NCBI RefSeq assembly: GCF_001194135.2
Contig: NC_068987.1
Coordinates: forward strand, 81,159,635-81,223,634
Direction of reading: 5' to 3'
Length of the DNA stretch: 64,000 nucleotides
Source: Octopus bimaculoides
Taxonomy: Eukaryota
The notes under the pieces are model-generated. The model was not told the origin of the DNA. It saw only the letters and a program-made list of their open reading frames with translations, and did not search any database. Shown here piece by piece: positions 1 to 64,000 of the stretch; the stretch's first letter is position 1; each line of letters opens with the position of its first letter. A program made the translations under genes and the position numbers.

Positions 1-342
1 GAATTGATAACTTGGCTTTTGTATTATTTTGAAGTATAGAGGTGAGCACGATAAAGTAAGTGAATGAAAATCCTGTTTAAGTATTAAAGTAAGTGTATAA
101 GTGATTTGAAGAAGCAAAGGATATATTTGTAAATGATCTTTGATTATGCTTTTCAATAATCTATCAGCCAAAGTTATCTCACTGGTTATATTTTATTTTA
201 TAATATATTTTTTATTTTAGATTATTAGAGAAATAACAAAGTCGTTGAAAACAATGTTAAATGTTTTTAGATAAACGTTTGACTCATTTTAATTGCTTTG
301 ATTCCTTTTAACTTATTTTAGCTTGTTTTATATCAGGTATCA

Positions 343-1743
343 TTAGGTTGTCAAGAAAGTTCTTGCAGTTTTTACCTTTAAATTCAGATGCACATATCTC
401 GGCTCAAACAAAACTTTATTAATTGAAATAAACACCATCAGAATCAACACACTTTTGCCAATGCGAAACAAGGCTATTTATGCCAGTAGTATAAAAATCC
501 TGCGTTCTGGTGGCAATGAAATCATTGAAGGCATGTTTGGCATCGTCTTGGTTTTTGAAGCATTTGTCACGCAGGAAGTTGTCGAGATGCTTGAAAAAGT
601 AGTAGTCGGTAGGCGAGAGGTCTGGTGAGTATAGTGGATGAGGCAGAGTTTTGTGGCCCAATTCGTTCAACTTCTGCGGGGTCAGTTGNNNNNNNNNNNN
701 NNNNNNNNNNNNNNNNNNNNNNNNNNNNNNNNNNNNNNNNNNNNNNNNNNNNNNNNNNNNNNNNNNNNNNNNNNNNNNNNNNNNNNNNNNNNNNNNNNNN
801 NNNNNNNNNNNNNNNNNNNNNNNNNNNNNNNNNNNNNNNNNNNNNNNNNNNNNNNNNNNNNNNNNNNNNNNNNNNNNNNNNNNNNNNNNNNNNNNNNNNN
901 NNNNNNNNNNNNNNNNNNNNNNNNNNNNNNNNNNNNNNNNNNNNNNNNNNNNNNNNNNNNNNNNNNNNNNNNNNNNNNNNNNNNNNNNNNNNNNNNNNNN
1001 NNNNNNNNNNNNNNNNNNNNNNNNNNNNNNNNNNNNNNNNNNNNNNNNNNNNNNNNNNNNNNNNNNNNNNNNNNNNNNNNNNNNNNNNNNNNNNNNNNNN
1101 NNNNNNNNNNNNNNNNNNNNNNNNNNNNNNNNNNNNNNNNNNNNNNNNNNNNNNNNNNNNNNNNNNNNNNNNNNNNNNNNNNNNNNNNNNNNNNNNNNNN
1201 NNNNNNNNNNNNNNNNNNNNNNNNNNNNNNNNNNNNNNNNNNNNNNNNNNAGTGGTTGGAAATTGTCGTATATGTTACGTCTAATTCAGAAGCAAGCTCT
1301 CGAACAGTTGTGCATGGATTGGCTTCCACTAAGGCTCTTAGTTGATTGTTGTCAGCATCCGATGGCCAACCACTACGCTTATCATCTTCAAGACTCTCAT
1401 CACCACTACGAAATTTCTTGAACCACCATTGTGCTGTACGTTCATTAGTAGTTCCTGGACCAAACACATCGTTGATATCGCAAGCTGTTTCAGCAGCTTT
1501 TCAGCCTAGCTTGAACTGGAATAAGAAAATTGTGCGAAGTTGCTTTTTGTCTATGTTGTATTCAATGTTCTGGAAAAAATGGCCTAATTATTCACAAAGA
1601 AAAAGAGCAACATGATTAGATAGAGCGTAAAATGGGCTTTAAAATGATATATAAAGTCAAAGTAAGTTAACAAAAATTAATCTGAAAATACATCATTTAA
1701 AACCAAAATTAAAAATTCTGCAAGAACTTTCTTGACAACCTAA
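343..1743 (-). mobile_element. Mariner (Tc1/mariner, D34D, Hsmar1/SETMAR-like) DNA transposon, inactive copy spanning an assembly gap
   Basis: Perfect 26-bp TIRs TTAGGTTGTCAAGAAAGTTCTTGCAG at 343-368 and 1718-1743; TA follows the right TIR and CA (decayed TA) precedes the left. Minus-strand transposase: HTH region (QWWFKKFRSGDESLED...TTVRELA) and C-terminus with YSPDLSPTDYYFF...WQKCV. In-frame TGA near 1502-1504 and no intact ATG. Middle hidden by N689-1250. Confidence 0.95.
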
Positions 1744-2023
1744 TACCTCTTCACAGTTGAATGGATAGTGGGTAATAAGCAGCCTCTACCACTCTGTAAA
1801 ATTACTTATAAAAATATAAAAATAACCAAATTGTAAACTTAATGTAAAATGTAAAACCTGTAATTCAGTTTCCATTGTCTTTTTACATTTTTTTACTCAT
1901 TTTCGACTTGGTAGTTATTATAGAAAATAAAGATAAATTTTATCATTTAAATATATATATATATATAATATATTAGGGGCAAATACATAAATTTATATAT
2001 CGATGACTTCCTACTTACCAACA

Positions 2024-2400
2024 AATCTGCTGGAATGCATTAATAATTAATATACAAGTCATTGTTTTTGATTCTTGCTGTTCACTGTGCATATGCTGAT
2101 TTATTATCAGTTGGAAGTTATAAGTGTGCATCAGCAAATAATTTGTTTGCTGAAGTTATAAACAAAAGCCCAAAACTCTTGCTAGATTAATTAGTCCATG
2201 GAGGCTTTGGCTGATGAAACACAATGATGTTGAAACATTGAGAGTCCCAAAGTCCCCTTATGCTAATGAACTGAGTGTTATGATCACATATTTGTCTAAA
2301 ATGACAGGTTGCTCTCCAATGACAAAATACTAAAGCACTTAGCATATTCATGTTTGAATCTGCTGGAATGTATTAAGAATGAATATGCAAGTCATCATTT
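2024..2400 (+). repeat. 333-bp unit bounded by 44-bp direct repeats and containing a hammerhead ribozyme (retrozyme/Penelope-terminus-like)
   Basis: 2024-2067 and 2357-2400 match at 38/44 positions; period 333 bp; hammerhead motif at 2203-2254 inside. Confidence 0.6.
2203..2254 (+). ncRNA. Type I hammerhead ribozyme motif with intact core
   Basis: Stem I GGCTTTGG/CCAAAGTC (8 bp, one GU). Core CTGATGA 2211-2217. Stem II AACA/TGTT with 6-nt loop. GAAA 2232-2235. Short stem III AC/GT. Cleavage triplet GTC 2244-2246. Confidence 0.8.
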
Positions 2401-2552
2401 ATAAATATATATTCACACATATTTTTGTATATATGTATATACATACACACACACATATACATACACATGCACATGTATGCACGTGTCTTATATTAATGTT
2501 TGTTTTTATATCAAGTTATATATGTATATGCATACTTATTTCTTAATTTTAG

Positions 2553-2639
2553 CTCTCAACATCTAAAGGTTGCATTGCTGGAGATTTACAATTCCATGAT
2601 GCAAATGGAAATTTTATATGTTGCAAGAATACAAAATCT
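2553..2639 (+). CDS. SPO11: Meiotic recombination protein SPO11, internal exon (LSTSKGCIAGDLQFHDANGNFICCKNTKS)
   Basis: ttttAG acceptor, GTAAGT donor, 87 nt, phase 0-0. Matches the human SPO11 segment LSTSKGLIAGNLRYIEEDG in motif and length as recalled. Confidence 0.92.
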
Positions 2640-4049
2640 GTAAGTTAGATATTTTAATTCTTTTGTTTTCATTGAATTTATTATTCATGATAGTTTGCCA
2701 TTCTTTTTACTAAGCTATCATATGCTGGAAAAAACTTCTCAGTGTCATATTTTCATGCTTCTGTTTCACGTTGACTCATGTAGAAAGTTCTAAATTTCTT
2801 TCTCCTGATCTAATTACCTCATCCAAACTTCTTTGTGCTTTAGGTACCTCTTTTCTGTCTCTCTACTATTTTCTCCTATTATTCCATATATATATTTTTC
2901 AACCAGCTTAATATTCATTAACAGAACTAGAGAATTATGTTATACACAATGATCAATGTGAGTGTGTTCATTCAGTTTACTTCATTACATATCACTTATA
3001 TTATTTCTCTATAAACTTGAATTCCTTTGTATTCCTTTCTTCTTCTGAAGTTCCCACATTAGATTCTTTAGCAAAACCCAGCCATCTAATTAATGAAGCT
3101 AACTTGCAATCTATTTTTGAGTTAATTTTTAAAGGGCTCAATCTTGAGAGTGAATGAAAGAGCTCAAAGTCAAAACTTCGGCAGTGACATACTTTAAATT
3201 TCATTCAGCACATATACTAAATCTCAACTCTACTTAATATGTGCCATACATGCCTCCTGTTCGGTATCCATTCATACATATCATACCAAAGACCATGGGA
3301 ATCGACCAAAAATTCTTTTTTCCGCAGTTTCTTTCACCTGAAAAACAGCATCAATGATACAAAAACCAAACTACTTTACATCCACTTCATCTCTGTTATA
3401 GCTTTTTTTATTATTCTTTCTACTTAGTGTATTTGATAGATTAGTTTTTCTCTGTTAAAAATATCCCTTTCTATGACACTACTATTTCTTTTTTTTTTTT
3501 GTGATTAGTAATCATACTCCTATTGTCAGTTGTAGAAGATAAGATCTTCCTGCATAATTTGATTATTGAGTTAAGTAATAGTGTAACTTCCACCCAACCC
3601 AATGCCTTCATTGCCCTAGCAATAATAAAAGGAAGTTTTTGAGCTTTCCTTATCTTCCTTAATACATTATGTTCACAGAAATATATTTACTTCTTTCAAA
3701 CAGTACTTTTATTTTATTTTGTATTATTTATCTGCTAAGTTTTATTTAATAATAACATTTATAGATATGATATTGATATTATTGCACTTTGATTTTACAC
3801 ACATGAACACCACATACACAAACTTCTATTAATCTATGTACACACAGGAATTTATTTGTTAGTTTGGAGATATATCCAATACTTAAAGAGTTTCTAGACC
3901 CTCTAAAGACTTAAAAATATTGATTATTGTGGCTGAGATTGAGTATTAATTGTTGCATCTTAGTAGTTAAATTGCAAACAATTTTTTTTGTTCAAGTGAA
4001 GGAGGAGGGTCAGAGCCAATAAACAGTACATATTTTTCAAAACTAATCA

Positions 4050-5900
4050 TGTTGATGTGGGTGATTTTAACAGAGACCTCTGTAGGTTGACAACTTATGC
4101 AAAACGTGAAGAGGAAGAGATATACATAGGCTTTCAATTCTTAGATGGAAGGATTTGCTGAAACTATTTAATTCATATCTTAGGGACTGAGAGTCATTGA
4201 TAAGATTTGGATAGATAAGTGTGTTTACAGATAGTTTAAATCAGCAGGAACCATAACTACATCTGTTGAAGAACCAGTGAGCAGCATGTTGGTGATTGAT
4301 GGTTTTCTTCCAGTTAGACAGATGGTGATTTTAGTAGATGCTGTGTAGAATGTGTGTAGCAGCTGTACTATCCTGTTATGTGAGTAACACTGAAACTTTA
4401 ATGTGTAGTGACTTAACAACTGTTTAGATCTGAAGAATTATTTGTCCAAGAAGGCAGCTTTAATAGTGTTATAGCTGTGTAGGTGCCATCAAAGATCCTT
4501 GAGGATTATCATATATAGAGTAAAGACTGAATACTTTAATTATGTGTTTACTACATGCTTCTTTTATATATGCAGTAATTCTGTGTTATATTTTTGATGA
4601 AGACTAAATTACCATCTTCATTGGAGGATGTTTTATTGATTTGTTAGTAATCTGTGGTATTTAGGCAACATGACACTTGTGTACAGAACAAGAATGAGTG
4701 AAAAATGATGCCATCTGTGCAGAATGTAACAGGGAGTGTTATAACTGATGTAGACAGATGGCAATTTGGAAGAAATAGTTGAATTTTGAAACACAAAGGA
4801 AGTGATCGATTGTGAGTTGGAGAGAGCCAGTTGACACTTAGTACAAAGAAGTGTTCTGATAAGAAACTTCTTAACCAAACAATGAGACAGTAGTAGAGTC
4901 TATAGAATGGAAACATCATCCAGGGGCTTCTCTTGGCAGTGGGTAGTATCATTACTTTTCCTGGTGCTTTTATTGTTAAGAGAACATTATACCATGGCAC
5001 AATGAGCAAATCTCCAGTAGGTTTGGTTCTACGGAAGCTAAAAGATTCAGTTTAATAAGGAGGTGGTTATTTCCATTGTATTTGAGGTGTTGAGAGTCAA
5101 GATAGCAGTCGACAGAGCTAGTGAGATTTAGGCTTGACATACTGTGACACATTTCCATAAACCACATAGGTCTCCATGGAGAAGACAAAAAGCCTGAGAA
5201 TTTGGTGAAGTGTTAGCTTGGAAAAACACTGTGAGAAGATGATGACAATGACACTATCAGGACTAGATTCCTTCTTTTGGCTGACAATATGGTAGAAACA
5301 CTTGACGGTAGTGTGAATATGGTGGTGAGATATGTGAGACTAAGAAAAATTTATGAAGGGTTTTGTGTGTGTTGCTAGATTAGAATTGGGAATTAGATGT
5401 GTTGCAAATGGGGTGTACTTATCAGTTAAAATACTGCTTACAGAGACACCTTGTGATGGGCTGGTAGATTCTACAAAAGAGAGACCATCTTGACCAGGGA
5501 AGAGAAAACACTATCATAATAGAGGAGATGAGTTTGCAAGTATTTCAGTGCACAAAATCCGTTTTTAGTAAGTTGATAGACATCTTGTACACATTGCAGT
5601 GGTGACTTCATAATTGGAAAGTAGATTTCTTTTGGGTGTTGCTGGCAGGGTTTTTCACTTACACCACTGTGAGTGAACTACTTTGCCTATCCCACTATGA
5701 ATGAAATTGTGTGGATATGGCTTCAGTCATCTAGTTACATGTACCAGGGATGAAACCTATTTGCTTCCAGAGGTATAGGAGAGGGGAAAAGGTTGAGCAC
5801 TTAACAATAAGCTGAATTGAATTACTAAAAAGTTTAATGAACATTGGTTGTTCCGTGATAGATTGATATGGAGCAGGAAGATATAATTAGGCAGTAATCA
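4050..5900 (-). mobile_element. Highly degraded CR1/L2-group LINE (endonuclease/RT remnants)
   Basis: Broken minus-strand frames with RT-like fragments (KAPGK, FNRCSYGSC resembling the FYRY..G.CS C-terminal motif); many stops and frameshifts. Boundaries approximate. Confidence 0.45.
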
Positions 5901-6416
5901 GATGATTGTATGTGCATGGGGAGATGTAGGATAGAATAATGCTTGGGTTCAGAAGTATGTCAATAATTAAGGATGTTTAGAGATCATCTGAAATTCTGAA
6001 AATTGAAAAGATCCAAAAACCAATACTTTTTCTTTGAGATCATCTGCAAACCAAAGCCTGTGTTTGGTACCAAACATGACTTAAAAGTAAAAAGTATGCA
6101 AACAATTTTATGTTCTGTCCTTATTCCACTTCATTTACCAGTTTATTGCAATCCAAACAAACTATAATATTTAAAGTCTTTATTTATCCCACTCAGAGTG
6201 AATATTCATAATGCAAATGAACAATAATGAGAAATACGGTTGCTAGGCTATATTTACATACCTTTACTTGGAGTTTTGCATTTAGGTGTCTTGTTTAGTA
6301 TGTATTTTTACATTACCCTAAGCTAATGAATGATATTTTCTTTATAATTATGGTAAGTTGGTAAAATCACCCACATGCTCCACTTGGCTAAGACTATCAA
6401 TGTACTCTAATGGTAT

Positions 6417-7877
6417 TGTGGTGATGACCTGGAAGAAGAGGGCCATGACGTCAATGGTCAAGGGACTGACTGGAAGAGGACGCGTGAGAAGGGAAGTGCG
6501 GGGGGTGGGGGTGGCAGGACAGGGTCATCCTCTTTTTGGCCAGCCAAGGCATTGCAAACGGACATGAGGGAATTTGCTCTTGGCTTGGTGAGACAGCAGC
6601 TGCTTATACTGGGTAACAGAGTAGGGCAGGACCTCCAGAGTGACTACTACTAGATGGGCACAGATGAGAGGGGAAGGTAGATGAACCTCTTTTCATTTCC
6701 CATGTGTGACAAGTTATTTTGGTAATTGTATACAGACGTCATTGTCCCCTTGATATGATGGCAGCGAAGATAAGGATGTCATCAGACCTTTCTTTGGCGA
6801 AAGTCACGTAGTAGCCTGGGTTTGAAAGGTCAAAGTTGTGGCCAGGCTACAAGGCAGCGAAGATGTAGCGAGCCTCATGGCTCTGTATTTGGAGGGGAGT
6901 GCACTGGCACTGTACCTCAAAATGGATGAAGAAGAACAGTTGAGTGTGGTGAAGATCAAGCAGCACTTGAGAAGGCTTACACAGATGGAGATTATGCTGC
7001 CTTTGCTAAGCTGAGAATGTTCAGATGGAGAGGGGAACAGGTCGACGAATATGTTGTGGAGGTATGGAGGCTGGTTGTATTGTCTGGTCTTACCGGTGAG
7101 GGACTTAAGAAAGTAACGCGACTGACTTTTGTGAACAGATTTCCTGATGACATGTCAGTGCGACTACAACAGTTGCTTGGTGGCAACAAAATGGCGATGA
7201 GCGAGCTCATCGTTCAAGCCCATGTGTTGACACAAAACACCGGGTGGAAGGTGGTAATGGTGGCACCCAAGTAAACCATTGAGATGCCCTGTAGAAGAGA
7301 GACGGCCCTACTTCGTGGAGGTGGGAGATGAAGTCTGAGTCAAGCTACCAAAGGCACGCTGCACAACTCAGTGGAACAGAGCAATAGTGATGGCTGTCAA
7401 TTCCAAAAACAACATCTCTGTGGATGGAATGCCACGTCATGTCTTGGATGTTCATAGGATAGTCACTTTGTCGGATGATGATTGCGGAGAAGAGGAAGAG
7501 AATGAGGTTCCCAGTTTAAGAAGATCATAATGTGCAAGGTGCTCACCCAGGTGGGTGGTAGATTTTGACATGGAGTGAAGTGAGATTGGGGGGCATGTGG
7601 GGATGAGCTGGAAGACGAGAACCCTGACTTCAACGGTCAAGGGACTGACTAGAAGAGGAAGCATGAGAAGGGAAGTGCAAGGGAGAGAGGACTCTCTTTG
7701 GCTGGCTGAAGCATCGCAAATGGATGTGAGGGAATTCACTCTGAGGTTTGTGAGATAGCAGCTGCTTATTCTGGGTAATAGGGTAGGGCAGGATCGCCGG
7801 AGTGACTACTACTAGATGGATGGGTGCAGATGAGAGAGGAAGATAGGTGAACCTCTTTTCATTTCCCATGCATGACA
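6417..7877 (+). mobile_element. Internally deleted (gag-only) Ty3/Gypsy-type LTR retrotransposon
   Basis: LTR1 6417-6711 and LTR2 7596-7877, both TG...CA and clearly homologous. 5-bp TSD GGTAT (6412-6416, 7878-7882). Purine tract before LTR2. Degenerate gag (VVAWV*KVKVVARLQ...LYLEGSALALYL...TFVNRFPDDMSVRLQQ) is joined directly to an integrase C-terminal tail (VGDEV*VKLPKARCTTQWNR...SVDGMPRHVLD). Confidence 0.9.
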
Positions 7878-8839
7878 GGTATCCTTATAGTCATAAAACT
7901 TTAGTTCAACCTATAATAGATACATACAAATCAGAATTTTGTTTCAAAGTTTGGTGGGATTGAACTAGGCTCTTCTTGGGATCTAAAACGAGGGCTATAG
8001 TGGAAGACTCTTACCAACTTCAAGCAACAAGCTATGAAATCCTTACAATCTCTCAGTTTCCTGTAATTCAGACCACCTCATGGTCCTGGCAGACAAAACT
8101 GAAATGGCATTGCTCTGGAGGATAACAAAAGAGATGCGGTTGAACAGCCACTCTGATTCATGGGACTTGCACTTGCAGACAACCATCTCTGCCCTGATAG
8201 CAGTGAGCAGAAATATGGTCTAGGGACTGAGTACACTGGAGGTCTCCACTGCCACAAGCTCAACCATAAATCTGTATGTGAGCAACCAATACTTTGACAG
8301 TTTGCTCTTCTTGACCTAACAAGCAAACATACTATTTTCCAAATCCGAAAAATTCTGAAACATTCCTAGTTCCAAGGATTTCTGGGAAGAGATCATATAC
8401 CTCTATTTATATCCAAGCTGGTCTTCATTGAGCAGATCTATTATCAAAGACCTTAAAGCTATGGCCATCATATATTTTGAAATTTCTAGAATATAGTTTG
8501 TGAGAGATTTGATAGTTGAAAGATTTCAGAAGGCAATGGAAATACATCAACTGATGGAAAACATTTCTACTTGGAGCAAATGACATTTTTCATTGTGGAT
8601 TTTCAGGTATCAATGAATTGTGGGGAGAATAGATTATATGTAAGCACTGATGTCATATAGAAAGAACTTCTGTAACAATGCAAATTTGAAAAGGCATGAT
8701 TGGAAAACCGTGTGTAGTACAGGTTCTAGAAGATAAAACATTGAAGTAGCGACAGTTAGTGATACAAAAGCATTAAACACTTAAGCTGAAGGGTATTGAG
8801 ACAGATTATGGTGTTATACAGTGTGTATGTTTATACCAT

Positions 8840-9790
8840 GTTTACTATGGATTTACTCTGTTGGAAACTTTAGTTTAAATTGAAGTCAATCCATAGATTT
8901 TAACCATCACTGCATGTATAAACTAGTTAAATTAATTAGATATTAAGGACAGTCATAAAATGACTGCCATGTTTAAACAATCTAATTGTGAATAGAAAGA
9001 GGTTAGTTGGGCTACTGTTTCAAACATGTTTATATTCTCATCAGCAACTTCTAATCCTATACTTAAATGACCAATGAAATTGTATTTAAAACCACTATAC
9101 ACAAATTTGAATATTTGACACATTTTTGGCAGTTTGACTAGCTCAATTTCTGATGTGTTAAGCAATGTTTTCTTACTAAAGTTTACTATGTGCTAAATCC
9201 ATAGATCTTGCATTGCATGTGTAAACTAATTAAAATTAGATACATTGGACAGTCATAAAGGGGTTGTCATGCTGTTATAGTTTCACTGTTGACAGAAGGG
9301 AGATTGGCTGTATGTACATGATACTTGTTTACAACCATCTAATGTATCCAATTTTAATTAGTTTACACATACTGTGATAGTTAAAATCTATGGATTTATA
9401 CATAGTTGACTTTAGAATAAAAACAAACACTGCTAATATGTCATTATCTTATTTAGTTGAACAAACTGGCAAAGATGCAACAAATGTTGAAATTAGTGTT
9501 CCTGGTTTAATAAAGTGCCTGTTAATAGTATCTTTAAATACAATTTCACAGTGATCAGTTAAGAGTATAATAAGTAGTTACCAAAGAGAAAGTAAATACA
9601 TTTGAACTTACAGTTGAGCAGATCCCCCTTTTGTTGCCCATAGTGAGATTGTATAAACATAACAGCTTCTTATGACTAATCAAGGGCATATACAGTGATA
9701 GTTAAAACTCTATGAATTCACTCGGCATCAATTTTTAGTATGTAAAAATAATGCATTACTAGTATAAACACTAGTAATGCATTATTAAAG
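8840..9790. repeat. Fold-back-like region: two direct and two inverted copies of a ~60-bp motif plus a perfect terminal hairpin
   Basis: Motif AATCCATAGATTTTAAC.ATCAC.G.ATGT.TAAACTA.TTAAA at ~8889 (+), ~9196 (+), ~9338-9398 (-) and partially ~9688-9720 (-). 17-bp perfect stem 9747-9763/9770-9786. Confidence 0.6.
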
Positions 9791-9842
9791 TGTGTAGAAT
9801 TTATATAGCTTGGAAATATTTTGTAGTATTTTTAATTTCTGA

Positions 9843-10048
9843 CCTTCGTGCTGGTGGCACGTAAAAGCACCCACTACACTCTTGGAGTGGTTGGCATTAG
9901 GAAGGGCATCCAGCTGTAGAAACTCTGCCAAATCAGATTGGAGCCTGGTGTAGCCATCTGGTTTCACCAGTCCTCAGTCAAATCGTCCAACCCATGCTAG
10001 CATGGAAAGCGGACGTTAAACGACGACGATGATGATGATGATGATGAT
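9843..10048 (+). mobile_element. 5'-truncated RTE LINE 3' end (or RTE-tailed SINE) with (GAT)n tail
   Basis: Repeated motif GGTTGGCATTAGGAAGGGCATCCAGCTGTAGAAA...CCATGCTAGCATGGAAAGCGGACGTTAAACGATGAT. The same sequence is contiguous with RTE ORF remnants at 14735-15610 and 25308-26530. Confidence 0.85.
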
Positions 10049-10592
10049 TCTCAGTTTTTGCTGTCCTGTTTTAGTGATTTTAGTATATGTGATGTTGATG
10101 AGAGTCTTGGGGATTAGGTTAAGCATTTGTCAAGAATATATTTAGAGTTGTATGTTATTAATAAGTGGAGTGGAATGGATGTTGAGTTATACCTTTTATT
10201 TAGAGTTACTCTGCCTTAATGCTGATGCATAAAACTATATCATTATTGGAAGATAATCTGGACATCATTATTCAAGGTGTATTGAAGTTACATCTTCATA
10301 CAAAAGTATAATACTTTTATGCACAGCCTAGTTTGCTTGGATACTAATATATTAGTTTTGTCCTAGATTATAGGATTTAGATGTGTGCTTACTATATCTA
10401 ACATATGAATATATTTTACCATAGATACACAGCATCCTTGTATTTAGTAATAAGTAAATAAAACAGTTGGTAACAAGAAGGGCATCTTACTATAAAGCAC
10501 TGCCTCAGAAAACCTGCCTGACTGACACCAGAATGGGAAAGTGAACATAGAATACTGCTTATACTGAGGATACTTACATGTACATGCGCGCG

Positions 10593-10634
<42 letters not shown>

Positions 10635-10987
10635 TATACAGTTGTGCTATAAAATTATTGCTATTTTGTTTATAAATGAAATATACTTTATGACAAAATA
10701 TTGAGATCTAGCCTCAACTATTGTTTCTCATATGAGGCATATATTTCTGCTTTGAGGGTAAGTATCCAGCTTTAAATAATTTATTACGGCAGTAAGAAAT
10801 GTTTGTAAGTTTTCAGCATATATCACATGCTTCCATGGAAAATAATTTTAAAATATTCACAGCTCTTCTAATTTAAATTTTATATTTTTGTGTTATACTG
10901 AATGATACATTAAACCTGTTGATGTGTAAATTGCATTCTATTATCACTGATAATGCATTATGTACACATGATCTATTTTTCTTTTAG

Positions 10988-11024
10988 GGCATCATGCTGC
11001 CATCAAATGTTATGGAAATTAACA
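10988..11024 (+). CDS. SPO11: SPO11 internal micro-exon (GIMLPSNVMEIN + A), 37 nt
   Basis: ttttAG acceptor; PSN motif and 37-nt length correspond to human AVAVPSNIQGIR(N); in frame with the previous exon; followed by GTATCCTTT. Confidence 0.88.
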
Positions 11025-12430
11025 GTATCCTTTATATAGCAAAAGTTCAGAAACTTAATTAATTGATGCATAAAGAGTACTGAAAAAATAAATGAAATTA
11101 GGAAAAATATACCGTACTTTCTGGCATGCAAGTTCATTAAGTGTAAAATGCAAATGTTCAAACGTTGTAACTATCTTTCCAAATCCTGCTGTATGTCACA
11201 TGGAAGTTTTAGTCTTCAAAAGTTGTCTTGGTGTATAAGTCAATCTATCTTTTTTGGCTCTAAATTTTGGATGAAAATATTCAACTTGTGTGCAGGAAAA
11301 TACAGTCAACAAGAATAGTTACCAATTATTGAATAGAAAATCAGTGTATAAGACGCACAAAAATACTTTCATTTTTATTGTATTTAGTATAATCATCATA
11401 ATCGTCATCGTTTAACGTCTGCTTTCCATGCTGGCATGGGTTGGACGGTTTGACTAAGGGCTGGCAAGCCAGAAGACTGCACCAGGCTCCAATCTGATCT
11501 GGCAAAGTTCCTACAGCTGGATGCCCTTCCTAATGCCAACCACTGTGAGAGTAGTGGGTGCGTTTTACATGCCACCAGCACGAGGGCCAGTCAGGTGGTA
11601 CTGGCAAAACTCCTCAATAATTTCTGAGATTGCCTTTAGGATACAAATTTATTGGAGAGGTATACTGACAATTGAGTGAACAATAGTACTTGATTATCTT
11701 ATTGCTCTTGGAGAGATGAAAGACAAATATTTGAACTTAAAAGGTAGAGGATTAAAACTTATTAATATGGTATTCCACTGGTGCTTTTCTCTTTCTGTTC
11801 TAGCAAAATTTAGTGGAAACTTAATAAAAGTAAAATATCATTAAGTTTGAGAACCTAAATATTTGATAGGTGCAAAGTTAATTTAATTATTAATAGCTGA
11901 GATCTGACTAGTGTTTCGAAAGGATATTACTAAACTAAGAGCCTGAGTTACTGGAAAACAACAAGTATTACTTGTTGCATCTGTATGCAGATGAGTTGTA
12001 CCTAATCATATACTTGCCTACGTTTTAAAATTTTAATAGTCTCCAACTACTTTTTCTCAACATCTTGGGAGAGTTGAGTGATTCCAGGTGAACTATCACA
12101 TGCAATCAATCCATTCAATCTTAATTCTAAGTTGCCAAAAAGGCACTCATTGGATCTAATTTCATAAGCAAAACGTAACTCACAATGATATGTCTCCATA
12201 TATTTATTTATCCAATAACAGTTACCTTTCCTTATTTTCATTTCATGTCTATGATATTTTGCCCTATGAAATGAATTAGTAAAACAGGCTTTAAAGCACT
12301 ATTTCCCAGAGAATGAATAGATAAATAAAAAATAAAATTCCATCTTTATTTTGTGATTTTGTTCAGTCTAATTTGTCATTTCATATAGTTGCAATTCTGA
12401 AAATTTTATTTATCCTTAATGCATATTTAT
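11025..12430 (+). other. SPO11: U12-type (minor spliceosome) intron of SPO11, predicted GT-AT termini
   Basis: Donor GTATCCTTT (11025-11033) equals the U12 consensus. Branch point TCCTTAAT at 12413-12420. The homology-defined exon start at 12431 is preceded by AT, 11 nt after the branch A. Confidence 0.8.
11391..11607 (-). mobile_element. RTE 3'-end repeat copy
   Basis: Reverse-complement match to 9843-10048 with a (CAT)n-like tail at the left end. Confidence 0.85.
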
Positions 12431-12537
12431 ACATATATACTCATGCCCTATTTATTTTAGTAGTGGAAAAGGATGCTACATTTCAACATCTGTTAAATTA
12501 TGGAATCAGTGACCAATTTCCTTATATAATTATAACT
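12431..12537 (+). CDS. SPO11: SPO11 internal exon, start of TOPRIM domain ((N)IYTHALFILVVEKDATFQHLLNYGISDQFPYIIIT)
   Basis: Conserved VEKDATFQ motif with the catalytic Glu; GTAAGT donor at 12538; frame continuous with flanking exons. The 5' boundary is inferred from alignment to human (N)LVTDAKFVLIVEK. Confidence 0.92.
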
Positions 12538-12909
12538 GTAAGTACTTAAAAAAACTGAATAATGTAAATTTTAACTGTGAAATCTCAATAAATCCTGTAG
12601 AACTGTAAGTTAAATCAACTAACAAGGCAATGTTATACACGGTATCAAATGAACTGAATTCTTGATTAGTGTAGATTAGTAGTTTATGAATTTAGGATTA
12701 CAAAAATGAAAGCAAAAAATTATTCATCAATGATAGGATAAGTGAAATTTTGAAGATGCTTTAATGAAGACTAGAATCCACACTGCATTAGCATGAAAAG
12801 TGGATAAAAAATTATGATAGTAGTGATGATGCTGATGATAACAATGATAATGATGACCAAGGTTTGACTTGTCAAAATTAGTCTGGTTGTTCAGTTGACA
12901 ATATCTTAA

Positions 12910-13105
12910 CCCTTTTGATACCAACCCAGCTGAAACTGCCTCTGGCTCTGTAGTACAAATGTCCTGTTCTTAAAATTTGTCACCATTTATGTTCCTAACA
13001 CTAGCTTAATGATAACTAAGTTATTGTACTAAATTCTTTATTATATTTAAAATTAATTGAAAAAAAAACACAGAGCATCTCAACGGAAATATGGTAACAA
13101 AAGGG
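12910..13105. mobile_element. piggyBac-type MITE
   Basis: TTAA on both sides (12906-12909, 13106-13109); TIR CCCTTTTGATACCA vs revcomp CCCTTTTGTTACCA (13/14); second copy at 63680-63902. Confidence 0.85.
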
Positions 13106-13585
13106 TTAAAGAAGGCAGTATGGTCCAGGTACAAGAAAGGCAGAATCTAGATTATGGAGAACTAAGGAAACCATTTGCAGCTTGAGGATGGTAGTGTATG
13201 TTGCTTCCAGTAGAGGTATGGAAGATGCCATAGGCTTTTAGTTAATCCACTATGATTTAACTGGCTGGGATTGGACCTAAGAAGGACAGCAAAATAGTAA
13301 CTTATGGATGGACAGCTGATTCTTTTCAAAAACTGCTGCAATGGAAATATCTATATCTGTTCATCTGTATGAGGTATACAACAATTTCATGACCAAGGAT
13401 CAAAACCTTAAGTCCACTAATTGTGGACTTCAAATTCATTTGTTTAACCTGTCAAATTTGACACCATCTTTGGTTAAACAGAGGTAAATCTAGGTAAGTC
13501 CATTCAACTCTAATTTCAGTGACCTTGTTTGGTTTTAACACAAGTATATATTCATGATATCTGTAAAAACAGCCAGTTATGTATG

Positions 13586-13825
13586 GGTACAGGCATGGCT
13601 GTATGGTAAAAAATTTGGTTCTTAGCCACATAGATCTGGGTTCAGTCTCACCGTACGGTACCTTTCAGTTTTTGTCTACCAAATCCGAGTGGGTATGATG
13701 GACAGAAATTGAAATAAGTCTATTGTGTGTATATGTGTATGTCTTTGTGTACGTGTTTGTTTCCCACACCTCACTGCTTGACAACCAGTGTTGGTGTGTT
13801 TATGTCCCAGTAGTTTAGCACTTCT
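13586..13825 (+). mobile_element. tRNA-derived CORE-type SINE, partial
   Basis: Head CAGGCATGGCTGTATGGTAA...GGGTTCAGTC and GT-microsatellite body shared with the 41240-41585 and 46777-47145 copies. Confidence 0.7.
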
Positions 13826-14734
13826 GGATGGAGAGAGAAATACAGGGGAGCCTCAAGGGGGAGAGGTTGTGGTAGATATGTGAGGGCATTGAGGATTATA
13901 GCAGAATAGTGAGGTGTCAATGACAGAGAACAACACAAATGAGAGAAGGCATAGAAAGAAGGTGATAAGTGGAGAAAATAATGAGAAATGGAAGTGGTTT
14001 AGGATGGGAAAGAGAGGTAACTGAAAAAGTTGAGTGATGTAGTATGTGCCTATTCTGCTCTCAGGTGATAGGGAAATGATGGTGTTAGGGGTTGAATTGT
14101 AGTGGAGAAATGGTTGATGAGGCAGAGACGATGATGGCGGGGGAGGGACAGAGCTCCTCATAGACATGCATTACCAAGATGGTTTTAGAATATTGTATTA
14201 ATTCTGCTGTGGTGGATGAGTCTATTCCTGTTTGTGTGTGTGTGTGAGTGTGAGTGTGTGTGTGTGTGTGTGTGCGCGTGTGCATGTGTGTGTGTGTGTG
14301 TGTACACACATTACTTTGCTTTGGGCTCTCAAACTAATAGTAGTCTTGTCTTGGACTTCTTCTGCACCTAATGTCTCTTGATCTGCCCATAGCTAATTTC
14401 TCATACAAAGAACAAACAGAAAGAAAGAGTGACAGTAAGAGAGGAATTGTCCCTAATATATGACCAGTACTTTATCAACACAAACATAGAGACTACTACA
14501 AAGTAATCTACCAGATTTTCTAGATTCAAGCATAAATGATAGTTATAAGTTACAAGAGGACCGAATGAAAAAGGTACTCAGTATTATCATGTATGTATGT
14601 ACAAAATGCTTATATGTGACCAAAAGGATAGAGCAAAGAGGGAAAGCAGTGTGATCTAGGAGAAAGTAATGACAGAAGAAGAGTTAGAATGTGTGTGTAA
14701 AGAAGCAAGAGTATATAAATATATATATATATAT

Positions 14735-15610
14735 ATCATCATCATCATCATAATCATCATCATCATAATCCTCATCATTTAATGTCCGTTGTCCATGCTG
14801 GTATGGGTTGAATGGTTTGAACAGAGCTGGGGAGCTGCACCAAGCTCCAGTCTGATTTGGCATGGTTTCTACGACTGGATGCCTTTCCTACTGCCAACCA
14901 CTTTACAGAGTGTGCTGGGTGTTTTCACATGGCACCACATTAGCGCTTTTATGTGGCACTGGCATGTGTGGATTTTATGGGCTTTGGCACAGAATTCTTG
15001 CCAACCAATCCTCTTCACCAGGGAGAGCAGCCTTAACACTTCTGTTGTGGAATATGGGTCTTCTTGAGTATAGCAAGGTGCCAAGTATCTCAGTCCTTTG
15101 TCATCTTGTCTGAAAGGTTCAGTATCCCAAGATCATCCTTCAGTACTTTTTTCCATGTCTTCCTAAGTCTCCCTCTTCCATGGGTTCCATCTACTTCAAG
15201 AGATCGGCACTTCTTTATGAAGCTGTTGGCATCCATCCACATCACATGACCAAACCATCACAGTCTTCTATCTTGCACGCTGCATCTAATTCCTCTTATG
15301 TCTAACTTCTCTCTCAACGTACACTTACATTACACATCCAGTGGAGCATACTAGCCTCATTTCTCTTTAATCTTTGCATGTCCTCTACAGTCAGGGCCTA
15401 CATCTTCCTACCATGTAGAATTGCTGTCAGTTTACATGTATCATACAATCTTCTTTTCATTCAGAGGAGGGAGAAAGCTTTCATAGCCAACAAAGACAAA
15501 AGCTCTCTGAATTTCCTCCATATTATTCTTATTCTCACAATCACACTCTCTGTGCATCCTCCCCCACTACTAATTTGGTCCCCTAGGTAGCAGAAATTAT
15601 CTACTACCTC
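14735..15610 (-). mobile_element. RTE-clade LINE, 5'-truncated (RT C-terminus + 3' UTR + tail)
   Basis: Minus-strand translation VVDNFCYLGDQISSGGGC...WRKFRELL...WFGHVMWM...GRGRLRKTW; runs into the repeated 3' UTR and (GAT)n tail. Confidence 0.9.
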
Positions 15611-15785
15611 TAATGGGCCACCAAGGCATTTGAGAAAATGAATTTCCCAAGTCTCTAAAGATTTTTATGGATCATATGCATCTTCCAAAACAGATAATGG
15701 AGCCTGGTACAGCTCCTGGCATTGCTAGTCCCTGTCTAACTGTCCAACCCATGGAAATTAACTTCAAATGATGACAATGAGGATG

Positions 15786-15825
<40 letters not shown>

Positions 15826-17393
15826 TAGAATATTACCTGACGAAGTCATCCAAATGTTTAAAAAATGTACTTAAAAAATGGATGAAGCTGATGAGTTATA
15901 TGTGTGTGTATGTGCCTTCTTCTGTATTAAGATTTTAACTTAAACTTAGATATGGAGGAAAGACAGGTGATTATATTGACCCTGATACTTGATTAGAATT
16001 TATTTTATTGACCTGAGAAGATTAGAAGGCAAAGTCACTCTCAGTAGAATTTAAACTCAGACAGCAGAGCTTCCATTTCTATCAGTCCACTGTCTTATTG
16101 TCTTTGTGTACATACATATTAATATATGCATATACATTATTATACATAAGTGCGTATGAATGTATATATCTATAGATATAGGTACAGTTATGCAGTACTT
16201 ATGTGATCATGAAGTATAATATTGTTTATGAGACGTTTTAATTTGCCACCTTACGTACCTGATTTCAATTTTTAATGATGTCAGTTTTGTTTCCTTTTTA
16301 TTTATGTTAATTTTTTGTGAGAGAATTTGCATTATCTAAAACGAATATTATGATGCACTAAAGATCTGAGATTCTGATATTTTTATAGTTTATTGATTTC
16401 AATGTTTTCTTTAAACTAAAAAAAATGACATTAGGATATCGTGGATGCAAGTGATTCAACATTTAGGTTAAACTTTCTTTGATATGAAAATAATTTTTAA
16501 TCTATTGAATTAATTTTCCTCATACTAATATATCTAGACCATGTAAAGAGTTGTGGACCTCAGTAGCTTGTTTTGTTAATTTATTATGCTGCTTCATTAT
16601 TTTTCTGTACTTGTGTGTATTTTGTTGTGAAGGTTAGTAGGAATTCTTGTCTTCCACAGTCTCATTCTGCTTGATATATTACAAATTTTCTGCCTCTATT
16701 TCTACTTTTTCTGTTGCCAAGCAACTCAAGAAAACTATTGGAAAATTGGTCTTGTGTCTGCTCTGGCTAAATCTGGACTACCATAAAAATGCCATTTAAA
16801 AAAAAATTTCTGTATATTCTTTTCATTTTTTTGGCTCATGATTTTTAAACATTATTATAATAATTTTTGTTTAGCTTTGTAACAAAGATTGCATTGTTCT
16901 CTGTAATATTTTCTCTCATTCTTGTTAGATTTCTACTTGTCTTGGAATTTGTGTAGAACTCCAATTTGCTTCTCTTACTCATTCTTTTTCTGTTCTTCTT
17001 TTGATGTTACGTTTTTGGTCTCCTTGATAATTGAAAGGTAAGAAAGTCAGAAAGACAAACATTTGTGTTTTATATATTGAAACAAACATATTACACTAAA
17101 TTTTATATATGTTTTGTAAACAAAGGGGGAAAAGTTAATTAAAATCATGAAATAGAAGTGAAATTTTAGAGTATCAAATTTTATCAAACTACAACATGAA
17201 TTGATATCTCAGGAAATTATAATATAATGATGAAAAAGAATTTAAAAGTATTCAAAAAGTCCATTTATAATTGAAATAGTTTCTCATTGAAAAATGTAGT
17301 AAATTACTTTTAAATTACTACAGCAAAACATATTTTTATCATAAAGAGAAGGCCAGCATATGTATATATGTATAGATATAAACATGCACGTGT

Positions 17394-17431
<38 letters not shown>

Positions 17432-17902
17432 NNNNNNNNNNNNNNNNNNNNNNNNNNNNNNNNNNNNNNNNNNNNNNNNNNNNNNNNNNNNNNNNNNNNN
17501 NNNNNNNNNNNNNNNNNNNNNNNNNNNNNNNNNNNNNNNNNNNNNNNNNNNNNNNNNNNNNNNNNNNNNNNNNNNNNNNNNNNNNNNNNNNNNNNNNNNN
17601 NNNNNNNNNNNNNNNNNNNNNNNNNNNNNNNNNNNNNNNNNNNNNNNNNNNNNNNNNNNNATTAAACACAACCAATCTACTCTGTAAGATATATGCAAAA
17701 CTTGAGTTGGTTGGTTTTCTGTGTTGCTGTGTGAGCAAGTGACAACTCGTCCAACTCATGTCAGCATAGAATGATGAATGTAAAATGGAGATGGTATATG
17801 TGTGTGCATGTATATACATACATGAACTTGATACATACATATTTATATATATACATACATACATATGTATATATGTGTGTGTGTATGTGTCTGTGTGTGT
17901 AT

Positions 17903-18132
17903 GTATGCATATTCTTTTATTCTCTTACTTGTCTCAGTCATTTGTCGGTGGCCATGCTGGAGCACTGCCTTTAGTTGAGCAAATCAACCCCAGGACTTAT
18001 TCTTTGTAAGCCTAGTACGTATTCTATCAGTCTCTTTTGCTGAACCTTTAAGTTACAGGGACGTAAACACATCATCATCGGTTGTCAAACGATGTTGTGG
18101 GGGGGGGACAAACACAGACACACAAACATATG

Positions 18133-18179
<47 letters not shown>

Positions 18180-18352
18180 TTATATACGATGGGCTTCTTT
18201 CAGTTTCCATCTGCCAAATCCACTCACAAGGCTCTGGTTGGCCCAAAGCTATAGTAGAAGACACTTGCCCTGGGTGCCATGCAGTAGGATTGAACCCAGA
18301 ACAATGTATTTGGTAAGCAAGCTACTTACCACACAGCCACTCCTGCACCTAT
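17903..18352 (-). mobile_element. tRNA-derived CORE-type SINE, near full length
   Basis: Minus strand reads GCAGGAGTGGCTGTGTGGTAAGTAGCTTGCT...GGGCAAGTGTCTTCTACTATAGC (CORE-like GGGCAAGT motif), internal (GT)n, and a tail ending ACAAGTAAGAG. Confidence 0.85.
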
Positions 18353-19059
18353 GTAAATGTAAATGCAGAAATTACTTCATTTCTTTTAGTCTCAGTTTAT
18401 TTTATCCATCAAAGACAAGGCCACACCAAAAGGTTTCAGCACTGACTATTTGTTTTTTTAATGTTATCTCTGTATTCTATGATCCACAGGTTAGTTGTTA
18501 TTATGTTTGAGTATTGCAAATGGTTGGATCAACAAGTTGCAAGAGTTTTTTCTCCACCTTAGCTATCACCTTTCCCAGATGGTTTATTTGGAATAGTAGA
18601 CAACGATTAATTTAGAAATCCTTTATCAGTTTCAAGTAGAGTGAGATATTGCAAGATTTTTAACCCTTTTAGTATGCAGTTATAAAGTTATAGGCTTTCA
18701 AATACTTATCTTATGTTGTATATTTTCCTGCTCCCATTCTGATTTTTGTTATTTGTTATATGTCAATGTTTTGAGCCAGAATTTCAAAAATTTTCCATAC
18801 ATTCTCTGGAAGAATCAGAATAACATAGGATGTGATCAAGCTGGACCTTTAACTGAAATGTAAAAATCCATCTGATTGATATCCCTACAGTTTCTTCCCA
18901 CCTAATTTCATTCACAATGCTTGGATTGACCTGAAGTTATGGTAAAATAATCTTGCTCAAGATACCATGAAGAAGCATGAAATTCAGGTCCTTGTGGTTG
19001 AGAAGCAAACTTTTTAAACATTTGTCCAAGTTGCTTCCAAATATATAATTTAGACAGCT

Positions 19060-19497
19060 GCATGAAGAAATGCTAATCTCTAATTGTGAAGGGAACCTGT
19101 GGAAGGGGTAGGCTCAGGAAGACGTGAGACAACGTGGTAGAATATGACAAGGTTGTAAATACTGAGCCTCACAGCGGTGTTAGCAAGTGATTGAGACTTC
19201 TGATGATTTGCTGTGCTTGAGAAGACACATCAAGCTAAGTGAATCATGGTTGTGGCAAGTAAAAGGCACCTGTGCTGATAACTCATAAAGGCACCTGTGA
19301 CGTTGACATGTAAAAGGCACCTAGTACACTCTGTAAAGTGGTTGGCATTAGGAAGAGCATCCAGCCATAGAAACCAAGCCAAAACAGATGCCTGGAGTCT
19401 GGTGCAGCTCTCCAGCTTACCAGCTCCAGTCAAACCATCTATCTAACCCAAGCGAGTATGGAAACCAGATGTTAAAAGATGATAATGTTGACGATGA
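19060..19497 (+). mobile_element. RTE LINE 3' end
   Basis: GRGR-coding remnant (GGAAGGGGTAGGCTCAGGAAGAC) followed by the repeated 3' UTR and a degenerate GAT tail. Confidence 0.8.
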
Positions 19498-21679
19498 AAG
19501 TGTAAATTAATAGTTTTATGCTGAAAGAAAAGGAAGCAAGTAGAAATGTCTTTGATGTTTTAAAGTTTGAGCTTTTCTTCAGAAAGATAGACAGAAAGAA
19601 TGGGTGGTGGGGTACAATTACAATGATTAAGTACATTTTGTGTTACTTCATGTGCATATGTACATATGTGTGCATTTGCATACACACAATAGCATAGCTT
19701 TTACCAACATTCCAGAAAGTAGAAGCATTCTCAGCTATAGAGGTGGTTTTTGACTTAGATTATTTCCTCTGTAAAAGATATTTGCTATTGTTCCAGTTAA
19801 CATGTAAAGCTTAAGCTATTAGGAGACCAGCAGTCTTAACCTATTTAGGATAAGTGATGAGTTACAGAGGATTAACATTGGTTTCTCTGTCTGCAAATAG
19901 TCAACAGTGTGCCAATGTGTAAGATGCATATGCTGTCATGTTCTGCATCCAATTATTTGGTTGAACGAAAAATATTTCATGGGGTTATTTTTTCACTAAT
20001 ATAGCGGGTAAGGAATTTCATAGCATTATTATTTTTCTAGGTTTATATTATATTTAGGTCTCATTAACATGTGTTGATATATCCTCGTTTGGCTTGATTT
20101 CAAACATTGCTTTCATGTCATCTTTGCAGCTACTAAGAATATGTTAACTATACAATTTTATTTGTATCTAACAATGATGAGGAATAAATTAGTCTCTGAA
20201 AGAATGATGCTTTATAACTCCACTTACAACAGTATACATTTTTGAATGGCACACTACTTTTGATCACCAGCAATTTTGTCTTTGTGTATGAGGTTCTCTG
20301 ATTTCCCTAAAGACCAATCTTGCTGTTTTGCTAACCTCTTTCAGTTTGTGACGTATGAATGCCATGACTGACTTAGCAAAGACTTTGATGAATTCAAAGT
20401 GTGTGTAGCAAGTGCATATGATTTTCTAGATCGTTTGAAAGCCATCTGTATATATTTTTGGAAGGTGTAATTTAAGTGATACAGACTATTCTTTCAGTAT
20501 GTGAGATTCATCTTAGCATTGAATTGGTTTAATATTTTTAATTTCAAGTCTAGAGGTTTATAAACTGTGAAACTTGCTGGAATGACTTCTTTTATTTCTC
20601 TGTTTGTGAAGAGAATAATAGGTATGTTTAGACTTTAAAAATTATAGTCTATTTGCTGAAGAATGAAAAGGCTGTGTTACAATGCACCCATATATATGTG
20701 TGTAATGAGAAAGAGTGTAACTTTCCAAGTTATCATTCTTTAAATGTTTATTTTCGGCCCTTACATTTTGTTTGGAAAACTGAATATGAGAACCTCGTTT
20801 ATGTTTCTGTGTACACAATCAAGAAATAGTTCAGCTTTGGTGTTGTGTATTAGTTTGTAATTAGGATGCACTTAATGACCATACATAAAAAACACACTAA
20901 ACCTAGGTGTATATAAATATGTACTCATCTTCCATGCCTTTTACATATATTTTTGTGTTTCAACACTTGCTCTAAAAAATGTTCAAATTTTAAAAAAGAC
21001 AAGATAATATTCCCATGCTGGCATGAGCAGGAAAGTAGTTGAAGATCTACAAAAGAAGCATGTAAGATTTTTGTTTGATTTAAAGAGTGGATCGATATTT
21101 AATTTTGATAGATCTTTCTTTTGTCGTACTAAAGCTTTTGTCAGAAGGATATATTTTGGATGAATTTCAATTCATAAATTCTATTTTATTAACTATTCAC
21201 CATATTTTACAATGAATGTTGAATTTCAAATGTTTATTTTTTTTTCTTCTAAAACACTATCAATTGTTTCATATTAGGTAAACTTTTGTTTTCATATATG
21301 AATATGTTTGAAAACAGTCATCAAATATTTTTTGTGGCACTTGATATGTTGCTTTAAAGCAACCCTAAATTTTCAAGAAAAAAATTTAAACAATTGTTCT
21401 ATTAATCAACTCTGACAGCTATTGTAGCTACTTTCACTTTTGCTATAAATTAAACTGCAATTATATTCTTACTCAAAAAATAACTCACTACTCAATAAAG
21501 TTTTTGAACAGTTTAACATATTATCACTATTACTGGTTTAATGTCTCAGCTTAAATGATCTATATTTGGCTAATATGATTTTGAAGTAGGACCTCCATAT
21601 TTTAAAAGCAATTTTATATTGTTTTTTTTTTTTCATATGCAGTTGTCTATGCTAATATGGGTTAGATGAATACATATTG

Positions 21680-21810
21680 GCTAAGTGGTAAGGACCTTGG
21701 TTCTGAAACATGTAGTCTCAGTTTCTGTCTCACTGTGTGACACCTTAAGCAAGTGTCTTCATTAGCCTTGGACTAATGTAAGTGGATATGGTAGACCGAA
21801 ACTGAAAGAT
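21680..21810 (+). mobile_element. CORE-type SINE head, truncated by (TA)n and gap
   Basis: GTGGTAAG...CACTGTGTGACACCTTAAGCAAGTGTCTT...GGTAGACCGAAACTGAAAG matches the family. Confidence 0.65.
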
Positions 21811-21816
21811 GCCAAT

Positions 21817-21858
<42 letters not shown>

Positions 21859-22582
21859 NNNNNNNNNNNNNNNNNNNNNNNNNNNNNNNNNNNNNNNNNN
21901 NNNNNNNNNNNNNNNNNNNNNNNNNNNNNNNNNNNNNNNNNNNNNNNNNNNNNNNNNNNNNNNNNNNNNNNNNNNNNNNNNNNNNNNNNNNNNNNNNNNN
22001 NNNNNNNNNNNNNNNNNNNNNNNNNNNNNNNNNNNNNNNNNNNNNNNNNNNNNNNNNNNNNNNNNNNNNNNNNNNNNNNNNNNNNNNNNNNNNNNNNNNN
22101 NNNNNNNNNNNNNNNNNNNNNNNNNNNNNNNNNNNNNNNNNNNNNNNNNNNNNNNNNNNNNNNNNNNNNNNNNNNNNNNNNNNNNNNNNNNNNNNNNNNN
22201 NNNNNNNNNNNNNNNNNNNNNNNNNNNNNNNNNNNNNNNNNNNNNNNNNNNNNNNNNNNNNNNNNNNNNNNNNNNNNNNNNNNNNNNNNNNNNNNNNNNN
22301 NNNNNNNNNNNNNNNNNNNNNNNNNNNNNNNNNNNNNNNNNNNNNNNNNNNNNNNNNNNNNNNNNNNNNNNNNNNNNNNNNNNNNNNNNNNNNNNNNNNN
22401 NNNNNNNNNNNNNNNNNNNNNNNNNNNNNNNNNNNNNNNNNNNNNNNNNNNNNNNNNNNNNNNNNNNNNNNNNNNNNNNNNNNNNNNNNNNNNNNNNNNN
22501 NNNNNNNNNNNNNNNNNNNNNNNNNNNNNNNNNNNNNNNNNNNNNNNNNNNNNNNNNNNNNNNNNNNNNNNNNNNNNNNNTA

Positions 22583-22743
22583 TATGAAAGTCGAATCTCG
22601 TCAGAGGTAGTTTAAGATATACAAAATAGGTGTTCAGTTCTTGCATGTCAAGTATACAGCTGCAAACCGATGGTTTGCATCCATATACTCAACTCAGCAT
22701 TTTGTATATCTTAAACTACCTCTGACAAGAATCGACTTTCAAA
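22583..22743. repeat. Palindromic MITE-like element
   Basis: 42-bp inverted arms 22586-22627 and 22699-22740 (40/42 match); inner perfect hairpin TGCAAACC-gat-GGTTTGCA 22661-22679; TA on both flanks. Confidence 0.75.
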
Positions 22744-23145
22744 TAATTTTTAATTCACAGGAAACTACTAAAAAAATAAAAATCCTTTCTACTACAGGCA
22801 CAAGGGCTGGACATTTTTAGCAGGGTGAAGGTCTAGAATTGAAACAGCTGTTAGAGATGTTGTCAATTATTTTTTTATTATTGAATAATAATTTATTAAT
22901 TCTCTCTCTATTTCTTATCCTATTTAAATAAATAAATATGAATAAACCACGGTTTATATAGTTACCTTACAGTTGAATATTAATTGCAATGTTCAACATT
23001 CTTTGTATTGGTAACTAACCAGTACTTTCATTGGATTTTAGCATCCCTTAATGAGGTATGTACCCTTTATTTGAACTTATATATATATAAAACCAGTTGC
23101 ACTGTCAGAGTTTAATGTGACGGTTATGAATTATTACTCAGTAGG

Positions 23146-23200
23146 CCACACTGATGAGGCTCAGGGTTTAAATACCCAAAAGCCGAAACCTGGTTTGTGG
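23146..23200 (+). ncRNA. Minimal type I hammerhead ribozyme (Penelope-like element type)
   Basis: Stem I CCACA/TGTGG; core CTGATGA 23151-23157; stem II GGCT/AGCC with inner GGGT/ACCC hairpin; GAAA 23185-23188; near-palindromic stem III ACCTGGT; triplet GTT. Confidence 0.8.
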
Positions 23201-23510
23201 ATATCCCTAATTGCATAATATTTTTATTTTGTGCTGTTAAATGTTTTAATTCGTTCTGTTTTTCTTGCATATTGTTTTTCACTGTTATCTTGCTGTGGAA
23301 GGGTGGATAAATTTAAGACTTTAGCTCTTATTTCTAGCAGGTAGATGCTTGTTAAGCATCATTATGGTTTGTGCAAATTTATATATAATGATATTGTGTC
23401 TGCAATACACCTGTGTCACTGCTGGGGATATCATCAATTTAAAAATTCATACACATGATATGAACAGTAGTGACATCTGATTTCAAATCTCAGTGTTTGA
23501 ATGTTTTGCT

Positions 23511-23554
<44 letters not shown>

Positions 23555-24329
23555 AGGTTAGTTGAGTTAGAGGTTGGAATAACCATCTAAAGGATAAAAA
23601 TATCCGTTATATTACCAGTATAATTACCTATGTTAACCCTACAAGCATATTATGCTCACAGGTTACAGGTAATGACAAAGATAAACACGAGTTTATCAGA
23701 AATCAAAGTAAACAGAAAATGGAGAAATATTGATCATCAATTATATCATATGTAAACAAACAAGTTTGTTTTTAAACACAAATAGACTGTATCCCATCTA
23801 ACATCTGTTTCTGCTTCCAATGTTATATGGTATTGCTACTGAAAATTCTGAAAATAATATTCAACATATTTGGTAATACATCCCAAAGTGACACATAAGT
23901 AAAATGGTATGATTTAAATATATTAAGCGTTCATCTTCTCGAGGCTCTTCTTCTTTTCTTTCTTTTTCCTTTATGTATTTTTCTTCACTCTGATGAAGCT
24001 CCATATCCCTGATCAGAATATGTGGATAATAAACTGGTGGAGAAATTGTCACAATGGAGAGGTGTAAGATTTGTTAGTATGAAAGGAGATAAAAAGGAAA
24101 AAATGTTTGCAAGTGTATCAGTGCTGGAATGTCGGATGAGAGAGGTTAAAATATGTAAGGAGGGTGTTAGATACAAAAATATGATTTGCGATATAAAAGA
24201 TATGCCAAATGATATTGATAATAAGGAATTGGATAAACATTATGGAATCAACATGAACTGGATCTAGAAGGAAGTAAATGATACTAGTGAGGTGGGGTAG
24301 GTAGCTTGTTTCCATATATTGTTTCATTT

Positions 24330-24730
24330 TTCATTCATGTTTATCATAATTTTATTATTTTAATTACTATATGCCCCCACTTGTATTGTATTGTCCTTTC
24401 TGTGTGTGCCCCTTGTGGGTAAGAATCATTTTCATAAAAAAAGTTTTGATCTCTGCATGTTTCATGTTTATTCTGATGAGGGGGGTCATCGCCGTGATGC
24501 ACTTTAGTCTAAATGAACTGCAGTGGTGAGCTCCTGAAATGGCCATAGATATATGTGAATGCTGAATTTGACATACATGTGATATCTGTTTATTATGAAC
24601 TTTGGATGTACTTGTGTGAGGAGAGTGAAAGACTTTTTTCAAGATGTATGTAAATTTGACCTGTGAAAGTCTACTTACTTATGAACTTTGGACGTACTTG
24701 TGTGAGGGAAGTAAAAGACTTTTTCAAATA
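24330..24730 (+). mobile_element. Penelope-like terminal fragment with decayed hammerhead and a ~50-bp tandem duplication
   Basis: CTGATGAG at 24473-24480, long stem II, GAAA at 24536-24539, defective stem III. Duplicated TTATGAACTTTGGA.GTACTTGTGTGAGG...AAAGACTTTT at ~24592 and ~24678. Confidence 0.45.
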
Positions 24731-25111
24731 TTAAAAAAAAAAATTTCTTTTTAATCTTTGAAAAATATTTTAATCATCTGATAAAATCTTTTTAGTCAGT
24801 GGACTATTTTATTTTATTTTAGTTTTATTTTCATCTTTATTTCTTTATTTATTTTATATTTGTCCATTAGGCTTTTTGGTAGTTTTGAATTTTTAGTCGT
24901 TACATTTTACTTTTGATAAGCCATTATCTATTTGTATTTTATTAGAATATATATTTTTACCTTCTGTGATTTTATGTATATGTATTATTTTTTATGTGTT
25001 TGTAGACAATAGTGTTATTTATATATGATTAAATATTTGAGGGGTGGTGGTGTATGTAAAGTTGTTGACCCAAATTTAATGTTTGTTCTCTAACTAATGC
25101 TTCTATATGTG

Positions 25112-25170
<59 letters not shown>

Positions 25171-25250
25171 ATATATATATATATGTATATACATATATAA
25201 TATATATATGTGTCTGTGTGTATATATATATATATATGTGTGTGTGTATT

Positions 25251-25307
<57 letters not shown>

Positions 25308-25309
<2 letters not shown>

Positions 25310-26530
25310 CATCATCATCATCATTTAACGTTCGTTTTCCATGCTGGCATGGGTTGGCCGGTTTGATAGGAGCTGACCAACTGAAGAGGTGTTTAGACTC
25401 CATGTCTGTTTTGGCATGGTTTCTCTGGCTGGATGCCCTTTCTAACACCAATCACTTTATGGACTGTATTGGGTGCTTTTATGCAGCACTGGCATGGGTG
25501 CTTTCTATGTGGCACCAACACCTACAAGCCCAGAAGATAAGGGATGCTCTGCTGGAGAAGATTACATGGAATAAGCCTGTATGCAAGAGCAACCACACTT
25601 TTACTTAACTTGACATGACTTTTCAAGCATAGCAAACTGCCAGGAGCCTCAGTTCTCCGTCATCCCCTCTGTAAGTCCCAACGTCTGTAGATCCTTTCTC
25701 ACCACTCTGTCCTACATCTTCCTGGGTCTACCATTTCCACATGTTCCCTCTACAGTTAGAGATTGACACCTCTTGATGCAACTGTTTTCATTCATACACA
25801 TTACATGGCCATACTAGCATAATCATCTCTGTTGCACACTACATCTAGTGCTATGTATATCTAGTTTTTCTCTTAAATCACATTCTGTCGTATATACACA
25901 CTGACATTACTTATCAAGTGAAACATGTTGGCTTTATTTCTTGCAAGTCTTCACACATCCTCAGTAGTCACAACTCATATCTCACTGCCATGTAGCATAG
26001 TTGTTCATGCACAGGCATCATACAATTTGCCTTTTACTCTGAGGGAGAGGCCTTTCATTACTAACAGAGGTAGTAGCGCTCTGAACTTCACCCAGCCTAT
26101 TATTCTAGCAGCTATGCTTTCAGAATAAACGCCACCTAAGTAATAGAAGCGGTCTACTACTTCTGGGGATCCCTGCTGGCATGTGAAGGAGTCTATTTTT
26201 TATACATTGCTGCACATCTGCCACATGTAAAGACTGCTTTCTCTGTTAGCCACCCAGTGATACTGCTGCACCTCTTATTTGTCTATAGCTTGCACTGGGT
26301 ACACCGTATGGAGTTTCTTCCAAAACCTTTCCTACACATCAAGCAGAGCTATCTCCCTGAAAGGATCTGTGATTTGTCTGTTTTCCTACTTATCAATACT
26401 TTGGTCTTTGCTAAATTAACTCTAAGTCCCTTTGATTCCAGACCTTGCTTCCATACCTGAAATTTCTTCACTAGTTCTGGTAGTAACTCAGCTATAAGAA
26501 CAAGGCCATCAGCACAGAGGAGCTCCCAAT
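25308..26530 (-). mobile_element. RTE-clade LINE, 5'-truncated (RT domain to tail)
   Basis: Minus ORF LLCADGLVLIAE...GLESKGLRVNLAKTKVL (decayed YADD region), C-terminal remnants, 3' UTR and (GAT)n tail. Confidence 0.88.
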
Positions 26531-26569
26531 GGCAGCCAGTAAAAAGCACCGTTCAAGCATTATACCATT

Positions 26570-26872
26570 TGGAGGCAGTGACAAGTGACCAAGACATTTG
26601 ACAATGCACCCTGCTTGTGTAGAGCTGTCAAGCCAAGTGAGACCATAGTCATGGCTGACGCCGGTGTCAGATCAATAGCACCTGTGCTGGTGGCACATAA
26701 AAAACACCCACTGCACTCCTGGAATGGTTGGCATTAGGAAGGGCATCCAACTGTAGAAATCTTGTCAAATCAAATCAGAACCTGGTGCAGCCCCCTGGCT
26801 TACCAGTTTTCAGTCAAACTAACCAACCCGTGACAGCATGGAAAGTGGATGTTAAATGATGATGATGATGAT
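26570..26872 (+). mobile_element. RTE 3'-end repeat copy
   Basis: Matches the repeat family and ends in TAAATGATGATGATGAT. Confidence 0.85.
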
Positions 26873-26877
26873 ATATA

Positions 26878-27030
26878 TGATGAGCTTCTTTCAGTTTCCA
26901 TCTACTAAATCCACTCACAATGTTTTGCTATAGTAGAAGACACTTGCCTAAGCTGCCGCACAGTGGGACTGAACCTGGAACCATGTTGATGGGAAGTAAG
27001 CTTCTTACCACACAACCACACCTGCACCTA
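26878..27030 (-). mobile_element. CORE-type SINE head
   Basis: TAGTAGAAGACACTTGCCTAAG...GGGACTGAACC...CTTACCACACAACCAC matches the family reverse complement. Confidence 0.75.
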
Positions 27031-27504
27031 TATATACATATATATTTATGTATGTATATGTGCTACATGTGTGTGTGTGTGTGCATGTGTGCACTCATAC
27101 ATGTTTGTGTGTATTACTAACTCCTTGCCTTGACTCCATGTGATAGTTGTAAACAAATGTCACTGTTACACAATCTTCTGTGAAAAAGTGTTTGGTCATG
27201 GGGAATATTACTTTACTTGGAAACAGGTGAGGATTAGACAGAGGAAGAGCATCTGGTTGTAGGAAATCTACCTCAACAAAATTCTATCCAATCCAAGGAG
27301 CATGGCACATTGGATACTAAAATAATGATTATGTGTTGAAAAGCACAAAGCTACTGGACAGTTCATTGCAAAATGACATTGTAGGATACTGACTATTAAT
27401 CACAGGGTTTAAACATCCTCATAGATGTACACACACACACACACACACAAAACATATCCATGAATACATATTTTCATGTTCACCCCCCCCCCCCCCCACA
27501 CACA

Positions 27505-27660
27505 CACATGCATGATATGCTTTGTACAGTTTCTACCAATTTGAGTCACAAAGTACTGGTTGACCTGGGTGGCAACAGTAGTAAACATTTTCCCTTTGGT
27601 ACCACCGAGTGGAACTGAACCCAGAAACATGTGGTTGTAAAATAAATTTATTAATCACAC
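27505..27660 (-). mobile_element. CORE-type SINE head, degraded
   Basis: AGTTTCTACCAATTTGAGTCACAAAG...GGAACTGAACCCAGAAACATGTGGTTG similar to the family. Confidence 0.55.
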
Positions 27661-28610
27661 TTGTCTGACTCACATGTGCTAATATTCACTAGATGTTGCT
27701 TTTAATTCACTGAATGTTTAATTTTACAAATTTAACAATAAAAAAATGATTTCTCAAATTTATATTTTGTCCAATATTGAAGGAAAAAAAAAACATGCTG
27801 TTAATTTTTTAAAACACAAAAAGTTAATTCTTCTCATTACAAAGACTGAAAATATTCTCATTCAACCAGGCTGTATTTTATTCTTTTTGTATTTCATTCT
27901 TTTAATCTTTTACTGATTTCAGTCACTGAACTGTTTTACCAGTTTAATACAAGGTCAAACACAACATTGATCAGTTTTTTTCATTCATGGAGACAGGGGG
28001 AAGTTTGTGAAAGCTAATCTACCTTAATGGAGATGCATAAGGGTTATAATACCAAAGCATTATACCCTAACAACTGACAAAATCAATGGTTGCCATGAGA
28101 GATTATTCTGTCATGCTCTTGTCCCATATAAACTACAATTTCTAAATTCAAAATATTTCATTTCCTAAATATGATTGATGTTAATTAGAATGGCAATTCA
28201 GGTGTGCAGAAAGAAGAGTTTCCAACTCTTTCCTTCTTTCCAAATGATAATTTTTAAAACTCTGGTGGGCAAGGTGTTGATATTAATAAATGCCCCAGAG
28301 TCAATGTTTTATCATTTACGTTTACATTTATTTATTTTAAATCACATATTACAAACAGTAGCATCGTTGATTACTGGCTTCTGCTGGTCCAAAGATTTTT
28401 TGATAGCATGAATGTCAAGGAACTTGGCATATTAATCTGGAATTCATTCTTGAAGCACAAGTGTTCTTAGTTTTCTTGCTTGTTCTCATATCTTTTGGTC
28501 AGTATGCACCTGGAGAAAATATGCATGCACACATGTACATGCATGCACACATACACATGTGCACATGTGTGCATGCACATGCACACATGTATACACATAT
28601 ACACATACAT

Positions 28611-28619
<9 letters not shown>

Positions 28620-28649
<30 letters not shown>

Positions 28650-28790
28650 GTTTCTGTCAACTAAATCTTCCTCAGAAGATACTGGATAAATTGAGATTAT
28701 GGCAGAAGACACTTTCTACTGTGCTATATTCTTGGATCAATCCCAAAACTATGTGGATGTGAAATTACAACTACCCAGCTATGCTTACAC
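28620..28790 (-). mobile_element. CORE-type SINE head, degraded
   Basis: AGTTTCTGTCAACTAAATC...GCAGAAGACACTTT...CAAAACTATGTGG similar to the family. Confidence 0.5.
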
Positions 28791-30328
28791 CTGTTTATTC
28801 ATCTCCTTTCTTTCTCTTCCTTCTGTTAGCAGGATCACAGCTCCCTTTTACCCCCTCATATTATCAAGGTTAGAGTTGATTCATGTACAGTTTTAAGCAT
28901 CAGATGAGAATTAAAATTAAACATTTTATTTTCTACATATCTAGAGGGTTCTTTCATCATCTGCAAAATCTGTTTTGATAAGGCTAACTAACCATTTCAC
29001 TAAACATTTGCAATAAAATGAGTCTGACAGTATATAATAACTTAGGAAGGAATGAATTCATGCATATGGGAATAATTCAGATGAACTAGATACAGGTGTT
29101 CAAAATTGATTAAAACATATGTAAAAAAGTGCTTCCAAAAACTGAGTGACTATAGGAAGCTGATTACTAAAAAGTAAAAGGATTATGTCAACTTGTTTTT
29201 GCTATCAGTAAGATACAACTTCAAAGTAATAATTTAGAAACTAGATGTAATTCTAAAAGTGGATGAAATAAAATATTGATGGCTTCATCCATATAGTAAT
29301 AGATACTGTATTTATATACATAAAAAAAAGCAGAAGCCAGCTACATAGACTGTTGGAAACAACTTACAGTGTATCAGCAATTAATAGCAAGATATTTTAT
29401 GACAAATAGTATTAAAATAGGTAAAAGAAAAATGATTGCGCTCTACTTATAGATTCTTCTTAGGTATATACAATACAAAAGTCATAATAAGGATACAAAT
29501 AACATGAGACAGAACATGTCAGAAAAAAGCAAGCATACAAACATATCCAATAAATTTGAAAAAAAGAATTTCACAGCAATTCAGAAAATGAGAAGTATAA
29601 TTTGTGTATGGCCATATTGCTAAAGGTCGGAACAAACTGAACTGGGATAATGAACAGTTGCACATTACTAAATAGTTATCTGCCACACTGCTAAGTATAT
29701 CTTCAGAAAGGATATTCTAAAGCTCAGTTAAGCTAGTGTTACAATATTAATAAAGTAGAAGACATTAAAAAGTAAGCTAAAAAATATTATGTAACAAAGA
29801 AAAAATAAATTACTCGAAAACTAATACAATTTATATATTTGGAAAATTCAGGAGATAACTCCAGAAATGATTCAGATTTACATTATGACCTCATAAGCAA
29901 AACATAGTCTTCAATATGTTTACCGAAATATTGATGGAAAAAAAATCACTGAATAAATAACTGTACAAGATGTACATTGGCTAGCATAGGAAAATAGAAT
30001 TGTTTAGATAATAAATAACTTAGAGATGCCATTCACCTGGAAAGCAATAGTTAGTGATAATATATAGAAAACAGAGAGCATAAAAAAATGCTAACTAGAA
30101 ATAATTATGCAGTGAAGTAAAAGTAATATTAGTCCATGACTAATATTATTTACATTATTTGGTGACAAACATAATATAACCACTCATTAATTCTCAGAAT
30201 TTACTTAGGAAGCTTTCAACAAGAAAAATGCCATATCATATAATAATCATCATACTCATAAGCAGGAACATACCTCATCTTGCTACAATCTTGTAGATAA
30301 CAAAAGCACACTGCCTATAAAATAATAC

Positions 30329-30696
30329 CAGCAAGAGCACCCAGTGAGTGTAAACCTCTGCCAAGGCAACACCAATGTCCTCTCAATGATTAGGCAGGTG
30401 TGATTTTTAAAAATGAGAATATCGGAAATAAACTCAGCTACTATCACAAACGAGAATACTAAAAGTGAATCCAACCACTCTCAAAACAATTAAGTAAGAA
30501 AACAGGAAAACTAATCCTGAATCCTTGTCCGGTACTGGATCAATCCCAAAATCTAATCAGTTCGTGCCAGTCACATGGCCGAACATCCCTGAAAGTTTCA
30601 TTTGAATCCATCCAGCAGTTCTTGAGATATCTTGTCTATGGACAAACAAATGCTACTGAAGACAATACCTCTGCTTTCGCTAAGGTGGAGGTAATT
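30329..30696 (+). mobile_element. Non-autonomous Helentron/HINE-like element
   Basis: Subterminal ACCTCTGCC (30354-30362) is inverted to GGTGGAGGT inside a 3' hairpin ACCTCTGC-tttcgctaag-GTGGAGGT. The body has the AAAGTTTCAT..AATCCATCCAGCAGTTCTTGAGATAT motif common in such elements. Family assignment is by recalled resemblance. Confidence 0.5.
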
Positions 30697-31102
30697 ATTA
30701 AGGAATTTTTTGACCACTCGAAACAATGTTATATTCTACACATGTGTTTCTCAAATTGACCATCACAAATTTCTCATCATTTACTTTCCCCTGCATATAT
30801 GCATATATTAACTTTTAATATCAACACCCTCTACACTTAGCATCATACAATGTCACTAAAAGTAGTTATTAGTATATAAGTGCAGGACGACAAAATATTA
30901 TAAGAAGGATTGCATATGAAAAACTCTGAGTAGCAATGTAATGAACAATCACTTTCAAATAAATGAAGAAATATAATCTACATGTGATGGGTACTTTTTT
31001 CACGATTATATACTCAAAATTTGTATGTATTTGTATCTGTGATTTTGTGTGTGTGTATAGGCACATAAATCATGTTTATATATATATACATGCATATGGA
31101 CA

Positions 31103-31160
<58 letters not shown>

Positions 31161-31198
31161 ATTCCTCTTTTTATATATATATATATATATATGCATAC

Positions 31199-31345
31199 TA
31201 TCATCATCATCATCATTTAATGTCCGTTGTCCATGCTGGCATGGGTTGGATGGTTTAATCAGGGCTAGCAAGCTGAAAGGCTGTGGCAGACACCAGTCTG
31301 ATTTGGCATGGTTTCTATGGCTGGATGCCCTCCCTAATGCCAACC
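31199..31345 (-). mobile_element. RTE 3'-end repeat copy
   Basis: (CAT)n followed by TTTAATGTCCGTTGTCCATGCTGGCATGGGTTGG...GGATGCCCTCCCTAATGCCAACC. Confidence 0.85.
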
Positions 31346-31385
31346 AAATCCATGCAAATATCAGTTTTTATCTCTTGTCTGTATA

Positions 31386-31428
<43 letters not shown>

Positions 31429-32525
31429 ATACACACTCACACAGTCACATTAAGATGTAATGTGTATATGTGACAACTTGCCAATTATGTTAGAGCTCTA
31501 TAAAATTTACTCCTTTAACATTTGAAATTTATATGTCTGGAAGCATAATCATGTACACTATAGCATCCATTACTGAAAGAAAATATATTCTAAACTATAA
31601 CAGGAAACCAGTTGCAGTGATATCTAAATATGTCCACTCCTACGTCTGTTTTCATAAATCTTATATAACTGTACTATTATGCAGCACATGTTTTTAGTGA
31701 ATAGTCTTAACACAGAATTATGACAAATACATTATAATCTTGCTTCTATATAAAGTGAAAAACAATGAGAAAATAAGATGGCAAACAAGTTAGTGTAGCA
31801 TGCTTCACAAGAAGCTATCTTGTCCAACAGGTATTGTGATATATGGTTGCATATCTACCACATAAAGATATTAGAGAATAATAAAGTAATATAGTTGGAA
31901 GATGGTAAGTTATCATCATTTCAAAGAGCAGGTATATAAGAATATATACACATGTGTATACAAGAATACTAAATGAAATGTTTGCGTTTACAGACATTCA
32001 TATATGTTCAAACATATGCTCAGCCACTTGGACAGCAATTTCATGAGCAGGCTGTTCTGTTGATTGGATCAGCAGGAACACTTGTCATAAGTGACTGAGT
32101 GCAAGTTAGTTAAGAATATTGTGGAACGGAAACTTTTCATAAACTGGAATTTAAATCCTAATCTTTATAGAAGTTTATTGTATCAAAAAAGCATTGAAGT
32201 TGAATTACTTTTAATTTTTATAATTATAGATAACAACTCAGGCTATAACCCGAATCAGGCGTGCGTGAACGATGTCGAGAGAACGTGTGCTACGAATAAT
32301 ATTTTTTGACACAGGGCACTTGTAAGAGGACCAACAGACACTGAACGAAAATAAATGAATTGCGACAGGGGTCAATAAAAGGAGTCTGAGTTATTGGCTG
32401 TAATTACATACTTGAAGCCAGTGTTGGCAGAAATTAAATCAGCTTGCTGATTTATACTCGGGCTAAGCCTGAACAGCCTGAGTGCCGGAGTCGTCACTGA
32501 GATATGTATATATACATACATACAT

Positions 32526-32565
<40 letters not shown>

Positions 32566-32567
<2 letters not shown>

Positions 32568-33435
32568 TAGCTGATGTACCTGGTAATTCCCAGGAAAGCG
32601 GGGCTTATCCCTTGGTTCTGTTCTTGCAATTGTTTTCCTAATCCAATAACAACAATACAAAGTATGTAGCCCTTAAAACGGTTTTTGTGCATTTACAGAG
32701 AATACCAAATTGTCTTATACAGGATCTTATTTTTAGGAATTCCCAATAAGTTATGAATACCCAAATTGTGAAGTCAGTTATGTAATAATATGAACTTATT
32801 TACCCAATAGTAAGAACTCAAATAAAGTATCCCCAAAAGGATCTTTTATGCATTCCCTGAGTATATAGAATTTAAGAGGAAATTCTAATAAGGTATGTAT
32901 GCTAAAATCATGAAGCATGTTACGTAATAATAGGCTAATCAGATATGAGATAATAACAATTCAAAGTAAAAAACTCTGAAAAGGGCTTTTGTAGGTTCCC
33001 AGAGAATATTTCACTCAGCAGCGCTAGTGCTGGTATATTCGTGAATGAGTCACTAACCAAAATAAGTGGATCTATTGTTTAGGAAAGTACTATTTACTTG
33101 TTTAAGGGTTATACTGGATAAATTGCAAAAATAAATCTAATAGTTCAAATTCTAAGAAATAAGCATACTCAATTTGATTTATACCAAATGATTTAGGAAA
33201 ATGAATGGGTTATTTCCCTTGGCTGTTAAAATGAAATATATTAGATATATATAAGGATCCTTTCCAGGAACCCTGTTATCGATTTTTCAACAATCTGAGT
33301 ATGCCATAAGGTTTCCAGACATGAGTTGTACTCATGTGTCAAGTTTCATCAAAATCGACAAAACAATGTAGGAGAAGTTAGCTAACAACTCCACAAACGC
33401 ACCCTCAGACAGAATTTCCTACATATGTAGTAGAT
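32566..33435 (+). mobile_element. Non-autonomous Helitron/Helentron-like element with internal ~150-bp degenerate tandem repeats
   Basis: 5' CTAGCTGATGTACCTGG with hairpin CCTGG/CCAGG. About 2.5 degenerate units starting ~32645, ~32808, ~32952. 3' part AAGTTTCATCAAAATCG...TAGTAGAT. Confidence 0.5.
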
Positions 33436-33439
33436 ATAT

Positions 33440-34085
33440 ATAGTTGATGCACTGGAGTAATAGTGCATGGTAAATGGATGTCCTCAGATACCTGGGAGAA
33501 TCTGTTAGAAGTTGTAGATATCTTTTGTTATTTAGGTGACCTAATCAACAGTGGTTGAGGATATTCTGAAAGTATCGAAGTTAGGTAAAGAACAGAATGG
33601 AGAAGTTCAGGGATCTAATCATTTTGTTGGTAACAAAATGTTTCTCTATCAGAGTGAAAGGCAAACTGCATGGTGCTTGTATACAAACTGCAATGCTAAA
33701 TGGTAGTGAGATGGTCCTGAATGTGGAAGATCCGTGAGCACTTGAAAGAAATGTTGCAAGTATGCTCCAGTGGATGTGCACTGTCTATATGCATGATTGG
33801 TCAAGTACAAATGTGTTAAGAGAAAAACTGAGCTCCAGAGGAATCAAACAGTGCGCAAGAGAAAAAACTGCTTTGGTTTATGAATGTCATGCATATGGAC
33901 AAAAATAGTTACCTCAAGAAATGCTGGTCACTCCCTGTTGATCAATCTTATAGAAAAGGAAAACCAAGGAAGATATGAATTGAGGTGGTGAAGGCTGATC
34001 TAAGAATACTGAAACAACTGGTAGAGCTGACAAGGGACTGAGATGCTTAGTGATATGTACTACTGGAGAAGAGTTGTCCAACTAT
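33440..34085 (+). mobile_element. RTE-clade LINE RT C-terminal remnant
   Basis: Translation LLEVVDIFCYLGDL...; GRGKPRK-like remnant at ~33955; homologous to 15068-15610. Confidence 0.8.
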
Positions 34086-34812
34086 GCTTGTACATTGTGG
34101 TTTAGTTTCTCAAAGTGTAATGAATATGCACATAATTGAATCCCCTCCCCACTGATCCTATCAACTGTGTCTCTCCTCTGAGCCATTTCCTACTAACATC
34201 TATTTTTCCTTATTACTATTGACAATCCCCCACCACCTTTGTCACTATGTATCTCTTACTCCCCACAACTCACAATCTCTAACCACACTCCTCAGCACCT
34301 ATTACCCATCCTGTTATCACCCATCTTGTCATCACCCTCTTATTTCTGTGTGATTCTGCTGCTCTAAGAAATGAAAGCAATACCTGTTACAATATACCAT
34401 GCCATATCACCATTATTGTACTTCCAGTCACCTGTCCCTCATGTCAATACTGCTCTTGATCAGTATTCATCTCTCATTCTTATTGTCCCACACTATTATT
34501 GGTCATATCCACCCTGTTTACCATTCACCACATTCGTTCCCTATATATATTTGATCTCCTCCACCAAATGTTTATGTCATATAAACATATATGGTACTTT
34601 GTTGTGAAACATATATGTATATTGATTTCTAACTAGTTATTAGTATTGCTATGCCTAAATGAAATAGTAAAATATATATAACATACATACCTATATACAC
34701 ACACGCACACATGCACGTACACACACATACACACACACACACACAAGTGCATACACATATTGTCTTTCATATACATACAATAAAAATGTGTTCAATCATA
34801 TTTATTTTAAAG

Positions 34813-34912
34813 GGTAAAGGATTTCCAGATATTAATACACGTTTGCTTTTGAAAACTTTATGGAATGAACTCCGCATTCCTGTATTTGGCTTAATGGATG
34901 CTGATGCTCATG
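34813..34912 (+). CDS. SPO11: SPO11 internal exon, TOPRIM domain (GKGFPDINTRLLLKTLWNELRIPVFGLMDADAH + G)
   Basis: ttttaaAG acceptor, GTAAGT donor, 100 nt; conserved GKG.PD..TR and DxD motifs. Confidence 0.95.
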
Positions 34913-37900
34913 GTAAGTTTACTTTTTTGTTTCTAGTTTAAAGATTAGTCTAATGTACGTAAAAGATTTTGAAACTGAATTTTCTTTTTCAGGTTAAATG
35001 ATATAATTTTTCAAATAAAACAAATCTAATATGGAAGAATTTTAAAATTTTAATAATGTATATCTTTGTTGCTTTAAAAACTACATTTGTATTTCATATT
35101 AATGTAATATTATATTTTTTAAAGTTGTATATGGAATGTTATTATTTTGAAATGTTTCAATATGATCTTAATGAATATAATAATGGAAATACTAAAGATC
35201 TGAGCTAATATATTATGTTTCAATACAATTTAAGTATTACTGCAGTGTTATGTCATTTCATTTGTTATTAATATTCATTTCTTTAGTAGTGAAATCTTTT
35301 TTATATTTTAATTGAATATATTCTAAATTATTTGAATGTATGGTAAAGCACATAAATGACTTTGTTAAACAATCTTAATAATAGCTCTTATATGAATAAT
35401 ATCACTAAAATATTGAATAATGTTTTTTTATTTCATTCACCAATATTTCACTGTTTTCTGATAATACTCAAGAACAAGATGGATTAGTTGTATAGATTAG
35501 TGTATTTAAAAGTATTGCTCTTTGTCTACTCATACTGCCACATTGATCTGGAATTTTAGATGGTTTCAAAATTTTAGGAACTTTTTAACATTGCTTGAAG
35601 GTTTCTCATGTAAGAAAGCAGTAACTCTGAGTAGAAACAGAGTAGATTCTTGAGTCTTAGTATTCAACTTTTCTAGTGCTTGTGTCAAAATAAAATGCAC
35701 TTAATCTATTCTTTATTATGGTGGGCAATAGAAAGAGTGTTGTGCTTATACCATGTCCCTGAAAAAAACAGGACATATACAATAAAAATGTTTGAAGGTC
35801 TTCTCTGTTGCTGTGTCTGTTAGATGATGAAGGCCACAACATGTATTAAAATTCTTAAGAGCCATCCACTACATGTCATTATGGCGAAACAGGTATAAAT
35901 GACAATAAAAAAATTTTGTGCAGTGGGAACTAAGAACCATGCAACCTAATTTGACACCAGTGTAAAACAATAAGATATGCATTTGAATTTTCTTGTTTTA
36001 CAGCTCAATCATTGTTTTACAGTTTTAAAAACCTATCATTTCAGTGATGTTGTGAGATTCAAATCAATTTTTGATGTTTCCTTATTTTAGTCTTCTTTCG
36101 TAGCTAAGGATTCAAAACTTTTAGTCATTTTCCATAATCCTTTTTGAATGATTGAATGATGCAGAAAAGTATTCAAAAGTACTCTTTTCCATGTTTGTAG
36201 ATATTATTACTGCTTTCTTGTAAAAATTCTTAGAATATCCTTATTTGCCTTGATTATCAGATAAAACATATACAACAGAGTGATTTGTTAGTTTGGTTAA
36301 CTTCTTGTTATCTATACATTGCTGCAACTTGTAAATATACATTGCTACATTTTCTTCATCCACTTTGCTTATATTCACCAGTATCAAGCTCTCTATTATT
36401 CTGTTAATCCTGATGGCAAAATGTAGTAAAAAAAATGTTCATGCTTCTGTCACATTTTAATCTTTTCTACATAAACAACTTTATATTACATGGGATTCTG
36501 TTGAGATCTGTAGCTTTAACTGTTTGAAGGTTTTCTTTGTTTTTTTACTAGCTCCTTCATGGATTTATATAATTTATCCTAAAATTAAATTTATTGCATC
36601 ATTAACTTAGGTCCAAATAATTGCCAAGAATTGTTTTATTAACAGTTTGGTGCCAGAAGAAATGCAGAGGAAAATTTTGTTTTAATATTTTCATGGCTCA
36701 TTTCATCAGTCCATTATTCTTATTTTAAGGCTGGAGAAAAGATTAGACTCCCACTAGAAAAATATTTAGCTACGACAGTATCTAACAGAAGCATTACAAT
36801 AAGATGAACTTTTAAAGAATTTCATCTAATTGCAGTATTTTTGTTACAGCAAAAAAGCTTACTTATTTGGTACACAATAATTCCTAGATGTTGCACAAGC
36901 ATTTATTGACAGCATTTGCAAACTGTTAATGAAGAAAAGTGTATGAATATTATGCTTATTTTGTTTCATTACACTGATTTTCCTTGCATATCTGCTGACA
37001 GAAGTATTTGATAAACATATGCCTATTGTTTGTGCTGGAAACCTGTCTTGATTTTGTTTTCTTATATTTTCTGAAAATGCATTTATAAGTTGATAGTTTT
37101 ACAAGTTGTCATCAGCAATTTCATGGTTTTAACATTATACAAAGTATAAATGAAATGCATGAATATATTTGATATTCATGACTTTAAATCAATGAATATA
37201 AATAATTATAAAGACAAGAGATACTATGTTATTGATTTAGCTCATTATTATTATCATTTTATATGACCTGTAAGCTATTTATCATCTGTGACATATCCAT
37301 ATACTAGATAAACTATTTTGGTTTTTTCAAGGAAATATTTTCTGCTTTCTATTCTATAGTAAAAATATGCAAGTTTTGTTGATAAATCCAAGTGGTTTGA
37401 TAATGATTGAGTCCTTGTTCTTTTGTTCTTGTTTTACAGTTGCAATTTTAACTGAACTACTTTATTGTTGTAGCATGTTTTCATGAAGGGTTTTGCATAA
37501 TATCCTAATATGGTTATTATAAACTATATATATGTATGTATGTATGCATGTGTGTATGTGTAAATTTATATGCATATATATGTATGCCTGTACGAATTGT
37601 GTAACCTCTTAAATTGTTTATCTAAACATAGTACTTTAAATGTGGAAGATACCTGACTAAATAAAGAATTGTCTCTTGTGATTTATATATTCTTCAGGAA
37701 GATACTTAGATCAGAGGGAACATAATAAGAAAGATATAAATGTAGAGTTGTAAGTGCAGCATATAAGTGTAGCATACTCGCTTATTTTTAATATTTGCCT
37801 TTACTGTTTGCAATTAAAGAAAGCTGTAAGAGAAACAAAATTTTATCATATTAACCGGAGAACCAGTTTGATAATATTATAAAGCAGCACATACCAAGAA

Positions 37901-38182
37901 AGTGCATCATAAAATCACTTAGAATATCTAACATAATTTCAAAATTCCATTCTCTTCTAAGGTCATTTTCCAGTTCCATGTGAAAAGCTAAAATAGCTAT
38001 TTTGAATATTGCATTAGCCTAAATGGTTGTATTGTATTGAAATAAAGTTTCACCTTGTGATCCTACCCTATATTGTTTTCATTCTGGAAATTTTAATAAA
38101 TCATAAATCTGAGTAGATGATAAAATACAATTAATAGACACAAATGCAATGTTAAAAACAAAAATATAATGAATTTAATATA

Positions 38183-38990
38183 CATAGGAATACCCTGCAT
38201 TATGGGAGTAATATATTCCTGCAAAACTGCCGTAAAGCGAAATTAATTTTCCCATTGATTTTCATGTTATAAAGTGATAATGTTTCTCAATGGTTATTTT
38301 TCAAGAAAACAATAAAAACAAAAATCCAAATATAATATGTATATATAAGAAGATTTGAAGAGAAATATGTAGGGGAATGAATAAGAATTGTAATATTGTT
38401 CTCACTGCAAAAGATGTTGACTATTGTGTGAGGGATGGAATTGCTAGAATGAGAGTTACTGGGAGGATGAAGGGACACTATCTTCCATCATATAGTTCAT
38501 AATCATCAACATCTACTTGAGAAGTGTAAAACAACAAAATTGATGTTTATGGCACATTGTCTCTTTACAGAGGTCAGTGTAGAAACTGAGTTCCTTATAA
38601 ACTCCTCTTATAACGTTTATATTATATTTACATTTAGAGTTATCAGCAAAAACTAGTAGATATTCTCTGTGCTCAATTTAAGTGGAGTTAGTGGAATTTC
38701 CATATTCTCCACAGTATATTCTGGTTGCTCTTATTCTAACAAAATCAGCTCATCATTAGATAAACTTTCTCCTCTATGGAACACTAGCAACTTAGCAACA
38801 TCATCTTCCATGGCTTCTTGAAATCCTACATCATTTGTAAGTATTACAATATCTATCTGAATTTTGTGTAGACTTTCTGCATGTGGAAAAGTACTAAAAT
38901 CATGGATACAGACAGTCTATATATTTTTCAAGCATCATTCAAAATTGCTCATGATAGGGTGTGGTGCAATGATCTTTAATGAATATGAGT
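38183..38990 (-). mobile_element. Tigger/pogo transposon 3' fragment
   Basis: Minus translation ...IVILTNDVGFQEAMEDDVAKLLVFHRGESLSNDELILLE resembles the TIGD1/Tigger C-terminus; TIR-like CA(T)AGGAATACCCTGC after TA at the left end. Confidence 0.6.
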
Positions 38991-38994
38991 AGTG

Positions 38995-39560
38995 TTTGTT
39001 TTTTCTTGTTTTTGAAAGAAACAAGATTAGCATATTCCCATTGGAGGGATATGCTAATCATGCATTCAAGGTCTCTGCTCATGGTATCAGTTTGGGCTTG
39101 GCATGTGGTGTTTAGCTTGTGAGTAAATGATACATACTTGGGGAATGTTAGGGATGAATGAAGGATAGTGTTATCTGCATAAGAGTAAGCAATGCTGGAT
39201 GTGGCAGCAGGTAAGTTATTGATGTATAGAAAAAAAAAAAAAAGTTGGAACAGAACTGAACCCTAGGGTGTGCTGGAGTCGATAGAACAAGGGGGAAAAG
39301 TGCTCCATCAACACACAATGATAATGTGATCTGATAGGAAGCTAGTGAATCAATAGATGAGACAGGCGGAGTCTATGTGTGAATAGTTTCAGTAGAAGAT
39401 TTGCATGCCAAAGAAGATCAAAAGCTTGGTTGATTTTGAATTTAGCAACGTTGATTTCATCCAAATTTCTCCAAAGTTAGAGTCTAGAGGGTGTGATGGA
39501 GGAAAGCAGGTCACCAGTGGATTCATTTTTATGGAAACCATACTGGTGGTCATTAATAAG
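38995..39560 (-). mobile_element. CR1/L2-group LINE reverse transcriptase remnant
   Basis: Minus translation FFLYINNLPAATSSIAYSYADNTILHSS (decayed YADD box) and upstream LLNSK..LLIFF; multiple stops. Confidence 0.7.
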
Positions 39561-41239
39561 AAAAAAATAAGAGTCAATTCTGAAATTCAAATAAATTAGT
39601 GATAATAGTTTATTCAGCTATTTTATAAGATAATGTAAAACACAAATTATATCAAAGAAGATTATACAAAAGAAAAAAAAAACTTGTTATATGTTATAAA
39701 CAGTGTAGCAAAAGTACACACATAGATATATACTACATTGGACAGATCTGAACATTTTATCTAGTCACTTTAATATCATTTAATATCATTGAGACAAATT
39801 TTACACACTTGAAAATTCATGCTAATATGCAATTAGTTATGTAATCTTTGGGAAAGGTATCATTATTATTTTAATAAAAAAATTTACATGCCAAAATAAA
39901 CTATTATTATATTGACAGAGCTAGTCAAAATTATTTTTTTAAAGCAATTAACCTTTCATAAATCTCTGATTAATCAGTCTATTCAATCCACCTATTAACT
40001 TTCACGTTTCTTAATGAAAAAAGACATTACATAATGTAATTAGTAAAATCATGGTTTTGTGATCTACAGTATAAGTCTGTACATGACGCACAGTTTACAT
40101 CTATATCCCTATGCCAGTGTATAAGTTTTTTTTTCTTAAATTTTTATTTTGATTTAAGATGGTTGAATCTGTAGAATACATCATTTAGTTTTGTTTCCTA
40201 GAGTTTCAAGTTTAAATTCTGCCCAGCAGACCAAGCAACTTCATAAAGGTCATTTGTTGGCTTGAGAAAGCAAGGTCGAAAAGTTTGGTAAGAAGCAAAG
40301 TTAAAACAAACAAGATAGCTGGTTGGAATCTTTCATTTTGACAGGTTTTTATCATAAGGGCTTTAGATGGAGATTGATTATGTTGCCATTTTGATATTTT
40401 GATTTTTGTTATTTATGATTGTGTCTTGCATATCAGATTTTCAGTGACATAGATGACTTTTGTTTGTAGTTTATATGTATAGTCTTCTGATGCCTCTCTT
40501 TGCTTGAGTTTCTATTGATTCATCAAAATACCTTTAAGTTTTTGAATGTCTACATCTAAAATACTTATTTCTTAATGATTAAGAATAAAGATTGTATTTC
40601 ACAAAGTGCTGAGAATGTTTCATGAATATTTAAGTTTGGATGATTCTATGTTTGACTATCAATACAATTTTCAAGAATAAAATTCATTTATACATCAAAT
40701 TTAAATAAAAAATATTTTATTACCTTGCATTAAAACTACGTACTTTAATCTATTTCTCTTAGTCAATGAAAATGGGTCCAAAACTTAATGTTTTAAGCAT
40801 CAGTCTATATAAGAACATACAAATATAATATCTAGTTTGTACTGAGGAAAATAAACAAATGTTATGTAAAAAGAGAAAAATAAAACAATTCCTTATATTG
40901 TATTTTCCAAAAATAATTCATTTTTATAAGAGAGCCAAAAATACATATTCTACTGCTCTTTTTCCTTACCCATCTATAATTTTTCTTCATTAAAATCAAT
41001 AAGAATGAAGAAATATAACTACATTTACTGCTATAATTAATTTATTTAGAAATGGCACATCAATGACATATTCATTGTGATAGTCACACTGGATAAGAGT
41101 AAGAGGGAAAAAGAAAACTTAGAAAATAATTCTATTTTATCTATTTTAATATCCAGCATAGTTTAAATGAAAATGGAAATGACTCAAGAACATGGTCTTT
41201 AAATGTAAAATTAAGGATAATAAACAATACATAGACACA

Positions 41240-41585
41240 GACATAGCTGTATAGTAAGAAGCTTGCTTCCCAACCACATGGTTCCGAGTTCAGCCCCACT
41301 GTGTGTCTTCTACTATAGCACAAGCTGACTAAAGCCTTATGAGGCAGAAGCTGAAAGAAGCCCGTCATATATATCTGTGTGTGTGTGTGTGTGTGTGTTT
41401 GTGTGTGTGTTTGTCTCCCACCACTGCTTGACAACCAGAGTTGGTGTGTTTATATCTCTGTAACTTAGCGGTTCAGCAAAAAGAGACTGATAGAATAAGT
41501 ACATGGGGTCGATTCATTCGACTAAAAGTTCCTCAAGCTGGTGCTTCAGTATGGCCACTATCTAGTAACTGAAACAAGTAAAAGA
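41240..41585 (+). mobile_element. CORE-type SINE
   Basis: GTAAGAAGCTTGCTTCCCAACCACATGGTTCCGAGTTCAGCCCCACTG head, (GT)n, tail ACTGAAACAAGTAAAAGA. Confidence 0.85.
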
Positions 41586-42659
41586 TATGATTTATATCTT
41601 ATACACAGTAGTTCAGGCTTCCAAGTTCCTTAAACTCTTAATCACAACACTTCTGCATTTGTTAAAAAGTACTAATACAGGAATTTTGTTGATAGTATAT
41701 TTATATTTCTTTAGCATATTTCATGTGACCCTTTGTTTTATTTGTATTTTATTTTTACAAGTTCATTTCGTTGCTGAGGTAACTTCTCTAAAAGCTGTAA
41801 AAATATTTGCTTCCAATAAATGATGAAGCATGCACAAAATTTTGCTTATAATTTAAAGCACAATATATAGATATTTATGTTATAATTCATCTATTTTGTA
41901 GTAGGATTTAGAAATCAAAAGATCAATATATTGAGATACGAAGAATGAAAAGATAAGAGGATTAATTGCAATATTTAAAACACTCCTTCAATGCGAGAAA
42001 TTTTGTGCAGTTTGTGATGCAATTAATTTTATTCAATATATCTCATTACAGATAAATATTCCCATATTTGGAAAGAAACATATTTCTACTATAATTAAAT
42101 ATCATCCAAATCTCTTTCCTATACTGGAAGGTGTACATCATGTTTGCTTAAAACAGAATTAACATACTTATTTAAGAACATAACTAAATGTAAGCATCAT
42201 TTGCGTTTGATTTTTCATATTTAAAGCTGTATCATTATGTTATAGTTATAAATATGAATGCAATTAGAATAATTTATTTGATTGATTATTATATTTTTAA
42301 TAAAATGCATTTTAAGCTTGTCAGTTCTTATTCAGTTTTCCCTTTACTAAGTGACAGCAAGGTTAAATCTAAAATAAAATCCTCAAAGTAATTTTTAGGC
42401 TTCACTGTACTGTGAAGCTAGAAATTGTAAAGCTCTCTCATATCATACCCTATTGTCTTAAGTCTTAAGTAAGCAAAAAGTGCATGAGATAATATATCCT
42501 ACACAATCCAAAAAAGTTAGGATAGTCAAAACTGAAATAGTTCTGATCATAGGTCCCCTCAGTTTTGGAAGTCTATTGTGAAAGTAAATCCTCAAACAAA
42601 TATAAGCAGATAATCATTAATACCATGTCATATCAAAGAAGAAGTAAGACAAGAAATAT

Positions 42660-42877
42660 ATTCTTTTATACTCTAGGCACAAGGCCCGAAAGTTTTGGGG
42701 AGGGAACCAGTCGATTAGATCGACCTAGTATGCAACTGGTACTTAATTTATCTACTTCGAAAGGATGAAAGGCAAAGTCGACTGCAGTGGTATTTGAACT
42801 CAGAACATAAAAACAGACGAAATACTACTAAGTATTTTGCCCGGTGTGCTAACATTTCTGCCAGCTCACTGCCTTAA
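42660..42877 (-). mobile_element. Second tRNA-derived SINE family, full length
   Basis: Minus strand TAAGGCAGTGAGCTGGCAGAAATGTTAGCAC...GAGTTCAAAT (A/B-box-like)...GACTTTGCCTTTCATCCTT...GGGCCTTGTGCCTAGAGTA; at least seven related copies in the window. Confidence 0.8.
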
Positions 42878-43577
42878 GATAAGAAATATATCATTATATG
42901 TTTACTCAGTTTTAATTTGTTGCAATCCTGCCTAAAATTAAATGTTTCATTCAATAACAAATGGCAAATAGCACTGGTTTTATTTGGAATTAAAAAAAAA
43001 AAAACCCACATAAAGACACAGTATAAAAATCTGATTTATAATCACTATACTAAATTCTTTAGAATGAAGTCAAATTTTGTTCATTATGTTGCTTGAAAAA
43101 TTAATAAAAATAGAAACAAATATTCTGATGTTTAACGTCTGATTTTTCCTACTTGTATGTATTGAATAGCCATATATCTTATTTGTATGCATTTCATTTT
43201 CCATTTCTGACATATGATCTGATCATCTGAAGTATGCTTCAGGCTATCTCTACTTCAAGCCCTGTCCTCTGCCATATGGACATTTGTCCCATATCGACTC
43301 TTATTCATTGCTGTTATATTATCTGTACCAGAGCAGTCATCTCCCTTGGATGTATTGTCTGATGATTATATTACCCAAGAACATTCTCACTTTGTTCTTA
43401 ATATGACTCTTCTGTTAGAATAGAACATTTAATATCTTATAATGTAGTCATTTCTTACCAATTATGGCATATTCTCTGACTTAGCTGTCCAAGTTTCTGA
43501 GCAAGCAAATGAGAGAGGGAACGTGAGAGAGAGAGAGAGGAGAGAGAGATGGGGAGAGAGGAGACAGTGAAAGAGAT

Positions 43578-43641
<64 letters not shown>

Positions 43642-46128
43642 TGTGTGTGTGTGTGCGTGCGTGCGTGCGCGCGTATGTTTGTGTGTGTGTATTTGAAACT
43701 TTGGAGAACAGCTGTCCTCTAAACTTTTCAATTCGTTGCACTCTAGATATTAAGCTAGTTGCTCCAAATTAAAAAATAGCTATTAGATGCATTATTTCAG
43801 TCAAAAAAAAAAAAATTCCTTAATATTTACTCTACAGTTTTTAGGTTAGTGTTGTAAAATAACTTGAAAGAGAATGAATTTCTACAATGTCACAATCATG
43901 GAATGAAGGATTGCACATATTTATTGCATCATGATCAAGCACATTGCAGCTGTGATCATTCAGTCTAATAACAAACGTATCTTGGGTTGCATTATTCATT
44001 GTGCACTTTTCTCATTTAAACAATTATGCAATTTGAGGGCAATATGACTGAAGTATTAATTAGATGGATGATATTCATCTGAATGTAATCAAAAATTCAA
44101 AAGCTAAATTAATGTAATAGTGGAACATATTTTGGATTGAGTCTGCTTCTGTCTAGGAGCTGTCTCATACAGAATACTGGAGACTCTGCTTGCAAACTTC
44201 ATTAGTTCTTTTAACTTAGTTCTTTCCTATATGGCTTGAACCATTTTCTTTTTCAGAATCACTTTGATACTCTTAGATTTTGCCTATTGTAACCTCTAAG
44301 GCTGTTTTACTCAAGATTACACAGCCAAATTAGGTAAATGAATGATTAACATGATATCAGATAATTTTAGAACCTTCAGCATCTCAAAAACTGAGAGGTT
44401 TTTACAATCCATTTGCCTCTTTCTGTATCAGTCTTTTCTTGGACATTTTGTCTAGTCCCTATATCTAATTATTCTAGTATTTCTATTGTGATAAGGCGAT
44501 TTCTTTCCCAGTTGATTAGAGTAATCTCATATGGTAACTCTTGTATGCATCTTTTTTCTCTTTATCGTTGAAAACAAGTAGCCCCTTATTTTGAATATCT
44601 TCATCAACAAGATTCTATTTCACAGTTTGAAAGCTTTTTTTTTATATTCCACATTCTCACAAATGTTAGTATATCTACAATCGTGCATTTGATTAACTTT
44701 TAACTTTTGTATGATATCATATTCTCATGCCTTTCAAGCAAGTTGGGTTACATTCTATGTTCTTAGATATACATTCTTTTAGCTATAACAATCCTCTTAT
44801 TTCTACATTATACTAATCTGAAAAGGATTGATAACTGAATATTGAGAAATTGTGCATGATACATTATTAACAATAATGATACATGTCTAGAGAAGAATGA
44901 TCTAGAGGAAGTAGTGAGATAGATAAAAGAATTGTAAAAGTAAAATATTGACAAAACAAATGCACTGCTTAGCTCTCTCTATACCTTCAGTATGTCAGTA
45001 TGTAAAGAATCTTAACAATTATAGTTTGAAGGAATTATTTCCTGGTATGTTCTTTTCTATAAAAACAGATGAAGAAACTTTATTCAACTTTAATAGATTT
45101 TATAAATTAATTCTATTTATGTTTTATTGTTAAACTTATTTTGAAACAACTTATTTTAAATCCTAAGCTCTTCATGAAGTTTGCTTGTGTAAAGTTATTA
45201 GAGATCATTCTTTTAATAAATTTTTCTATATTTTTATATACTTTCAAAAGGCTATTTCTAAATTGTTTGTTCTTTAAAAATCATAATTTCAAAAGTAGTT
45301 TCATTTTCTTTTTATAAATTGCAACCTAGAACAACTTTTTGTTCGCATTGAAATGGATACTACTGAATTTAAAATTAGATTGCATGGCTCGTCACTAGAT
45401 GTACTTGGCTAAGAAACAAAATAATTTTGGGGAGTATGTGAAATTTGAAGAGACTTAGAAATAATGTGATATTGATTACAACATAAAAAATAAAAAAGAA
45501 ACAGCTATGCATTTTGAAAATGTCGAGACAAATTAGTAATTCAACTCAAGTGAATTTTTTTCTTTTTTACTGTAGGCTACATGCTTCATTCAGATCCAGT
45601 TTAATTTTTATTTTATTTTTCACTATACTAAAGCAAGAAAACATCTTACTAGTGCACAACTGATATTTTATAATTGGTTTGGAAATATTGCTAAATAAGG
45701 AATGTAGAATAAGGAAAATAAGGAAACATAAACAAGTTTGAAAGTAATATATCAACCCTCATTTATCTGGTATTAATTATAGATATTTATGAACGAGTTT
45801 TTAAGCTTATAATATTCAGAGATATTTACATCATTTATATTTATATAATTTATTGGTCTTACAGTGTTGAAAATAAAATTCTATGCTTTGTGGAACATTA
45901 CCATGTTCAAATCTAATTACTGTATACATGTCCTCTTCTAAAGTAAATAAAATGTGTTTCTCTTACATACTGGAGCCAACAGAGTATTTTGTAATTGCAC
46001 CCTTCATTATCTGTTATCTATTCATCAATAAAGTCTTTCATCAGAAGACCTTGTTTGGTCTTTCTATCAAGGCCTGTGATGAAGTCTTCACTCCTTCATT
46101 CTCTCTCTCTCGCTCGCTCTCTCTCTCT

Positions 46129-46159
<31 letters not shown>

Positions 46160-46279
46160 GCTCTCGCTCTCTCTCGCTCTCGCTCTCTCTCTCTCTCTCA
46201 CTCACACACACACACACACACACCCACACAGATGCCGTTTTCTCCTAACATATATTTTCCTCCACCTATACACATGCAT

Positions 46280-46586
46280 GGAGGCACATGGTCTAGTGGT
46301 TAGAGCAGCAGACTCACAGTCGAGGGATCGTGGGTTTGAATCTCAGACTGGGTGGTGTGTGTGTTTATGAGTGAAACACCTAAGCTCCACATGGCTCCAG
46401 TAGAAAGTAATGGCAAACTTCTGCTGATTCTTTTGCCACAACTTTCTCTCACTCTTTCCTCCTGCATCTTGCAGCTCATCTGTGATGGACCGGTGTCCCA
46501 TCCAAGTGGGGAACCTATACGCCAATGAAACTGGGAAACCAGCCCTTATGAGCCAGGTATGGCTTGAGAAGGAACAAACAACAACA
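46280..46586 (+). mobile_element. tRNA-derived V-SINE-like element
   Basis: A-box TGGTCTAGTGG, B-box-like GGTTTGAATC, V-domain-like TGTGATGGACCGGTGTCCCATCCAAG, (AAC)n tail. Confidence 0.7.
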
Positions 46587-46740
46587 TACACATGCATAAA
46601 ATTTTAACTGAGTTTTTATCATCTTAATTTAAATAAGCCATTCTTATCTGGAGTCTAAGAAAGTATGAACAGTATATAGGTCCTGCTTTTCCATATCAGA
46701 TGAATTAATTTTAAAAAGCATAACAACCACAAGAATTATG

Positions 46741-46776
<36 letters not shown>

Positions 46777-46779
<3 letters not shown>

Positions 46780-47145
46780 TATGACTGTGTGGTAAGAAGT
46801 TTGTTTCTGGGTTCAGTCCCATTGCGTAGCACCTTCATCAAGTGTCTTCTATGGCCTCAGACTGACCAAAGTCTTGTGAGTGGATTTGGTAGATGGAAAC
46901 TGAAAGAATCCCTTTGTATGTGTGCATGTTTGTGTGTGTCACTGTGTATATGTTTTTCTCCCACCACTATTTGATAACTAGTGTTGGTGTGTTTATATCC
47001 CCATAATTTAGTGGTTTGACAAAAAGTACTGATAGAATAAGTCCCAGGCTTTACAAAAATAGTTACTGGGGTTGATTCATTCAACTAAAAATTCTTTAAG
47101 GAGGTACCCCAACATGGCTGCAGTATAATGACTGAAACACATAAA
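46777..47145 (+). mobile_element. CORE-type SINE, full length
   Basis: Head GGTATGACTGTGTGGTAAGAAG...GGGTTCAGTCCCATTGCGTAGCACCTT...AAGTGTCTT to tail ATGACTGAAACAC. Confidence 0.85.
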
Positions 47146-47461
47146 AGATATATTATATGGGTTTATTATATTATATGGGTTTATTATATTATATGGGTTT
47201 TTGGTTGTGTAGAGAAGGAACATATTTTGCAATCATGAGATAAGGAGCATATTTTTCAATCATGTTGACTAAGAGTCTATCATATATTATCATCACCAGT
47301 TTAACATCCCTTGTTTCATACTTGCAAAAATGAGATGAAACTTGATGAGAAAGATTTTCTATAGTTGGATGTACTTTTTGTTACCAATTATCAGGTTTCC
47401 AAGAAAGCTGATATTTCCTTTAGTTCTTCAAATACAAGCAGCTTAATGTTTCCACTGAAGA

Positions 47462-48275
47462 GTGGAAATTGTGAGCACTGCTTACTTGCAGCTAGAACAT
47501 GACTTTAAGACAAGGAGTTGCACATACTCCCTAGTATCGTCCAACACTACCAGAGATTTTGGAGTAATTGATAACAATCTAAGCTGGAGTTCCCACTTAA
47601 ACAGCAAGGTTAACTTGGCCCACAAGGTGTGCTCCTGGATCCTGAGAACTTTCTGGTCTAGAGATGCCTACACCATCATCCTTTTCTACTCTACTTTTGC
47701 CCAACTCCACCTTGAGTACTGTTGCCCACTGTGGTCTCCCCATACAAAGCAACTCATTTTGAAAGTGGAAGCACTCCAGAGGTCAATAACAAGAAAGATA
47801 GATGGCATGAGATGGGGTCAACTAAAAAAACTCAACCTCTCCTCTCTCCAACGCTGCCAGGAGCACTACATCATTTGTGTGATGTGGAAAATATTCCATC
47901 AATATTGCACAAATGATGTTGGTATCAATTTTAAAATCCATCCAAGATTTGGTCCCTGTGCTATCAGCCCCCAACAAAGATCAAATTCAGGACACATTAC
48001 ATCACAACTACTTTACCTCTACCGGTCCAGCTCTCTTTAATACCATACCAAAATGCATCAAAACGGAAATGGATCGCTTAAAATTCAAAAGTTCACTGGA
48101 AAAAATTTCTTTAAAAAATCCTAAACCAACCTCCTACACCCAGATATGTCTCCACCAATAATAACTCTTTGCTAGAGTGGGCCATGGTGCCCCATATATG
48201 ATGAAAAGACTTCACCAGGTGGTGCTATTGAGTTAGACATGGCCTGGGCCTATACTGGCCGAAACCTATCAAAGT
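47462..48275 (+). mobile_element. CR1-group LINE 3' fragment (RT C-terminus and 3' end)
   Basis: ORF with LHLEYCCPLWSPHTKQLILKVEALQRSITRKI and DFGVIDNNLSWSSHL; frameshifted downstream (GPALFNTIPK). Confidence 0.85.
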
Positions 48276-48467
48276 TAGTTTTATATATATATATACACAC
48301 ACACACACACTCCGTGTTTTTCTCCTTGTTTTCTCCATATTCTTTCTGTTGAAGAGCATAGCTTGAAACGTTAAAGACTTTCTCTATTCCCGAGCGTTAA
48401 ACTAATACATCCTTTTGTTGTTTACATCACCTGTCCTCGTCTGTTGTTGTTTTTTTCGTAAATTCTC

Positions 48468-48504
<37 letters not shown>

Positions 48505-48904
48505 CATATATACACATATGTATTNNNNNNNNNNNNNNNNNNNNNNNNNNNNNNNNNNNNNNNNNNNNNNNNNNNNNNNNNNNNNNNNNNNNNNNNNNNN
48601 NNNNNNNNNNNNNNNNNNNNNNNNNNNNNNNNNNNNNNNNNNNNNNNNNNNNNNNNNNNNNNNNNNNNNNNNNNNNNNNNNNNNNNNNNNNNNNNNNNNN
48701 NNNNNNNNNNNNNNNNNNNNNNNNNNNNNNNNNNNNNNNNNNNNNNNNNNNNNNNNNNNNNNNNNNNNNNNNNNNNNNNNNNNNNNNNNNNNNNNNNNNN
48801 NNNNNNNNNNNNNNNNNNNNNNNNNNNNNNNNNNNNNNNNNNNNNNNNNNNNNNNNNNNNNNNNNNNNNNNNNNNNNNNNNNNNNNNNNNNNNNNNNNNN
48901 NNNN

Positions 48905-48961
<57 letters not shown>

Positions 48962-49538
48962 CATATATACACATATGTATTATTTCTATGGCTTTTCTCT
49001 ATCCATAGCCTTTTCAGACACTCCTTTGCAAAGAATAACAGTGACAATAGTTAATCTTCAGTTTGAATTTTGGTATGTTTGTTAGTGAAAGGAAAATTTG
49101 TGCTGGAAAATGGTTTTAGAGAGTGCAACTCTACTTAAAACGGCTTTGGGTAAGTCTAGTGAATAACAAATAAGATCAATGCCGCAAGTCAGGTAATTGG
49201 AATTTTGTACTCACAGCAAGTCCAGAGGTACAGAGACTATTGTAACAGCAGTAAAAGAGATAAATGGTGCATACACATACATTAGATGAAAACATACATA
49301 TATGTGTGTGTACCCCACTCCCCCACCATTTAATGTATTTGTACATATTTAGCTGTGGGAAGACCTTTCACCATAGAAATAGTCTCAGAAAATCTTTTTC
49401 ATAGGTAATATGGGTGAAACCATATTTCCACCCTGAAAGATCTTAACCATGTCTGAGTGTATACAAATGTGTTAAATACAATTGTATTGTACACACACAT
49501 ATTTCATTCAATGATGCTTCATGTGCCTTATATATTTA

Positions 49539-49589
<51 letters not shown>

Positions 49590-49689
49590 CTTTCTTTTTA
49601 CTTGTTTTAAGTCATATGACTGAAGGTGAGGTGGAGGTACTGCCTTGAGGGATTTTAATAAAAAAAATCAACCCAAGAACTTATTTTTG

Positions 49690-49817
49690 AAGGTTAGTAT
49701 TTATTTTATTGGTTTCTTTTGCCAAACCACTAAGTTATGGGGACATAAACACACCAGCACCACTTCTCAAGCAATGGTGGAGAACAAACACTGACACAAA
49801 GACACACATAGATATAT

Positions 49818-49861
<44 letters not shown>

Positions 49862-50010
49862 CAGACTTCTCTTAGTTTCTGTCTACCAAAATTCACTCAC
49901 AAGGCTTTGGTTGGCCTGTGACTATAGTAGGACATGCCTAAAGTGCCACACAGTGGGACTGAATCCAAGACCATGTGGCTGAGAAGCCAGCTTCTTATCA
50001 CACAACCGCA
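49690..50010 (-). mobile_element. CORE-type SINE
   Basis: Reverse-complement match to family head and body. Confidence 0.75.
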
Positions 50011-50044
50011 CATAGGCGTATGTGTTTTATATCTGTCTTTCTGT

Positions 50045-50209
50045 GCAGGTATGGCTGTATCAGTAAGAAGTCTTCACAACCACGTAGTTTTGGGATCAAT
50101 ATCACCACGTAACTAACCTCTACAATAGTCCCAGGCTGACCAAATTCTTGTAGGTGAATTTGGGAGACAGAAACTGCTGAAGCCTGCTGTGTGTGCATGC
50201 GAGTGTGTA

Positions 50210-50245
<36 letters not shown>

Positions 50246-50290
50246 TATCTTGACGTTGTGTGCTTATCATAAACAAACAATGAATGATTG
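50045..50290 (+). mobile_element. CORE-type SINE head, head-to-head with the previous copy
   Basis: GCAGGTATGGCTGTATCAGTAAGAAGTC...ACAGAAACTGCTGAAGCC followed by (GT)n. Confidence 0.65.
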
Positions 50291-52269
50291 CAATCTTCTA
50301 TCAAAACATGTCCAGCCATTGTGCTGATCTTGTTTAAAGGATGAGGGGAATTATATCTTGCTTGAAAAAATGGGGGTTGTCATTGCAAGAAGCATCTGGA
50401 CATAGAAAAAAGCTACCTCAATGGATTTAGACTAGCCCATGCTAGCATAGAGAAGTGAAAGTTAAAATGATGATGATGGTGTAGATGAAGTCCTGAAGTA
50501 AGCAAGAATATTATAAAGTAAAATATCATGTCTCTTTTTAAATGCATTATTTTATGACTCAAGGTTGTCTAATAACTCTTTAGTTTCCTGTATTAGATTA
50601 AGAGCATCCGTTTCTCTGATATACATAAAAGATGTACCATCTTGGGTACAACCTTATCATATGGTTTAACACTCCCACTTAGCTTTCGTGTACCTTCAAC
50701 AGGGTCATTCTGTGGTAAGTATTTTAGACTAGATTCCCAGTCTGGGGATAACTGGATGTATTGATGTTCTGCTTCCTATTGTTATGAGTTATGGTTTCAT
50801 GATCACTTTTCCCCCAGTAATATTGGGGTCACTGTAGAAAGCATCCTTCTCCCTTTGATTAAAACATTAACAATAAGAGAAAATGTAACTACTGTTCAAA
50901 TATTTTCTTATGTTGAATGGTAATTTCCATAAGCCATTATCTCATTGTGGTTTTACTCAAAGCTTTTTTACTCATGTATTATGTCAAGTGATTTTATTTC
51001 CACTCTAAGATATAAACAAGAGTTGAATTCATTATAAGAAACTAATGAAGTAGTCATCAATTTTACAGTATCACAATTATAATATGGTACTTAAAAATCA
51101 ATAAGATTGAGAATATGTTTGAAAAAACATTTCAAAAACCTTACAACTTTACCCAAATTATAATTTTATTTAATTGCCTGTAGTTATTAGTGCACTGGGT
51201 TATGTTACTGAATAGTTAAATAATAATCTTGACTGGGTGAGACTATGTAAAGATACAATCTAATACATATTCTGTAAGTTCAATCTATATGGAACACTTA
51301 AAATAGTTGAAGCTTTTCTAAAACTTACGTGCGTTTTATTGTTATTATTATCTTTATTCTAGTGAGGGAGCTGTGTCACTTCATTGGATGAGAGCATTTT
51401 GACTACAGACATATTACAATACCTGTAATCAAATAGAATTTGTCAACCTTTTTGGTGGACGGTCACCTTCAAGGTGACTTGGCTTCCTAGGCTGTCTTAC
51501 TCTATCTGATGTGAGTGGTAAAAATACTTTGGCATCTGATTTTATATTTAGATTTTCTATATACCTGCCAGATTAGAAGCAAATATTTAAAGATATTAAT
51601 TCATCAGTAACCATGTGGATGCCCCCTCATTAGATATGTGTGTATTTACATGTACATAGATGGCTTGAAGGTAGGAGTTTGTTTGCAGGACGTGCATGTC
51701 CATGTATGTAAATGTGTCCATCCATATGTGGTTCTGTAAGCATATCTTTACGTGTTTACATGTTTGTGTATGATTGTACAGAATGATATTAAATGCAATT
51801 ATTATTTATTGGCTAATTTTGGAATATAATGTGAATATAATAACATTCTGTGTTTTATATAGCTTTGTTTATGGTTGCTGAATCACTGAAAGAATAGTTT
51901 TCGGGTTTCAAACTGATACAACAATGTCAAGGTACACTGTCATAATTTAGGTAAGATAATCTAAGATGTGAATAGTAAATATTATCTGTGTGCACAGTTT
52001 CATAAAACAAGGCAACATATTTCCACAGAAATATGCAAGCTTGTGTCTATACCTGTCCATAGCAAGCTTGTGTCTATACCTGTCCAATGTGTGTGTGTGT
52101 GTGAATGTAGTGCATAAATAGGGCTGATTTAAGTTTCACGTGACACAAAGCATTATTCAGTTAAAGAGAATTTGAGTGAAGGTTTCACTTGGAATCATTC
52201 TATACAACATATTGACTATTTTTAGTTTTGTGATTGTGGCCACTTATGTATTATAAATGCTAAAAGCTT

Positions 52270-52417
52270 CTTTCATTTTCTGTCTGTCACATCCACTCAT
52301 AAGAAGACACTTGCCTGTAGAGTGGGACTGAACTTCGAACCACAGGAATTTTGGATTCAGTCCCACTGTGTGCCATCTTAGGCAGTAGTTGGGAACACTT
52401 ACCCACACAGCCACTCG
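52270..52417 (-). mobile_element. CORE-type SINE head, degraded
   Basis: TCCACTCATAAGAAGACACTTGCC...GGGACTGAAC...CCACACAGCCACTC. Confidence 0.6.
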
Positions 52418-52467
52418 TGTGTGTGTGTGTGTGTGTGTGTGTCTGTGTGTGTTTGTGTGTGTGTGTT

Positions 52468-52513
<46 letters not shown>

Positions 52514-52809
52514 TGTGTAGATAGTTAGATAAATAGATATATAAATAAAGAGATATATAGAAAATTTATTGCTACATCTTTCTTATGATTTCAGGTTGGA
52601 GTTTGGGAATTTGCACAGTATAATCTTCAGTGAATTTATGCAGTAGCTGAGGATTATATATATATATATTGATTCCCAAGTTGTATTTGTTTGCCAAGTG
52701 ATTTCATTTGGGATAATTTTCGAGAATAGTCATACTATGTATGTAAAGTGTATGTAAAACTTACGTACACTGTTACATTCATGTTTGATGCCATAATTTC
52801 AAAATAATT

Positions 52810-52970
52810 ATTTCAAATTTTGTTAAAAGATCAACAGTTTTAGGAGGAGGGATTTAGTTGATTACACTGACTTCAGTACTTAACTAGTACTTCATTTTAT
52901 AAACCTCAAACGGATGAAAGGCAAAGTTAACCCCAGTATGGTTTGATCTCAGAACATAAAGAACTAGAAA
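52810..52970 (-). mobile_element. Second SINE family, partial copy
   Basis: GGATGAAAGGCAAAGTTAACC...TTTGATCTCAGAACATAAAG matches 42660-42877. Confidence 0.65.
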
Positions 52971-53149
52971 AAAAATTCCACAAAAACAGCTCATTCTTTC
53001 AGTTTACCTGTTCTTTCAAAATAATAATAAAATATTCTATATCACCATATTTGGGCAATTATCTTCTACCGTGGCCTCTTGTGGGTGGAATTGGGTTCAT
53101 GAAAATTATGCAGTGCTTAAATGCTATCACCATTTTTTTAGATATCTAT

Positions 53150-54270
53150 CTTCGATGCTGGCATGGATTGGATGGTTTGACAGGATCTGAGGGGTTAGAG
53201 GATTGCATCATGCCTCGATGTCTACTTTGGAATGGCTTCTATAGCTGCATGCCCTTCTTAAGGCCAACCACTTTACAGAGTTTGTTGAGTGCTCTTTTTG
53301 TTATATAAGCATTGTAGATGTCACTACTTAGCTCATGTGACTAAAATCCCCATCAACTGAGTGGTGCTGCTGTGGAGAGGGAGATAGCTTTATGTCAGAT
53401 GATGAAAGGTTAGAGTCTGAAAGAAGAAGATGGAACAGGATTTTTTTGCTGTAGAGGAGAGACATGGCTTCTCACATTACACAAGAATCAGTGAGAGTAA
53501 TCAGTGTGAAGCTGGGAAGCGAAATAAAGATAGTGGTGACAAGGTATGTGAGGGTGGGCCCTGGAGCAGAAGAAAAGGAAGGAAGACTGCATGGAGGTAG
53601 TTAGAATGTATAGAGAGAGTGAGGGATAGTTAGTGATGGAATAGGGTTGAAAATCTACTGAATGGTGAAGGGTCAAGAAGACGGGGCATGTTGGTGATAA
53701 GTATGAGTTGTTTGGAAGGCAGGAGAGAATAGATGATGACTAGGAATTGGAAAATGTGAAGTAGTGAATGTAGTGAATGGTGGAGGAGAAATGAAGGGCA
53801 CATCTGAGCTGGAAGGAGAAGGTTGGGGGATTAGGTGATTATTAGAAGTACAGGAAAGTGAAGAGTAACAGGATAGAGGAAAGATATAAGGTGTAAATAG
53901 GTAGGTTGCAAGAGTGTGAGTGGAGACAAAAACTTAGTGCATGGGGAGAGTGAGAGATGTATAGTTATATGAGCAAATGAACAGGAAGGGTTCAGTGGAA
54001 AGAGAGGAGATCTACTTTGGAAGATTAGAAAGTAGGGTGATCAATGTAAAATGTGAGTGAAGAGGGACAATGAATGAGGGAAGTCAAGTAAAGGGGTTCC
54101 AGATTGTTAGAAAGATAACTGGTATCAGAAAAGGTGATTAAATATGTGCTTCTACTCTCGTTGAGTAACAGCTGCAGAATATTGCAGTTAGTCAAGTGAT
54201 GGAGAGATCAGTGATTGAGAGTGAGGATTGGGAGGGAAGCTTCAATAAAGAAAATAGGTTAGGGCCCCAC
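53150..54270 (-). mobile_element. RTE 3'-end copy (53150-53340) adjoining a purine-rich CR1/L2-like 3' region
   Basis: RTE UTR motif at left; ~900-bp strongly purine-skewed tract similar in character to 13840-14170 and (inverted) 34110-34420. Confidence 0.45.
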
Positions 54271-55985
54271 CACGTATACAAACATTATGCTTCCTAAATC
54301 TCAGTTTCTCTAAGATTGGCAGGTTTTCTTGAGCTTTGCTTATGGCCGATCATCCTGGTCCTTTGTCATCTCCTTCATAAGACTCAAACTCCTGAGATCA
54401 GTCTTCATTACTTCACCCAATGTCTTCTTGGGTCCTCTTCCATAAGTTTCATACACTTAAGCTATTGGTACTTCTTTGTATAGCTGTCCTCATCCATATG
54501 CTTCACATAATCTTACCATTGCAATCGGTTCCCTTCCACACTGCATAAGATATCTGTATATATATATATGTGTGTGTGTGTGTATATATATATCATCATC
54601 ATCATCCTCATCATTGTTTAACGTCTGCCTTTCATGCTAACATGGGTGGGACAGATGTACAAGTGTACACATACACGTGTGTGTGCCCATGTTTGTGTTC
54701 CTGTTCACCTGTAATTTTGTAGTCTGATAAACAGAAATCAATAGAGTAAGTAGCAGATTGAAATAAGTACTAGGGTTGATATGATCAACTAAATCCTTGA
54801 AAGCTGAATTACTGAAACCAGTAAAATTATGAAAGAATTGTTAAATATCAAAGTCTTTTCATATGCATCTCTGACATGGTCACTGATACCCTACTTCATT
54901 GTATTTGGTGTATTGGTCAGTTCTTATTCGAAGTTTTGCATTTAATTTCCTTTTCTCTGTCTCTGTTTCCCTTACATTCTTTATTCCTTTGTTTATGTCT
55001 TGTTTGACCAAAGTGCAGGGTATCATTTCTTTCATTCTCACTTTAGATTTTCACTCTATCATGCTCTCTCAGTCTACTACATTATCTTTTATTTCGCTGT
55101 TGCAATGTCTATGGAGCTAGTTGTAGCTTATGACCTTATATGGTAACTGGTGTGGTCATAGTAGTATAGGTAAGTCTTCTATCATATCAAAATCATTATC
55201 TTGACTAATACAATGGTACAAAGAAATTGGTGTTCAGCGCAAAGATATAGTAAAAATATTTTGTCTGATAGCACTTCATAAAGAACTAAAACACTTCCCA
55301 TAAGAATATATATTATTGGCATTATTCAAGAAAAGTTTTTCAATTTTCATAGATAAAACCGTACTTACTAACTACATTTACTGGCCCTTTGAGTCATGCA
55401 TTATTTCTCCTCCTCTCACTCTCTTCTTCTTCCCTCTCTATTTCCAATGTTACTGCAACGGTCTTTGCCTCCCTAAACTTGCTGAACTATATCACATCAT
55501 CTAAAGCTCACTTGATGGACTTCTCTCATCATTCACTTGTCTCAACCAGATACCTTGTTAAAACATTTTCTTATTGTCTCCCCAGAACTGCTTTCTGGTG
55601 AAATCTCTTCTCGCTGTTTTCTTTCATTCAGTTACCTAAAAGAATTCAAATTATGTACAAACAGTGCTAAACTTAATCAATTATTCCAAACATACTGAAC
55701 AGAATTTCTGAAATTATAGAAGACATATTTCTTTCTCGAGTTGAGAAACAGTACTTGTATGATATATTAGTCTTGGTTTAGTAATGTAAGTATACTACCA
55801 GTGATCTTTCTGAATGAATTCTGTTAGTCATAAGGCCACTAATTTGGAGTGAAGGGTATATTCAATTATATCGATCCAATGTTTTGTCATTCCATAAGGA
55901 TGAATAGTAAAGTTGAGCAAGATAAGATTTAAACTCAGAATATGTGCCAGTTGCTTTTCCAATTTTGCCAACTGATTACCCATAA

Positions 55986-57559
55986 CACTGACCAACAAAA
56001 TTTTTGTTGCATTCATACCTACAATTGGTATTATCTAATTTGAGTTCAAATATGAAGTTGGTTTTTCTCTATAAGCTTTAGACTTTGCAATTGAGGTTTT
56101 CCTATATTTTCCAAATTTCAAATATTTCCCATGATATGATGTAATCTTTATGATACTTTTCGAGTTATACTAGCTTCAAACTAAGTGGAAAAGAGCAAAT
56201 ATCTATGCATTATTCATATATATGAGTTAACATACCACCATAAGAATTAGGCTATAAAAGTAATATTTCTTATTCTGATGTTGAGTAAAATAAATGATAT
56301 CTTGTGCCAGTTATTTTGCCATCTGTTTTTCAGCTGAAAATATATATTATATACAAATGATAGGTGTATATAATTTAGAAACTGATTAGTCTGGAAATTA
56401 AAATACAAATAGATTTTATTCAGGCGAGAATTTGCACTTGAAACTCTTGTGTTTGTAGACTTTCTCTGGGAAATCTCATTTTATGCTCTAGCAGTAGTCT
56501 GCCATCATGTTTTTTTCCATAACCCTTGATAATTATTTTCCATGGTCCTGAGGTCTTGGTTGAAGCTCTGTCCTTGTTCATCGCTTACATCTCCAAGGTT
56601 TACAGAGAATTGGTCGAGGTGACTATGGAGGAGATGGAGTTTGATGCTCATGTCACATTGTATTCTTCAAACAAATGCACTGCGTGACCAACTGGGACAA
56701 CTCCACCAACCTTACCATTGTGTAGGAGAACACAATTTAAGCTGCACTTAGAACTATCTAGAAATAGTTGCCAGTCAGTTGAACTTTATGAGAAGATATC
56801 TAAATCATGGAGAAGACTAAGATTATCTTGGCAGTAAACAAAGTGTTTTTCTTCTGAAAAAAATGATACAAAAATCTGGTCTCGTTTTTGAAAATAAGAA
56901 ACTTGTGCATTTTGGTCAAGTAGATGTTTTTTTTGTTTTGCAGCCTGAAAACTAGAACTTCCTGAAGAATTCCAAATCATGCACTAAATCATTCTGTTCT
57001 GTTTGACTAAACTGTTGAGCAGTTGATTTGTTTGGTACCAAAAGAGGGTCCTGGAATTCTGAAATAATTTCTTGATCTTCGTTTTCATCCTCATACTCTT
57101 GTTTTCTAGCTTTAACTTCAGGAAAGGTAAACCCAAGGAAAGCAGGAATTAGGAGTGTCTCAGAGTGCATAACAGGTCTAATTGCTGAAAGAATATTGGG
57201 ATAAGATATTTTATGCATATTTTTCTTATGCCTATTTTTCTTGCCAATGCCTTTTGTGTTGACAATACAAAAATAACAGTGTCCACAGACATAGCAGAAG
57301 CCATCAGGTTTATTCACACATCTATGTCTACTTGAAAAAGTCATGATCAGATCTGAAAAAACACAATTATCAATTCTTTATAAGTAGGATATATGATATA
57401 TGTCAAATTTAACTATAAATGAAGTTTATCTTCAAACTGCAAGAAAACTAGAGCTTGAAGAGCAAAACCAATTACAGATTTGAAATTAGCCCCAAAAAGA
57501 CAGAATCAATAAAAAAAATCTCATGCAATAGAAAATTACTGAAACAATGTTGTCCAGTG
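55986..57559 (-). mobile_element. Internally deleted Chapaev3 (CMC superfamily) DNA transposon
   Basis: Termini CACTG..CAACA on both ends and 3-bp TSD TAA (55983-55985, 57560-57562). Transposase remnants CVNKPDGFCYVCG, CYFCIVN, WQLFLDSSKCSLNCVLLHNG, MSIKLHLLHSHLD...SDEQG...MMADYC. Confidence 0.88.
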
Positions 57560-57584
57560 TAATTATTCATTTAAATTATATTGG

Positions 57585-57770
57585 TTCAAAGCCATAAATT
57601 TGAGGTAGGAGTATAGTTGATTAGATTGACCTCAGTATGTATTTGCATGGGCAAACTGTAAAGCTTGTACCATTGAGATTTGATTTGAACTCAGAATGTG
57701 AAATGATGTAACTAAATACCACAAATCACTTTTCTGTTCCCCTACCAATCCTGCTTATCTACTGCTCATG
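57585..57770 (-). mobile_element. Second SINE family, degraded copy
   Basis: GTTGATTAGATTGACCTCAGTATG...GATTTGAACTCAGAATGT matches the family. Confidence 0.55.
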
Positions 57771-60700
57771 ATTATTAAAAGCATGCAATAGAGACTTATA
57801 TTAGATACATTTATGGATTTTTGCTTTGCGATGTGTAAATGTTTAAACATCTCTGCTATAAAAGTAATGCAGTAATTCATAGAATGGCATCTATATGCAT
57901 GGAAAAATTACACATAATTAAATACTAATATACATATAGACAAATTAATAGATGACAGTACTCCTCCTGGAAATATAAAAATTCTTCAATGCAGTTTTAT
58001 AAAAAGGAAAATATCACTAAATATATTCTAAAGCAAATGCAATTCTTAGCATTTTTTAGTTATAATTAATTGCTTTTATTTTCATTTTCGCAGATATCAA
58101 TTGGAAATTTAATTTTATGGTTTTGGTATTTACTTTCCTTTTATAGAATTTTAGCTGTTTTATATACTTTGTTTTGATTTTGTATATATTTAATATAATT
58201 CAACTTAATTATTTTGTCCTGAGTGAAATTGTATTTAACATTCAACTTCCAATTTGGAAGAAGGTCAACTATGCTAATTTATAGAAATGTTTATAGATAT
58301 TCTGTTCTTGCAACCACATACAGCCAACTTATTTAAGGCACACTAGCTGAGGAGTAAATTTTTCTTGAAATTCTTTTATGAAATGTATTATTTAAAAACC
58401 ATTTAATTGTATCCATAACTCTGAAGACTTTTATTTGAATCTATTTGCACATAACCTCATATATCAGAGATAAAAAAAGGAAACAAATTTACATCACTTA
58501 TTTTGATTTTGCCTTTCAAACATATTTTCTTCAATGCAATTTTCCTTTTAGTCTTTTGCCTTATTTATGGAAGGTAAAGTTCTAAACATAACTTTATAAA
58601 TATTCATGTTTTTTATGTCTTATTTAATTCATTCTGTAAGTTAGGTATTCTTGAACAAACAATATATCTTAATTAGGAATGTTACAAATTTGGTGGTAAG
58701 CTTCAGTTTGAAACAACAAAGAAAAAACTTGGTCAAATTCTGTCTTACAAAAATATCAGTTATTTCTGAGTTAGCTCTAAATTGATGCATTTTCATTAAT
58801 ATTGGTCCATAGGATATGAAAACACTAATTTAAAGTACTCCATTTTCATTTATGGAGTTTCGATCTCCAAGGAATTTTATTTGATAAAAATCTTCAGTTT
58901 TAAATTCTTTTTTTTTTAAATAATTCTTGTCATATTTATATTATGAAAATATTTTTTTTTGGCGGGGGGGGGGGTAATGTAATGTACGTTTTCCATGCTG
59001 ATGTACATTGAAAGGAGGCAACTCATATTGAACTCTTTTTATATGCTCTATACTGATAGCTTTCTTTGCTGCCTCTTGTAACAATATTATAGCTAGGCAG
59101 AACTTTTGCTGTATAGTAAATCAAGATAAAGATTGTGAATTTTCTTCAAATTATTTGGCAATAATTGCAATTAGGTTGAAAGTTAGGACTCACAGAATAA
59201 TTGTCTGGTGTGGAGCATATATCTGGTTATTTTTTCATGGTATATTGTTTTACAATTTATTGTAGGTTATACAGTTATTTATAGCATTGGTTATTGTGGA
59301 TTATCTGAAAATATCTATAATGAGACTGAATATCATGTTACTTTCAATGTGGTTTTAAACCAACAAACAAAACACCAACCATTTCATAAGTAATCTTAAA
59401 ACTCTTGCTTTAATCTCAATTGTAATTGTAAACGGTGATAAAGCTAGAGTTAAAAAAATATATTAGCTTATTTAATATTTGTAAAATGTCTTCAGTAGCA
59501 TGTTTTGTTCTTTTCTGGTATGTTCAGATGAATTTCCACAGTTCCCAAATAACAAAATATAGAGTAAATGATTTCATAATTTGGTACAGTCAAACACAAA
59601 CATGCTTGTACAATTACTGATGCATACATAAACATAACTGTATAAAACTATACATACAAGACATATGCATATTATATTTACATAGGCACACCTGTGGAAA
59701 TATATGTGTGTGTATGAGAAATTGCTTTTCTTTTAAACATATTATAATCACAATTGTCATTTCCTTTAAAAGACTTCATATTTTTTTTTCTGTATTTCAT
59801 AAAGAATAAGAAATTTCTAAGATTGATCGATGATTGAGAGTCAGTAGTATCTTCTGAATAAAACAGTTTTAGTTTTGGTTGCTATTGCTGTTTTGTTGTA
59901 AGAGAGAATCACTGAAACAATGTTTTTCATTCTTTATCATTGGACTTAAGTTTCATTTTGCTGACACCAGGATTTTATCAGTAAGTTTGCTGCCATAGAG
60001 TAGTAAATGTGCATTGAGATTTGCATTGTATGTTAACTAAGTGCATTAAATAAGACTGTGATTGTTGTAGTGAAAATATTGTAGCTTGAGGAAGAAATAG
60101 GTGGAAGAAGTTAATTGAGCAATTAACTCTGCTGGCAATGAAATATTTTACGCACTGTAAGATAATTGTACTGTCAACTAATTTTTTTTTTTTTATAGTT
60201 TTCTGTCGTGTAATTTAATGTGCTGCAAAGGCTCCTTGTTGTAGATGCATTGTCGGGTCACAAGAATGTGAGGCATTTGTATGACCAATATCACTACTTG
60301 TCAATAGAAATTTAGAAGTTTTTTTTACATACAGATTTGCATGTAGTTAGCAGAGCACATTATAACTAAGGAATTTCATTAACCTGCAGGAATGAGTTTG
60401 GATCATCCCATGGGAAAAATCTGCATTATACTGGCATTCACATTCAAGAAGAGGAGAAATCTTTCAATCACAGGATACTTGTATATAATATAAATTATGT
60501 ATGCATGACTCATGAGAATAGTGTGTGAAAATATGTAGCAAACAATGTTATCCTACTTTTTATTTTATAAATTATTGTAGAGATTTGATAACATAGAAAA
60601 TCAAATTATTACTTACATAAATACTTTTTAATTTCCTACAGAGAATTTAATTATCCGTGTTACTAAAACAATAGGCAGTTTCCTGCATTTCTGATGTACA

Positions 60701-61399
60701 GATCAAAAAGCTTTTCTGAGATGAGAAAAATAAAAATAGCATATAACAATTCTCAAGTCAATTTTCTTCAGAGAAGAAATTTACACTTAAAATTGTACTT
60801 TTCTAGCTTTAGCAGAGATAGTATTTCTATTAAATCATTATAATTGAAAGTGCTTGCAAATGGTATGCAACAGATAAAATAGCTAATCCTGTTAGCTACT
60901 GTAGATTTATTATTGATCTTTAGTAGATCTTAATTAATTTCACTTTGAAAAAATTATGCCAATGTTTGCAACTATGGTAGGATTTGTTAGGAATATTTGT
61001 AGAGCAGCTTCAATTATAATTTTTATGACTTTATTGCAAATGGTACGTTTAGACTTGAACCTATTTATAGCACAATATTTCACAATAAAGTAATGTATAC
61101 ATTGTCCTCCTTTGAGAAATTGGAGTATTGTGTGCTTTAAGAATATCTCCGGCAGTTGGATAGGCAAAATGCCAGCATAATAATAACACCAACTTTTTTA
61201 AACTCATCCCTGTGCGTTAGTATACCTCCTGATTTATTCTATATTGACTACAAGTATGAATTTCACCTTTATACAATATCTACTTACTGACTTCAAGTCG
61301 GGTCATGAATCTCATCACAGGCTGAAGAGAACTCCTACTGCTACCATGTAAACCAGTACTACCTGTTCCATGGTCAAGTGATTAGTGACTATACCAGTT

Positions 61400-61670
61400 C
61401 CCCACATGAGTAGCTTGATACTCTTGTGAGGAGGGTACCTGGACAAAAAGTAGGACTAAAAACAAACCCTGTCAAAGGCCATCCTAATGAGGAAGGCAAT
61501 GGTAAACTATTTCAATACCTTTGCTAAGAAAATACTATGAGGAAGTCAGAATGAAGTAATGCTATGGCTGCATCTGATGGGAGAACTCACACTTAATCAG
61601 GAAGACTTTCATTGTAGTGTTATCAACACTCTGGAGAAAGCGTATGATACAATGACAATGACGACTTGCT
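61400..61670 (+). mobile_element. RTE-related repeat (SINE tail or RTE 5' motif)
   Basis: GAGGAAGGCAATGGTAAACTATTTCAATACCTTTGCTAAGAAAA resembles the GAGGAAGGCAATGGCAAACCACTCCAGTAT motif of RTE/BovB-related elements. Confidence 0.4.
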
Positions 61671-63009
61671 GTCTGGTTGATAAGTAACTGAAAGTTAACT
61701 ATTTTTATGGTCAAAAACAATACATTACCAGTGGCAAGATACCATTGCTTCTCTAGTTAACTTGCTGACAGTTCAATGATTTGACAGTAATAGTTATTTA
61801 GGAGCAGTGTATAAAATCTCGTCCTGAAGAATTAGTGAAGCTTATGCAGTATCCTGATATTCAGTAGGAATTTATCTTTCAAAATGTTTTTCCATTTCAC
61901 ATCGTAATCTAAATTCTTGAGATATTTAATAGCCAATTCCTTAGCACATTTTCTGAAATTTGTTATATTTTCCCACAAATTGAATAGAAAAATATTACCA
62001 TCTACCAAAATTGAACATGCATTTTCAGAGGTATATTCAACATTGCTTTAATATTGTCCAGGTCTTTGCAAATTTTAAAAGCAAAGTTATCATGGATTCT
62101 GTTAAAAACATACTATGAATTTCAGTAGAATTATTGAATTAACAATATCACGAATAGATATTGAAAGCTTAATTTCTGATTTATATTCTGCACTCTTTAA
62201 CATGTTCTACTCTATTAAAACTGAAATAATTTTGATCTTATTTCACGATTTGTTTTCTCTTGAGATTCAATACAACTAAGTAATTTTAGTCACTTTTTGT
62301 ATTTTTTCATTATTTAATTTTATATATTTTATTACTTTACTTCTTTATTCTAAGAAATTGAGCTAGTGTACTTTACCTTAATGGTAATCTTTAGACCGGT
62401 GATAGGTATCTTGTTGTTGATAGGCAATTTTGATTGCCAGTGATAGGCAATTTTGAACAGCATGACTAATGAAAAATTACTTTGAACTGTTTTAATAGTG
62501 TGGGCCACCTAATGATGAGTCATGTCTCATGCCACCCTCTTCTTGGAAAATGGTTCAGAAAGTTAAATCAGTTTTGTTGCATAAAATTTTCAATGCAGTG
62601 CTTTACTCTTTGATTATATTTACCAATAAAATTGCATTTAGACCCAGAATCTGTAGGCAAGTGAAGTTATGTTTTTTGGTTTCACACAAAATATTTTGAA
62701 TTTCGATTTTAAGAAATGTGTTCCTTGTCATATTGTAGCCATCATTTTTCTACTGGAAATGTCATTATTTTTCATATTCTAATTTTCTTTTGATGTCTCT
62801 TATATATAAAAGCTACTTACAAACCTTTTACGAGTTTTACAATATCTGAATGTAGATGTTTCAAAAAAGTTTTGTACATAATTGTAGTAATGCTGCGAGA
62901 CAATTTTCAATTAACAAAATTGACTCAGTTTATTATCATCATTGGAATTACTATATTGGTCTCTAATATAGGTACATGGGAAAGAAAACTGTTGATTATA
63001 TGGATTCTC

Positions 63010-63595
63010 AGTACTTGATTGAATTTTTTTTTATTTCCCTTAGAAGGGGGAAATGCAAAATCGATCTCAAAGGAAACTGAACTCAGAACATAAAGGAACT
63101 TAACTAAATACCACAAGGTATCTTATGAGTCTGTTAGTCTACCTTCATCTAAAGGAACTATATTACGGATTTTAAATTCTGGCACAAGGCCAGCAATTTT
63201 GGGGGAGGGGATAATCGATTACATCAACCCCAGTGATCAGCTGGTATTTCTTTTATTGACCCTGAAAGGATGAAAGACACAGGAGACCTTCAACAGACAT
63301 AAGGGTGGACAAAATGTCACTAAGCATTTTTCCTGCAGTGCTGATGATTGTGTCAATTTGCTGCTTTTAAAAGAACAATAATATTGGTTTCAAATCTTGG
63401 TACAAGGCCAGCGATTTTGGGGGAGAGGGGGTAAGTTCATTACATCAACCCCAGTAGTCATTATTTTATCAACTCTAAATGGATGACAGGTAAAGTCAAC
63501 CTCATCAGAATTTGAACTGAGAATGTATAGACAGACGAAATGCCACTGAGCATTTTGCCCGGCATGCTAACAATTCTGCCAGCTTGCTGTCCTAT
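63010..63595 (-). mobile_element. Three consecutive copies of the second SINE family
   Basis: Partial copy ~63010-63120; near-full copies ~63170-63365 and ~63390-63595, each starting ...CAAGGCCAGC.ATTTTGGGGGAG. Confidence 0.75.
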
Positions 63596-63679
63596 TAAAG
63601 AACTATAATATTGAAATCAGAAAGACAGCTTCATATGTCTTTAATCCTCAATGTAATACTTCTTTAACTGTAAGTTTAA

Positions 63680-63902
63680 TCCTTTTGATACCAACCCACC
63701 TGAAACCACCTCTGGCTCTGTAAGTACAAATGTCTTATTTTCAAGAGTTCTGAATTAAAATCTTCTGCTAAACCTTAGTCACAATTTATGTTCCTAACAC
63801 TAGCTTCATGATAACTAAATTATGTTACTAAATTCTTTGTTATATTTAAAATTAATTGAAAGAAACAGAGCATCTCAACAGAAATATGGTAAAAAAAAAG
63901 GG
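63680..63902. mobile_element. piggyBac-type MITE, second copy
   Basis: TTAA flanks at 63676-63679 and 63903-63906; same TIRs and body as 12910-13105 but ~27 bp longer internally. Confidence 0.85.
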
Positions 63903-64000
63903 TTAAATTGCAACAGAAATGAGGTACCATGCATGCAATGCATACAGTCCTGAAAAAAAAAACATTTTATTTAAATATCAATGAAAATATGAACAAAACT

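Follow-up and report, generated by a model that had tools for sequence, protein, structure and literature searches.

SPO11 exons in the window

The window, by which we mean the whole 64-kb stretch of octopus DNA that was analysed, contains a portion of a SPO11/topoisomerase-VI-A gene, encoded on the + strand and split by very long introns (Table 1). The 37-nt exon is preceded by a canonical ttcttttAG and ends in ...ATTAACA. An assembled RNA contig of run X27 ran past 12537 into GGTAAAGGATTTCCAGATATTAATACACG / GGTAAAGGATTT at 34813 and, in the upstream direction, into the exon end at 2639, where it read ...TTTATATGTTGCAAGAATACAAAATCT|GG. Because this contig spans exons on both sides, it represents a normally spliced SPO11 mRNA, and the neighbouring introns are GT-AG. 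The likely 5′ end of the upstream exon was placed solely from the AG at 2551-2552, and the likely 3′ end of the last exon in Table 1 from the GTAAGT that follows it. The flanking GT-AG introns measured 8.3 kb (2640-10987) and 22.3 kb (12538-34812), and the intron between them 1.4 kb. The 37-nt exon is a micro-exon lying between a U2-type acceptor and a U12-type donor.

A reading made earlier from the letters alone (the sequence-only reading) had assigned the locus to SPO11, and protein comparisons bore out this assignment. The spliced peptide matched the Pfam family PF21180 (TOP6A-Spo11 Toprim) with 79.4 bits (E=4e-22) and was aligned with the PDB entries of TopoVIA (2zbk, E=1.7e-11) and yeast Spo11 (8urq, E=3e-5). 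Of the Toprim domain, both the DxD region and the VEKD stretch with its conserved acidic Glu are present. The description of VEKD as catalytic was loose: the stretch is there, but its Glu binds metal in the Toprim domain, whereas catalysis depends on a Tyr that another part of the gene encodes. Alignment with M. jannaschii TopoVIA (IPNDVTKL-NLETDADFILAIE) crossed the 11024/12431 junction unbroken, so the ten residues that depend on the choice of acceptor are conserved structure and not intron.

At 34888-34912 the octopus protein reads DADAHG, whereas archaeal TopoVIA and human SPO11 read DADP(Y/H)G, a change of Pro to Ala in the Toprim DxDxxG motif region. A tblastn search located no winged-helix (5Y-CAP) exon with the catalytic tyrosine within the window; this exon probably lies upstream of base 1 or inside the gap-containing first 2.5 kb. 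One tblastn match, 'CQPFW' at 51441, was rejected as a SPO11 exon since it looks spurious.

Table 1. Coordinates of SPO11 exons, splice signals and the intronic repeat (positions within the window)
Feature	Position	Strand	Evidence
Upstream SPO11 exon (LSTSKGCIAGDLQFHDANGNFICCKNTKS), followed by GTAAGT	2553..2639	+	tblastn and sequence
37-nt SPO11 exon (GIMLPSNVMEIN and first base of an Asn codon)	10988..11024	+	RNA contigs, 8 runs
Intron of 1,406 nt, ends GT..AT, of U12 type by its motifs	11025..12430	+	Joints in RNA contigs, 8 runs
U12-type 5′ splice site GTATCCTTT	11025..11033	+	Directly at the RNA-defined exon end
SINE-like dispersed repeat in the intron; passenger, no part of the splice signals	11392..11607	.	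Word depth
U12-type branch-point sequence TCCTTAAT	12413..12420	+	Sequence motif; branch A presumed 12419 (or 12418)
Non-canonical 3′ terminal dinucleotide AT	12429..12430	+	Sequence and independent DNA assembly
107-nt SPO11 exon (Asn completed, then IYTHALFILVVEKDATFQHLLNYGISDQFPYIIIT), followed by GTAAGT	12431..12537	+	RNA contigs; aligns to the Toprim domain start
First downstream AG, within the exon	12459..12460	+	Acceptor use seen in no listed contig
Next SPO11 exon (GKGFPDINTRLLLKTLWNELRIPVFGLMDADAH and first base of the following codon)	34813..34912	+	X27 contig, tblastn

Splice signals of the 1.4-kb intron

An intron of the U12 (minor-spliceosome) type is marked by a 5′ site matching RTATCCTT directly at the exon end and by a branch-point sequence about 10-15 nt before the 3′ splice site. 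The donor GTATCCTTT agreed with the U12 GT-class consensus at 9/9 positions and was poor as a U2 donor, and the branch motif TCCTTAAT matched the U12 consensus (TCCTTAAC-like) at 7/8 positions. The final T of the branch motif would presumably form a G-U wobble with U12. The last base of the intron lies 11 nt from A12419, the second A of the branch site and the probable branch adenosine, or 12 nt from A12418. The spacer GCATATTTAT (12421-12430) is 10 nt long, ends in AT and is 60% pyrimidine, so that no strong polypyrimidine tract precedes the 3′ splice site. The donor, the branch motif and the terminal AT all lay where the sequence-only reading had placed them, and its statement that no AG separates the branch point from the exon start was correct, the spacer being AG-free. 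The termini GT..AT are neither AT-AC nor GT-AG, but correspond to a documented non-canonical GT-AT subtype of U12 introns; the unusual terminal pair therefore does not bar the intron from the U12 type.

As bare strings, these motifs are within chance. GTATCCTTT occurred once in the 64 kb against 0.74 expected, and TCCTTAAY seven times against 6.5 expected. What is beyond chance is their placement, one at an RNA-proven exon end and the other 11 nt before an RNA-proven exon start.

We also compared the possible exon starts by translation. Start 12431 kept the frame (...EIN-NIYTHALFILVVEKDATFQ / ...EIN-NIYTHALFILVVEKDATFQHLL), with the joint in phase 1 inside the Asn codon, and the spliced product regained "NIYTHALFILVVEKD", with which the Toprim domain of TopoVIA/Spo11 begins. 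An AC at 12431-12432 immediately follows the AT of the intron; a start after it, at 12433, was shifted into stop codons. A start at 12461, after the AG in Table 1, was in frame but gave EINIVEKD, shorter by 10 residues, and the Pfam score fell from 79.4 to 73.3 bits. Starts 12425 and 12437 were likewise in frame, and each likewise follows an AT. The frame-preserving start at 12431 after AT, 11 nt from the branch A, the frameshift caused by the AC and the cost of the in-frame AG had all been anticipated from the letters, and translation gave the same outcome in each case.

The same signals bear on the possibility that the major spliceosome removes the intron, which would then be of the U2 type with non-canonical GT-AT ends, as in the conserved example of DGCR2. 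U2-type GT-AT introns are known (Sheth et al. 2006), and the first bases of the intron are indeed GT. However, the donor (ACA|GTATCC) lacks both the +5G of U2 donors and an exon-end G, and the acceptor, with its 10-nt spacer of 60% pyrimidine, has neither a polypyrimidine tract nor an AG. The near-perfect U12 branch-point sequence at a U12-typical distance also argues against a U2-type intron, as does the vertebrate SPO11 intron with the identical donor 9-mer, which is classed as minor. We therefore consider a U2-type origin very improbable.

Spliced RNA across the intron

RNA runs were found by a search with the exon alone, and the junctions were read from assembled contigs. In contigs of eight public RNA runs with four species labels (X1 and X2 from organism A; X4 and X26 from organism B; X25 from organism E; X27-X29 from organism F), position 11024 was joined to 12431, skipping 1406 nt with the ends GT..AT and without positional ambiguity (both=0). 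The depth of contigs with this joint reached 103.7. The X27 contig read ...ATTAACA|ACATATATACTCATGCC at the junction, that is, ...ATTAACA followed directly by ACATATATACTCATGCCCTATTTATTTTAG. The joint predicted by the sequence-only reading was thus the sole joint over this intron among the contigs of the eight runs. That reading had proposed a comparison of 12431 with 12425, 12437 and 12461, and none of the listed contigs joined 11024 to any of these three positions; since contigs drop rare variants, a minor isoform through one of them is possible. In the raw reads of runs X12-X14 (2026, the species of the window; about 6% of each read), zero reads fell on SPO11 exons, and SINE reads were the only ones found.

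We also considered whether the AG at 12459-12460 is the main acceptor, giving a GT-AG intron; the 12431 joint would then come from a minor isoform, or have arisen artificially during assembly or reverse transcription. This AG is canonical and in frame, and isoform ratios are not derivable from contigs. Nevertheless, only the 11024 to 12431 joint was assembled in eight independent runs from four species, and the 41 nt that separate the branch A from this AG exceed the usual U12 distance. Its use would also remove conserved Toprim residues, with the lower Pfam score given above. The joint has no micro-homology, which makes template switching unlikely; no sequence is shared at the joint, and template switching was rejected as its source. 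In view of these points, the AG at 12459-12460 is very unlikely to be the main acceptor, slightly more so than a U2-type origin. A-to-I RNA editing was rejected as an explanation because it cannot make AG from AT.

One contig of X29 was wholly intronic (11759-12307), with a depth of 3.68 compared to 103.7 for the spliced mRNA contig, and X27 contained a similar intronic contig at 12140-12301. These intronic contigs probably reflect unspliced precursor or retention of the minor intron.

Reliability of the DNA and related species

DNA of organism A, the species of the window, was also assembled independently from run X7; over 11578-12560 the result was identical to the window apart from position 12191. 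Organisms B, C and D all keep the branch-point sequence, the end of the spacer and the AT in their DNA contigs, against a divergence of about 4% from the window in the rest of the intron. For the donor, organisms B and C showed no listed change; two mismatches of organism B in 10930-11110 were unlocated, and organism D had no contig there. The conservation is shallow because the four species are close relatives (4-5% intron divergence); it shows that the signals are fixed, and not that they are deeply conserved. The sole change in the branch-to-acceptor region of any sister species is A>G at spacer position 12425 in organism C.

A sequencing or assembly error, with a true genomic AG or AC in place of the AT, might be suspected in a draft with several N gaps, but it is refuted by the independent run of the same species and by the AT in three other species, and the RNA exon begins with ACATAT, which fixes the cut whatever the last bases of the intron are.

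A more distant orthologue was found in L001, a Logan contig of ERR12370324. It is known from DNA alone, and the donor lies off the contig. L001 reads ...ACCTTAAC ATTTTACCTAG|AT ATC CAT ACC AGA GCA ACA TTC ATT TTA GTT GTT GAG AAA GAT. It has the same exon (IHTRATFILVVEKDATFQHLLNYG) as octopus, interrupted at the same codon position, and about 11 nt ahead of this point a U12-like branch site, ACCTTAAC; its intron, however, ends in a canonical AG. As the AG stands at the same codon position, the comparison of the two DNAs suggests that the AT was derived from AG in the octopus-type lineage.

Comparison with known minor introns

GT-AT has been listed among the non-canonical U12 introns (4 in human and 3 in mouse, some of them conserved), and experiments cited in the same study found that GT-AT introns were spliced productively (Sheth et al. 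2006). It is also listed among the conserved animal minor termini by Larue and Roy, who found 83% of human minor introns conserved in octopus. Many conserved minor introns have been reported in Octopus sinensis and molluscs. The intron described here resembles the catalogued GT-AT U12-type introns, such as those of human and mouse DEADC1 and SLC24A6, in combining a U12 donor and branch-point sequence with a 3′ terminal AT, and differs from them in gene and phylum. In the animal GT-AT consensus of Larue and Roy, position -1 from the 3′ splice site is A; in octopus the AT follows a T (TTTAT|AC).

In mammals, SPO11 is already counted among the minor-intron genes. The supplementary tables of MIDB give the donor GGA|GTATCCTTT and branch-point sequence TCAGCCTTAACT for the human SPO11 minor intron, and AGC|GTATCCTTT and TCAGCCTTAACA for that of mouse; the MIDB branch-point sequence for the human/mouse SPO11 minor intron is GCCTTAAC. 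The vertebrate intron (human ENST00000371263, 342 nt; mouse ENSMUST00000050442, 299 nt) thus lies in the same gene as the octopus intron, and the two share an identical donor 9-mer and a CCTTAAC-type branch-point sequence. The octopus intron differs in its length of 1,406 nt and in carrying a SINE; it ends in AT. The human exon-end bases GGA would probably fit a phase-1 cut at ...IR|N-LVTDAKF, parallel to ...IN|N-IYTHALF in octopus. Taken together, the octopus intron is likely to be orthologous to the vertebrate SPO11 minor intron.

Interpretation of the GT-AT intron

We conclude that 11025-12430 is very probably a U12-type SPO11 intron with the rare GT-AT terminal pair, which, to judge by its motifs, would be removed by the U12 spliceosome. 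In the mechanism that we propose, U11 would recognise the donor, and U12 would pair with the branch-point sequence, leaving the A at 12419 bulged. Distance from the branch site, some 11-12 nt, would then place the 3′ cut at TAT|AC, despite the lack of an in-frame AG or AC there. This would join 11024 to 12431 in phase 1 of the Asn codon and retain the first Toprim beta-strand (FILVVEKD).

The proposal of the sequence-only reading, a rare GT-AT U12 intron, holds: the GT-AT ends were confirmed by the RNA joint and the U12 type is supported by the motifs, while the category itself had already been catalogued (Sheth et al. 2006). The octopus intron adds to a known rare subtype, in a gene with a known vertebrate minor intron, and is not a new category.

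A 2026 paper describes SPO11 as having only major introns outside chordates. The octopus locus contradicts this statement as a counter-example, since here a protostome SPO11 has a minor intron whose donor 9-mer equals the mammalian one. It is plausible that the non-canonical 3′ end is the reason why the minor intron of octopus SPO11 was missed, and the case suggests that non-canonical termini may lead to under-counting in cross-phylum surveys of minor introns. A gene predictor that accepts only AG would drop 10 Toprim residues or break the frame, and automated annotation may thus mis-model the intron, as the sequence-only reading proposed. The finding provides a correct gene model for a key meiotic enzyme, and its value lies in annotation and comparative work. 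It also offers a natural GT-AT intron, verified by RNA, whose 3′ site evidently depends on how far it lies from the branch point. Together with L001, a relative that has AG in this position, it amounts to a natural experiment, on a small scale, in the switching of subtypes.

A wider reading is improbable, although worth stating: the SPO11 minor intron might be ancestral to bilaterians and not restricted to chordates, the octopus lineage might have changed AG to AT and fixed it across species, and the weakened, distance-defined acceptor of such a slow minor intron might act as a dosage or timing gate on the meiotic break enzyme.

Repeats, gaps and other features of the window

In DNA runs of four species, the word depth of the SINE-like repeat of the intron ran into the millions, and its abundance in RNA runs was also very high. 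The window holds about ten further, diverged copies, e.g. at 9839-10039, 14759-14937 and 26681-26872. A second intronic element at 11118-11285 was moderately repeated, with a word depth in the thousands compared to about 10 for the single-copy flanks, and had no second copy in the window. Scanning the window with Rfam gave 0 hits, with no snRNA gene among the results, and the scans for tRNAs and tandem repeats were equally empty.

Assembly gaps (N runs) were present at about 690-1250, 17500-17750, 21860-22600 and 48480-48900, with long X stretches in the list of open reading frames (ORFs), and any SPO11 exons inside these gaps are therefore invisible. An ORF on the - strand at 682-1467, starting with MFGPGTTNERTAQWWFKKFRSGDESLEDDKRSGWPS, was interrupted by a gap; by eye, we take it to resemble the N-terminal DNA-binding part of a mariner/Tc1-type transposase. 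A 192-aa ORF on the + strand at 47462-48040 contained ...LHLEYCCPLWSPHTKQLILKVEALQRSITRKI... and presumably corresponds to the C-terminal end of the reverse-transcriptase ORF of a LINE. The segments 4001-8000 and 52001-54000 showed a markedly positive GC skew of 0.24-0.33 and a GC content of 0.37-0.44, above the rest of the AT-rich window.
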